Of a stretch of DNA of 64,000 bases, positions 1 to 64,000 are shown piece by piece; the first letter of the stretch is position 1, and the number at the start of each line of letters is the position of its first letter. Position numbers and translations under genes: made by a program. This DNA comes from Podarcis cretensis (lineage: Eukaryota). A model generated the notes under the pieces. The model searched no databases and had not been told where the DNA came from. It saw only the letters and a program-made list of their open reading frames with translations. The DNA lies in assembly GCA_951804945.1 (NCBI GenBank), contig OX638149.1, positions 48,546,001 through 48,610,000 on the forward strand. The letters run 5' to 3'.

Positions 1-135
1 CTCTTCCTGTTGAGTGTGTTCCATTTGTAAATTGAGTCCCCCGCTGCTATGGGAAAGCACACCTTGGTTTAAGAACGCTTTGGTTTAAGAACGGACTTCC
101 GGAATGGATTAAGTTCGTAAACCAAGGTACCACTG
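1..135. mobile_element. Right end of a Tc1/mariner (Tigger-like) MITE
   Basis: Ends ...aaggtaccactg|TA; same TIR type as the MITEs at 2059, 5449, 42522 and 60170. Confidence 0.7.
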
Positions 136-236
136 TATAGTATATAGTACCACTCTATTCCGCCTTGGTCAGACCACACCTGGAGTATTGTGTTTAGTTA
201 TGGGCACCATGATTTAAGAAAGACAAGCTGGAACAT

Positions 237-695
237 AATAAAAAAATTCCTTCCAGTAGCACCTTAAAGACCAATTAAGTTAGTTCTTGGTATGAGCTTT
301 CGTGTGCATGCACACTTCTTCAGATACACTGAAACAGAAGTCACCAGACCCTTCTATATAATGAGAAGGTGGGGAGGGGTATTACTCAGAAGGGTGGTGG
401 GATTGGGTGATTGGCAGATAGCTGTGATGAGCCTGTTGACGACTCTTAACGACTGCAATAGGTCTTACAGGAAAAAGCAAGGGGTGAGAAGGTGAAAAAT
501 GGCTTTGTCATGTATAATGAGATAAGAATCCAATGTCTTTGTTCAGACCAGGTCTCTCCATGGTTTTAAGTTTGGTGATAAGTTGCAATTCAGCAGCTTC
601 TCTTTCCAGTCTATTTCTGAAATTCCTTTGTAATAGAACAATAGAATTTTTTAATTTTGTTTTGACTATGGCAGACCAACACGGCTACCTATCTG
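237..695 (-). mobile_element. Penelope-like element 3' fragment (GIY-YIG C-terminus + pLTR), partly inverted, 12-bp TSD
   Basis: The minus strand encodes VLLQRNFRNRLEREAAELQLITKLKTMERPGLNKDIGFLSHYT*; TSD aagctggaacat at 225-236 and 696-707; near-identical to 18030-18412. Confidence 0.85.
290..327 (-). ncRNA. Minimal type-I hammerhead ribozyme motif (Penelope pLTR)
   Basis: Reverse complement GTAT-CTGAAGA-A-GTGTGCATGCACAC-GAAA-GCTC-ATAC: core CUGANGA and GAAA, stem I GUAU/AUAC, palindromic stem II. Confidence 0.75.
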
Positions 696-2058
696 AAGCT
701 GGAACATGTGCAGAGGAGGGCAGCCAAGTTGTTTAAGGGCCTGGGAACCAAGCATGAGGAAGAACAGTTGCAGGAGTTGGGTATGTTTAACCAGGAGACT
801 GAGAGGAGATATGATAGCCTTCTTCAAATGTCTAAAGGGCTGTACATGGAAGATGGAGCAAGCTTGTTTTCTCTTGCTGCAGAGGATAGGACTCAAACCA
901 ATGGATTTGAGTTACAAGAATGGAGTTTCCAATTAAACATCAGAAATAACTTTCTGACAGTAAGAGCTGTTCAACAGTGGAAGAGACTCACACGAGATGT
1001 GGTGGACACTCCTTCCTTGGAGGTTTTTAAACAGATGTTGGACGACCATCTGCCATTTATGATATAGTTGAGATTCCTGCATTGCAGGGAGTTGGAATAG
1101 ATGATTCTATGATTGTACAATCTCTCGGGAATAGAAAAGGCGAATGCTGTATTTACAATAGAGGAGCTAGGAAGCTGTGCTTTCTCTTCTTCACAGCAAA
1201 CAAACATCTGAATTGACCCTGTGGAAACCTGTGCAAAAGCGACTGTAATGTTAGCCACTGTGTAAATCAAGATTTCACAGACAGCATGAAAATTGCAAAA
1301 TTGTTGTGACATCCATGAAATTGACCAATGCATAAACAGGCTATGGGTGACTTTTGAGTAGCTGTAGTAAACATCCCATGAGGAGAAGGACAGGTGTAGG
1401 TTTGGTTATAATCTAGCTTCATCTTCACATATATTCTGTGGTATATTTTGCAAGAGGGAAAAATATACATAGACAATATATTTGTGGTTGGGGGGATTAT
1501 TTGAGGCTATTTTGTCCTTTGTGGTTTAATATTTGGTGTGGGTATATTGTGTGATGGCAAGGTTTGGGTAGCATTTTATGTTAGAAATCAAAGTTTTCTG
1601 GGAGTGAAATGATTCCCATAAACTCTGGAAGGCTCTGCTGACATATGCATCAAACTGATCCCAAGCTCATTTAGCTGTCTCATATGACTATACTGAATAG
1701 GAGTGGGAACTAAGTGGAATCCAATCTTTCTGAATTCTGAAAAGATGATCCCATGAGGATGGTGAATAATCATCAGTCACTGTCCTCAGGGACTACCTTG
1801 TCACCAGTGTGTGAATATGTACCATGCGATAAAGCCAAGCTGTCATTGATCAGTCGAGTGAGGGACCTTATTAAAAGTTCTGGGGGGTGGAAGCTCAGAA
1901 TTGAGGAGCCCCAAAGTAAAATGTAGGGGTGTTTTCTCTCCTGTCATATCAGATATGTGCTATGTATTGTTATTGTAGTTGTTTGCACTTATTAGTCACT
2001 TTTTTTGAAAAGTAAACTCAAAGCAACTTACAATATAATACAAAAATCAAAACCAATA

Positions 2059-2282
2059 CAGTAGTACCTCTGGTTTCGAACTTAATTTGTTCCAGAGGTC
2101 CATTCTTAACCTGAAACCGTTCTTAACCTGAGGTACCACTTTAGCTAATGCAGCCTCCTCCTGCTGCTGCGCCACCGTTGTGTGTTTTCTGTTCTCATTC
2201 TGAGGTAGTTCTTAACCCAAGGCACTACTTCCAGGTTAGCGGAGTCTGTAACCCAAAATGTTTGTAACCCGAGGTACAACTG
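2059..2282. mobile_element. Tc1/mariner (Tigger-like) MITE
   Basis: TA|cagtagtacctc ... gaggtacaactg|TA. Confidence 0.8.
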
Positions 2283-5092
2283 TACAGATCTAAACTAAAT
2301 AAAAGCTAAAAACATTCATATACTTAAAATGTGATCTAACATATCCCCCTACTTAAGGAGGCCAGAATATCAAAAACTATCAAAATTTAAGACGTAAAGC
2401 TTGGCTGAAAATAAATGTTTTGCCTGGTGTCAGAAACTAGCTTAGTTGTGGTGCCAAGTTGGGCTTCCATGGGGAGGTGGGCCTCCATAAGTGGGGAGCC
2501 ACTACTGAAAAATCCTGTTCTCATGCGCTCTTCTTCATCTTCAGCTGGCCACAAGGATGGCTCCATAGCTCAAAAGTAGAACACATGTGTTGCAGGTTCA
2601 ATCCCCAACATCTCCAGGTAGGACTTGCAAAGACAGGAGTCTAAAACTCTGGAAGTGTTAGCAATACTGTGCTAGATGGGGAAATGGCTGACTTGGTTGA
2701 AAGCCGTTTCCCATGTCCCCTTCACCTCCCCCTTTATGCTATATTGTTTGTGAGAACAGTAGTAGTTGTCTGGGAGAGCATGCTGGTAGGTCATGAGACC
2801 ATGTCCTCCATCAGGACATGCCAAGTATGGGCTAGGATCAAGTGCAATGTAAGTTAACCTCAGACTTCATGATGGGGACAAGGCCTCAAGATTATTTGTG
2901 GAGCTGGCTGAGGGGAACGGAGAGCTTTGAAAGCTGAGGCTGCAAGTGAAGACTGCGAAACGATTTCTCCACTGAGGTCCTTCTTGGGATTGACTTTGGC
3001 TAGAGACTACTCAGAATCCTCACAGGTACTAGTATCTGGTTTTAAAGATGGCAGATTGCTCAGCTGGCTCCTGTCAAGAGTGCTATGAAACAACCAGTAG
3101 ACACTTCAGTTTGGCAAGGCAACGCCTATAGAAATCCAGCCCATGTTAACAGCAGTAACCTATAGACCTTCCTTCCTTTTTGGGGGAGGGCAATGGAGGC
3201 TTGGCAGAAAGTTCCCCCACTGTTAGAAGTGTAGCTTACTTCAGAACATGGTCTGGCTGGCACATAAAATCTGACAAGATACTGTTCTTTGTAGAAGGTA
3301 TATTTTTAATCTAGCTACCTCGGTGGAAACTCCCCCAATTCATCATTCATGGTGTGTGCTTATATTTAATTTAAGATCAACTTGTAAATATTTATCCTCA
3401 CGCTAAAAATAAAGAGACCAACATTCACTTTTCCTTCCCGCCCCCCCCCCCCCAAACCTGGCTGGACTTCACCAGAATACTCTGATCTTTCATAATAAGG
3501 CAGACTTATGTTATATTATATATTATTTTTAATTGGGCTGGTTTCCTGCAACTTCTGCTTTGGCCAAGGAGCATCCCTGCCAGGCTCCCCACAAACAAAC
3601 CCAGCCTCCCCCTTCCCTGGCTAAGTGAAGCTTGTTTCCATGGTAGCCTCATTAAATTTGCATCTTGCTCAGCTTGGGCTGCATCACGGCTGCAAGTTGT
3701 ATTTTTAGCCCATGGCAGTTACATAATGAGAGAACTGGGGGAAGCAAGGAGGGCGGTTCCAGTGAGAAGCAGTGGCTCTGTGCGGCCCACTTGGCTAACT
3801 TTGCTCACTTGGGCTCCTGAGGTAACTTCTGCAGACAGTAGACCCTCAGCTGCTCCTGTCACATATCAGCCAGTAAGGCGACTTTCTTTTTCCTTTTCAT
3901 GAGCTGAACCAGGCAGTAGGCGTCACTTAATCTAGGAAAGGTGATTGATGGCTGCCAGCCCCTGACGCAGGCCGAAATCTCAGAGGTCTTGAGACAGGGC
4001 TGGAAGAATTGGCATGTCTTGCCTTTTGGAGGGGACGCAGCAGCACATGTGCTTCCTGAAGGAGAGAGCTTTTCCCTTCTTCCCCACCCTTTTGCAGAAG
4101 GAAAAGAACGGAAGGAGAGCATGCCCGCGTGTTGGAATGACTCAATCCTTCACAAGTTGCAGAGGCCAGACAGTTGACCCATTTCTATCTCCAGTGCTTA
4201 ATTTCTAAAATGAAAGCTCCCAGGCCTTGTGTGCCTGCCTGCAGAGAGTTCTGTCATGGAAGTCCTTCCTCAAATTCCTGAAGTGTAGGATGACTGCGGC
4301 TCTGTGATGATGAAGGAAAGGCACCCTGCCTTCATCATTTTTCATTAAGGCTTCATGCAGGGCAGTGGGGTGGCCTCCTTTACAGAGGACATGCCCTCTA
4401 TTTTAAGGAGTCCTCTGTTTGAAAGGCTCCTTCAAATAGTTTCAAGATGAAGGTAAATAAAAGGGGGATGAAGTTCCCCCTCAGCATTTAATACCTCGTC
4501 AGTCAACTGAGCTGGCACACAGGTCGCCTGGTCAGTCTTCTCCCATGTGGTGAGCTGTATTCAATTTCTATATAAATCATAGTAATTATGTCCTCATTTG
4601 CATCTATGCATATAAATTGGATGATAAAATTTTATAGAAATCTGTGCGTTCCCATTTTTGGCAATGTGAAAATGGTGAACTTAGTTCCACAATTGAATTC
4701 TAGCAGCAAAAATAGTTTTCTAACTCCCCCAAAAAACTGGGAAATGAAACTATGGAACAGAGTGGTTAAGAACATGAGCTATGCACTGGAATGCTCCCAC
4801 TTCACCTCAAAATCTTTGGCAACCCTCCATCTCTCAGCCCTCCTATCTGCAGTATGGGATAATCATATCTTGTAAACTGTCCTTATACTCTGTTAACTAC
4901 ATATATATCTTTTAATAAATAAAATAAATAATCCAAGCCTATTTTGATGTTGAGCAATCCCATGGATTGTGCCACTGTGGATATGTGGAGCTAAGGGCTG
5001 ATGAGTGAGTCCAAAACCAACAGTTGTGCAAGCACATGGAAGCTGCTTCATGCATCAAACGTTTTACGTGCACTTCATCTAATGACTGTGCA

Positions 5093-5121
5093 CACAACAA
5101 CAACAACAACAACAACAACAA
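5093..5121. repeat. (CAA)n microsatellite at the L2 tail
   Basis: Direct reading. Confidence 0.95.
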
Positions 5122-7700
5122 CTATTTTATTTATACCCTGCCCATCTGTCTGGGTTTACCCAGCCACTCTGGGCAGCTTACAGCACATAAAAAATTGTAA
5201 AACATCAGACAGTAAAAATTTCCCAATAAGGGGGCTGCCTTCAAATATCTTCTAAAAGTCAGATTGTTATTTGTTTCCCTAACATCTGATGGGAGGGCAT
5301 TCCACAGGGCGCACACCACTACTGAGAAGGCCCTCTGCCTGGTTCCCTGTAGCTTTACTTCTTGCAGTGATGGAACATCCAGAAGGCCCTCAGAGCTGGA
5401 ACTCAGTATCTGGGCTGAACATTAAGGGTGTAGACGCTCCTTCAGGTACAGTGGTGCCCCGCAAGACGAATGCCTCGCAAGACGAAAAACTAGATGAAAG
5501 GGTTTTCCGTTTTTCGAGGCGCTTCGCAAGACGAATTTCCCTATGGGCTTGCTTCGCAAGACGAAAACGTCTTGCAAGTCTTGCGATTTTTTTCTTTTTT
5601 CTAAGCTGCTAATAGCCGCTTTGCCGCTTTGCCGCTAAGCTGCTAATAGGGTTGCTTCACAAGACGAAAAAACCGCAAGACGAAGAGACTTGCGGAACGT
5701 ATTCTTTTCGTCTTGCGAGGCACCACTGTATACTGGGCCGAGGTCATTTTGGTCTTTAAAGGTCAGCACCAACACTTTGAATTGTACTCGGAAATGTACG
5801 GGGAGCCAATATAGGTCTTTCAGGACTGGTGTTATATGGTTTTGGTGGCCGCTCGCAGTCACCAGTCTAGTTGCCACATTCTGGATTAGTTGTAGTTTCC
5901 GAGTCACCTTCAAAGGTAGCCCCACGTAGAGCGCATTGCAGTAGTCCAAGCGGGAGATAACCAGAGCATGCACCACTCTGGTGACACAGTCTGTGGGCAG
6001 GTAGGGTCTCAGTCTACTACCACGGTGGAGTCTACCTCTTTCCAAATCTGAGTGACTTTATCTGCAAACAACTTTGCAAAATCATTCCAGGAGATCTTGG
6101 GGTCCTCACCAGGCCCTGATGGTGAAGGTGGTTCTGTTAGATTGCAAACTACCTGAAAGTCTCCTGCTGCTATTTTCTACAGATGCAATAGAGGCGGTGA
6201 AGAAGGTCCACTTTGCTGTTGCTATCACCACTTGGTTGAGCTCTAACCCACGTCTGCTCAGTTCAGAATATGTTTTCCACCACTGGCGCTCTAGCTGCCT
6301 CAGTGATTGTTTCATCGCCCTCAGCTCTGGAGAAAACCACAGGGCTGTCCGGGCTCCATGCAATCAGAGAGGGCACTTCGGAGCCAGACAGTTGATAGCC
6401 CTGGTTAACTCCGCATTCCAGTGGGCCACCAGGGAATCAGCTGAGAGGCCATCAGCATGGGATAAAACATCCCCTACCGCTCTTTGGAAACCATCTGGAT
6501 CCATTAAGTGGCGAGGGCGGACCATCCGAATCAGTTCTACCTCCCTGCAGAGGGAAAGGGTTGTGGAGAAGTCTAGTTGCATCAGGAAGTGATCCGATCA
6601 TGGCACTTCTTTTGTTTCACTTTTCCTTAATGTCAAATCACCCACATCCGTAGAGGTAAACACCAGATCTAAGGGATTTCCATGGCTATGAGTTGGGCCA
6701 AACTTATTCAGGGACAGCCCCATGGAGACCATGCTTTCTATGAAGTCCCAAGCTACCCCTTGTAAGGTTGTGCCAGCATGGATGTTAAAATCCTCTAGGA
6801 CAACCAAACTAGGTGTCTCCAGGAGAACATCTGCCACAACCTGAAGCAGCCCGGGCAGGGAATTCTTGGTGCAGCGGGGACGTCGGTACACCAAAAGGAA
6901 TCCTGCATTGCCCCTATTGCCCAGCTTCCAGAACATGCACTCAGAAAACTGGGTCTTCCCAATAGGATGCCTGGTGCAAACTAATGACTTCCTAAAAATC
7001 ACTACAACCCCTTCTCTCCCCACACATACGACCTGGGTTGCTGTGCTTAAGAAAAACTTGGTGGACAAGCAGCGGGCAAGAACAGGCCCATCTGCCTCGT
7101 TCAACCAAGTCTCTGTTACACATGCCAGGTTAAGTCCTCCATCCATGATCGCATCATGGATGGCAGCGGTCTTGTGAATCATTGACCTGGCATTGCACAG
7201 CAGCACCTTCAGGTCATGTGGGTATCCCTTGCTGATTCCAGTATCCATCCGGTCATGACCAGATCCGAAGGCAGGGATAGTCTTCCGACAACGAGTAAAC
7301 CTGCCTCTTCAGTAATGACATGGTCTGGTCCTAGCATAACTCCTTCTCTTACCCATGATCACTGAGATCAGGTGTCCCGGTGCATCCCCCCACTGTGGAA
7401 CATTCCCCAGCCATTCTGTTGGCTAGGGCCCACTCCCAGGCAGCCCTGACCCTCTCCCCTTCAGAACAGAATACAAACTATACAATAAACCAATAAGACA
7501 GTAGAAACCAATTATTAAAAAAATTACATTTATACTAAAACTAATCCCCAGCCCCAACTGAATGTTTATCCTACCCTCCAACAGAGCAAAAACAAACCAA
7601 AAACCAAAATTTAAAACACCACAGATTAAAACATATTTTAAAACATTTAAAAACATTTGGGGTAGGATGGAAAAAATTGCTGGAGCCATTTAGCAAGTAA
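5122..7700 (-). mobile_element. L2-clade LINE, internally deleted (APE endonuclease + ORF2 C-terminus, RT core missing)
   Basis: ORF 6598..7248 LLCNARS...ACVTETWL...DFNIH...LDLVF (APE); ORF 5635..6045 VHALVISRLDYCNALY...LQLIQN (L2 C-terminus); 3' tail abuts (CAA)n. The 5' boundary is approximate. Confidence 0.88.
5449..5728. mobile_element. Tc1/mariner MITE nested in the L2
   Basis: TA|cagtggtgccccgcaagacgaa ... ttcgtcttgcgaggcaccactg|TA; internal GCAAGACG repeats. Confidence 0.9.
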
Positions 7701-8339
7701 CACTGGCTAGTTGTATGAACCAGCCTTTGAACAGTTGTATTTTATGCATGAATCAGTTCCTGGTGATTCCAGATCAAATGTGCTCTCAAATTAGAACATC
7801 GTTTTTAAAAGGTTTGCCAGCATCACATGCAACTCTTTGACAGAACGCCCACTGTCAACAGCCATAAATGTTTTCAAACCCAGTTCCACCCTTTGTTGTC
7901 CCTGTGTGGCACATTCGCCTTCACTTGGGCTTCAGTGTTGTCACCACGGGCCCCGTTTATTCTGCAATGTGTTTATTACTTGTGTTGCTGTGAGAGAAAA
8001 GGTGGGGAAGGGGAACAGCTTGACTCTAAACCAATATCTCTGGGCTCTAATAAACACTATCTCTTTGTTTGCAAACTGAGAAAAAAATTGATCTGGAATC
8101 ATTGGGATATAACAAACACACCACCCCATGATGCCATTTTAACAGTGAGCTGATCAGAAATGCACTACACAGCCTGAGATGTCAAGCCAATTTGTTTTGT
8201 TACTAGCTGTTGAAACAGGGACATAGATTCAAGTGTTTTCGGGGAAACTAATCTATGATGTGCCTTTATAAAGTGGACGTAAGAACCCACCCACCTACCC
8301 CACTCAGCTCCATCCCTCTGCCCTATCTGAACTGGGAGA

Positions 8340-9180
8340 GGAGAGTTAGACCAGCGCTTGGAAGCTGTGATGGGCTGGTGTGGGCCAGTAAATTGTGGGT
8401 GAATCCTGAAAGGACAGAAGTGTTAGATGTCCCAAGTTCTCACATATGGGAGGTTGAGAAACAACTTGTCCTGGATACGGTTGCAACTCCCTTGGATTGA
8501 GCAAGTCTGCAGCTTGGTGGTACTCTGGGATTCAACAGTGTCACTGGAGGCAGAGGTTGCCTCGGTGGTTAGGAGTGCCTTTCTCCAGCTCCAACTGGTT
8601 AACCTGTTATGACTCCTTTTGGACACAAATGACTGGGCCACTGTCTTCCATGCTCTGGTACTTTCCAGACTGGATTATTGCAATGCGCTCTACATGGGGC
8701 TGCCTCTGAAGATGACTTGGAAACTTTAATTGGTCAGAAATGAAGCAGCAGCCAGATTACTGAATGGGCTTCCACTGAAATCCCATTACTCCTCTTTTAT
8801 GGGTTGCCAGTTTGGATCCAGACCCTTGGCTTACAGCCCAAAGCAACCCAGGCCCTAAATATCTGAAAAGCTGTGTCCTTTCCTACAAATCTCTTGGGTG
8901 CTAAGAGCTGTGTAGGGGGGCCCTTCTGCCACCTCAGAAGCTCGAGGAGAATGCATTCTCTGTGAGTTGTGGAACTTCCTCTACACAGACATATGCCTGA
9001 TGGGAGGTTGAGAAACAACTTGTCCTGGATGCCTTATACAGTTTTTGGTGAATGCTCTTTACCTTAGCCTTTGATACCTAAGATGTATGTTTTCATGATT
9101 TACCCTATTTTTTATTATTGTGGTTTTTTAATTGTATGCTTTGAAACTGTTTTAGTGTTGTATTTTACATTTTTGTAAGG
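8340..9180 (+). mobile_element. Decayed L2 LINE 3' fragment
   Basis: Frameshifted LWVNPERTEVL...HALVLSRLDYCNALYMGLPLK motifs. Confidence 0.75.
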
Positions 9181-9990
9181 TGCCATTTTACCTTCCATTC
9201 ACTCCCAACAACCCTGTGAGGTGAGTTAGACTAAGTGAAAAACCCAAGGTTCCCCAGTGAATTCATGGCTGAATGGTGATTTGAATCAGGGTCTCCACAG
9301 TCCTGGTCCTCCTGGTCCTTCTCTTTGGTCCGATAGTTGATCTCCAAATTTGTGTTGCGCTTTAGGCAATATAGTGCAGCATATCTTCCATCATGAACTT
9401 GCAGTGCCAAACTGCATCGGCATAAGACAACCTTGGAACTTAGTACACAGCAGCTTCTTCTTTTTTAGCATGGAAGCATGTAATAGTTAATATATTTTGG
9501 CATAATTGCCTTTCTGTGTTTCATTCTGTGACAGTGCAATAACAGAACCTTTTGGGAGAGAATTCAGTGAATGACATAAGGAAGGATGAAGACGCCAGGA
9601 AGGCTGGCACGATATATGAGGAAAGGGTAAAGGTGCCCAAATAAGAGAGAGGAAGGCACAGGGGAGCAGGAGAGACATGTGAGGTGGACCCACTTGTAGA
9701 AAGTGTCTGGATCCATTGAGCAGCCACCAGGAAGAGGGATGGGGTGTCACACTTTAATCAGCAGGCATCGTTTCCTGCTGCCAACCTCATCTCACAACCC
9801 ATCAGTGCTTTGATAGATAGACAGATAGATATGGGTTCTGTGACACAAAGGATGCTTAAGCCTTCAAAGCTGACAACTGTTCCGTGTTGCACAGAGATCC
9901 TCTCACAGAACCTTCTTTCTGACTTCTTTGAACAATCCCATCTTTGCCACCATCTCCATAGCAACAACATTCTGCTGCTGAAGGATAACC

Positions 9991-9994
<4 letters not shown>

Positions 9995-10038
<44 letters not shown>
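9995..10038. repeat. (GA)n microsatellite
   Basis: Direct reading. Confidence 0.95.
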
Positions 10039-10040
<2 letters not shown>

Positions 10041-12903
10041 TCTATATATAGCTTCCAGATCTCCCTTCCTTCAGCTAAAAGCCTTAAACCAAGGGAGGCA
10101 GTTTGAAGTTCTGGACACCTCATGGCAGGGCAGGGCAGTACATTCAGTGGAGAGGAGATAGGGAGTAGTCTGGGGACCCTGAGCTCATTTGCCTTCCTTT
10201 TCAACACTTGTGCAGGAAGGCATCCAAAAACCTTTCAGTCCTACCTCTAGACTTCAAAAGGATCCCTACTACACTTCAAGAGCCCATGTTTTTCAAGAGA
10301 ACCAAAGACCGTTGATTATTTCATCAGGCTATAAATCCATGATGGGGTTTGACACAAGATTTTGTTCTTAAAGTAGGTGGAGCAGAATTAGAGCAAAAAA
10401 TTAAAATACATGACGGATATTGCCAAGAAGTCTACTACCTTTCTTAAATTTATTCAGTTTAAGATTTTGCAGTGCTTACACCACCTGCTACCTGTGTCTT
10501 TCACTCCCCTCCACTCCTTTCCCTTGCCCTGTTATCTTCTCATTGTCAAAAACTAGGATATATACTCCTTGGGGGCCCAACTTTTGGGTTTTGCATGTAC
10601 AAAAAAACCAGGGAACAATCCCCAACCTCTCCCTTTTATACTCTTGCCAATACAGAAGACTTGAGAAAATGTTATGATGTTCCCTCTTGCTTCTGATGCA
10701 TTTTGGGGAAGGGAAGAAAAAACAGGAGAAACTCCTTCTGCTGCTTCCATTCTCCAAACTGAGGCACAAGAAGGCCTGCTGGAAGCTGCTGGGACTGCTC
10801 TTTGCCAGGGGGACAGGGGCCCTTGATCCTTTGTGAGCTAGTGTGAGAGACTGTGGATACCTGGGATTGAGGGACAAACTTGTTCCCAGAATGTGGCCCA
10901 CAATTTCACTTGCTGTGCCTGTTATGGCAAGTGTTTCTGACACATGTGATTTCTGTTATATCCGAGCACAGCCTGAGTGATGTGTAGTTGTCGTTATCAT
11001 TGCCAGAGTGAATTAAGGGAAGCTGGGCTGAGTCATGGAGCAAACCCAGTCACCGTAGACCAGTGGTAGGGAATCTGCAGCCCTCTGGATTTTGCTGGGT
11101 TCCAACTCCCATCAGGCCCAGCCAATAGAGCCAGTTGTCAGGGAAGATGGAAACCGTAGTCCAGCAACATCTGCTACAGTCAGCTTTCCCAGCCTAACCT
11201 ACTGCACACACACACACACACATAAAATAGTGGGAATTACCAATGTTTGCTCATTAGTCACATGTCTAGAATGGAAAATAATCCAGCGAATACAAAATTG
11301 GTATTCACAGTTGTGTTTCCTTTGCATTGAAATGAACAATGCAATGACACCATGATATGTGTAATTTACATAACTAATTATATAAGTTATGTAATTTTTC
11401 CATAGCATACAGTGAGATGAATAGTGTGGTTTTTAGTGGAAGGCGAACTACAGCAGAACAGAAAGAGTGCTGCATGTGACAAAATAGAGGCCAGAATGGT
11501 AAATGATGACTTCTTGCATGAAGGATAGGGGTGACATTGTTTTTTAATTGACTCATTAGCAGTATTTTCATGTAATTTAAATTAAAAATTGGATATTTCA
11601 TGTACTCTGTTCTATCTTTCAAATGTTTCAGGCAGGGCCGGCCCTACATGACTGAGGTTACCACTTTAGGCAGCTGATTTGGGATGTCATGAAAAAACAG
11701 AAAATTGATAGTTACTTAATTTATCATTTTTGTATTTTTACTGCCAGAGAGCAGGAGAGGAGACTGGGGATTTCCTGTCGCAGTTGCCAAAATAACTTCA
11801 CTGGCCTTGATTATTATATCCCTGGACTTTGGAGAGGGTTTGGCATCATTTGCTGCTGCACCTCAGGAAGCAAAATGTCCTCCTGATGCCAGGAGGAGAG
11901 GATGATCAGTGTGTGGAAACATGGACTGAGCATGCTAAGGAGTCTTTGTTCCTGGGATAAGCACAGGATTTCACATCCCGTAAAATACAGTAATATATTG
12001 CAAAAAGGCTAAACAGGAGTTCTCTTTTTAAACGGAAACTGAAATAAAGTCTAACAGCAATAAAGATTTCACTGGGCTAAAAATGAAAAACAAAACAGGC
12101 TCTGAATTTAGAAAGGCAGGGTGGAAGGGAAGGAAAACGAGGGGGCAAAATAAGTTGAAATGGGGACTCTTTGTGCAATATTTTCCTTGTTACTTAATTT
12201 GCTAATTGCCATCTGTTAAATTGCATATGTAGTTACATCAAGAGCCTCTGATCCCGTTTGGCCTCCTTTCTCAATTAATCACTGGCATGAGTGCAAAGTG
12301 AATGCAAAAGAATGCTCTGATGCTTTCGCTCCTGTGCCTCCTCTGGATTTTCATAAATGGCAAATCAAGATAGCATACTTGGAGAAAATGAGAGGTCCAC
12401 TTACTGACTTTAACAGAAGTTAGCCCAAATGAAGTACTTAACGTCCTTAAAGAATGTGTCTATGGTACTTAATTCCCTATATACTTTGGGCTCCCAGGAG
12501 GCTTCCACCCCAAAGTTGTCAATGTTTCCCTTTTTTAAAGGGAAATTCCCTTATTCCGAATAGGATTCCTCACAAGAAAAGGGAAAAGTTGACAGCTATC
12601 CGCCCATGTTATGAATCAGAGTCACACCCTCTTTAGTGGCTCTGCAGTAGCAAGAGCTCCAAGAGCATTCAGTGGGTCCCTGTATTAGTTTAATGCAGGG
12701 GCAGCCCCAGATGTTGCTGAACAACTTCCATCAGCTCCAACCAGCATGCTCAGTGGTCAGGGATGATGGGAGATGTAGTTGAAGAACATCTGGAGGGAAT
12801 CATGTTGGCTATGCTTTCAGCTTTAGCTACGTATCATATTCAGGACAGTTGTGCCTTGTGGTAAAGCAATGACTTGTCATTCCTGAATGTGTAGGAGTGC
12901 AAG

Positions 12904-13039
12904 CAGGGCTTTTTTTCAGCCAGAACTCACCTGAACTCGATTCTGACATCTCTCAGGTGGGCACCATTGCCATTATAAGAGAACAAGGGAGGCATTCATG
13001 CTAAGTTCCAGCACTTCTTTTTCTAGAAAAATAACACTG
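12904..13039. mobile_element. hAT-type MITE
   Basis: cagggctttttt...aaaataacactg with 8-bp TSD agtgcaag on both sides. Confidence 0.8.
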
Positions 13040-13721
13040 AGTGCAAGAAAGGAAGTTACCTTTATATTAAGGCACACGTTAGCTTTTATTAAGTTTCATA
13101 TGTGACATGAGTAAACGGATGTCTGGGGTTTACAGTTATCATTTACACAGTGGTTGCACAGTATTTGCTTAGGAATATTTACTTGGGGATCTGCCTGTAC
13201 ATTATACACTGATGTCCTTGTCCTAATTACCGCTACTGTGTCCTTGTTATTAATATTTATTTAGTGCCATCGCTATTCATTGTGCTTTACAGCATAGGCA
13301 GGTGTCTGCTCCAGGACCTTATGTCTAAACTTTTGCAGAGAGGTAGCTGCAAGACAAGGCGAGAGAGGAAAGGGATAACAAGGTAAATATTAAACCTAGG
13401 AGGGTGCTTTCTTTCAAGTCAGGAGACTAGTCCATCCAGCACAGTGTTGTCTACAGCACCTTTCCCAACCTGGTGGCCTCCAGAAGTTGTTGGACTACAA
13501 CTCCCATGACCAGGGCAGTAGTCAGGGATGATGGGAGTTGTGATCCAACAACATCTGGAAGACACCAGGTTGAGGAGGCCTAGTCTAGAGTGACTAGCAG
13601 AGGCTCTCTAGGGTTTCAGAAAGGAATCTGTTCCAGCCCCAGCTGGAGATGCCAGAGATTAAACCCAGGAGCATTGCATGAAATGTGTGTACTCTAGCAC
13701 TATAAGTTATGACCCTTTCCA

Positions 13722-13759
<38 letters not shown>
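13722..13759. repeat. (GAT)n microsatellite
   Basis: Direct reading. Confidence 0.95.
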
Positions 13760-13900
13760 ATAGGGCATGGGTAGCTTTGGCAAAGGACTGGCTCATGTCC
13801 CAGCAAGTGTGAACAGGAAGAAGGAATTTGAATCAGTAGCCAGACTTGAGTAAATAATTATTTAACAGGACAGTGGGTAAATGCTAGTAAATGTTAACAA

Positions 13901-13953
<53 letters not shown>
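13901..13953. repeat. (ATT)n microsatellite
   Basis: Direct reading. Confidence 0.95.
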
Positions 13954-13956
<3 letters not shown>

Positions 13957-14482
13957 TTTCTAGTCTGCTTAATTTCTAGTTGTCTCTAGGTGGTATACAG
14001 TAGCCGTAACAAATACCATAGAGATAAAATCAGTTGAAAACTAACTATTGTGGTCGATGTGACTGTACTGAAGCCACCCGTAAGTCCCTTCCTGTTCACA
14101 TCCTCCATGAGAGTATTCACTATTCCTGCCCTAAGGAGAATACAGTACAGTGTGACATTTGTACAGTACAGCAGTTGAAACAGTAGAGGAAGGAGAGAGA
14201 AGTTGTGTCAGAGATTAACAGCAAAAGATGAAGGCTGAAGGTTGTGTAAGGCACCAACTTGGATGGTTTTAAGAGACGATTAGAGAAATTCAGAGGATAA
14301 GGCTCTTGGTGACTACTAGCTTCCATGGCAGTACTCTGCCTTCACAACCAGAGGTTCTATTGCTTCTGAATGTCAGTTTTTGGAACATACAGGAGATGAG
14401 AGTGCTCTTAGGTCCTGCTTTTGGACTTCCGTCTGGCCACAGCGAGACCAGGGTGCTAGACTAGGTGGGCTGCTGGCCTGAT

Positions 14483-14868
14483 AGAGACACAGGTGGTGCT
14501 GTGGTCTAAGCCACTGAGCCTCTTGGGCTTGCTGATTGGAAGGTCGGCGGTTCGAATCCCCACGATGGAGTGAGCTCCTGTTGCTCTGTCCCAGCTCCTG
14601 CCAACCTAGCAGTTCAAAAGCACGCCAGTGCAAGTAATAAATAGGTACCACTATGGTGGGAAGGTAAACGGCGTTTCTGTGTGCTCTGTTTTCCACCACG
14701 GTGTTTCATTGCACCAGAAGTGGTTTAGTCATGCTGGCCACATGACCTGGAAAGCTGTCTGTGGACAAACGCTGGCTCCCTCGGCTTGAAATTGAGATGA
14801 GCACCGCAACCCCATAGTCACCTTTGACTGGATGTAACTGTCCAGGGGTCCTTTACCTTTTACCTTAC
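14483..14868 (+). mobile_element. Sauria SINE (Squam1-like)
   Basis: tRNA-like head with GGTTCGAATCC B-box, conserved body, (ACCTTT)n tail. Confidence 0.9.
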
Positions 14869-15738
14869 CGGTCTGATCCAGGAGGAATCTTCTTGTGATC
14901 TTAAGGTGTGTGTGCTCAAGCTGCAGTAGGGCATGAGAAACAGGGGGCTGAGCCAAAGGCTTCAAAAAAAGGTGGATTTTGAGCAGGTGTCCTTGGGAGC
15001 ATACAGGGTGGCAACTTACAATAGGATGCTGTATTCCTAAGGGTAACTTCTGCCAAACCCCTCTAGTTCTTTGGCTTCTAGCATCTTAAACTGGAGAGCA
15101 AGGTTCACGATGAGCTGCGGTTTCTCCCACCCCAAGAGGCCGACAAAAATTACAGCAGCTATACTACTGGTGAATAATACATTAAAGTCATTACAAATCT
15201 TTCAATATTAATATTTTAACAGAAGCAAAGATCTTTATTTTATATGTATGGCTTGGTCTTGACCATGTCCCATTAATTACCATGCATCAACACAAAAGCA
15301 TTTCCCAATAGCTCTAATTGAAACACTGGCCAATTTACTAATTAGCTTGAGAGTACAAGGGGAATACACAAAAGGAAATTGCTTTTTGTGTCAAGACTTC
15401 TTTCTCTTTCTGCCCACTGAGAGTGAAGTAGCGGCGGGAACTGTGCATGAAATAAGGAGGTTGGATGTTGTAGCTCAAAGCAGGAGAAATTTGCACAGAA
15501 ACAAAGGTGGATTAACTGTAAGGTTAACTGCATTCTGTGGTGCCCTCTGAGGTCTGGGTGGGTTTATCCCGGGATCATTCAGTGACGCTGAATAGTGGGA
15601 GATTCGGGGCAGACAAATGAAAGCGCTTCTTCCCATAGCATATAGTTAAAACTGTGGAACAAGAGTTCCAACTTGGACAGCCTAAAAAAGGAATTAAACA
15701 AATTCATGGAGGTTAAGGTACTCAGTTACTACTGGTTA

Positions 15739-16088
15739 GTAAAGGTAAAGAGACCCCTGACCATTAGGTCCAGTCACGGACAACTCTGGAGTTGCGGCGC
15801 TCATCTCACTTTACTGGCCGAGGGAGCCGGCGTACAGCTTCCGGGTCATGTGGCCAGCATGACTAAGGCACTTCTGGTGATCCAGAGCAGTACATGGAAA
15901 CGTCGTTTACCTTCCCGCCAGAGCGGTACCTATTTATCTACTTGCACTTTGACGTGCTTTCGAACTGCTAGGTTGGCAGGAGCAGGGACCGAGCAACGGG
16001 AGCTCACCCCGTCGTGGGGATTCGAACCACCGACTTTCTGATCGGCAAGTCCTATGCTCCGTGGTTTAACCCACAGCGCCACCTGTGC
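15739..16088 (-). mobile_element. Sauria SINE
   Basis: (AAAGGT)n at the left, ggattcgaacc at the right, ttagta flanking repeat. Confidence 0.9.
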
Positions 16089-18029
16089 TTAGTAGCAGCT
16101 AGTAAATCCTCTGCCTCTGTAGCCAGAGGTGGTCATGTTTCTGAATGGCAATTGCTGGAGGCCACAGGAGGGGAGAAGGGTCTTATATGCTTGGGTCCTG
16201 CTTGCCACAGGCATTTGGTTGACCACTGTGAGAACAGGACGTTGAACCAAATGGGTCAGTGGCCTGTTCCAGCAGGTTCTTCTTATGTTCTTCTTATAAC
16301 TGTATGCTACTTCCAGGATCTGAGGCTGAATACTGGTTGCTGGGGGGGAGGTCAAGAGGGGAGAGCAGGGGTGGCTGATTCATAAGGGTTAAAGGGTCCT
16401 GTTATGTTCCTGTTCCAAGACAAGGCTCTCTTAAGAATTCTCTACAGCTCAGGAATGATGCAGTCATGAAGAAGAGAGATGTTGTGGTTGCAGGACTTGG
16501 AAAAGAAGGTTTTGCTTTACAAGTGGTTTACAAGAAAGATTGAGGAAAGGGCATTATGAATTGACCTGAGAAATGGGAAGGGGAAAGAGAATACAGAGGA
16601 GGGAATACCAGCAAGAAGGTGGCTTCAGGTGAAAAATGATCTGAGTACAGATTTAACAGTAAATGCAGAACAGAAAGGGTAATTTCAGGATATCTTACAA
16701 GAGAAAGAAGTGGTAGGACCACAAGATTCTGGTAAGGAAGTGAAAGAAAAATTAACAGTTAGTTGGTGAGGGTTATCATTAGTCAAGTGTGAAACACAAG
16801 GAGCTGCCTTGCACTGAGCCACACCATTGTACCACCTAGCTCAGTAGTAACCTGACTGGCAGTAACTCTCCAGAGTTTCAGACAGGTGACATTCGCAATG
16901 CTTCCTAGAAATGCCAAGGATCAAGCCTGGGTCACTTTGCTGTGCAAAACATATTATCCCTGCCCAAGGAACTAAGGAGTTAGCAAGACCTTCTACAATG
17001 ACAGAGAAATTTGGGGAGGAACACTGGTTAGAAACATAAAGAGAAGTAGACACCCTCACTGATTGCCACAGACTTATGGGGTCAGGCCCCTCAGTGTTTT
17101 TGGAAACATTTTGTATTAGACTCAAAGGAGGAAAGACAAAGTAGGAGAGCCAAGGGAACCTGGAGACCATCAGGAGGGAGGGAGACTGATAAGACGCAAA
17201 GAACTGGCAGTTTCTGGCATCTCTCCAATTAAAACAATGGCAGGTGTGTGTGTACTTCTGGCAGGGAAGAGCCTTGAGGCTACCATCTTGATACCCCTTT
17301 GGTGCTGGAGCTGAACGTAGGGCTAATAATGTGAGGAATGAGCCCAGACAAATAATTGCCTCCTGTGGGGTTGTGAAATGGACTCCTGAGAGTGCTGAGG
17401 AACAACTTTCATTTTAAAGTATTTGCAGTTCACTCATTGCACTTGCCAGTAAGACTTACCAAGTTTATGAGTATAAATAGAAAACTCTTTAAAATCAGCT
17501 CCCAGCCCTCCCACTGAAACCCAATTACTACTAAACCAAAACAATGTTTTTTCCACCGTTTCCCCCCTAGCTTAACACACAGTAGTACTGATTCCCAAAT
17601 GGAGGTTCAAGAACCGTTAGTGGCTTCCTGAGCCTTCTTGGCGATCCCAAGCAAAGCTAAACTTGGTCAGATTGGGCCACAAGTAAAAAGTTTAGGATGC
17701 CTCAGAAAAAAGGAAATGCACAAGGTGCTAACCAAATTGATATGGTGGCCATCTCTAGGCCTACTGCGAGGTAAGGAAGGCAGAGATGCTCATTGAGCGA
17801 TCATCAGGCAAGTTGTGCTATAGAAAGTGGAGGCATGTGCCAAATATGGATCATGTGTTGTAATTCGTCAGGGAGGGGCAGATTGGGGCAAGAGGACACA
17901 CTTTCCAACTCCTAAGCATGTGAAACAGGTGCATCTTCTGCATTTGAAGCAAACGAAGAATTTGGTATTTAGTGTACTGTGGTGGTGCCAAATTTGTCTT
18001 TCTTGGCACACTTTTCTGGATCTCAAGCT

Positions 18030-18412
18030 CTTATCACCAAACTTAAAACCATGGAGAGTCCTGGTCTGAACAAAGACCTTGGATTCTTATCTCATTATAC
18101 ATGACAAAGCCATTTTTCACCTTCTCACCCCTTGCTTTTTCCTGTAAGACCTATTGCAGTCGTTAAGAGTCGTCAACAGGCTCATCACAGCTATCTGCCA
18201 ATCACCCATTCCCACCACCCTTCTGAGTAATACCCCTCCCCACCTTCTCACTATATAGAAGGGTCTGGAAACTTCTGTTTCAGTGTATCTGAAGAAGTGT
18301 GCATGCACACGAAAGCTCATACCAAGAACTAACTTAGTTGGTCTTTAAGGTGCTACTGGAAGGAATTTTTTTTTTGTTTTGACTATGGCAGACCAACACG
18401 GCTACCTATCTG
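18030..18412 (+). mobile_element. Penelope-like element 3' fragment/pLTR
   Basis: LITKLKTMESPGLNKDLGFLSHYT* followed by the same 3' region as 237-695. Confidence 0.85.
18285..18322 (+). ncRNA. Minimal type-I hammerhead ribozyme motif, sense to the SLC8A3 pre-mRNA
   Basis: GTAT CTGAAGA A GTGTGCATGCACAC GAAA GCTC ATAC; predicted cleavage after C18318. Confidence 0.75.
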
Positions 18413-19906
18413 TAGCTAGCAACCCTGTTGACAAAAACACAAAAGCGAAACATCACACTTTTCGTTGTGTTATTTTATGTATCTGTTTATTCGCTAGGGT
18501 CCTTAACACTAGACCTTTCAGGATAAGCATCTCCTCTCTTTCTCCCCAACACTTCCTGCCTATGCACATGAAGAACATGTACCAGTGCATTTCCAGTGAG
18601 GTTCTGTGTAGAGCAGCAGGCAGCCTCTTCACTTCTCCAAAATCTTTCCTACTGTCGTGCCCACAGTTTTTCCCAATCATGCAGCCATGTTGGAAGCTCT
18701 CGACTCTGTTGGACGGCCTGGTTGTGGAACTATTACATATTTAATTCCTCTCCTAGTGCAGCTCTCCGTGAGGAACAAAGCCACTACACTCAGTTTTCCT
18801 GTCGCTTTCCGCAAAGGATTGATTAAAAAGCTACCACGACCAGACGAACACACAAGTTGATACTCTTCTTCAGATGTATTTCTCTTTGCACATATTAGCT
18901 GAGGCTGCCCCAGCTGCCTGGATGCAGAGAAAGGAGAGCAATCAGTGATGGATCACTCCTGAAGCCTTAAGGTCCCAGTGTGGCCTTGCAATGCTTTTGA
19001 CTGCCATGCTAGTGTGTTGGATGGGCTATTTGCCGCTTTAGAAGTATCCAGTTGTGGAGGGACACCATGTCTGGTACACAACTGTCAGCTAGGGTGTGGG
19101 GAAGACAGAGAACATTACACAAAGTGCCCACCTGAGAGGCAGCTGGAATTCAGTGTTTGTGAGTGAGAGCCGCTCAGCCAATCCAAGTGCTCTTTGGATC
19201 TCTCGCTTTTCATTCAGGAGAATGCAGCTGTCAAACCTAGGTTGATAATTTCTCCTCTGCTAGAGTCCAGCTCAATTAATTTCAAAAGATTGTCATGACA
19301 TTCTCATGGCAGAGTGTCACAGAGCCCCTTCTCTGTTGTTCTCTTCTTTTTTTGGTGCCTGCTTGTCACACCTTTTATATTAACATGACATCTTCACATT
19401 ATGTTGTCTCTCTTTCTGGCTCTCCATCTCTGTACGCTGCTCTTTGGGAAGTGCCAGGCATGGGTGACCATGGTCTAAGGTAGCAGTGTTCTTTTTTTTA
19501 TCAAATCAGGTATCACCGGTTTCTTTTTCATTTGCTTTTCCTTTTAACATGAAACATCATCATTGCGATTGAAGGCTAGACAGCAAAAAGCCCTGAGCAA
19601 CTGCAATCAGAGCTGTTGACTCCAACTTGTTAGCGGGATTCATAATAGCATAAGAACTGTCCTGCTGGGTCAGACTAAGGTCCATCTAGTCCAGTATTTC
19701 CAATAGTTGCCAACCAGATGTCTTTGGGTGTGCTGTTTTCTGCCAGCATCCAGATGTATGTTGCCCTGTATATATGCAGAGACTGTATTTGGTTATTGTG
19801 ACTAATCACTCCTAAGGATGGGCGAATTTGTCCATTCTGGTTTTTTCTCAGCTTCTAATTTTTCTATTCTTTGGTTCAGTTCTCTATATCTCCACATCAG
19901 TTTGCT

Positions 19907-19943
<37 letters not shown>

Positions 19944-20082
19944 TTTTAGACTGAAAAAATTGTTTATTCATTCAGGCGCTGGACAGAGCACAAGTTCACA
20001 AACTCTGTTCTGTGGACCGCCACTGGTCTACAAGCTTCATTCAGGAGGTACATGGCATTGTCCACATTCACTTTTTCTATTG

Positions 20083-20581
20083 ACTTTTATTTTTTATATA
20101 TATATATAATTTTTATTATTTTCCAATTTTAAGACAAAACCACATACACACATCAACAAACAAAAACAAACACACAGATATAATTTCATAACCTCATTTT
20201 CATAAGCCTTCTTTCTCGGACTTCCCCATACCTCACCCTTTTTGCATCCATATTTTACAATTTTTCAGCAACCCTTTACTCCAATTAATTAAAACTTATT
20301 ATCTTTCTCAATTTCATCTTATTTCAACTAACAATTTCCGCTGCAATTCTGTATCTTCCTTTCCCTTGACATTTTAGCACTCATCAATATTGTAACAGTT
20401 CTTAAGATAAGCTTTGAACTTCTTCCAATCTTCCTCCACCATCTCTTTCTCTTGGTCACGGATTCTGCCAGTCATTTCTGCCAATCCCATAAAGTCAATC
20501 ACTTTCGTCTGCCATTCTTCCAGTGTGGGGAGTTCTTGTGTCTTCCAATACTTTGCTAGAAGGATCCTTGCTGCTGTAGTG
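20083..20581 (-). mobile_element. L1-clade LINE 3' end
   Basis: The minus strand encodes TTAARILLAKYWKTQELPTLEEWQTKV...EDWKKFKAYL, then a 3' UTR with AATAAA and an A/AT tail. Confidence 0.8.
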
Positions 20582-20933
20582 CTGTAATTATTTATTTTTT
20601 TAAATTATAATTCCTTAGGAAAATTCATGGAGATGTTGGTGCAAATTTCTCCCAATTATACACATTTTTGCACAACCATTTTCAACAATGCAATGCCTTT
20701 TTCTATGTTCTTTTTCAATAACACGTTCGTTTTATGAACAGTTTACCCTACCGTATGCCTTTTTGTACTCATTACATGGCTTAACAACTGCTTTGCAAAA
20801 TTCGGAGAAGGGCACATTTCAATAGATGGCATGCTGTTTTGGGAAGTGTAAATTAGTTAGACTTGCCTTTGAATATGAACTGAACTGAATTTCTCTTCCA
20901 TCCCTCGGGAAAAAACCCAGGTTTGCAGAAGTA

Positions 20934-21098
20934 CCGTATTTTCTGTGTATAAGACATGGGGTTTTTTCCTAAAAAGTAATGTCAAAAATTAGGGGGCGTC
21001 TTATACACAAATACATCTCCCCCATTTTCTTAAATCTAAGTCCCCCCAAATAGGGGGCGTCTTATACATGGGGGCGTCTTACAGACGGAAAAATACGG
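20934..21098. mobile_element. Tc1/mariner (pogo/Tc2-like) MITE
   Basis: TA|ccgtatttt ... aaaatacgg|TA; three internal ggggcgtctta repeats. Confidence 0.8.
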
Positions 21099-22146
21099 TA
21101 CATTAAGGAAACATGTAAAGCCCCTGAAATGACTCAGTAGTCTAGATCAATTGGAAAAGAAGAGTGGAAAGTTGGTGGTGAGGAACAGAATGGCATGTTG
21201 GAGGAGGGCATGGCTGACTGGAACCCTGAAAAGGAATACTTCTATTAGGAGATAAGAATACCCTGCAGTGTTTTGTTGCAGGTCACTCTGCACTGAATAT
21301 AGTGCTGACTATAAGTGCTGAGGAGAAGTATAGAATCATAGAATTGTAGGGTTAGAAGACACCATGTGGGTCATCTAGTCCAATCCCCTGCAGTACAGGA
21401 ATCTCAAGCATGCACGAGAAACTGCATACAAAAATATGTTTATTAGGAGAAAGTTTCACGAGGACTTTGTTTTTTTAAAAGTTGCAAACTGATATGGAAG
21501 TATGGTGAAATGAACTTAAGGTTGGATAAATGACAAACTGAGAGGATCTGAAAATATTCACACATCCTTAAGTTATCCCCATCATCCTTATACTTTTCCT
21601 CTTGTTCCTCCAAAACAGGTGGTCCTGTTTTGTCTCAGCACTCACCACCCAAGTTTGGTATTAGAGGGTGATGGGTGGGGTAGGAATCCAACCTTTCTAT
21701 ACTGTTTATTCATCTGTTACACAGGAAGGTCAATAAATTAGTGGAAAGAGTAGGCTGTTTTTCATTCGGTACTTTATCTTGTGCTGCAAGTTGGTGATTG
21801 CTAGCATTTAGATTAGTATTTTATATATAATAGACTACTGAAGCTGCCACCAAGTGATAAATCTTCACACATTCCATTTTGTTTTTCTTGATAATTGCAA
21901 CAGTCTCTTGTAAATTTGAACACATGAAGCCACCATCTTTTTTGTTTTTATTCTTCTTCTGATTATCTTGGATCAGGTCTTCAGCACATTGTATTTGATC
22001 ATAGTAACCCAACAAAAATATGAAAGATGCAATGAAATGCTGCTTAAACAGAGTTGATCTTACCTCAGTTTTGGATTCACAACCAGTATTGTGGGAGCAA
22101 AACATTTCATAACATTCGCTTGCATTTGTTCCTTGTTACCCTTGGC

Positions 22147-22514
22147 GGGACGCGGATGGCACTGTGGGTAAAACCTCAGTGCCTAGGACTTGCCGATCGT
22201 ATGGTCGGCGGTTCGAATCCCCGCGGGGGGGTGAGCTCCCGTCTTTCGGTCCCAGCTCCTGCCCACCTAGCAGTTCGAAAGCACTCTTAAGTGCAAGTAG
22301 ATAAATAGGGACCGCTTTATAGTGGGAAGGTAAACGGCGTTTCTATGTGCTGCGCTGGTGCTGGCTCGCCAGCTGCAGCTTCGTCACGCTGGCCACGTGA
22401 CCCAGAAGTGTCTTCGGACAGCGCCGGCTCACGGCCTCTAGAACGAGATGAGCACGCAACCCTAGAGTCGGACACGACTGGCCCGTACGGGCAGGGGTAC
22501 CTTTACCTTTACCT
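22147..22514 (+). mobile_element. Sauria SINE, young copy
   Basis: Full head, CpG-rich body, (ACCTTT)n tail, TSD ttacccttg. Confidence 0.92.
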
Positions 22515-22828
22515 TTACCCTTGCCTCACGTAACCCACCCCCATCTCAATTCCAACTTGAAGCTCCTTGAGGCAGAGACGAGGCTTTTGCTTATCTGTCA
22601 AGCTCCAACACTGTATACTGTGCTTTGTAAGTGAGGAAATAAGAGCATGCCTGTTGCCCACATGAGTCAGGTAAAGGGTGGGGTTGGAGTTCAGTAATAT
22701 TTAAGGTGACATATTCTTATTGATGCATTCCAGTCTCAATGAAATTTATTTTGAAAGTGGGAGTTTCTCAAGGGATAAATTTCAGCCCTAAGATAGATTC
22801 CAAGACAGCACCATTCATCTGTTTACTA

Positions 22829-22963
22829 NNNNNNNNNNNNNNNNNNNNNNNNNNNNNNNNNNNNNNNNNNNNNNNNNNNNNNNNNNNNNNNNNNNNNNNN
22901 NNNNNNNNNNNNNNNNNNNNNNNNNNNNNNNNNNNNNNNNNNNNNNNNNNNNNNNNNNNNNNN
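22829..22963. other. Assembly gap (N run)
   Basis: Run of n. Confidence 1.
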
Positions 22964-25187
22964 GGGTACGCATGGGTACGTATACCCCTAAACATTTTGT
23001 GAATCTAAGTTTGGCCTCACTGAGGGGCAGTATTTCAATATGAGTAGGAAAATGAGAGTACCCCTAAACTTTTTTAAAAAAGAAAAAAAGCACTGTTTAT
23101 ATGTAAGGCACCTTCTGCTTCACATTGAGTGTTTGCAAATTCAACATAACATACAGGATGAGAAAATCTTGGGGTCATTAATGACTAAATAAGGTGACAG
23201 GACCTTTTTTGGTTTGCAACAAGGAGGAAACCATCCATTTCCCGGGTTTGTTATCCAATTCAAATAGTTGTTTTTCAAACAGTTTAAAACACAGTCTTCC
23301 CCAGCAGTTCTGTCTGTGACTGATGGTAGTTGTAGTTCAAAACATCTGGAAAGTACCAGATTGGGGGAGACTGATTTAGAGCTTGATGGATGAGCATCTG
23401 CCCCTGAAGAAGGAATTCAAAGGCTATTGGTAGCGTTTCCACAGAGATTTTACTAACTTTCCTGAATCAAATTGTTACCTTTATGTTGGACTTTAATGTT
23501 GGGAGGAACTTCTGAATATTTTGGTTATCTACCCAAATCAAAGCAGCTTTGCTTCCCCTTCCCCCCACTTTTCCTACTTCCTTAGTGGTGATTTTCATAT
23601 TTTGCAGCCAGGTTCTTTCCTTCCTCAGTTCCCCAGTGAAGCGCTGTCTTGTTACCATCATAATAATTTGCTTAAGGTTTGCTGTTGCAAGTTAGGAAAG
23701 CAGTTGCTTTAGAAGTCCTCAGGATAAGTTTTGAAACTGTTTCAAGACCATCAGATGTGAAGAACTAGAGTTTTTGGTTATTTGCAAAACAGGCTTGGAA
23801 ATAGAAGTAACAACAGAGCAAGGGATGGCTGACATGCAATAGTGTGCCTTTAATATTTGAAAATAGTGGTGGTTGCTTGCATGACAGATCATTTCCCCCC
23901 TGCATACCCTCCCTTTAATTTGTCATGTAGTTCCCCCAAGTATCTGGAGCAGATTTGGAGAGGGCATGGGGTACACATGGGGGGGGTAGGAGGAAATCTA
24001 CCATTATTTACTTTTACTTTATTAATGTCAAAATAAATATGTTGCCTTCATCATTTTAGGCACTCACTAACCCACACAGAGAACTGGAAGAGAGTACACC
24101 AATGCAGGCTTCATCTGAAGTGCAAATGGTAGATTTGGGGAGGACTGGTTTTTGCTGCAAAGAGAGAAAGAGTTAAAAACTTCCCCGCCCACCCCATCGT
24201 TCTGAGACTACTCTGGTTTTCCTGTAATTGCTATTTTACATTATGAGAAATGTGCACATCAATTGCATTCATGCAATTAATGTCATGTCTAGTTTGGCCC
24301 TGAGTCACATTCAACAGATCTAGTTAATGAAGTAACACTGTCTGCCATTACTGTCTTAACACAACATGCACTTTACAGGGGTATGAGTGTTTGCTTTTAA
24401 AATAAAGAAAAATCAAAGATATACTGTAATTTAAAGGCCAACTATGAGGATCTATATGCCAAGGAACAGGTGTGATTTCTTACAGATTTTTAGCGTTAAT
24501 AGAGTTCTAACATTTTTCTCCTACTGACACCTTTCTTATACTGACACTTTTATACAAACAAACTTTGGTGTGGAATGCCCCGATCTTATAATATTTTCAG
24601 AATCTTTGCTTACTTGGTTTTAAAAAACAGAACAAAATTTAAAAAGTGTTAAAATGAATAGTGTTTTGTAACCTTGATGCAAAATAATTTTTTTTCATTT
24701 CTAGCCAACTGAATTGTGTCATAAATTTCTGAAATGTTCCATTTTAAAAATGTAGTGGGTTGTTAAAAATTACCTTTCCATTTGCGATATGCTATTTAAT
24801 TTTTTAACTCAGAGTTAACAATGCATCTTAAATGTCCTGTTTGAGTTGCCTAAGTTAACCCTTGTGTATGTGGTGGGCAAATGCCTTCTGATATGACTCC
24901 TATGACAACAAGGTTTTAGATGTAAATAGAGGGCTTAGCATATGAGTTCGTTTTGCAAAAAGAACAAAATTTAGCACTGTGTGGCCAGCGTCTGGTGCCA
25001 ATGTTCTGCCAGACTAGCTAGCTGCCCAGCAAAAGGTTTAAATCTCTACTGTGTTTTGCCATTCGTAATGGGTGAGTAAGCTTTGACCATCTAAAATCTC
25101 TCTTTGGCTTCTCTCTCCCTCTCTTGACCCAGCTTGCCTCCCCGCCCCTTCTCCCCATTATGACACTTATTATTTTTCCATTCACAG

Positions 25188-25294
25188 CAAAACTATTCAC
25201 ATCAAGGTAATTGATGATGAGGAGTATGAGAAAAACAAGACTTTCTTCATTGAGCTGATGGGCCCACGCATGGTGGATATGAGTTTACAGAAAG
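25188..25294 (+). CDS. SLC8A3: NCX3 mutually exclusive exon A (107 nt), KTIHIKVIDDEEYEKNKTFFIELMGPRMVDMSLQK
   Basis: Acceptor tttttccattcacag|C, donor AAAG|gtgtag; phase 2 in, phase 1 out; translation matches NCX exon A. Confidence 0.93.
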
Positions 25295-26822
25295 GTGTAG
25301 TACTGGTTCTCCCAACTAACATTAACACTCTTCTTTCCTCTTTCTCTTCTCGTCTCCTTGCCTTTCTTTTCTCACTCTCTATAGTCTCTTTTTGTTTTCC
25401 AACTGCTCAATCCTTAACACTGCTGTGTATGCACAACCTGTCACATGGTACTGATGGGAGCTAGCGAGACAATGCATTCTAGGTGTGGGGAAGTGTGTGT
25501 GCCTGTGGTGTGTGTGGCTTGTGAATGTCAGCGCACATTCTTGGAATAACTAGACACTGGGGTTTTCAGCTCTATCACTGACACCACAGAATAGGCTGTG
25601 AAGCACTGTGTTCCATCATGAAGTAAAGCTGTGTATTTCTTGAAGCTCTTTCCGTGGAGCTATCCTCCCAGACAGCATTTGCTCTTGGTATGCCAGGCAA
25701 CACCCCGATGTCTGCAATGCACAATGGTCAGCACACCGCTTTGCAAGAGTAACTGTTTGGTTCTTTGCAAAAGGAAAAGTTTCACTAATCAGTTTTGTCT
25801 AGCCCTTTAAAAAAAATGGTATTTCTACTTACTGGATTTTGGGCATAATGGATAATATTGCAGTCAGCGGTGATATCATGAACAAATAGAAATTCAGGCT
25901 ACATACGTCCAATATTTCCACATTTCACTGTGTGCAACATCCTCTTGTGCCATTCTTGTGCACTCCTGAGCTTATGCCAATGCCACTCTCCTTGCCAGTA
26001 AGGACACAGATTCTACCCAATGGTTGCACTTTTATTTCAACTCCACGTTGGTTCCATAGACCCAAATGAAAACCTCTCTACATCTGTTGAAGTGTGATTA
26101 TGCAGAGGTTGATTAGGCTGAGAGCAGGAGTGGTGTGGTTGGGGCTGTGCAAAGACGGAAGCAGAGCTAGTCCAGGGCTCCTGCCTGTGTGTACTTTCAT
26201 CAGGGCCAGCCCACTCAAGAGGCAAGGTGAGGCAACCACCTCAGGCAGCAGGATCCACAGGGGCAGCAGATCTGGCCTCCAAACAATGTATATCTTGCTG
26301 CTGCACTCCTTGGAGGCAGATCTGCCACCTCCTCGGCAGCCCATCCCCAGTGCCGCCTCTACAGCAACTTCTTGATGAGTAGGAGCCACTGCTGGTCTCC
26401 TCCCACCCACAGAGAAGAAATGGCCAGGGCTGCCCTCTGGGGTCTGTTGAGCTCTGCACCTGCCTGGTGTGATTCAGAGCGGGCCCCTGCTCACCCCCTC
26501 TGATTCCCACTTTAACCATCAGATAAGGTTGAGTTTATCCCCGCCCTTGTTCCCAGTGTAGATCCTCAGTCACCCCTACTTGCCTGGCAGGGGTGCCATT
26601 TTGTAGTTCAAATGTCTTAAGCTGGCCCTGCCATGCAGCCTTGACCATGCTGTTGTCTTGCCCAAGCGTAAGCCATAGGGATGGCAATGTCTGGATGGTT
26701 GCTCCACCCCGCTGCCCACGACTGGCTGAGAAAATGATCTGGCATGATTCCCCCAATGGCAGCATAGCTGAGCAGTGATTTCTCCTTGGCCTACCCATAT
26801 CTGCGTGTGTGCTCTCTCACTG

Positions 26823-26874
<52 letters not shown>

Positions 26875-29800
26875 ATGCACTTGCTCTTTGTTCCATTGGG
26901 CTTCTATTTCCAAGTGCACTTCTTTTACCCTCATGACTTCTTTCCGGATTAACGCAGAGGCAGTCTCAGTGTAACATTTTGCATTTTAAGAAAAGGTTAG
27001 ATGCAACACCTAAATGTAGTTCCACATCTGTTTCCCCGCTGAGCCACTCAGGAGCCCAACTTCAGGGTCTCCTCCTTCACACAATTATTTTGATGTTGAC
27101 CTGACATCTTTGTGACCAGGACTGTTTCTGAGCAGTGCCTTGGAGGCTGTCAACATCACCCTGGAGGCAGAAGTGTAGATGTGGGAACAGTGGCAACATA
27201 CACAGCTACCTAAATACCTTCTTCCTTAAAGGCCTTTTCAATACACATAGAGAGACTTTACCAGAAAATGGTGGCAGTCTGATGCACCTGACTGTACTGT
27301 GGGAATTGAGAGTGTTTCAAACATGCGACCTAAAAAACACATTTGAGCTTTTTTCACTCTTTGTGCCATGTATTAATTTGGCAGAGAATTCAGAAGAGAG
27401 TATCTGCCGCTGCCAGGGTAGATTTTTCATTTGTGTTAGGAGCCAATTTAAGCCTCATATGTGGAAATGCCCTGAGATAGGTGTCTGACAAAAGTCTTGA
27501 CTGCTATTTATTTGTCTCTCAGAGTTGCTTCTGATATTCTTCACATTACAAAGGCCTGTTTCAGACGGTAGCTACTTTGTGGCACTTACCTTACCTATGT
27601 GTGGTTTCAAAATGTAAGGGATGAAATTTTCATATCTGCTTCTCCTGAACAAGTAACTAGGAGGGATTGTGTTAGAACTGGCCTAAGAGCTCTAATAGAA
27701 AGCCCCAGGGACATTACAGGGCAATCTCCAGGGGGAAAGAGAAAGTAGGAAATGATCAGTTTTCTTCCTTTTGACACATTTGACAGAATAAAAGCAACCA
27801 TACTGTTACCATTAGCCCTTTTCTGCTGCTGCCTTAGTGTTAACATAATGTACCATTAGGAAGGGAAAGAATCAAGTCAGTGAACTTTGTAAAAGTCATT
27901 TAAACTGCATTCTTACCAGTGTCTCTTTTTTGAATGAAAATGACATGCTTACCTGGTTGGATTGCATTGTGCCTTTAACCTTGTAACACTGAATTTCATG
28001 AACACTGAGTAGCACCTAGGGCTGCCATATTTCAGAAAAGTAAAAAACCAGGACAGACACCCCGAACATTGTTGAACTTTTTTTATAACAAAAACACCAA
28101 AGAAGCTTGATTTTTTGATTGACTTTCCTAAGATCAAAGTGCCGCCTTTCGGAAATTCCCCTGGATGTCAATTCCACCTTTGAAATCCTGGTAATGTCTA
28201 GGGGGGGGGGGGGATCCGGACGTATGGCAGGCCTAGCAGCACCTCATTCAGCAAAAGCAAATTTCTAAGCCACAGGCACCTCCAGCCCCCCCCCCCCAAA
28301 AAAAAAACTACATAAGCATATCAGATCCTGGCCTGGTTGGCATTATGCTTAACTATGATTTAAAGCTGAATGAGAAACATGCTGGTGCCCAGTGCAAAAA
28401 TTGCAAGCACTTTAATCCCCTCACGCTTTTGCTGCTGCCACACTGCCAGGAACTAAGCCATGGTTTGTCTTAGCATTACATCCAAACAGAGGCTTGTATT
28501 GTCCCTCTCCAAACAAGCCACGAGCTGTAACTAAGGTTTCCTCTTGGATTCCATCGCAAGGTTTGTTTGGGGAAAACAAACGACAGGCCAGAGTTCAGGT
28601 GTAATACTGATGGATTCATTCTCAGCAAGAGCAGAGAAGGAGCCAAGCAGCTGCAATTTTAGCTCCATGCACCAGTATATATGTAAACCATAGTTAAACT
28701 TAAATGGACCTGCAATTGCAGGCGTGCGTTTTTAAAGGAAAGGGGAAAAGTCAGTGTGTGTCTTCTTGGAGCAAGAGTACTACCCTAGATGGAAAGAGGT
28801 GTGCGTGTGTGTACGTGTATGTGTGTATGCTAATGTAACCATGCTCCCCGCCAAAGACCAAACCTGATATTATAAAATGTGTGTGTGAGAGAGAAATTGG
28901 CTCTTCTCCTAAAACACTTCAGGTATATGTGTGTGTGTCTTTGGCTCTGCTTTGCCTATGGACATTTTTGATTGGTTATTGTCGAGCCAGCTGACAAGCT
29001 GTTATTACCATGTGACACTCAACTAAATGTGCTGCAGAAATCACCTTCCACTAACCATCAACAAGGACCAGGTTCCCTTTCCTCGCCCCTTGCCCCTCCC
29101 AGCCCTCCTTTCCTCCTCTAACGTTCTCCGACTCACCTAAAGATCAGCTACGACCAGCGTGCCATAGAAAGCCAGTGAAAGGGCTGCCACAGGCAGTGGC
29201 AGGAGTGGGAATGGTGCATGTGGGAATGGTGTGGCGGTGGAGGTGCTGCCGCTGCTGCTGTTTGCTGCATCTGCTCCCAACCAGGCAACCCACTGTACAC
29301 ACATGTCTTTCTTGTTGTCCCTACAGGAAGACCGTAAGGGTTAATATAGTAGATGAGGAGGAATACGAAAGGCAGGAGAATTTCTTCATTGCCCTTGGTG
29401 AACCGAAATGGATGGAACGAGGAATATCAGGTGTGAGATTCTTTTTGGAAAAACAAACAAAAGAAACCCAAATCCACAAAAAAGTAATCTTTTTGCTCCC
29501 CCCCACCCTTTTTTTCTCTTTCATTTTTACACGGACCAAGTTTTATTCCTTTCCCTCCTATATTCTCGCTCTCACCCTGTTTCGGTCCCATCTCTGAGTT
29601 TTTGAGCCTAGCTTATTTCGGATCCTCCTTTCGTGCAGTGCTTGTGCCTGTCAGGCCGTGTGAGCCGCGTGTGTTTGAAGCGTTTCTTCTCTTTCTCTCT
29701 CTCTCTCTCGCTTTCTTCCCCCTTTCGGTGACATCTTTGGCCTTCTCCCTCATGCTGAGACTGAAAGCCCTCCCCAGCCCTGCCAAAAGAATGCAACTTG

Positions 29801-32800
29801 CATGGCTGCCTTTTCAGCTTCCTCCCCAGTTCTGTATCTTGCACAGTCTTTCCCGCCTCCTCCGCCTCCTTGCTCCTTTTCTGTGGCATAACTTGCTGTG
29901 GATGACTTTGGGTGCTGGTGAATTTTTATTTTTTAACACCTACAGCTGGAATTGTAATAAACGGGTTCTGTCATAATAATGACAATGAGCATTTGCATTC
30001 TGTTTGCTTCTTCGGTGCAAAAATCTGACAGCCTGGCCTGGCAGGGAAAAATTATACTTTTATTAATAAAACTTCACAGCTCTAACATTAAAGGTAAAGG
30101 TAAAGGTTCCCCTTCCCGTACGGGCCAGTCGTGTCCGACTCTAGGGTTGTGCGCCCATCTCACTTAAGAGGCCGGGGGACAGCGCTGTCCGGAGACACTT
30201 CCGGGTCACGTGGCCAGTGTGACGAAGCTGCTCTGGCGAGCCAGCACCAGTGCAGCACATGGAAACGCCGTTTACCTTCCCGCTATAAAGCGGTACCTAT
30301 TTATCTACTTGCACTTAGGGGTGCTTTCGAACTGCTAGGTGGGCAGGAGCTGGGACTGAAAGACGGGAACTCACCCCGCCACGGGGATTCGAACCGCCGA
30401 CCATACGATCGGCAAGCCCTAGGCACTGAGGTTTTACCCACAGCGCCACCTCGCTAAACCTTCTGGTTAGCTGGCAGATGAAAATGAAGCTGACTGCACA
30501 TCAGCAACAGAGGAGTCTGTTGATTTTGGAAGTTAAACCATCTTCTGAGGCGTCACTCCTAGGCCTGTTTATGTGCATGTGGCAGGCACCCACCTCAAAA
30601 GGGCAGGCACACGAGGATCTATCAAGGGTTTTCACACAGCTCCTCTTCATTTCAGTGGGTCTTGTCAAGGGGGTCCCAGTGTACCAAACCACTGACCAAA
30701 GCGAGCAGCATCCTATACCACTGAATGCAGAAGTCATGAGAAGGCAGAGATAAACTCACTTTTAAAGTATTTTGTTTAATTTATAGCAAAGCATGCATTA
30801 AATATTTTAGATCAATAAATTGTGTTTCCTAGTATAATACCTATCGTACAAACAAATCAAGTTCTCTCGGCTTTATGGTTAAATAAATTGATGCTTTTGT
30901 ACAGCCGTTTTTTAAAAAGTGACATTAAATAATGGTTCTCCAAAATAATTAACAACAACAACAACAACAACAATACTGGGGAGACATTTTTGTTGGCTCT
31001 TCTTAAAAAAAGGCTGCAAAATTTTAAAGCATCAATTCCTTCAAGCATAAAGCCAGAAGAGCTTGATTTGTTTGTGTATGGTAATCCTGCCCTATTCTGA
31101 GGGTTCATAATGCAATATTAAACAAAGAAATTAAAAGTGTGTGATGAAACTATTCAAGTGTTTTAAATCAAGTATTTTAAGCTAATTTTTTTGAATAAAG
31201 CCTCTCCAATGCTTACTCATAATCCCCTAAATCCAGTCCTCCCAATCCACTCCTTTGCCTCTCAGCTAAGGGAATGCCAACCTTCCATCAATGCTTCTTC
31301 TCCCTCCCGCATGTCTGTTACCGGCACCTAATAAGCTCTACCTTTCTTCTCTCCCTCCCCAGCCCAGCCCAGCCTTTCCTAATGCACTTCAGTAGTGGCA
31401 TCCACAACAGCCCTGTTAGCTTTTTCCTTGGTTCTACTATTTCTATACTCTTGATTCTTCCCTTCCAGATAAAGTGAAGGGAGATCCGTGATGGATCTCC
31501 CCTTGGTTTCTTCACAGCTAAACTTTGCTATGGAGCGACCCAATGTCAAGTCAAGCCCCCAGTGTGTGGGGCGGGGGTAGAGAGCTAATGAATTGCCTGC
31601 CTGTTATGTCCCCATGGGGCAAACAGCATCTTTTTGGGGGGGGGGGTTGGTTTATTTCACATGTCATGGGGAGACAGCTTCCTCATCCATTGTTCTGGTC
31701 ACTGTCCAACTCAAGCCACCTCATGAGTGCTTTTAGGTACAGATAAAAATCAGAGGAGGTCCAGTCCCAGATCTCCTACCATATCATCTAGTTGGCCCTA
31801 ACTGTTAATCTTTAATAACCATGTGGCAGAGACAAATTCAGCAAGGACTGAAGCTCAGTGGTAGAGCACATGCTGTACATGCAGAAAGTCTTGGTTCAAT
31901 CTCTGCATCTCCAGGTCAGGTTGGGAAAGACTCCTGCCTGAAACTCTGGAGAGCTGCTGTCGGTCAGTGTCAACAGTGCTAAGGTAGATGGACCAATGGC
32001 CTTACTTTGTATAAGGCAGCTTTCTATGTTCCTCCTGAGGCGGCCACACATGTTGCTGCTACGACCATTATTACAGGGTCTGATTCCCCTTTCAGGGTTT
32101 GAGCCTAGAGAATGTACAACTACCCAGGTGGAGTCCTGGCCACTGCCTGGGCTGGAGACACTGTGTGGAAATGAGAGCAGGTGTTGATAGCTCTGTTATC
32201 CTTTGTGTGAATTTGTATTTTAATGTTTATTTCACTCTGCCAAGTTATTTGGTAGAGAAATGAGGCTGAACCAATGTGTGCCTCTTCCTTCCCTCTCTCC
32301 CGGATTAACTGTTCATCCTATTTAGATAAATTCATCCTATAAGATGTTCAATCTTTGTTACCCTCCAGGCTTCTAGTGTATTAGCTAAATTGAATTAAAT
32401 TGTATTTTGTGAGCTCCTCAGCCATTTTACGTTTGAATTCCCTTCAGAATTATTGGCTGTAACTATGTTCGGCCCTCATAATCCTGTGCGTTATCAGTTT
32501 CCCGACATTTCCCTCTTTTGTAATCTCATTCTGTGACAATGCCCCCCCCCCCAGATTAGGCCTGAGGTGGGTATCCTCTTTCTCTTTAATTTGTAGCTTG
32601 GTAAGGAACACAGGGATCAGAACCCACCAGCAAATATATCTCTTCTTGCCAATGCCCTTGTTCCATTTGTGATAACAAATGCAAAACAACCACCACCACC
32701 AAGAGTTTGTTGAACTTCTCGTTGTTAGAGCTGTAAATGGGTTGCCTTCTTCTCCCTTCCACTGATTGGCTCCAAGGCTTCCTAATCTCATTCTGCAGTC

Positions 32801-35800
32801 CCATGGTTCTATATGTTTCCCTTATCTGCAGTGACAGGGACCAAACCGTTGTTGGCGAAACATAACAGGGCCTAGAAGCCTTCCAGCAGATTGTGTCACC
32901 TTTCTGGTCGCCCTACTGTCAGTACCTTTTGAGTGTCCCTCCAGTAAATCCAGCCTTTTTTTTTCCTTGCTAGGAAGATGACATCTTTTCACTGGGCTGT
33001 TAACTCATTTGATGGCTTGAGTGTCACATTAGTTGACAACTGGGGTCTAGGTTTCCTTTTACTTTGTCAGCCCCCGAGGGAAATTTGGGCTGGATATTCC
33101 CTTCACACAACAGTTTTGACACTCCAGCATTAGAGGGGCTACAGCACCAGGTCTCCTTTTTCAGTCAGGGTGCTCCAAAGTCTAAATTATAATGGCCTGA
33201 AGGGTATAATGCAAGGTATAATTCCATCACAGCATTTGGTTCAGAAGATGGAGAAGGAATTGCATTTCATTGGAACCTCTCCAGCTGTGCCACACACTTC
33301 TGCATGTGTAACAAAGGCAAAGCAAGGTTTGGTTTGCCCAGGCAGCAAACACAGCTCTCCTTTTTAGCCCCCACCCCAAGAAATGAAAGAGAAAGGGAGT
33401 TGTGTGAGACACAACTCTGTGTTTTGAAGTCCCAGAGGAAGAACTATGGAGAAACAGAGAGTTGTAAGGAAAAATCATGTTTTTCATTGGGTGATGGCAA
33501 AACTCACATCACTGAGAGAAAAGTTTAGATCTCTTCTGGAAATGGCTTTGTGCATGTTGAGTGACTTTGGCCTTACCAAACGCATCTGAGAAGATACAGT
33601 AGCCACTGCAGTATATCTCCAAAGTAGACTGCCAACCACGTACACCTTTTGAACTTTGGCACAGAAGAGTACCTAACATGCCACATATGCATGTACTTGG
33701 CAGTATTGCCCATGCCTGTGTACCCAAGGAGGATAGGCACAAGTTAGATTCCAGAGCAGAAGAGACTATTGTGATTGGCTATGCTCTGAGAAGCAAAGGA
33801 TACAAAGTAATGGACTTGGGTACTGGAAAAGTCAGCACAAGACGTGGTTCATTTTGATGAATACAGGAGAGCTGTCAAGAGAGGAACTGTGATGGACTTT
33901 TCTGGTGAGTCAGAGGAAGAAACACAAGCCCTCATAAATTTACCAAAATTGATGTATAACAGTCCAGATCTGCCTTCTACTGTCACACCACTTAGCACAG
34001 ATGCTGAACAGGAAAGAGAAGCAGAGGAGCAGATTCCAAGATGCAGCACAGCCAGAGGGAAGCAGACTAATGACGACATGTTTGCGTTAAAGGGTGATGA
34101 AGAAGCAGACGAGGTTCCAGAGCCAGGTGTCAGGTGCTCACCAAGACCCAGTCCCACAACTGTCCCATCTTGCAAGGTCATCGCAACCTCTAGAACCTTC
34201 CACCTGGGAAAAGATAGAGCAGATGCTAACTGCTGAAGCTCACCTGTGAAGGGATGCTGCACAGGAAGAGATTGATGCACTGCACCAGCACCAGACCTGG
34301 ACAAGAAGGCAATTGGGTGCAGAAGGGGAAATTGAGTACAGCTCGGCCAAAGGAAAGCTCCTGTACTTAACCACAACAACCAGACCTGACAGCAAATGCA
34401 GTGGGAATCCTAAGCAGGAAAGTTAGCTCTCCCACTGAGAAGGACTGAACTGCTGTGAAAAGTTGTTGTTAGTTACTTAAAGTGAACTATGAATTGTAAA
34501 CTTACGCTGACAACAATCCAAAACTATGAGTACGTGGATGCAGACTGAGCCAGAAAGCCAAAGGAGTATAAGTCAACAGGTGGATTTCTCTTTATGTTTG
34601 GAAATTGTCCTGTTTCCTGGGCCATTTGTAAACAAAATTCTGTAGCTTTGTCTTCCTCAGAGTACATAGCCACAGCCACAGCATACAGAGAAATGGTCTG
34701 GATTGACCAATAACTACGGACTTCGGGTTGTGTGGGGAGAAACTTGTCTGATGGGTGTACACTCAAAGCTACTTGAAATTATCTCAAAGCAAGAGGTTTC
34801 ATGCAAGACCCAAACACATTGGGGTGAAATACTACTATGTGCCTGCAGTGATACCAGATGGACTTGCTGAATCAGCGTACTGTCAAACCAAAGAAATGAC
34901 AGCCAGCATTCTGACCAACTCCCTACCAAGAGATAGTTTTGAGAACCTCTGAATCGAGATGGGACTCTAGGTGGTTCATCAATTGTACATGCAATTGGTG
35001 TATTTGCCTGAGAAGGGGTTTGTAGTATAACCAGCCTCATCTAATCAGCATGCTTAAGTCTCCTACCAGGCTTCGCTCACCTTGAGAGGGATTGGAATGG
35101 AAGCCTATTCTTCCCGTCATAGTCTGCCATGTGAACTCCAGGTTTGGGCCAGTTGCTCCAAGCTCAGAATGCATGGCCTCTTTTAAAAGCCATTCTTGAG
35201 TTCCAATAATTTAGGGACCTTACCTTCACCACTGTAACTAACCTAAGTTTTGCTGCCTGTGTATTCTGAATGCTGTATGAAAAGCAAATGAATCTGACCT
35301 TTGGTGAGCTTGTAAGTAAACAATTTTTTAACTTACTAAATGTGTGGTCTTTTTTCTATGCTAAGGGAAGAGGGGAACTTTGGAAGAAGTTGAAGGGCAT
35401 ATTTTAAAGATCTAACAGCCTATATTTCCACACTTTACTTTGCTGCATGTTTTGTGATTTTAAATCTCTGTTCGGGTTCTCTCACCCAAGAGTTCTTGCC
35501 CCAAACCTGGATCTTGGCATTCAGGGAATTCTCCTTTTTATACCTATATTTTTCCTTGCCAACCAACATTCCTGAATTCATAGTGTTCTTCAAATATTCA
35601 TGTGAAACATTAGAAGTGAGAGAAAAACACTCCATTACTTGAGTGAAGCGCAAATGAAAGGAAAATATCCCAGATCATCAAGAAATGGGTGTTTTAAGAG
35701 ACATAAAGGTCTGCTTTTGTCACAGAAGTGGTTGTTGTTGTTGTTGTTTTAAAAAACTAGTGTATTTATATGTCCCTTTTCCATAATTAGCCATGCCCGA

Positions 35801-38800
35801 AGCAGTTCACAACAGCCAGTTTTCAAAGTGCAAAGCATTGGGGTTGGGGAGACAAGTCAGTTTACAAAACATGTAAATAAATCCAAACAGCTCAAAATCA
35901 GCAGGGACCCTTGCACTAATAGGATGACATTGATGGATATAGAGTTCGGATTCTTAAATGGCAACAACTTTGGCAATCAAATTAAGCAGCCTTCTAGACT
36001 GGCCTTTTGTAGGCAGTGCCACCCAAAAAAAACAAAACAACAACAGAAACAGAAGCAGAATGTAAGAAATGGCTTGAGAGGGTTTCACCATCAACATTGT
36101 GATCTGCAAGCTGCAGTATCATTGATGGGTGCATATGGGAGCAAGGAGAGGGGCTCATCTGTTCCTTCTGATTAGATTACAGTATGCAGGCTAAGTTTGT
36201 AAAAGATTTTTTCCCAAGACATTGAAAAGATAACGCACATTAACCTGTCTCCATTTCACACTTTTATCAAAAAGGTCATATTTCTCCAGACTGTTCTTAA
36301 TTACATTCTTATTTCAGAATTATATTTCCTGCTAAGGCAACCTTTCATAGAAGCAGATATAAAAATAGCAGAGACTTGGTTGTATGTGCACCACAGACTG
36401 CCAGCAATGTCCTACCCCTGGATTCATGATTTCCGCCATTAACTTTTGCCATGATTTTTAATTTATATAATTCATAAATTATGTTTACCTGCATAAACAA
36501 TATCAGGAACAAAAAATAAGTACATTTCTAACTCATGCATATTAATGTATAGAATATAATGGTGTGCTTTAAACTGCCCATCATACTATCATATTCAAAA
36601 CAATGAGAAATAGCATTTTACATTGGGGTGAACTTTCAGTCATTCATTCATTTATTTATATTTATAGCCTGCTTTTGAGAAATCTTCTCCACAAAACAAC
36701 TTACACTACCTTATATCTAAAATTGCTTTACAGGATAGAAGAAAAAAATAATCCCACCCATTAACTTTAGGAATAAAACAGCAAAACAACATTAAACTAA
36801 AAGGACTCACGGCATAAAATTCCCAACATGACCTATTAAAAGCCCCCAAAAGAGGTATGTCTTCAAAGCCCTCTGAAGGGCTTTGTTAAGGATGAGACCT
36901 GCCGCATCCCCACAGGGACATATTTTCACAAGTAAGAACCTTTATTACAGGTGGCCACCAGCCCAGTACTTTTAACAGGTGGGCACCTAAACAAATAGAC
37001 CCTCTTTTTGTTGATTTCAGGGCACAAGCAGTCTGTTATGGGTGCAGGCAGCCTTTCAAGTAACCCAGACCCAGACCATTAAGGTTTTAAAGTGGACTTG
37101 GAAGCTTACTAGCTATCAGAGCAATTGTTACAGTATAAGTGCTGCATGTTCCAATCACAGTCATTTCCCAAATTGTCTTCAAAGGCAGCCCTACATTCAG
37201 CACATTACAGTGGATGTGACAAGTGTATGGATAACTCAGACCAGATCAGACTTCTCTCAGAAAGATTGCCATTGGCATATCAGCCAAAGCTGGAAACAAG
37301 TGCACCTGGCCACTGCATCTATCTAGGTCTTCCCAGATAGGAACAAATCCAGGATCTCCCCCAAATGATCCTTTGGGGGAGTGGAAACTCGCCTAGGTCT
37401 ACCTGTACCCCTCTATCCAGAGACCGCAATTCTCCTCCTCGCAGAATGGCCACCTTGCCTGGGTTTAATCCTAGCTTTTTTGCTCTCATCCAACCCAAAA
37501 GCGTCTCCAAGCATTAGTTTAGGAACTCCTTGGGATTATTAGATGAAAAAGAGGGGTAGAATTGCATGTCATCTTCATGTTGGTGCACTTAAACCCAAAT
37601 ATTCAGATGCCATCTCTCAACAGTTTCTTATAGATGTTGAAAACCATAAAGGTACCCCATGGTTCATTGGCCATGGGGTGAAATAAAGGCCCTCCAATAC
37701 TACTGTCTATTACTGGGTTTCCTTATGATATCAAAAGCCACTGAAAGATCCAGGGGAACCAGCAGGATTGCACTTCCTCAGTCTGGTTCTTGGTACCTGA
37801 GTGAGAAAAGCCATTTCCATCCCTAAGCTTTCAGACATACTAAATCTCAAAGCATACAAGTTTTTAAATGAATTTCAAAGTAATATAGTTACAGAAACAA
37901 TGGTAACTGGCTTAAAAAAACCAATTTCTGTTACAAAATTCCTATGAGTCATATTAAATCTGAAACATGAAAAAGGAAAGCGATATAATGGGATTAAATG
38001 AGGCATTTTAGCATTAAAAAGATTATTAACTGTCTAAACCTAAATTAACAGTTCTGTCGTTAAACTACTCCTATCCATGTCAGACTACCAATTTGTTGTT
38101 GGCAGCCGTCTGTCTCACCTGGAGACTTCCAGTTAGCAAATAGAAATTAAAAGACTTGCATCAGAAGAGATTTCCAGCTGCATTATGAGATTGAGAAAGA
38201 TATGTAATCATGTGGCCTAAGTTATTTGTTGTGACTAGTCATTGTTAACATTACAGCTCCTGTTGTTTTATCAGTACTTTTATCTTGTAGTTTTATCTTG
38301 TACTTTTACAGCTCTAGGGTTCAATAGCACTTAACCTGCATCTTGATCAAGCGTTATAGAACAAAATCACAAGAAGATTATTTCAGAGCTCAAAATACAG
38401 TTAGACAAATTTGTTTTGGTTCTCGGAATTGCTTTACAAGTGCATTTGTAACTCTCTGTAACATTCCCAGGGAAAGTTAAGGAAGGTCTAGGCATTAGCC
38501 TTGGGGCCGTCAATTATTCTTCCATCTCTGGCCATGCTATGAGCTTCACTTTGTATCTTGGAATTGTACCCAGTCCCCCTTACAGCTATAGGTGGAATAT
38601 CACTGACAATTACCGTAGCTAAAGGAGTTATCAAAGCGAGCAGGCAAATTAGTTGGGGTGATGTTTTATTTCCCACTGCAGCAACAGTAATTTTGCTACG
38701 GAGTAAGGTGGCTTAAAGTTCATTTTTAAGCATGAATCATGACTCGCATCTTACTTTTTGAGCAAAGGCAAAGTTACAGTCGCTAAGCACCAACTATTCT

Positions 38801-39921
38801 AAGGGTTCTAACATGACTGAAGTCCCCATCAGAAAAAACAACTTATTTGGGTTGAGCTTTGACTTATCCCAGATCTTGAGAAAGTGTTGCGAATTGGCAC
38901 ACTTTCTGACTCCAGAGACCCACCCCACCCCACCCCTTCAAGCCCCACCTCCCTGCCTCTGCTCATGAAGGAAAGGGGGAAACCTCTGGTAGCCAGAACC
39001 TTTGGTACACACCTGTTCTCTCCAGCTTCATGCTCATTTTGCTGCTACCAGGCATGTTCACAAACCTGCATCTAGCATGTGGCGGCAGAAAATTCACAGC
39101 TACATCAAGTCAAGTTCATTGCTCATTTAATACAGTCATCTGCAAAATGAAACTGCCATGCGTATGTTATTAACTGTTCCCTTTTTTCTCTTCTTTTTTA
39201 TATTTCTGTTTTATATAGCACTCCTCTTGACACAAGGTAAGTTTTTTCCTCTCTTCCTTAACTGGTTTGCTCTTTGCTCTGTTCTTCTCTTTGTTGTGGC
39301 CTTGATTTCAATGCTTCCCTTTTATTTGGAGCTCCTTGACCTTTCATGTATCAAGCTGTGCATTGAGACTATATGAATTTAAGACCATTGGCATATGCCC
39401 CTTTGAAAGCTTCCCAGAAGGGAAGGAGGCCCTCAGGCCAAAAAGGATACTTCAGTCTTGTTTCTGCGCATTTGTGCAGCAAAATTTTCCTTGATAACAA
39501 CCTAATTTGAGAGTTCATGTCCACACACGTGCTGTGAATTTCTTATCTGTTCTAAGGTAGCAAGGATTTGGGTGGGATTGTCAGAACAGGAGAGCCTTGC
39601 CATGTCCTTGCTCTTTCCCAGATCAAATAAACACAGTAATAGCAGAAGAAGAAACTCCCTCACTTTCACTGCACTTATTATTGTTGATGCAGGTCGTTGT
39701 ACAGAAAGGAGCCCCTTTTTCATACTTGCTGTCTTAAGGCCCTGTTCAGGCATTTGATGGTATGCTGGACAATCTGAACAGGAACCGTGATCATAGGATG
39801 AATTCTAAGAGCCTTCTGCTATATGTGTACTTAGAAACCCACTTCAGACTTTCCCTCTCAGTGCCGGGAAGGTCTGAAATGGAGACAGTGCATTTGGGGG
39901 TGATGGGGGCAGGGTGTGTGG

Positions 39922-39987
<66 letters not shown>

Positions 39988-42900
39988 TACCAAATTATTA
40001 GTATTATTTACCCACCCTTCAAGTTAAGGTCCCAGAGTACATTACAACAATTTTAAATAACTTACCATCACAAAATAGGATGGGACACACACACACACAG
40101 GTGTCAAAGGTGCCCTGCTTCCAGATTCACCAAAAACTGTATGGTGAAGTTGCCAGATCACTACAAGCAGTCCCTCAGGCACAGTGCACATCAATCTCCT
40201 GGTGAGGGTGATGGAATTTTTATGGATGATCTCATGATCCCCTGCCCCATCCATCTGCCCTGCAATGCTGCTTCACCAAGTACCCAGACAGACACAGCTG
40301 GGTTAGCATAGGCTCACAAAGCTAATCTGCCCGGTGAGCCCCCTCATCCATGAGAAAATCCTGGGTGATTGATGTTTTCCTGCAGACAGACCTGGCATTG
40401 AGCCCCCACACCGGGGAGGGGGGTCAGCCAGCCGGTATTCCCAAATTCTGAACTGCTGCCAGGGCTCCTGTATGCATTCAGGTGAAGGCCTCAGTAGCGT
40501 GGTGGCACTGCTTCTGTTATCAGGCAAAGAGGGCTGTTCTCTTCAGGTAACTCTGCTGAGACGCGTTAAATGGTTGAAGGGCTAGAAGCTCCCTGCTCCT
40601 ACCTCTGTATCAGGAATCAGGGGACACCCAGGAGCTGCCCCCACTCAGGTTGCCTGTAGCCCTGACTTAAAAGACCATTTCGAGTCTGAACTGTATGCTC
40701 GTTTCTGCCTGGGGCTTCCATTGGAAGTTTCAACAGAAGGGAGAAAGCACAAATTTTTACCATTTGTAAAACACCACTTTAAGACTCTAGTGGGTGTCAA
40801 TAGTGACCTGTCATCATGATGTGAAGGAGGTTTGCATTTACATCCACAGCTTAATGGACAGCATTACCAAGAGGCAGGCAGGATGTAAACAAGCCTCTTG
40901 GAAAGCAGTAATTGCTGCTGTTGCTTTCCACCTCCCACTTCCCCACCTCCTGCTGCCCTCGCTTGCAATCTTTAGCTCTTTCATTCCCCATCTGTGCAGT
41001 TTCTAGTGATCCTCCCCCCTCAGTGACTGACATTCTTGCCACCTTCATTCACATAGGATCAGACAGTAGCTATTGTCAGCCCGGTCTCCAAAGTCTCCCC
41101 TTTGTGTCATCTGCACACTTAATTATGGTTCAGCTTGTGCTCTTAAAAAAAGAGTGCAAAATGATAAGAATCTGTCTCACAGCCCGGAGAATGAGGCTGG
41201 TGTTTTGTATTCAAATGTGCTTGGACCATCACTTTCCCTTTCCCTGAATCTGTCAGAGTCCTTCTGGCTGCAGCTCTCAGAAATGATCTATGTGCTTGGA
41301 GATTGACAAGTGCTTCTCCGGCGTGACAGCTGCAGCTCTGTGGACCAACTCAAAGTGCCCTCTATCAAATTTTCTTAGAAGGCTTTGTTGCGGAGAGGCA
41401 TTTGAAATAAAGCCACGCTCAGGACATCCGAGTTACTGAGATAACGGACATATGCCAAAATCTAATGCTAATAAAGTGCATATATAATATATGAATGAGA
41501 AAGAGAGAGCCTATGGCATATTGTTATGAATTGTTATGGTCTTGGCAAAGCCTGCTGGCTAAAGTCACACAGTAGTGAGATACCCCACCAAGAGTACATT
41601 GAAGCTGGCCTAAGATGCAAATAGCAAAATGGCGTCCTCCTTCCCATTCCATGTGTAGAAATTGACTAGACTGCCATTTTTTTTATTAACGCTGTTTGCA
41701 TACCATCCAAAACTAACTTTCTCTGGGCAGTGAACCAATACAAATTAAAGTGTATAGGTGTATGTAGTGCAGACCTTCTTTTGTCTCGAATAATGGAGGG
41801 CAGCAGTGGGCAGTGGAGGGAATCCCTGGAAATAATTACTTTCTGCAGCAGCTGAATAACTGAGGAAAGGAGTTGAACCCATTCTTAGCAGCAACCCCCT
41901 AGAAGCAGTGGCTGCTGACTGGCTAGCAGGCCAAATGCCTGTATAGGCTGCTGAGGCCCTCTAGGAAGCAGCCACACATTTCTCCAGGGACGACTGCAAT
42001 GCCCTTTCCTCCACCGCTGCCTCCCCATTGTTATAGCGTAGAATGCACTTTGCCACCCTTACTTTCTTCAGAGCAGCTGCCAGAAATTCCTGGCAGCAAA
42101 CCACCAGACTGGTCATCACTGATAACAGGACAAAGGAGACGAGTGTTTACATCGTAGGCAACAATGCCTTTATCATATCGCTCACATCTCTTAAAAGCTG
42201 TTCCCTGCCTCCAGTCTAAAAGTTATATGGCTTCCGTCACACACCACAGAGTTCACCTAGTGTGTTCATCGGTAATGGCACCTTACCTTTGGCTCACGTT
42301 CAGTAGGTCTGCATAACATTCAGGTCTGCATAACAGATGACCCAATCCCTGTTAGCAGAGGAGCTCCTCAAGCAGAAAAAGAAGTGGATGGAAGTTAGGG
42401 GGCTACTGGTGGAAGCACACAGGGGCCAAGCATGTAACGTGCCCCCAAATCTCTGTCAGCTAGGAATGATTCTCACCATTTTTTCCCCACCCCAAAAAGA
42501 ATTTATAAGTATCTGTAAAGCATATATGTACCTCTGGTTGCAAACGGGATCCATTCCAGAGGCCTGTTTGCAACATGAATAGAACGCAACCCGCAACGGC
42601 GTGTCTGCACACGCGCGGGTTGCGATTCGCCACCTCTGCGCATGCATGAGCGGCAAAACCCGGAAGTAAACCTTTCCACTACTTCCGGGTCACCGCAGGA
42701 CACAACCTGAAAAAACGTATCATGAAGCAAACGTAACATGAGGTATGACTGTATAAAGTAGAGTAAGAACGGCACATGAATATGCATACTCTCTTAGTTG
42801 TAAATGTACATTTCAATGCCAACATGCACTCAGGATTCAAGAAGCTGCTGTGATTGGTGGCTTCCTGTTATCTAGAGAGACGAAACTAAAACACCTCCAG

Positions 42901-45900
42901 AGACATTTCTATATTACATTCTTTGTATACACACCTGGATCCCTTGTGTACAAAGAGAGAGAGACACCAACTGGAGAATAACTGGGAAGCAAAGAGGCTC
43001 TTTCCTTCTTATAATTCGATCAGCTCTTCAGTTTCAGGAAGTCTTTCTCAGCTGTTCCCATAGTAATTTTGTTGCTCTAATTCAGTAGTGTGCTAATTTA
43101 ATCAGATCTTCTGGAACCAAATAATATGTATTAAAATAATACGATTTCTGCCCTTTCTTGTGCTCAGATTTGATTGCTTTTGGCAGGTAGCATTGGATAA
43201 TTCACTCACTTGGCACTACTGGAAGTTGCTCTTAAGTTAATAAGGAAAGAGGCTAAATCTCTGACCATGTTAGGAAAGAAAAAAGTTGCCCAGAACACAG
43301 CACCAATTCCTCACCAGCCACATCTGCTCCAGACAGCACCCCCCTCCTTTAGATGAGCTGTTGAGTGAGCAAGGTTTATATAATGACACTTCTCCTCCAC
43401 TTAACTTCTGCAGTCGGGCCCCCTTCCACGGGCTTCGTTGACATCCCTTGGACGCATGGACGATGTACTTACTTCAAACCCTGTAAATCCTGTGGCAGAT
43501 GATATCCAAAGCAACATAAAAAATGCATATGCCACTGCGCACGTAGAGTGCCACTCAGGACAGATCATGACTAATAAGTAAAGAATGGAGGTGACATTTT
43601 CACTTAGTCCATGTCATGTTAGATTTAGAAAATGCAAACATTTCAGGAGTGTTGGAAAAAATTACGTTGAAAATTACATTGAAGTCTCTTTGCCTCTAGC
43701 TTCTGCCTCCCCACCACCACAAAACTTCTATGTTGCGTAGCCTTCTTTAGGCCCATTTCTGCATAGAAAACTCTCCCTGTCTCTCTCTCTCACACACTCA
43801 CTCTCCTCCTCTCCTCCATCTCTCTCTCTCACTCACTTACTCTGTGACAGTGTGACACAATGGCTGTATTATTGTCCCCATGTTCATGAGTCTTCTATGT
43901 ACATTACATGTTTTCTCTGCCCTTCAGAAGTTCGGTTGCTCTTGATAACCTGTTTGTTTGTTTGTTTGTTTGTTTGTTTGTTTGTCTCTCAGAACTAGGC
44001 ATTACATGTTTGTAAGGTTGCCTACCTAAAACTATCCAAATTCAGAACAATTCAAATTAGGGTGTATGAAGATGTGAAGGAATAATGAAAGCATGTGGGC
44101 TTTTTAATCCTATATTCTAACATTGACCTATGCTAGGGATGGAGGACCTCTGCTCTAGAAGTGTTACTTGATTACAGCTCCCATCATTGCTGACCATTGA
44201 CCATGTGGGCAGAAGCTGAGGGAGGTTTGAGGAATCCAACAATATCTGGAAGGCCACTGTTGCCTGTTCCTGACCTGCACCATCAATGAGCATCTATCTG
44301 AATGTTTGACATTCAAAATAGAATCTTCTAGAGGCACAAGCTGTACTAGGAAATATTGCTATGTTCTTAACTGTTGTGGCACCTTAACTGGGCTTTGAAG
44401 TTCCAAAAGATGTTGAGAGCCACAGGGCGAGAGACTTTGTGACTCTTCTAACCCCTTCCCTCTTTGAGAATCTTGGTCATGAGGGATAGCTATGTAACGG
44501 CAAAGATAAGGAAGGAGTCCAGAGTTTCATATCTGGGCATCGCCAAGATTCAGAGATATGGAATTCTAGTAGTCATGTAACTAGGAACTACACTTAAGTT
44601 GTGACTGAAGCTACTCCAACTCAAATTTCTGGCAGTGTGACTCATTGTTCGAATATTCTGACATGTCAGACACATGTTGAGCTTATGGGTCATCAGAGCC
44701 TAGTTCATCCCAGTTTATGCAGTGAAATACTCCTACAACAGATAATTCACACAATCTGTCACTATGTAAAACAATTCACCAATGCATGATTATTTAAACT
44801 AATAGTTGTAGTATTGTTTGTTAATCACCCCATACCATAGTTTTCTGAGCAATGTACAGTAAAGTTTAAAACAAATTTTAAATGATAAATATAAATAGTG
44901 CAATTAAAAAAATGCCACAATAACACACAAATAATGTACCCAAGGGAGGCATGCCTGACACCAATATTGTGTACTTTTTGGCATGTGCTTAAAACCTTAT
45001 TTGCCCAGGCATGTTATAGCATTTTTAGCTGGTTGAAGGTTTGGTTCATCCTAGTTTTATTGCACTGTTGGTTTGGTTTATAATAAATTGATAGTTTTTA
45101 AATGTCTTCTTATATCATCCTACAGTTCATTTTTATATTGAGNNNNNNNNNNNNNNNNNNNNNNNNNNNNNNNNNNNNNNNNNNNNNNNNNNNNNNNNNN
45201 NNNNNNNNNNNNNNNNNNNNNNNNNNNNNNNNNNNNNNNNNNNNNNNNNNNNNNNNNNNNNNNNNNNNNNNNNNNNNNNNNNNNNNNNNNNNNNNAGTCT
45301 CACATCTCTCTCACATCACAAGAAGTGTAATGTCCAGGATGGACGTGATCATTATCCACCTGGACATAAATACTTTGTGATGTTTTCAGTGAAGACTCAC
45401 CTTCCTTTCCTCTAAAGTAAATCTCAGTATCATTTTGGAACCGCTTTCACTCACTCCAGAGTGTCTGTGATTTACACCTCTTGCAATAAGGGTAGGCTTG
45501 CCCCACCGTCCTGGAAATGCACCCTCCATTTCTCCTTGTCCAGAAAGAGGGCATCTTGCCTCCCACCTGCCATTTAGCACTTGCTTAAGTTCAGAACGAA
45601 GGGTGTTAAGGTGGAATTATTTCCTCCCAACCTTTGCCATATCTGGAAAGCAGAGATGGGAGCCGAGGAGGAACTGGCACATTCATTTCCCTGCCTGGCA
45701 TCTCCAGACCTTATCAGCACTAATTGGACTTGACAGCTGGGAGTCTCGGGTGCAAGCCATGTTGAAAGCTGAGTACTGAGGCTGATGCAAACAAATCAGG
45801 GCTGGTTAATAATTAAGCTGCAGTTTGGCAGCTTTCACCTTGACAGACTTGACCTGTCAAATTAAAAACTCTTCAGCTTTTTTTGTTCCCGGACATACCT

Positions 45901-48900
45901 GCTGTTGGGACTCCTGCCACTTTAAGCCTGTGGGTGATTGTGCCTTCATCGCCGATGAGTGTGGAACTCTCTCTCTTCAATGTTCACGGCTGTGCCTTCC
46001 TTTCTATCTTTAAAGAGGACCTGAAAAGCGATTTGTTTTAACTGTGCTGTGGACTTGTCAGCAGTCGATTTCTCCTTTATGGTATCTTCCTTTCTCTTGA
46101 AAATCTTTGTGCATTTGTTATTCTCTGTATGGCTCCTTGAGTGCCAGAAGCTGGGGAGATGGTGCTACATGAAAAGTTGTGACCGTCGTTATCATTGTTG
46201 TGAATGGATCAGGCCAGGAACAGTCAGTTCCGATGCCTCTTTCTTTCTTTTTTTTAAATGGCCCCCAAAAGCATACTTCTCTGGGAGTGAGAAAGTACAG
46301 TCTGAACATACAAGAAAGGAATTGTAGAATTGTAGAGTTGGAAGGGACCCCAAGGGTCATCTAGTCAAATCCCCTGCAACGCAGGAATCACAGCTAGATC
46401 ATACATGACAGATGGCCATCCAACCTCTGTTTAAAAACCTCCAAGGAAGGAGAGTCCACCAGCTCTTGTGGGAGTCTGTTCTACTGTCAAACAACTCTTA
46501 CTGTCAGAAAGTTCTTCCCGATGTTTAGTTGAAATCTCCTTTCTTGTAACTTGAATCCATTGGTTCAGGTCCTAGTCTATGGAGCAGGAGAAAACAAGCC
46601 TGCTCCATTTATTTATTTATTTATTTCTATACTGCTTTATATTTTTAATAAAAATCTCAAAGCGGTTTACAGCATATTAAACTCAATAAATCAATAAAAC
46701 ATTAGCTGGGCGATGTTCCTCCGGCCTCATGAGGAGCCTCTTCAGTAGGGCTGGTGAGTGTGGGCCCAGCCTCCTAGGCCAGGTGGAAAGGGCCATGCAG
46801 AGAGCTGCCTTCACGCCTCACATGTCACAGCCCTTTAGATATTTGAAGATGCCTGTCATCTCTTGGTCTCCTCTCTAAGGCTCAAAGGGTTCCGTGGAGC
46901 CTTGTAAGTCCCCTTATAGCCCTCAGCTGAGCACACAATGTGCTGAAAACATTGCAACATGCCCAGGCATGTGGCCCATGTACACTGTGCCCATAGCAGT
47001 AGCCAGTGACTCCTCTCCAGGAACATGCTTAGGAATAGCAGGAGAGCTCTATGCCACACACCTTTGTCTCTTCAGTTCTAGAGGATGGCTGGGTCTGTTG
47101 CAGGAAGATGCACCCCATGATTTAAGTGAGGAATGAATAGGGCATCCCTAGCAGGGGAATGCATGCCATGGACTGCAGGCCAGTGAATGACTTTGAACGA
47201 CTTTCTCTGAGCAGACAGATGTTTTCAGACCACTTTTCAGTGATGTGGAGAAAAGCATTCAGTCCACCTGGTGGTGCACTTATAGGTAGCTTACCCTAAA
47301 GCCACAGACATCTCACTGAGAAAATTCAAGTGGCCTGCACTAGAGATGGGAATGCCTGGGGGGAAATGGGGGGGAACCCAGATTTCCCCCTTGTTCCCCC
47401 CCCCCCCATTTTTTCAGGTTTTTTCCCAGGCCTTCCCATCTCTAGCCTGCACATAGCAGCTACAAATGGACATATCAGAAATCATTCTGATATATCCACA
47501 AATGAACTTATTACTTACCCATTGGTTGCTGCTAGATTGATCGTCCCTTAAAGGTGGAAGAGGGTGCAAACTTTCATGATAGACTGTTAGGAAAACATTT
47601 TTTTTTAAAAAATAATTTTTATTAACTGGCCAATCACATCAAATTAAATCACACCTAGTGGGGGGCCACTAGGTGGCGCATCGGAAGATGGCTGACAATA
47701 ACATCTCTCCGACCCACACGAGGTAATTTGGAGGCTATGATGGGGGTAATTAGCCTCCTTAACCCCCCCCCCCCGGATTATGGGGGGGACGGCCCTTGCC
47801 TGCTGTGCCCTATACCACCCCCGAACTTGTGGGGGTGGGGGCACTAGGCACAAAGCCCTCCTGTGGGATTTTCGGCACTCCTCGACGCCGTCCCCGATTC
47901 GCGCCGCTGGTTGCAATGATCTTTAAAAGAAATAATTTGGACATGATTAATTGCACATACATCAAGGAAAAAGGGGAGTAAATACTGCTGACAGAAGAGA
48001 TCTCTGATAACAAGACAACAATAAAATACGAGAAGAACGTCAAGATACGGTAATGACTGAGGGGGGAGGGGGGGAAAACCTGCCTCTACCTTTTTATGTG
48101 ATTTAACAAGAATCCCCCTCCCCTAATGAGTCAGAAATTAAGGACTTAAGCTGTGGATTTAAGGCTGTGTGGAGATAAACTTTCGATCCAAAGCAATGTT
48201 TCAAGATGAAGCTGGAAAGCTAAGAGTTTTGGGGTGACGCAGTCAGGAAAAAATGCCGTTCGCCATTTTGTGAGGCATTGTGGGAGCTCTTGGGTCTGGG
48301 AGGAGAAAGAGAAAAATAGAGTTGTTTACATATCGTGAATCAACTCCTCGGTGGGACTTAAGAGCGACAAATGCCAAAATTTACGATGGATAAAGTGATG
48401 TTATCTACGAAGGAGATATATGGAAACCATCTGGACTTAGTGAAGGAACAGGAAATCCACACAGGATTATTACACTTGCTATTGGCTTAAGGAGACTAAC
48501 AGAAGAGATCGTAAAGGAAAAAGAGAAACTATACGAACAAGATATGATGTGGCAACACCAAGATAAGACTGGATAGAATTATGAACTTTGTTTGGACTGA
48601 TTGGGACTGATTTGGACATTAACGCAGTAATAAGAAGATGATCTGAATTCCCCTTTGGATCTTGAAGTATGGGTTCCCCCAACAAAATTTAAAAAGTTAG
48701 GAAAACATTTTTATACCATCAGAAAAACTAATCCAGCAACTGAAATTTTGCAGGGGGACAGCTGAGTCTGAGTCATTTGCCACAATTTGGTGGGACTTCA
48801 TCTGTGGGCCCAAGGCAATTCCAGCAATGTGTTTCCAGCAATTTGCCCAGGACAAATTTATCTGGGGAAAAACGTAGGATATGCCTCTCTGGGTTTTCCC

Positions 48901-51900
48901 AGGAAAACGGCAGGATAAACAAAAAGCCCACTCAGACTTGTGCCTAAAAATCACGGACCTGTGGACGAACCCTTAGTGAGGTCTGGAGTTGAAGTGCACG
49001 GAAGACTTGTTAAGCCTCATAGTCCCCCCCCCCCCATGCCTGTTGCTTCAGTTCTGATAGTATGCAGGTGCTAGCACCATTGCTATTGCCTCTGGAAATT
49101 TTAGTGTTGGAGAAAAGAAAGAAAGATGAATTCAGTTTACGGTGCTGAAAAGCGATGCCCATAATTCTGTATGGCGATGACTCAAGTGGTTGGGGATATT
49201 CCTCAGTTGAACACCTAGGAGGAGCATTAAAGGATTATGGCTCCGACATTCAGAGATGCATCTAGTTTCTGCTTCTCTTCTTTTGTGGAGCTATTTCTGA
49301 CTCATGCAGGGGATTCCCCATTCTGGAGCACTCGGTGGGAGCTCACAAAAGAGCCCTGACACTTCAACGTGCTACTGACTTCAAAAGGTGGATGGATTTG
49401 TCTCTGCTGCTGCTGCTGCTGCTGCAACAGATTAATGTGGTCTCCTGAAACAGGAGTCCTTGTGTGTTCTGTAAATTGTGCTGGCCTTGCAAAGTTAATA
49501 ATATTTGTAGGCCGGAAGGCTTTTTGAGTTGAGGCAAAGTTTTAATGATATATGGAGCATCTGTGCAGAGTTTTTAGCCTCTGAATAATTTCTTACGGAG
49601 AATATGAGGCCTGTGGGAGTCCATGCAGGATTTATAAGTCCTTTCACATCAGGCATCTTGTGCTCACAGAATGACCTGAAGTCTTCATAAATCCAAGGGA
49701 AAGCCTTATAACCCAGGCACCTACAGGGTTTAGACTCCTGGGTTATGTTTCCTTTGCGTGCCAGTGCATAACTGAACGGCCAGGGTGTTCATCAAAGAAA
49801 GGAGAGAAGGACACTAGTTGCCATAGCTACTAACTCTACTGCTTTCCCAAAGCAGCACTGTAGGTTGTTTCATATGTGGCACAGGGCAGGGTACTTTCAA
49901 CTAGATTGTGCTCCTGAGGGAGGTTGACCTGGCCTGTTGCTACTCACCTGCAGGCAGGTAGACCAACAAGACTTATTATTATTTCAGTCTTGTATCTTAA
50001 TTGACAGCTGGAGGTTTTGACTACTACTGGTTTTGTGATCCTTTCTTATTAAGGCTTTTGTTTTAAGATTAATTTTGATAGGGAACTTTCATTCTTTGCA
50101 TTTTTAGGGGACCACTGTTCAGCTGCCTTGAACATTTGCAGTAGAAAGGCAGAGCATCAATTCTAGTAAGGATGATAATAACACCAACAGCAATGACTGG
50201 AAGTGATTTCCACAGGTTCATGACTGCTCTCTAAAAGCGCAGCCTTATAGGTGTTTGCTTGAAAGCATGTTATACACTGAGATTTACTTTTTAGTAAGTG
50301 TGTGAAAGACTGCACCAGGAGGCTGTAATCCTTGGCTTCCCGTGTCGGTCATATCATGCACAAATTCACAAAGTGTCTGACGCCCCAGGCAGACACAAAC
50401 AGATCCATGTGGGAAAGACTGTACAAAACAAAAAAAACAGCATGCTACCAGTATCACATATGAAGCAGACATCTTTAAGGAAGCAGGAAGAACCACCTGC
50501 AGAGTAGGTTGGTCATCTCTCAAAATGCACACAACCTGGAAAGAAGAGTGAACCAATTACAGTTGAGGGTGGACATTATTTAACTGCAGCAGATAGAAAT
50601 CAATGTATAAAACATTGGAGAGCAAACTTCACTTCATGTTTTCAGCAGAAAACCAGTTGCTCCAGTTGAGCTTTAGAGGCAGATTTTTATGGGGAAAGCT
50701 TTGGAGCAAAAAAGGGGGAGCCACCAGACATGGAGCTTTAAAGTGCAGGCCATGTGTGGAAAGAGTGGAGAAAAGGTAAGTGTGAAGAAGTCCTAAGTTC
50801 TGTTGCTTTTATTAATTCAATGAGCAGTGCCCATCAGCACCATGGACAAGGAAAGTTCTCCGTGAGCTGTTTCTAACATCAAAATTGCCAAAGCAGCAAA
50901 AGCAAATCCTGAAAGTTCACCCTGCACAATATAAATTATAAATTATACACCACATTGTAGATTATTTGATATATTTTTTAAAAGATTTGTTTCACTGCTT
51001 TATCTTGCTTACCTCCATCCTTTCTTACTCTTGTTGTTCAATTAACTCTCTATTTATTGTCCCCTGTTGATCAAAACCTCCTACGTGGATTGAGATTGCT
51101 CTATAGAATATTGTCACAAGCAGTTTTGGCAGAAGCATAATAGTTTTGTCAAGAAAATTCTGTTTATTGTTGTTGTTGTTGTTGTTAATAATGCTATATA
51201 TGTACTGCCTGTTAACAAAGAGATCTGTGAATGGTGTACAGGGTGGGGGAAGACTTAGTGCAGGGATGGATAACTTGTGACTCTCCAGATTTTCTTGGAC
51301 TACAACTTCCATTGTCTCCAACCGTTAGCTCTGCTGGCTGAGGATGATGGGAGTTGCAATCCAAAACCTCTAGAGGGCACCAAATTAGCCAAAGATGGTC
51401 TAATGAATTCATTTACCTTGATTTGTTTTCCCTCCCCGTCCTGAAGACAAGATTTTGTTCAGTGAAACGTCCTCCCAGGTCCTTCATTGCGCTATGACAG
51501 GTGTGAGGAGCCTCAGGCCCAGGAGCCAAATACAACCCCTCCAGGCCTCTATAAGCAGCTCTAGACCATGCCTGCCCATGGGCTGCACCCCTTGTCCCCA
51601 AACATGCCTCTCCCTGGCCCTGCTCCACACACCTCCTAAGTGTTTTTGCCTGGCTGATAATGTCTCTGCTTTGTCTGGAGAGGTGTATGTGGTGTTTGTG
51701 TGTAGAAATCTCTGGTTTCTGTGTGGCTGGAATATGACCTACTTAACGACTGCATTCCATTGCTCCAGCCACTTTGCCTCTAACCCCACGCTTCATTCTC
51801 ATTAACTCTCAGAAGTTGGCCACAAGGAAGTGTGGCCCTTGGGCTCAAAAAGGTTCCCCACCCCTGCACAATGTGGCGATGAAAACCATGTAGTTCATTC

Positions 51901-54900
51901 ATGATTTGTTTCTTCTGAACATTTAAAAGAACTCATATGAAGTCAGCCTGGATAGCTCAGTTGGTTAGGGCATGGTCCTGATAACGCCAAGGTTGCAGGT
52001 TCAATCCTTGTAAAGGAAAGCTGCATATTCCTGCATTGCAGGGGGGTTGGACCAGATGATCCTCAGGGTCCCTTCCAACTCTAAGGTTCTGTGATTCTAT
52101 GAATGAGATACCATCGTTGCACAGCAGTTAGTGTTGGACAAGGACATGAGAGGCCAGCCTTGGCCAAGTCACTGCCTCTCAGCCTAACCCCTGTATCACA
52201 GAGGGTATCACAGAGTTGTTGTGGGGATTAAATGAAGAGGGGGAGAACCATGTATGCCACCTTAGGAGCTCTTAGAGTAAAAAAAGGTGGGATATAAATG
52301 CAGCAAATAATGATTCATTGAAGCACAGGAAACAATAAGTGCATGTGCACACATAACTCACTCTGTGTGTGTGTTCCACACGTAACTGAACATTAGTGTA
52401 TATGAGTGAGCCTTCAGTACTAAGTTGAACAAATTACTAAGTGTGATTGTGTAATCATTGGGGAAGATTCTTCTTCATTGCAAACATAGAAACCATTGAA
52501 GTTTTCTTAAAAGGACAGAGAAAGAAATAATAGATACCTCAATCTCTCCCAAACTGAATTAGCAGCATTGAGTGCCATAGAAGGACATCTTACAGAATAA
52601 TATGGCCCTCACCCCATGTAATTATTTCCTTTCCTTGATCAATTCACTTCATATTAAATTATTGCATTTGCCTACTGAAATCTTTGTTTCCAATAAAATA
52701 CTGACATCTGCTAATTTTTTCTATTCTCATTTTCAAAGGATCAATGTGTTTTTTATATTCTCATATAATCAGGTTGTCCCAAATAAAATGCATGCTTTCT
52801 CATTTTCGTGTACTTATAGCAAGACCTCAAAGAAAATCCAGATTAAACTGACTAAAGCCACAAGACAGCGTGAATTTTTGGATGTTTGAGTCAATGTATC
52901 CAACTCTGTGTTGGATTGGGGTTCTAGAAAACTACCAGTGCATATATAAAATTGAAAACAGTAGGGATGGAGGAAACTGTTCCAATATTTTCAACAAGTT
53001 CCCACTTTGGGCATTTGCCCAATCTGGAGTAAACTTCTATTTCCAAGAACAAAAGAAAAAAGCATAACTGACCCCCAAAAATGGATTGACTCTCTGTTTT
53101 GGCCAACATAAGACAGTTGAGGTAAGTAGTGTCAAATCCTAGGCCCCACCTTCATGAGATCTGTTCTGTGGAGCTTGTGATGGAGACTGGCAGCATACAA
53201 GCCCCTTCTCTGACCAGCCCAGCTCTTTTGCCCAGTGTCCTCTCCCCTTTGTTGGAAGTGTGGAGGACATTCTCTCTGTATGTTGACATTTTCCCCACAG
53301 AAGTGGCAGAAAGGAAGCTGACAATGGAAGAGGAGGAAGCCAAGCGTATTGCAGAGATGGGGAAGCCAATACTGGGCGAGCATCCTAAGCTGGAGGTCAT
53401 CATTGAAGAGTCCTATGAATTCAAGGTCAGTGTTGGGTATCAGGAGACTTTGGAGGAGGAAGTACAGGAAAGGGATTGACCAGAGAATGAATAAAGGATG
53501 AAAGGAAGGGAAGAAAGAGTGGTGTATGAAAAGGGAAACAACAGTGAAGGGCAGGGAAAGAGAGAGGTATAGGCTCTGAGGGGGGAAGAGAAGAAAATGA
53601 GAAAAATAAGTAGCAAGACCATGGAGAAAAGGATAGGGGGGAATCTGAGGAAAAATAAAGTAATACTTGAATTACAACGTTACAGAATTAGGCTGCCTTC
53701 TATCATCCAACAACCCTCTCCTGACATGTGACTGCTGAAAATAAGGCCAATAAAACAGATTGTTTGAACAGCAACTTGGCCAGATATGCCCAACAATTAC
53801 ATGGCCATGCACAGCTAAGAAGAGTTGTCACCATTCATTCCGTTGATTAATCCAATGGCTGCCATTGAAAGACAAAATCTGGAAAAGAAGCAAATCTCCT
53901 AACCCTAAGCAGCTGGCAAATATATCACCAGAAAAAGCATTCCTTATTATGCTTCACATGAAAGAACAGATGATAGTAAATGTTGTTCTTTAGCGCCTAC
54001 TCAGTCTGCGCAGTCATGTTTACAACTGTGCTTCTTAAAAAGAGAGAGATTCCTATACATTTGTCAGTAAAAACATTTGCTTGCACTGTTCCCTTTTGCC
54101 TTACTGTTTGTTGTAGCAGATGGACATAAAACCTGTTTACTGTGGTCACAGTCACAGTCAAGAGTTGAAAAGGAAGTAGAGAGCATTGGGTCACGTGCGG
54201 GATATCATTTCCATGCTGCTTCAGCCTTGGATTCCTCCGCCAGTCTCTTTCACTTCTTTGGTCTTGAAATTGGGCAGTAGAGGCAGATTTCACTCTAGGG
54301 CCACCAGTTGGCCATCAAGGGAAGCTTGCCTTCCAACTGACCGGATTCTAAGCTTACCTCCTCTTCTTTTCTTTCCTAACATGGCAGTGGTTTGTTCTGT
54401 GGGAATATAGTTTTCTTATCATTAAGCTGTGAAAGACATGGTGGCGGCCATCAGCTTGAGCCCTGTTTGGAGGGGTGGGACTTGCTCCTGTGTTGGTCAA
54501 CACTGGATCGGGAATTGGAGGACCACTGAGTGGCTCCTGTCCCTAACCCTGGCACAGAGAACCTTAGCGTGTGCAGCTGTATTCGCAAAAGCATCACAGA
54601 AATCTACGCTCTTTGTGCAAAGGCTAGGGGGAGGAGCTATGCAGTACATTGCTGCTCCTGTACACAAACAGGTGCCTATTCTTTGTGTTTCTGTCATTGA
54701 CAGAGTACCGTGGACAAGCTCATCAAGAAGACAAACCTGGCCTTGGTTGTAGGAACGCATTCGTGGCGGGACCAGTTCCTGGAAGCCATTACTGTCAGTG
54801 CAGGTGAGATGGGGTACTGGGACCCACAGTGAGAGAGGAGGAAAAAAACATTTTGATTATCACTGTGCCCTGCACCACCTACCACTAAGGTCTCCACTCA

Positions 54901-57900
54901 GAGGCCTCAGATTTGCAGATGGGCCAGAGTTTTTGCAGGCTTTCCCTCCTATGTTTTGCTATCTTGTTTCACCCACACATTGGACACAGAATGACTGCTC
55001 ACCAGCATCTTAAACAACAAATGTTACCTTTTTTTTATTTGCACATTTGCAAAACGTAAATCTAGGTGACTCTTTAAGATATTCAAGGAAATGTGAGATC
55101 AGTCACTGGTAAAAGGAGCAGCTTTTTCATTGAACTTTCTCTCCCTCCGCCTCCAATTTCTATCACAGAGACTTGCCAAGATCAAAATAGCCTCAAAAAT
55201 GAACTGCATTGCTCACTTAATTCTCAGATTCAATAATTAAAAGTAGCCCTCACCAATTAAAATGGATCCATCCTGATTAATCAACAAGATTAAACTAGTT
55301 GATTGGTCTGCTAGATTATATTAGGACACTTAATTCATCCCAGCTTCACCTACACTTTGGCAGCTCACATGAAGCATGGAAATTGCCCCCTTAGTTCTCA
55401 GTCATGAACAGTGCTTAAAAACAATTTTCTTTTGTGGTTGGGATTATGAGTGACCCAGGATTAAGCATTAAAAAGAAAGCCCCACAAAGAAACTGTATAA
55501 TATTTTGGCACAAAATAGAATATAAAAAGGTAGCAAATAAAACAGAAGAAATCAGCTGCTTCCCTTTTAAAGCTGTGGTACCCCATTGCGAGATGTTTCA
55601 TGAGGCACCTTAGCTTGCTGGGCACGTTGCATTCTTCCTGGATGAAGGGTTAATTTCCAATCAGCCAACGTAGGTAAAATGGATGGGAAGCAGGCTTAGC
55701 CATCCTGAAGGATGCCTCCAAGGACACCCCTTGTCTTTCTTCCATATAAATGACTTTGCACTTGGAGCCATTGCCGTGATGAGGGCAAAACCATCCTTCC
55801 ACCCTGATGCCAGGTATCCCACGTGCCACACCCATTTTACTAGCTTCATTTAATAACAGCGAGTGTGTTAAGGCAGTGTTTCCCAACCGTGGGCCTCCAG
55901 CTGTTTTTGGACTACAACTCCCATCATCCCTAGCTGGCAAGACAGGGATGATGGGAATTGTAGTTCAAAAACAGCTGGAGGCCCAAGGTTGGGAAACACT
56001 GTGTTACGGTATGGCAAAGCTCACAACAAGGAGAAGCCTGTGCTCCAGTGTCTTGTCAGTGACTGTGTGGTTCAACTACTGTGTTGTGCAGGGAAGCCAT
56101 TTCTTTGAATACCCTTTGAGTTCAAATGTATGCTTGCTTGCTTGCTTGCTTGCTTCGTGTGAGAAAAGATGAATAAGAATGCCTGAGTGGCCTTCAGTAT
56201 TTTCATGATGCTGTTGCTATGGTAATAAATATGACCATATCCTCTGAGTCCTCATGCAAGAACAAAGTTAAGGGCATTATGAGATGATTCTCTTGTTGTT
56301 GACCCACTTTCAAAGATGCTGGTACCATTACAGGGTGTGGGGAACGCCATTGCTGTCCTTAGGCATTTCACCTTCCTAACCCTCAGTAGTCCCAGAGAAG
56401 CAGAGGAAACTAAGGCAAAGCTAACAGAAGCATTTATTTTTCCAGCTCTAATTAAGACCTCTGAGTGGAAAGAGGCTTTTACTGTGGTCAGCTTAGAGGA
56501 CAGTATATCTCCTGGTTAGCTTCCCAAAGTAAGCAACTCACTACTTCTGTGTTTCTAAAGGTCATGAATGTTCTTGCCGGCAAGAATCATAGTCTAACGA
56601 CTCATGGCAAGATCAGATTTTGAGGCACCTTTTGGGAGGGTCAGGCAGCAGCAAGGTAGGATGGGAATACTGCAAGCAAGGAAGGCAGGTTAATGTCCAG
56701 GAAGGGCTATTCATGTCTGCAGGTAGAGGGGGTAGATGTAGGTCAAGGGCAGCCAATCTTTGGCCCTCCAGAAGTTGTTGGACTCCAACACCCATCAGCC
56801 CCAGCCAGCATGATCGGAGACAATGTCTAGCAACATCTGGAACACACGTTCTCCACCCCTACTGCAGAAGGTCAGAGTAACAAAGCAGCTGTAGAAAGCA
56901 AGTACCAGAACTCACAAGAACTTCCTGCGATGCTGTGGAGTGGTGACGCTCAATGTAGTGTGGTTCCCACAGAGACTACCAATTCAGTGTTTCCTCTTTC
57001 CTGTTTCCTGCAGCTGGCGATGAGGACGAGGATGAGTCTGGCGAAGAGCGCCTGCCCTCCTGCTTTGACTATGTCATGCACTTCCTGACAGTCTTCTGGA
57101 AGGTGCTCTTTGCCTGCGTCCCGCCCACCGAGTACTGCAACGGCTGGGCTTGCTTCATCGTGTCCATCTTGATCATCGGCATGCTCACCGCCGTCATTGG
57201 AGACTTGGCTTCTCACTTTGGCTGCACCATTGGCCTCAAGGATTCAGTGACTGCTGTTATCTTTGTGGCCTTTGGGACTTCAGTTCCAGGTGAGGAGGCT
57301 CTTGGGTGAATGGTTGGCTTTCTCTATGTTTGGCCAGGCATACCAGTGCGGTGGGGGGCAGAATATGCTTGGGAGATGCAGCAGCAGAGGCTGCTCCCCC
57401 TTTCCCCTGCCTGCCATTGCCTTCCTCCTTTCCTGGTGCAGCAATTCCACAACTTTTTTTCTACCCCATAATGCTGCACATTTTCCCCCAGTCTCTGAGA
57501 CTGTTTGGGAGCACAAGTGCTGGAAATAGCTTGGGAGCAGGGTTGTGGGGAAAAGAAGTAATCATGTAACCACACACCAACTTATCCCCTTGACATGGTC
57601 ATATCTGTTACATGAAAAGCACACACTTTCCTATGATGGCTGGTTATCTGAAATGACTACCACAGTTAAGAGGTTTCTTAACGCACAATACTTTCAGCCT
57701 GAAAGCAAAATGAGCGCCAGAACCCCATAGTCGCTTTTGACTGGACTTAACTGTCCAAGGGTCCTTTACCTTTTTTGCCTTTTATGTTTTGAATACATTT
57801 CACTGTAATCTGTGATTTTCATATTGTGCGTTGCCCCCGTATGTGAGTAGTTACGCTAAAAGGTGGCTTATAAACCTTTTAGATTAATGCATATTCCACT

Positions 57901-58635
57901 GATTATATGCCTTGATTCTTCTGAGGTGATAGTCATACCTGAACCTGGGATGCACCACTTCAGATTGCAGCTGGGGTTCACACGACTAAATGCTCCTCCT
58001 CACAACAAATAAACAGATAGATGAAATTCCTTTGCCACTATGCGAGTTCTCACTGCAGACTGAAATGCTCTAGCCCAGACACAGGGTTGTTTACCACCTC
58101 ATTGAAGTGGGGCCTACGTTTCCAACTCTTCTCCTTGCACCCCAAAAAGATACTTCCATCCTCTGTCTGCCAGTATCTTGCTCTAAGTTAGCATGACTGA
58201 CCCACCTCCCGCTGTTTTCCGTTGTTCCTCATGCCCTCGTTTCACCTCTCACTTTCAGACACTTTTGCTAGCAAAGCAGCCGCCGTCCAGGACGTGTATG
58301 CAGATGCTTCCATTGGCAATGTCACGGGCAGCAATGCCGTCAACGTCTTCTTGGGCATTGGACTGGCGTGGTCAGTGGCCGCCATCTACTGGGCTTACCA
58401 GGGAGAGGAGTTCCACGTGTCAGCAGGCACCCTCGCCTTCTCTGTGACGCTGTTCACCATCTTCGCATTCGTCTGCGTCAGCGTCCTGCTGTACCGGAGG
58501 CGGCCTCACCTCGGAGGGGAACTGGGGGGCCCCAAAGGGTGCAGACTTGCCACAACTTTGCTCTTTGTGAGCTTGTGGCTCCTGTACATTTTGTTTGCCA
58601 CCCTGGAGGCCTATTGCTACATCAAAGGGTTCTAA
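25188..58635 (+). CDS. SLC8A3: SLC8A3/NCX3 sodium/calcium exchanger 3, 3' coding portion (multi-exon; large first coding exon lies upstream of the window)
   Basis: Seven GT-AG exons with compatible phases encode the CBD2 splice region, KLEVIIEESYEFK, the alpha-2 repeat GTSVPDTFASK...GNVTGSNAVNVFLG and the C-terminus LEAYCYIKGF*. Exon B WMERGIS, exon C ALLLxx and C-terminal YCYIKGF are NCX3-type rather than NCX1/NCX2 (recalled family knowledge). Confidence 0.95.
26824..26872. repeat. (CA)n microsatellite in the exon A-B intron
   Basis: Direct reading. Confidence 0.95.
28017..28235. mobile_element. hAT-type MITE
   Basis: TIR tagggctgccata/tatggcaggccta; TSD gtagcacc/gcagcacc. Confidence 0.8.
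29327..29430 (+). CDS. SLC8A3: NCX3 mutually exclusive exon B (104 nt), KTVRVNIVDEEEYERQENFFIALGEPKWMERGIS
   Basis: Acceptor cttgttgtccctacag|G, donor TCAG|gtgtga; same phases as exon A; embedded in ORF 29175..29597. Confidence 0.95.
30089..30454 (-). mobile_element. Sauria SINE, young copy
   Basis: Reverse complement closely matches 22147-22514; (AAAGGT)n tail. Confidence 0.92.
31844..32033 (+). mobile_element. tRNA-derived SINE (Squam3-like); related decayed copies near 2555-2715 (+), 13410-13715 (-) and 16790-16960 (-)
   Basis: agctcagtggtagagc A-box, ggttcaatc B-box, tail ataaggcagctttctatgttcct. Confidence 0.75.
33508..35417 (+). mobile_element. Decayed Ty1/copia LTR retrotransposon (integrase C-terminus, RNase H, PPT, probable 3' LTR 35021-35417)
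   Basis: RSLLEMALCML...ATAVYLQSRLP...TPFELW...KLDSRA...IGYALRSKGYKV...HFDE (integrase); VDAD*A...KSTGGFLF and HARPKHIGVKYYYV...EMTASILTNSLPR (RNase H); IN-before-RH order; gagaaggggtt then TG...CA. Confidence 0.82.
36640..37700 (-). mobile_element. Decayed L2 LINE 3' fragment
   Basis: Minus-strand WMRAKKLGLNPGK motif (ORF 37319..37510) and an (ATTC/ATTT)n tail; boundaries approximate. Confidence 0.65.
39219..39236 (+). CDS. SLC8A3: NCX3 cassette microexon C (18 nt), (A)LLLTQ
   Basis: Long U-rich tract + tag|CACTCCTCTTGACACAAG|gtaagt; frame-preserving (phase 1-1); equivalent to mammalian NCX3 ALLLSP. Confidence 0.88.
39922..39984. repeat. Compound (GT)n(GA)n microsatellite
   Basis: Direct reading. 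Confidence 0.95.
42522..42751. mobile_element. Tc1/mariner (Tigger-like) MITE
   Basis: gtacctctggttgc ... gaggtatgactg|TA; CpG-rich palindromic interior; left TIR degenerate. Confidence 0.7.
43952..43984. repeat. (TTTG)n microsatellite
   Basis: Direct reading. Confidence 0.9.
45143..45295. other. Assembly gap (N run)
   Basis: Run of n. Confidence 1.
46322..46880 (-). mobile_element. CR1 LINE 3' fragment with a short nested insertion (~46610-46822)
   Basis: tagaattgtagagttggaagggacc tail; the reverse complement is similar to 850-1110. Confidence 0.8.
47341..47444. mobile_element. 104-bp hAT MITE
   Basis: TIR tagagatggga/tcccatctcta; perfect 8-bp TSD gcctgcac. Confidence 0.88.
47603..48695. 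mobile_element. Non-coding retrocopy, L1 5'UTR-like, with inverted structure and 17-bp TSD
   Basis: TSD gttaggaaaacattttt at 47586-47602 and 48696-48712; poly(T) + ttttatt at the left end, then a CpG-rich segment beginning ggggg...aagatggc. Confidence 0.75.
51498..51866. mobile_element. Old hAT-type non-autonomous element
   Basis: caggtgtgaggagcct ... aggttccccacccctg terminal inverted repeats. Confidence 0.6.
51945..52102 (+). mobile_element. tRNA(Ile)-derived SINE with CR1 3' tail
   Basis: tagctcagttggttag...ctgataacgccaagg...ggttcaatcc head fused to ttcctgcattgcagggg...ttccaactct...attctatga, the same tail as the CR1 at ~1070-1115. Confidence 0.82.
53301..53425 (+). CDS. SLC8A3: NCX3 constitutive exon (125 nt), EVAERKLTMEEEEAKRIAEMGKPILGEHPKLEVIIEESYEFK
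   Basis: ttccccacag|AAGTG ... TTCAAG|gtcagt; C-terminal part of CBD2. Confidence 0.95.
54704..54803 (+). CDS. SLC8A3: NCX3 constitutive exon (100 nt), STVDKLIKKTNLALVVGTHSWRDQFLEAITVSA
   Basis: cattgacag|AGTACC ... GTGCAG|gtgaga; not captured in frame by the ORF track, translated by hand. Confidence 0.95.
55874..56001. mobile_element. Palindromic hAT MITE; decayed relatives near 11080, 12700, 13455, 23300, 44140, 51260 and 56745
   Basis: Near-perfect ~58-bp arms cagtgtttcccaacc.../...ggttgggaaacactg; TSD tgttaagg/tgttacgg. Confidence 0.9.
57014..57289 (+). CDS. SLC8A3: NCX3 constitutive exon (276 nt), AGDEDEDESGEERLPSCFDYVMHFLTVFWK...FVAFGTSVP
   Basis: ttcctgcag|CTGGC ... GTTCCAG|gtgagg; TM segments and start of the alpha-2 repeat. 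Confidence 0.96.
57705..57775 (+). mobile_element. 5'-truncated Sauria SINE tail
   Basis: atgagcgccagaaccccatagtcgc...gggtcctttacctt matches the end of 14483-14868. Confidence 0.7.
58259..58635 (+). CDS. SLC8A3: NCX3 last coding exon, DTFASKAAAVQDVYADASIGNVTGSNAVNVFLG...LEAYCYIKGF*
   Basis: ctcactttcag|ACACT; ends at TAA 58633-58635; ORF 58222..58635. Confidence 0.96.
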
Positions 58636-59277
58636 GCCACGGAGCTGGAAGAAGGGAGGGCTTTCCCCCTCCTTCATTACCTCATTGGATGCCAGTCCTC
58701 AAAGCGTTGTCAAACCAGGACTGACAGCTATCAATCAAGATTCCATAACGGCCCAGACTGAAGGACAACTGGGCTTTAAGAAGGGCAAAACTATCCTCAT
58801 ACAAGGGGGGGGGGGGGGAACCCTGACAATTAAAATAAAGCCAACCATGTCAACCCAGCCGCTGATCCCATCCAGTCAAATCAGAAATGCCAGCAGCTTC
58901 TCAAAGTACCTATTTGTTCAAACGTTGCTGCTGACCTCAACTTTATTCCTTCCTCCGCCTTACCAAATGTCACGTATTCAGATGGAAAGCCTATAAATAA
59001 TTTGGGTGGATATTTCGGTGGTTTTTTAAAAAACAAAAAAACTGGGGGTGGCAAATCTTACTTGATCTATATTTTTCCTTTTTTAGCACTCAGTCAGGGC
59101 CTGAAAATGGTCAACACATCCAAACCTCACGCCAGTGTCAGTGCTGGAGATGAAAATGCTTTTCTTTTTCCTTCTTCTTCTTCTTTTTACATTGCATAAA
59201 CAATGTCTATGAAAAAGCTCGCTCTTTTCACTTTCTTTTAGAGTTACAGTGCTAGCCTGTTGCATTTGAAATGCAAA

Positions 59278-59358
59278 CACAGACAGACAGACCGACAGAC
59301 AGACAGACAGACAGACACACAGACACACAGACACACAGACACACAGACAGACAGACAC
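59278..59358. repeat. (CAGA)n/(CACAGA)n microsatellite in the 3' UTR
   Basis: Direct reading. Confidence 0.9.
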
Positions 59359-60169
59359 ATTCAGGAAATATACCATTGAAGGCTGGAGAATGTCACCTGC
59401 GTGGGCTACCAAAAAGAAAGAAAGAACAACCTGTAACATTATTGTATGTAACTTGTATATTTTGAATATGGCAATTCTCTTTGTGTAATTAACTTAAAGC
59501 TTTTGGCACTACAGAGAACTATATATATATAGTTGAAAGATAAATAAACCAACACAAAGGCAGGAGGGTGGGAGCCTGCAGTGTGGAAAACAGGAGTAAT
59601 GAAAAACAGCACAAGTTATTTTCCCCTCTCTATTTTGTTTTCATTTTTTGATCACAATAGACTGTTTGTTCTGTTTATGGGAGAAAAGAGAGAATATTTC
59701 TTTTTCTAAAGAAAAAAATGGAAATGAATTGATGTAAATAATTTGCTTTTTCTCACATTTGTTGGTGCATATGAAAAGAAATCTTTGAGGTCTTAAGGTG
59801 CCGCTCGAAGTCTTCCAAGCATTTTCTTCATGGGTTGGCTTTGTTCTTATAAAAACATTACAGGAGGAGGAATGAAATTCTGGTGGTCCCTCGTGGCGAG
59901 CAGTGCCAGGTGGTTGCTTCATGGATGGTGATCTGCTAGCTGCTTTAACATCCCATTTGTAAACGGAAGCTCTCAAACACTGCATTTTGATGTAATACTA
60001 GACTATGGTTTCATGTTACATGAACAAGCCTCAGGCATGTGCTCCCCCACCCCCACCCCACAACTCCTTTCTCTTTTAAGGAAGACACATAGGAGAGATT
60101 GGAAGCATCCATTTTCAGCTAAACACAGTTTGCCTTTATGCCCAAACTGAGAATTAGTTTTACAATATA

Positions 60170-60417
60170 CAGTCGTACCTTGGTTCTCGAACGCCTTGCG
60201 ACTCAGACCTTTTGGCTCCGGAACGCAGAAAACCCAGAAGTGAGTGTTGCGGTTTGCAAACGTTTTTTGGAAGCCGAATGTCTGCCGCTTCCGCAGCTTC
60301 CGATTGAGTGCAAGAAGTTCCTGCAGTCAATTGGATGCTGTGCCTTGGTTGTCGAACGTTTTTGGAAGTCCAATGGACTTCCGGAACAGATTCCATTCGA
60401 CAACTAAGGTATGACTG
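60170..60417. mobile_element. Tc1/mariner (Tigger-like) MITE in the presumptive 3' UTR
   Basis: TA|cagtcgtaccttggtt ... aactaaggtatgactg|TA. Confidence 0.85.
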
Positions 60418-63400
60418 TAAGTTGTTTAGGAAGGGGGGGGGGACCAAGCCAAATTTAAGGTGCTGTTTTGACCCTGGCTTGTTTGGATAAAGCATGGTTA
60501 AAACTTACCAGTGTGTGCAGTTTGAATGAAAGAAGAATCCTCAGCTAGTTTAAAATAGAAGCTACTGCTTCCCATTTGCTCCTCACAGCCATGTCAGAGG
60601 AGAGGATGGGGAACGGGCTTATGTAAAAAATGCTAAACTGTGGTTCGGTGTGTTATAGCCAAGTGAGGGCAGTGTGTTTCCAAACATCTGGAGATCTACC
60701 TAATGATCATTGTTGTCTTAAACTGGCAGCAAAGCTCGTTGTATGAAACACCATGATCTAGGACACAATTTCATTAACCTATTTCGGCGATTTCTTGGTG
60801 TTCCGGCCAGATGACTTCCTTACCTCTTTTGAGACAGAGTATGACCTCATGGATAATGCTACATGGCTGGTTACTGTAGTATACTGACATCTTGTATACA
60901 CAACAAAGCGAATCCCAATCCCCTTGGGTGTGAGGGGCAGGGTTTCAGTGGGGTTTTTTCCCCTTTTTTATAAAGGAAGTACTGACAATATTTTTCCAAC
61001 TCATGTGATGTTTCCCATTCTAATCGTCTGTGTTGTTTTTCTTTCATACCCTCCTCTGGGGGCCAACACTTCTGGTTTCTGTTAGATTGAGGGGGGTAGT
61101 CTTAATTGTCAACATTCTTTGGGTGGGGTTGCATCATGTGAAGAACATTCTAAAAAAGCACCCTTTAAATTTCCAATGGTAATTGTTAAAAAGAAAAATA
61201 TTATATAAACAGTTGCAAATGAAATGTTGGGTTGGTAATAAAAGCTATACTTATATCTATACACACACACATATATTTACATATATATATATATATATAT
61301 ATAAATTGGGGGAGGTTACGCTTTATTTTTTAAAAAAATGAGATTTTTCTTCTGTCAAAAACCTTAGGTGCTCTAACTGCGCCAATTAAAGGGGGTGCAG
61401 AGAAGTCAGTAGCTAGAAATTCAGGAAAAGGAGTGTCTTTGTTGTGTGGTATCAGAGTGGATCAGTGATAGTAAATAAGTTTTAAAAGCAGGAAAAATAG
61501 GTATGTGGGAGAGAGTGATTTGGGTGGTGTGTGCACCCCCCCCCCACACACACACACCCCACTCATGGGCAGCTGCATAAAACGGCAAGAAGAAAGCTGC
61601 AGTGGCCAAAGGAATGCATTACTAAATACGAAAATACGAAATGTTCTTAAAGAGTTATGACAACGAATGAAAAGAAAATGAAGTATTTATTTTCATATGA
61701 AACCACAGAGAATTTTCATACATGCCACACTACGTTTGTAGTTCCTTATCACAAAAGATAAACACAGAGAGATAGACGTAGATGTAGATGTAGCCTGCAA
61801 ACCCCACTGAACTTAATAGGGCTTCCTTCTAAACAGGCATTCTTAAGATTGCTCTGAAAGAAGCTTAAAGACAGAAATGAGTGTGCTTTGGTCACGCAGG
61901 CAACTAGCTTAAGAGGGGGTGAGGAGGTTCACACCCCAAGAACGAAACCCTAGTTAAAGGTGGCTATATTCCAGGAAGAAATTAGGTTTCTTAAACTACG
62001 CGAAAAGTGGATCATCCCAATGGAGATGTGCGTGAGAAGAAAGGGCGCTGTGGACTGGAGAAGGTCTCCTGTGGGGCTGCCTGAGAGCTGCATCAGGGCA
62101 CAAGAGTGGTGAGCTGCGCCCAAAGTCACAAAGCTGGTTCCTTTTTACGGAACCACTTGTAACCCTGTGTAGGCATCCCAGCTCCAGCCCAAACATCAGC
62201 CGTGCTTTTCTGACCTAGTTTTGGTTGGTTTGCTTTTGCCTGTCCTAGTGCTTCAGAGGAAGGGGGAGCTAGAAATCTAGATGAATAAATATTTTGGTGC
62301 CTGCCCTACAGGGAGCCTTGACTTCAGAAATGAAAAGCTAGCAGTCTAAGGATCAGCTCTTCTGGAATAAGAAAAAAGTAATTGGATTTTACTTTATTGA
62401 CAGGGGGGAGAATCAGAGTTACCACAACCATATATAATCTCTGTTATTCAACACTATGTTCTTTCACACCTGCTAGGTGTTCCAATGCCTTGGTTCCAAC
62501 TATCTTTCTACCACAACTCTGTTTTCTTAACTGCTCGCTTTCCCACCATTGCTTGTTTATATATGTGCTTGGGTTCGTCTGTCACATGGGCCTCCTGCTC
62601 TTCCCTAAAGGAGCTTTGGAGAGTGAAGCTGAGATCTTATTTTATCCTTGCACTAACCTTGTGAGGTGGGCTTAAGGCTGAGCAGCGCGACCTCTGAGCT
62701 TCTCATTTCTGCCTGCCAGAAAGCTCTGCAAGGCTTGAAAGGTCATAACATTCAGTCCAGTCCAACGAAAGCTGTTATCATCTCACCTGCTTTGTCTCTC
62801 AAGTGTCTTGGTTTCCTGCTCTCGTGCCACATGATCTGTGTGGCCAGTCATTAATTTATTTTCTTATTTGAGCACTGGCCTGGGCGGTTCAAGGTCATCA
62901 GGTGAGTTCATATTTGATCCAGCCTAGCTCTGCCTTCCCATGCCTAGTTAATAAACCTAACTTGGGTACAGCAAATGCCGTTAAATGATGTCTCCTTGTG
63001 TGGTATCAGATACATTATTCCCATCCACTTCTTTCTTAAGATCACCTTGCCTGGGAGGAGTGCCATTGCCCATCTCATGGTTACTTTGCTGCCCTCAACA
63101 CGCACTGAAAAGAACTGTTCTGGGCCAACTATATCAGTGGAGTATTCCTTCCTTTTATTTTTTAAGTCATTAAATACAAGAAAAATAAACTGAACTGTTG
63201 TGTTGTCTTTGTTTTGATTGATTGGTTATTTAATTTCTAGACCACTTATTAAAAAGATTTCTGAGAAGGGTACAATAAAAGAAGCAACAGACAAAATATT
63301 ACAAAAATACAGTTATATTAATAAAAAGTTACTAATATATAAAAAAACCCAATATAAATCAATTTTCCTTCTGACACACGCTCCCTCTCAGCCTTCAGGT

Positions 63401-64000
63401 TCTTGCCCAGGTGCAATCGAACTCTCAACTCACCCACAAAATTCTTACAACTAGAGGAGTTCCTGGAAACAGCAGACAGGATAGTCTCTCAATGTAGACT
63501 TGCTTTTTATGGGCAGCCCCAAAGTAGATGGCATCTCCTCAGGCTGTCCACATTTGTGTCTCATTCCGCTGGCCCTCCACACCCAGTTCTAGGTGCAGCA
63601 GGTGTGCTGAGTTTCCCAGGTTGTCCAAAGGATGGGGAAAGGCCTCACAGCTCTTTCTTCACTCTCTGTACTCTTCTCCAGCTGCTTTGGTGAGCAGTAC
63701 AGCCACAAATCCACAACAGCCATGCCTGTGGTGCTAGTGCAGCAGGCTGTAAGTAGGTTCCAAGCAGCTAAGAGTCAGCCGTTAACCCTGTGTGGCCATC
63801 GTACTGGTTTCTCCCACTATAAAATGTTTAGAACTCCACTAAGTGTCCCTTTCCTTTACTCATTCAATCCAGCCAAGGCTCTGCTGGGAAAGAGGGAGAT
63901 ATGGTTCTCTCTTATTCACCTTCCACTCCACAGTCCCTCTACTACCCCTCACTGTTTCTGCAGAGCAAATGGGGGGCTGCAAGGGAAAGAGAACCCACGA

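What the first reader, a model, noticed from the sequence alone, without database searches (positions are those of the whole stretch)
18285..18322. Hammerhead ribozyme motif in the sense strand of the SLC8A3 pre-mRNA
Seen: GUAU-CUGAAGA-A-GUGUGCAUGCACAC-GAAA-GCUC-AUAC has an intact catalytic core, a 4-bp stem I, a perfectly palindromic stem II and a rudimentary stem III with the palindrome AGCU. Established: Penelope-like elements carry minimal type-I hammerheads thought to act as dimers. Inference: this copy is transcribed inside the long intron upstream of exon A and could cleave co-transcriptionally after C18318, possibly only in trans with another Penelope RNA.
Basis: partly seen in the sequence, partly recalled or inferred. 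Interest (0 to 1): 0.7.

Follow-up and report, generated by a model that had tools for sequence, protein, structure and literature searches.

The report
Young Penelope transposon stub with hammerhead
The self-cutting RNA motif in this SLC8A3 intron is real, but it is one of over 6,000 identical copies spread by a known kind of jumping gene, this insertion is missing from the four other sequencing runs checked, and on its own it likely does not cut the host RNA.

Summary
The motif is real: a minimal type-I hammerhead at 18285-18322 (+), predicted cut after C18318, on the sense strand of the ~90-kb SLC8A3 intron before the first alternative exon. It is not a host feature. It lies in a 385-bp, 5'-truncated stub (18030-18414) of a Neptune-type Penelope-like element, 385/388 identical to an intact 3,011-bp RT/GIY-YIG tandem unit elsewhere in the genome. 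The genome holds 6,322 exact copies of the 38-mer. All 4 DNA runs laid (3 samples under one organism label, 1 under another) carry the empty site, so this insertion is young and unfixed. No second intact sense copy was found in this intron, and the dimer is predicted weaker than two monomers. Copy ends pile up at the hammerhead's 5' edge, about 30 nt below a TATA box, not at the cut site, so the family is likely copied from uncut RNA. Published min-hammerheads are inactive as monomers and weak as dimers. Verdict: ordinary passenger, likely inert; activity not tested here. This scan has reported such Penelope hammerhead stubs before in other genomes.

The parts
18030..18414 (+). 5'-truncated insertion of a Neptune-type Penelope-like element (ORF end, pseudo-LTR and tail)
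   Evidence: 385/388 identical to the tandem unit in L081 (G000:C14:51.05 Mb), differences only in the T-run length and at the 3' junction. Empty site in 4 of 4 DNA runs: joint 18032->18413, 380 bases skipped, 7 other letters between.
18030..18104 (+). Last 24 codons and stop of the element's RT/GIY-YIG ORF
   Evidence: Translation equals the C-terminus of the 948- and 925-codon open frames in L056 and L081; Pfam RVT_1 and GIY-YIG on the L056 frame.
18252..18258 (+). TATA-like box of the pseudo-LTR, about 30 nt above the inferred transcription start (function inferred)
   Evidence: Sequence; spacing to the pile-up of copy ends.
18278..18285 (+). Zone where over half of the family's copies begin; inferred transcription start. 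It also reads as a possible 3' splice acceptor (pyrimidine run then CAG at 18281-18283)
   Evidence: Only 2,638 of 6,322 exact 38-mers keep these 7 upstream bases; 10 of 30 sampled copies start at 18276-18290; 18285 is among the best-supported loose ends in all 4 DNA runs.
18285..18322 (+). Minimal type-I hammerhead motif; predicted scissile bond 18318/18319
   Evidence: 6,322 exact genomic copies, control 0.
18373..18414 (+). Penelope 'tail'; includes the element's first ATG (18387) and first codons; this copy ends at the distal of two end clusters
   Evidence: 3' ends of sampled copies fall mostly near 18370-18386 or 18412-18419; ATG context from L081.
237..700 (-). Second copy of the same family, antisense in the same intron, with an identical hammerhead at 290-327 and a short inverted tail at 644-700
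   Evidence: about 97.5% identical to the focal copy.
25188..25291 (+). First alternative exon of SLC8A3 (exon-A type), 6.9 kb downstream of the hammerhead
   Evidence: Calx-beta hit; matches the equivalent NCX1 stretch; junction position. The label 'exon A' is recalled.
29327..29430 (+). Second alternative exon of SLC8A3
   Evidence: Best match PDB 2lt9 Slc8a3, E 7e-17.

Best explanation
This is the pseudo-LTR hammerhead of a very young, unfixed, 5'-truncated Neptune-type Penelope-like insertion that landed in sense orientation in an SLC8A3 intron, and as a lone copy it likely does not cut the pre-mRNA or affect the gene. Shown: identity to an intact element, copy number, empty sites, orientation. 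Inferred mechanism: a read-through RNA from a tandem element was reverse-transcribed from the internal 'tail' start (18414) back through the uncut hammerhead and promoter, and stopped at 18030. It joined the target with 2-3 nt of microhomology and loss of about 7 target bases. In the intact element the hammerhead sits at the very 5' end of the transcript, about 100 nt above the ATG, once per 3,011-nt unit; any real activity likely belongs there (tandem RNA, element protein), not here.
For: 6,322 exact copies on both strands equally. 385/388 identity with an intact tandem unit. Empty allele, on an unbroken contig at about flank depth, in 4 of 4 DNA runs. No second intact sense copy in the intron; the nearest is 110 kb upstream, beyond the large exon and inside an inverted pair. 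Predicted double-hammerhead dimer -11.1 against -13.6 kcal/mol for two monomers; the preferred dimer is the stem-II palindrome duplex at -30.6. Stem I pairing 0.03 or less with 50 nt or more of flank. Of 8,748 copies with the 18-mer just 3' of the cut, 7,871 keep the 4 bases 5' of it and 507 more are variants at position 17, mostly U; 0 of 30 sampled copies start at 18317-18321. Papers: a min-HHR monomer showed no cleavage and multimers low cleavage (PMC4209133); the anole PAc hammerhead did not cleave without protein, cleavage was not needed for insertion, and no RNA-seq ends were found at the site (PMC11167929); introns cut by a slow hammerhead still spliced (as cited in PMC2995048).
Against: No cleavage or RNA-end data were obtainable, so inertness is inferred. 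The core is fully intact, and related older elements keep stems I and II with compensating changes (1 clear case of 3 looked at, L118), so the motif is under selection in the element. A review states that such hammerheads likely act as dimers (PMC6765202), and thousands of identical copies could supply partners. Nearest-neighbour energies ignore Mg2+, tertiary contacts, proteins and co-transcriptional folding. Contigs show that the empty allele is present; they do not strictly prove the filled allele absent. Genomic copies record only RNAs that got inserted, so they cannot show that cleavage never happens.
Confidence: 0.85

Rival explanations
1. The copy is cut slowly in trans, by pairing with another Penelope RNA through AGCU and stem I or with help from the element's protein, in cells where the element is expressed; the effect on SLC8A3 is small or nil.
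For: Intact core and palindromic stem III; a nested double-hammerhead is formable (-11.1 kcal/mol); intact ORFs exist in the genome; protein-assisted cleavage was shown for anole PAc (PMC11167929).
Against: The dimer is predicted weaker than two monomers and than the off-path duplex. This stub keeps only about the first 30 nt of the ORF, whereas PAc needed the first 172 nt of its ORF for activity, the proposed protein-binding region; this is an analogy across clades. No copy-end signature of cleavage.
Confidence: 0.1
2. The insertion affects SLC8A3 by something other than the ribozyme: its pseudo-LTR promoter (TATA 18252, start about 18283) or its possible 3' splice acceptor acts inside the intron.
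For: The stub keeps the whole upstream pseudo-LTR in sense orientation. Drosophila Penelope's 3' pseudo-LTR is stated to be able to drive downstream exons (PMC2377424 passage).
Against: No RNA evidence; that Drosophila promoter is described as internal and TATA-less; the insertion is unfixed.
Confidence: 0.08
3. A host-domesticated intronic ribozyme regulates SLC8A3 splicing, like the conserved amniote intronic hammerheads.
For: Sense orientation, 6.9 kb above the alternative exons.
Against: Empty site in 4 of 4 runs; no substitutions against an intact element over 18030-18365; no stable helix III; no Rfam hammerhead hit.
Confidence: 0.01
4. The insertion at this site is an assembly artefact.
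For: None of the 4 runs laid shows a filled-site junction in the listed rows (the tables are cut).
Against: The junctions look like a real event (microhomology at both ends, 7 target bases replaced, 3' end at the family's usual tail position).
Confidence: 0.03

Closest known systems
Minimal hammerheads (min-HHR) in pseudo-LTRs of metazoan Penelope-like elements (Cervera and De la Pena 2014, PMC4209133; parts 1-2 of 4 read: results, discussion, start of methods; supplements not opened)
   Same: Type-I topology, full core, 4-bp helix I, unpaired base between 9 and 10.1, G10.1-C11.1, palindromic 15.2-16.2, no helix III, location in the pseudo-LTR, thousands of mostly solo truncated copies; reptiles are named in the paper.
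   Different: Helix II is 5 bp, against 6-8 bp in the paper's examples. Copies are extremely uniform (6,322 identical), like the Drosophila virilis invasion case and unlike the heterogeneous families reported for most genomes.
PAc (Poseidon_Ac) of Anolis carolinensis (Frangieh et al. 2024, PMC11167929; parts 1-2 of 4 read)
   Same: RT plus C-terminal GIY-YIG, tandem units, two 3'-end clusters bounding a tail, insertion apparently from uncut RNA.
   Different: Here the linker has the CX2-5CxxC motif of Neptune/Nematis, and the hammerhead lies wholly upstream of the ATG at the inferred transcript start; in PAc the ORF starts inside stem II.
Neptune-clade EN+ Penelope-like elements (features from passages of bioRxiv 10.1101/2021.04.23.441226)
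   Same: Domain order, CX2-5CxxC linker, DKG motif, 5' truncation, partial tandems, inverted 5' copies, 30-40 bp tail.
   Different: No RT tree was built, so Neptune against Nematis rests on the linker motif plus recalled reptile Neptune sequences.
[quoted passage not shown]
   Same: A hammerhead on the sense strand of a long intron.
   Different: Those are single-copy, conserved and monomer-competent (recalled); this one is high-copy, unfixed and lacks helix III.
Animal non-LTR retrozymes (bioRxiv 10.64898/2026.07.22.740005; part 1 of 5 and passages read)
   Same: Short dispersed sequences with a type-I hammerhead, related to Penelope pseudo-LTRs.
   Different: This copy is not a tandem array of non-coding monomers; it is the truncated end of a coding element.

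Membership tests
PLE min-HHR | Core CUGANGA, GAAA and UH | tested here: met
PLE min-HHR | Unpaired base between 9 and 10.1; G10.1-C11.1 pair | tested here: met
   A18296; G18297-C18310
PLE min-HHR | Short helix I (4-5 bp), minimal palindromic helix III | tested here: met
   4 bp; AGCU at 18314-18317
PLE min-HHR | Larger than usual helix II (6-8 bp in the published examples; canonical 4) | tested here: inconclusive
   5 bp plus a 4-nt loop
PLE min-HHR | Sits in the pseudo-LTR of an RT/GIY-YIG element | tested here: met
   L081 and L082: hammerhead on both sides of the ORF, 3,011 and 3,005 bp apart
PLE min-HHR | Covariation of stems across families | tested here: inconclusive
   3 of 49 pattern hits were from other families; L118 shows compensating changes in stems I and II, the other two are degraded
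PLE min-HHR | Self-cleavage as a dimer | not testable with these tools
   Energies only
Neptune-type EN+ PLE | Single ORF with RT and C-terminal GIY-YIG | tested here: met
   Pfam RVT_1 E 7.5e-12 and GIY-YIG E 4.8e-5 on L056; 925-codon open frames in L081
Neptune-type EN+ PLE | CX2-5CxxC linker motif and DKG motif | tested here: met
   Residues 785-793 and 332 of the L081 frame
Neptune-type EN+ PLE | Tandem or inverted insertions, 5' truncation, tail | tested here: met
Neptune-type EN+ PLE | Placement in RT phylogeny | not tested
   No named reference set was fetched
Host-conserved intronic hammerhead | Fixed and conserved at the orthologous site | tested here: not met
   Empty site in 4 of 4 runs
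Host-conserved intronic hammerhead | Stable helix III, canonical fold | tested here: not met
   no Rfam hammerhead hit
Non-LTR retrozyme | Tandem non-coding monomers, each with a hammerhead | tested here: not met
   Single copy with an ORF tail

The most novel reading that the evidence does not exclude
A recent Penelope burst has seeded thousands of identical, intact hammerheads through this genome; where the element is expressed, its RNA or protein switches on the sense-intronic copies in trans, so the transposon works as a dispersed, inducible pre-mRNA cutter. The filled and empty SLC8A3 alleles are a ready-made natural test.
Probability: 0.06. Interest if true: 0.65.

Novelty: new member of a known kind. 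Interest (0 to 1): 0.14.

Why it matters
As a locus it matters little: it is one unfixed stub among thousands. The family is useful for an open question, what Penelope hammerheads do in vivo. It is young and uniform, it has intact tandem units, and its copy ends suggest that insertions come from uncut RNA starting at the hammerhead's 5' edge, which extends the anole PAc result to a Neptune-type element. Filled and empty alleles allow allele-specific tests of whether such a motif ever harms a host pre-mRNA.

Tried and rejected
Rfam: no hammerhead family matched at E<=10 in 5 kb or in 221 bp. The pattern had one base too many before the core and returned only 51 insertion variants; not used. RNA evidence: no RNA holder listed. 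Three contig sets guessed to be RNA cover the pseudo-LTR; two, labelled as other organisms, rise at 18281-18294 and dip after 18316 while the DNA run is flat, and the one with this window's organism label shows no dip. Contigs cannot show ends, strand or level, so none of this is used. The 10% loss of copies across the cut site (8,748 to 7,871) first looked like a cleavage footprint; 507 of the 877 lost are variants at position 17, leaving 370 (4.2% over 3-4 bases) against 2.2% over 3 control bases. A small excess of 1-2% is not excluded. Spliced-template idea (candidate donor 18144, acceptor 18283): 0 of 25 copies lacking the upstream 7 bases carried the upstream exon end, read by eye. The stem II palindrome needs only a palindromic 4-nt loop and is absent from the 3 other-family hits; no function claimed. 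Papers: Lunse et al. 2017 (dimer cleavage) and de la Pena 2010 were not held; only their titles were seen. One search fetched an unrelated paper. Searches 'SLC8A3 + hammerhead' (0 papers), 'Penelope + Podarcis + transposable' (3 listed) and 'Penelope-like/Neptune/squamate/lizard' (20 of 22 listed) showed nothing on this family by title or abstract start; Repbase and Dfam could not be searched. The look-up of earlier findings by sequence was empty. A sense/antisense bias of intronic copies could not be tested without annotation.

Full report
Observation. The 38-nt motif is at 18285-18322 on the plus strand exactly as described. It has a 4-bp stem I, the CUGAAGA box, one extra A, a stem II that is a perfect 14-nt palindrome (5 bp plus a 4-nt loop), GAAA, the palindrome AGCU in place of stem III, and C17 at 18318. 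A descriptor scan of both strands of the window gave 2 hits, this one and an identical copy at 290-327 on the minus strand; 200 dinucleotide shuffles gave 0.045 loose and 0 strict hits per window. It is not chance. Rfam did not recognise it, and its folding energy is ordinary (z -0.44).

Host gene. Exons with Calx-beta and Na_Ca_ex domains lie on the plus strand. Of 4 SLC8 large exons in the genome, one lies upstream on the same strand and ends at C1:48,481,150. Its end and the exon at window 29328 both match PDB Slc8a3 better than NCX1 (134 against 113 bits; 61.6 against 37.2). The first alternative exon starts at window 25188, so the intron is about 90 kb and the hammerhead is in sense orientation, 83 kb from the donor and 6.9 kb from the acceptor. 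The intron is inferred from protein homology, not from RNA. The animal is probably a lizard (recalled from the motif and genome size; not tested).

What carries the motif. The stretch 18030-18414 is a repeat. Its first 75 bases are the last 24 codons and stop of a long ORF. [quoted passage not shown] L081 holds a tandem array with a 3,011-bp period and two 925-codon open frames, each preceded by the identical hammerhead about 100 nt above the first ATG. The frame has the CX2-5CxxC linker motif that marks Neptune and Nematis elements (criterion from passages of 10.1101/2021.04.23.441226). The window copy is 385/388 identical to that unit, with no substitution over 18030-18365. The exact 38-mer occurs 6,322 times, 3,134 forward and 3,188 reverse, control 0. 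Many copies are short, 5'-truncated and paired with an inverted partner, with 3' ends mostly near 18370-18386 or 18412-18419, the known Penelope tail pattern (PMC11167929).

This insertion is not fixed. I laid 4 of the 5 DNA-like holders listed. In all 4 (three samples labelled organism A, one organism D) a single contig runs from 17643 to 18032, carries 7 other letters and resumes at 18413, at about flank depth (7.4, 74.7, 13.7, 9.3). In two of the organism A runs that contig has 0 differences from the window. So the empty allele exists in what is likely the same species and in a relative. The 7 replaced letters and 2-3 nt of microhomology point to a small target deletion, not a duplication. 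Contigs show presence only, so the frequency of the filled allele is unknown.

What copy ends say. Adding the 7 bases upstream of the hammerhead cuts the count from 6,322 to 2,638. In 30 copies picked by an 18-mer just downstream of the cut site (the first 30 of 8,748 along C1, several being two arms of one insertion), 12 start above 18276, 10 at 18276-18290, 8 at 18291-18316 and 0 at 18317-18321. Of 52 distinct hammerhead starts in fetched loci, 25 lacked the 7 bases; by eye 3 were substitutions and 22 were ends, and all 7 ends without the reference T had a G before 18285, which may be a copied cap (inference, small non-random sample). A TATA-like box sits at 18252. I infer that the element's transcript starts at about 18282-18285. 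Across the cut site the count falls from 8,748 to 7,871; 507 of the 877 lost are variants at position 17, mostly U, and a 3-base control step loses 2.2%. At most 1-2% of copies could begin at the cut. The window copy itself spans the site, so its template was uncut. This agrees with anole PAc, where uncut RNA was the main substrate and no RNA-seq ends mapped to the site. It does not show that cleavage never happens, since cut RNA might simply not be inserted.

Could it cut here? Monomer: helix III cannot close over a 2-nt loop, and stem I pairing falls from about 0.7 alone to 0.03 or less with 50 nt or more of flank. Cis dimer: a search of 130 kb upstream plus the window, in separate 10-kb pieces, found family pieces at 4 places: an inverted pair 25 kb above the large exon, an older antisense piece, the antisense copy at 237-700, and this one. 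No second intact sense copy is in this intron. Trans dimer: the double hammerhead scores -11.1 kcal/mol against -13.6 for two monomers, and the preferred dimer is the stem-II duplex at -30.6. These energies ignore Mg2+ and proteins. Published tests: a Schistosoma min-HHR was inactive as a monomer and weak as a dimer or trimer (PMC4209133); PAc needed its protein. Even a slow hammerhead cut in an intron was reported to leave splicing working (Dye 2006 and Fong 2009 as cited in passages of PMC2995048). The main paper on dimer cleavage (Lunse 2017) was not held, and supplements of the papers read were not opened; both may bear on rates.

Against my reading. The core is intact, one older relative shows compensating stem changes (L118), intact ORFs are present, and thousands of identical partners exist, so slow cleavage in trans in cells expressing the element is not excluded. 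The stub also brings a candidate promoter and a candidate splice acceptor in sense orientation. No RNA data could test either.

Comparison and verdict. It meets the tested sequence features of the Penelope min-hammerhead (helix II length and covariation inconclusive) and of a Neptune-type element, and fails those of a host-conserved intronic ribozyme and of a retrozyme array. No paper held links SLC8A3 with a hammerhead. Earlier notes of this scan describe the same kind of stub in other genomes, one with the same uncut-template reading; I saw them after making my counts. New member of a known kind; interest 0.14.

Noticed in passing
window 237-700: Second copy of the family, antisense in the same intron, with an identical hammerhead and a short inverted tail; whether it is fixed was not tested.
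   Followed up: partly
L081 (G000:C14:51054500-51063500): Tandem array of 3,011-bp units, 99.97% identical, with two 925-codon open frames; shows the family is very recent.
   Followed up: partly
window 18144-18283: Candidate 140-nt spliceosomal intron in the pseudo-LTR (GTAAG donor, pyrimidine run and CAG acceptor) ending just before helix I, as reported for Drosophila virilis Penelope; no spliced copy seen among 25 read by eye.
   Followed up: partly
G000: A subfamily of about 500 copies differs at the cleavage position, mostly U for C, linked to other diagnostic changes downstream.
   Followed up: partly
L118 (G000:C5:92533200-92533700), L119, L120: Remnants of other, older Penelope-like families with different stem I and stem II sequences; L118 keeps pairing through compensating changes.
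   Followed up: partly
window 5635-7308 and 666-1067: LINE fragments: an endonuclease-like frame on the minus strand (Pfam Exo_endo_phos below cut-off) and a CR1-like RT tail (recalled resemblance) next to the antisense Penelope copy.
   Followed up: no
G000:C16:13092186 (L060): A fourth SLC8 large exon besides three others, possibly SLC8A4, which mammals lack (recalled).
   Followed up: no
window 22829-22963 and 45143-45295: Two N stretches; the first lies in the same intron and could hide a short piece.
   Followed up: no
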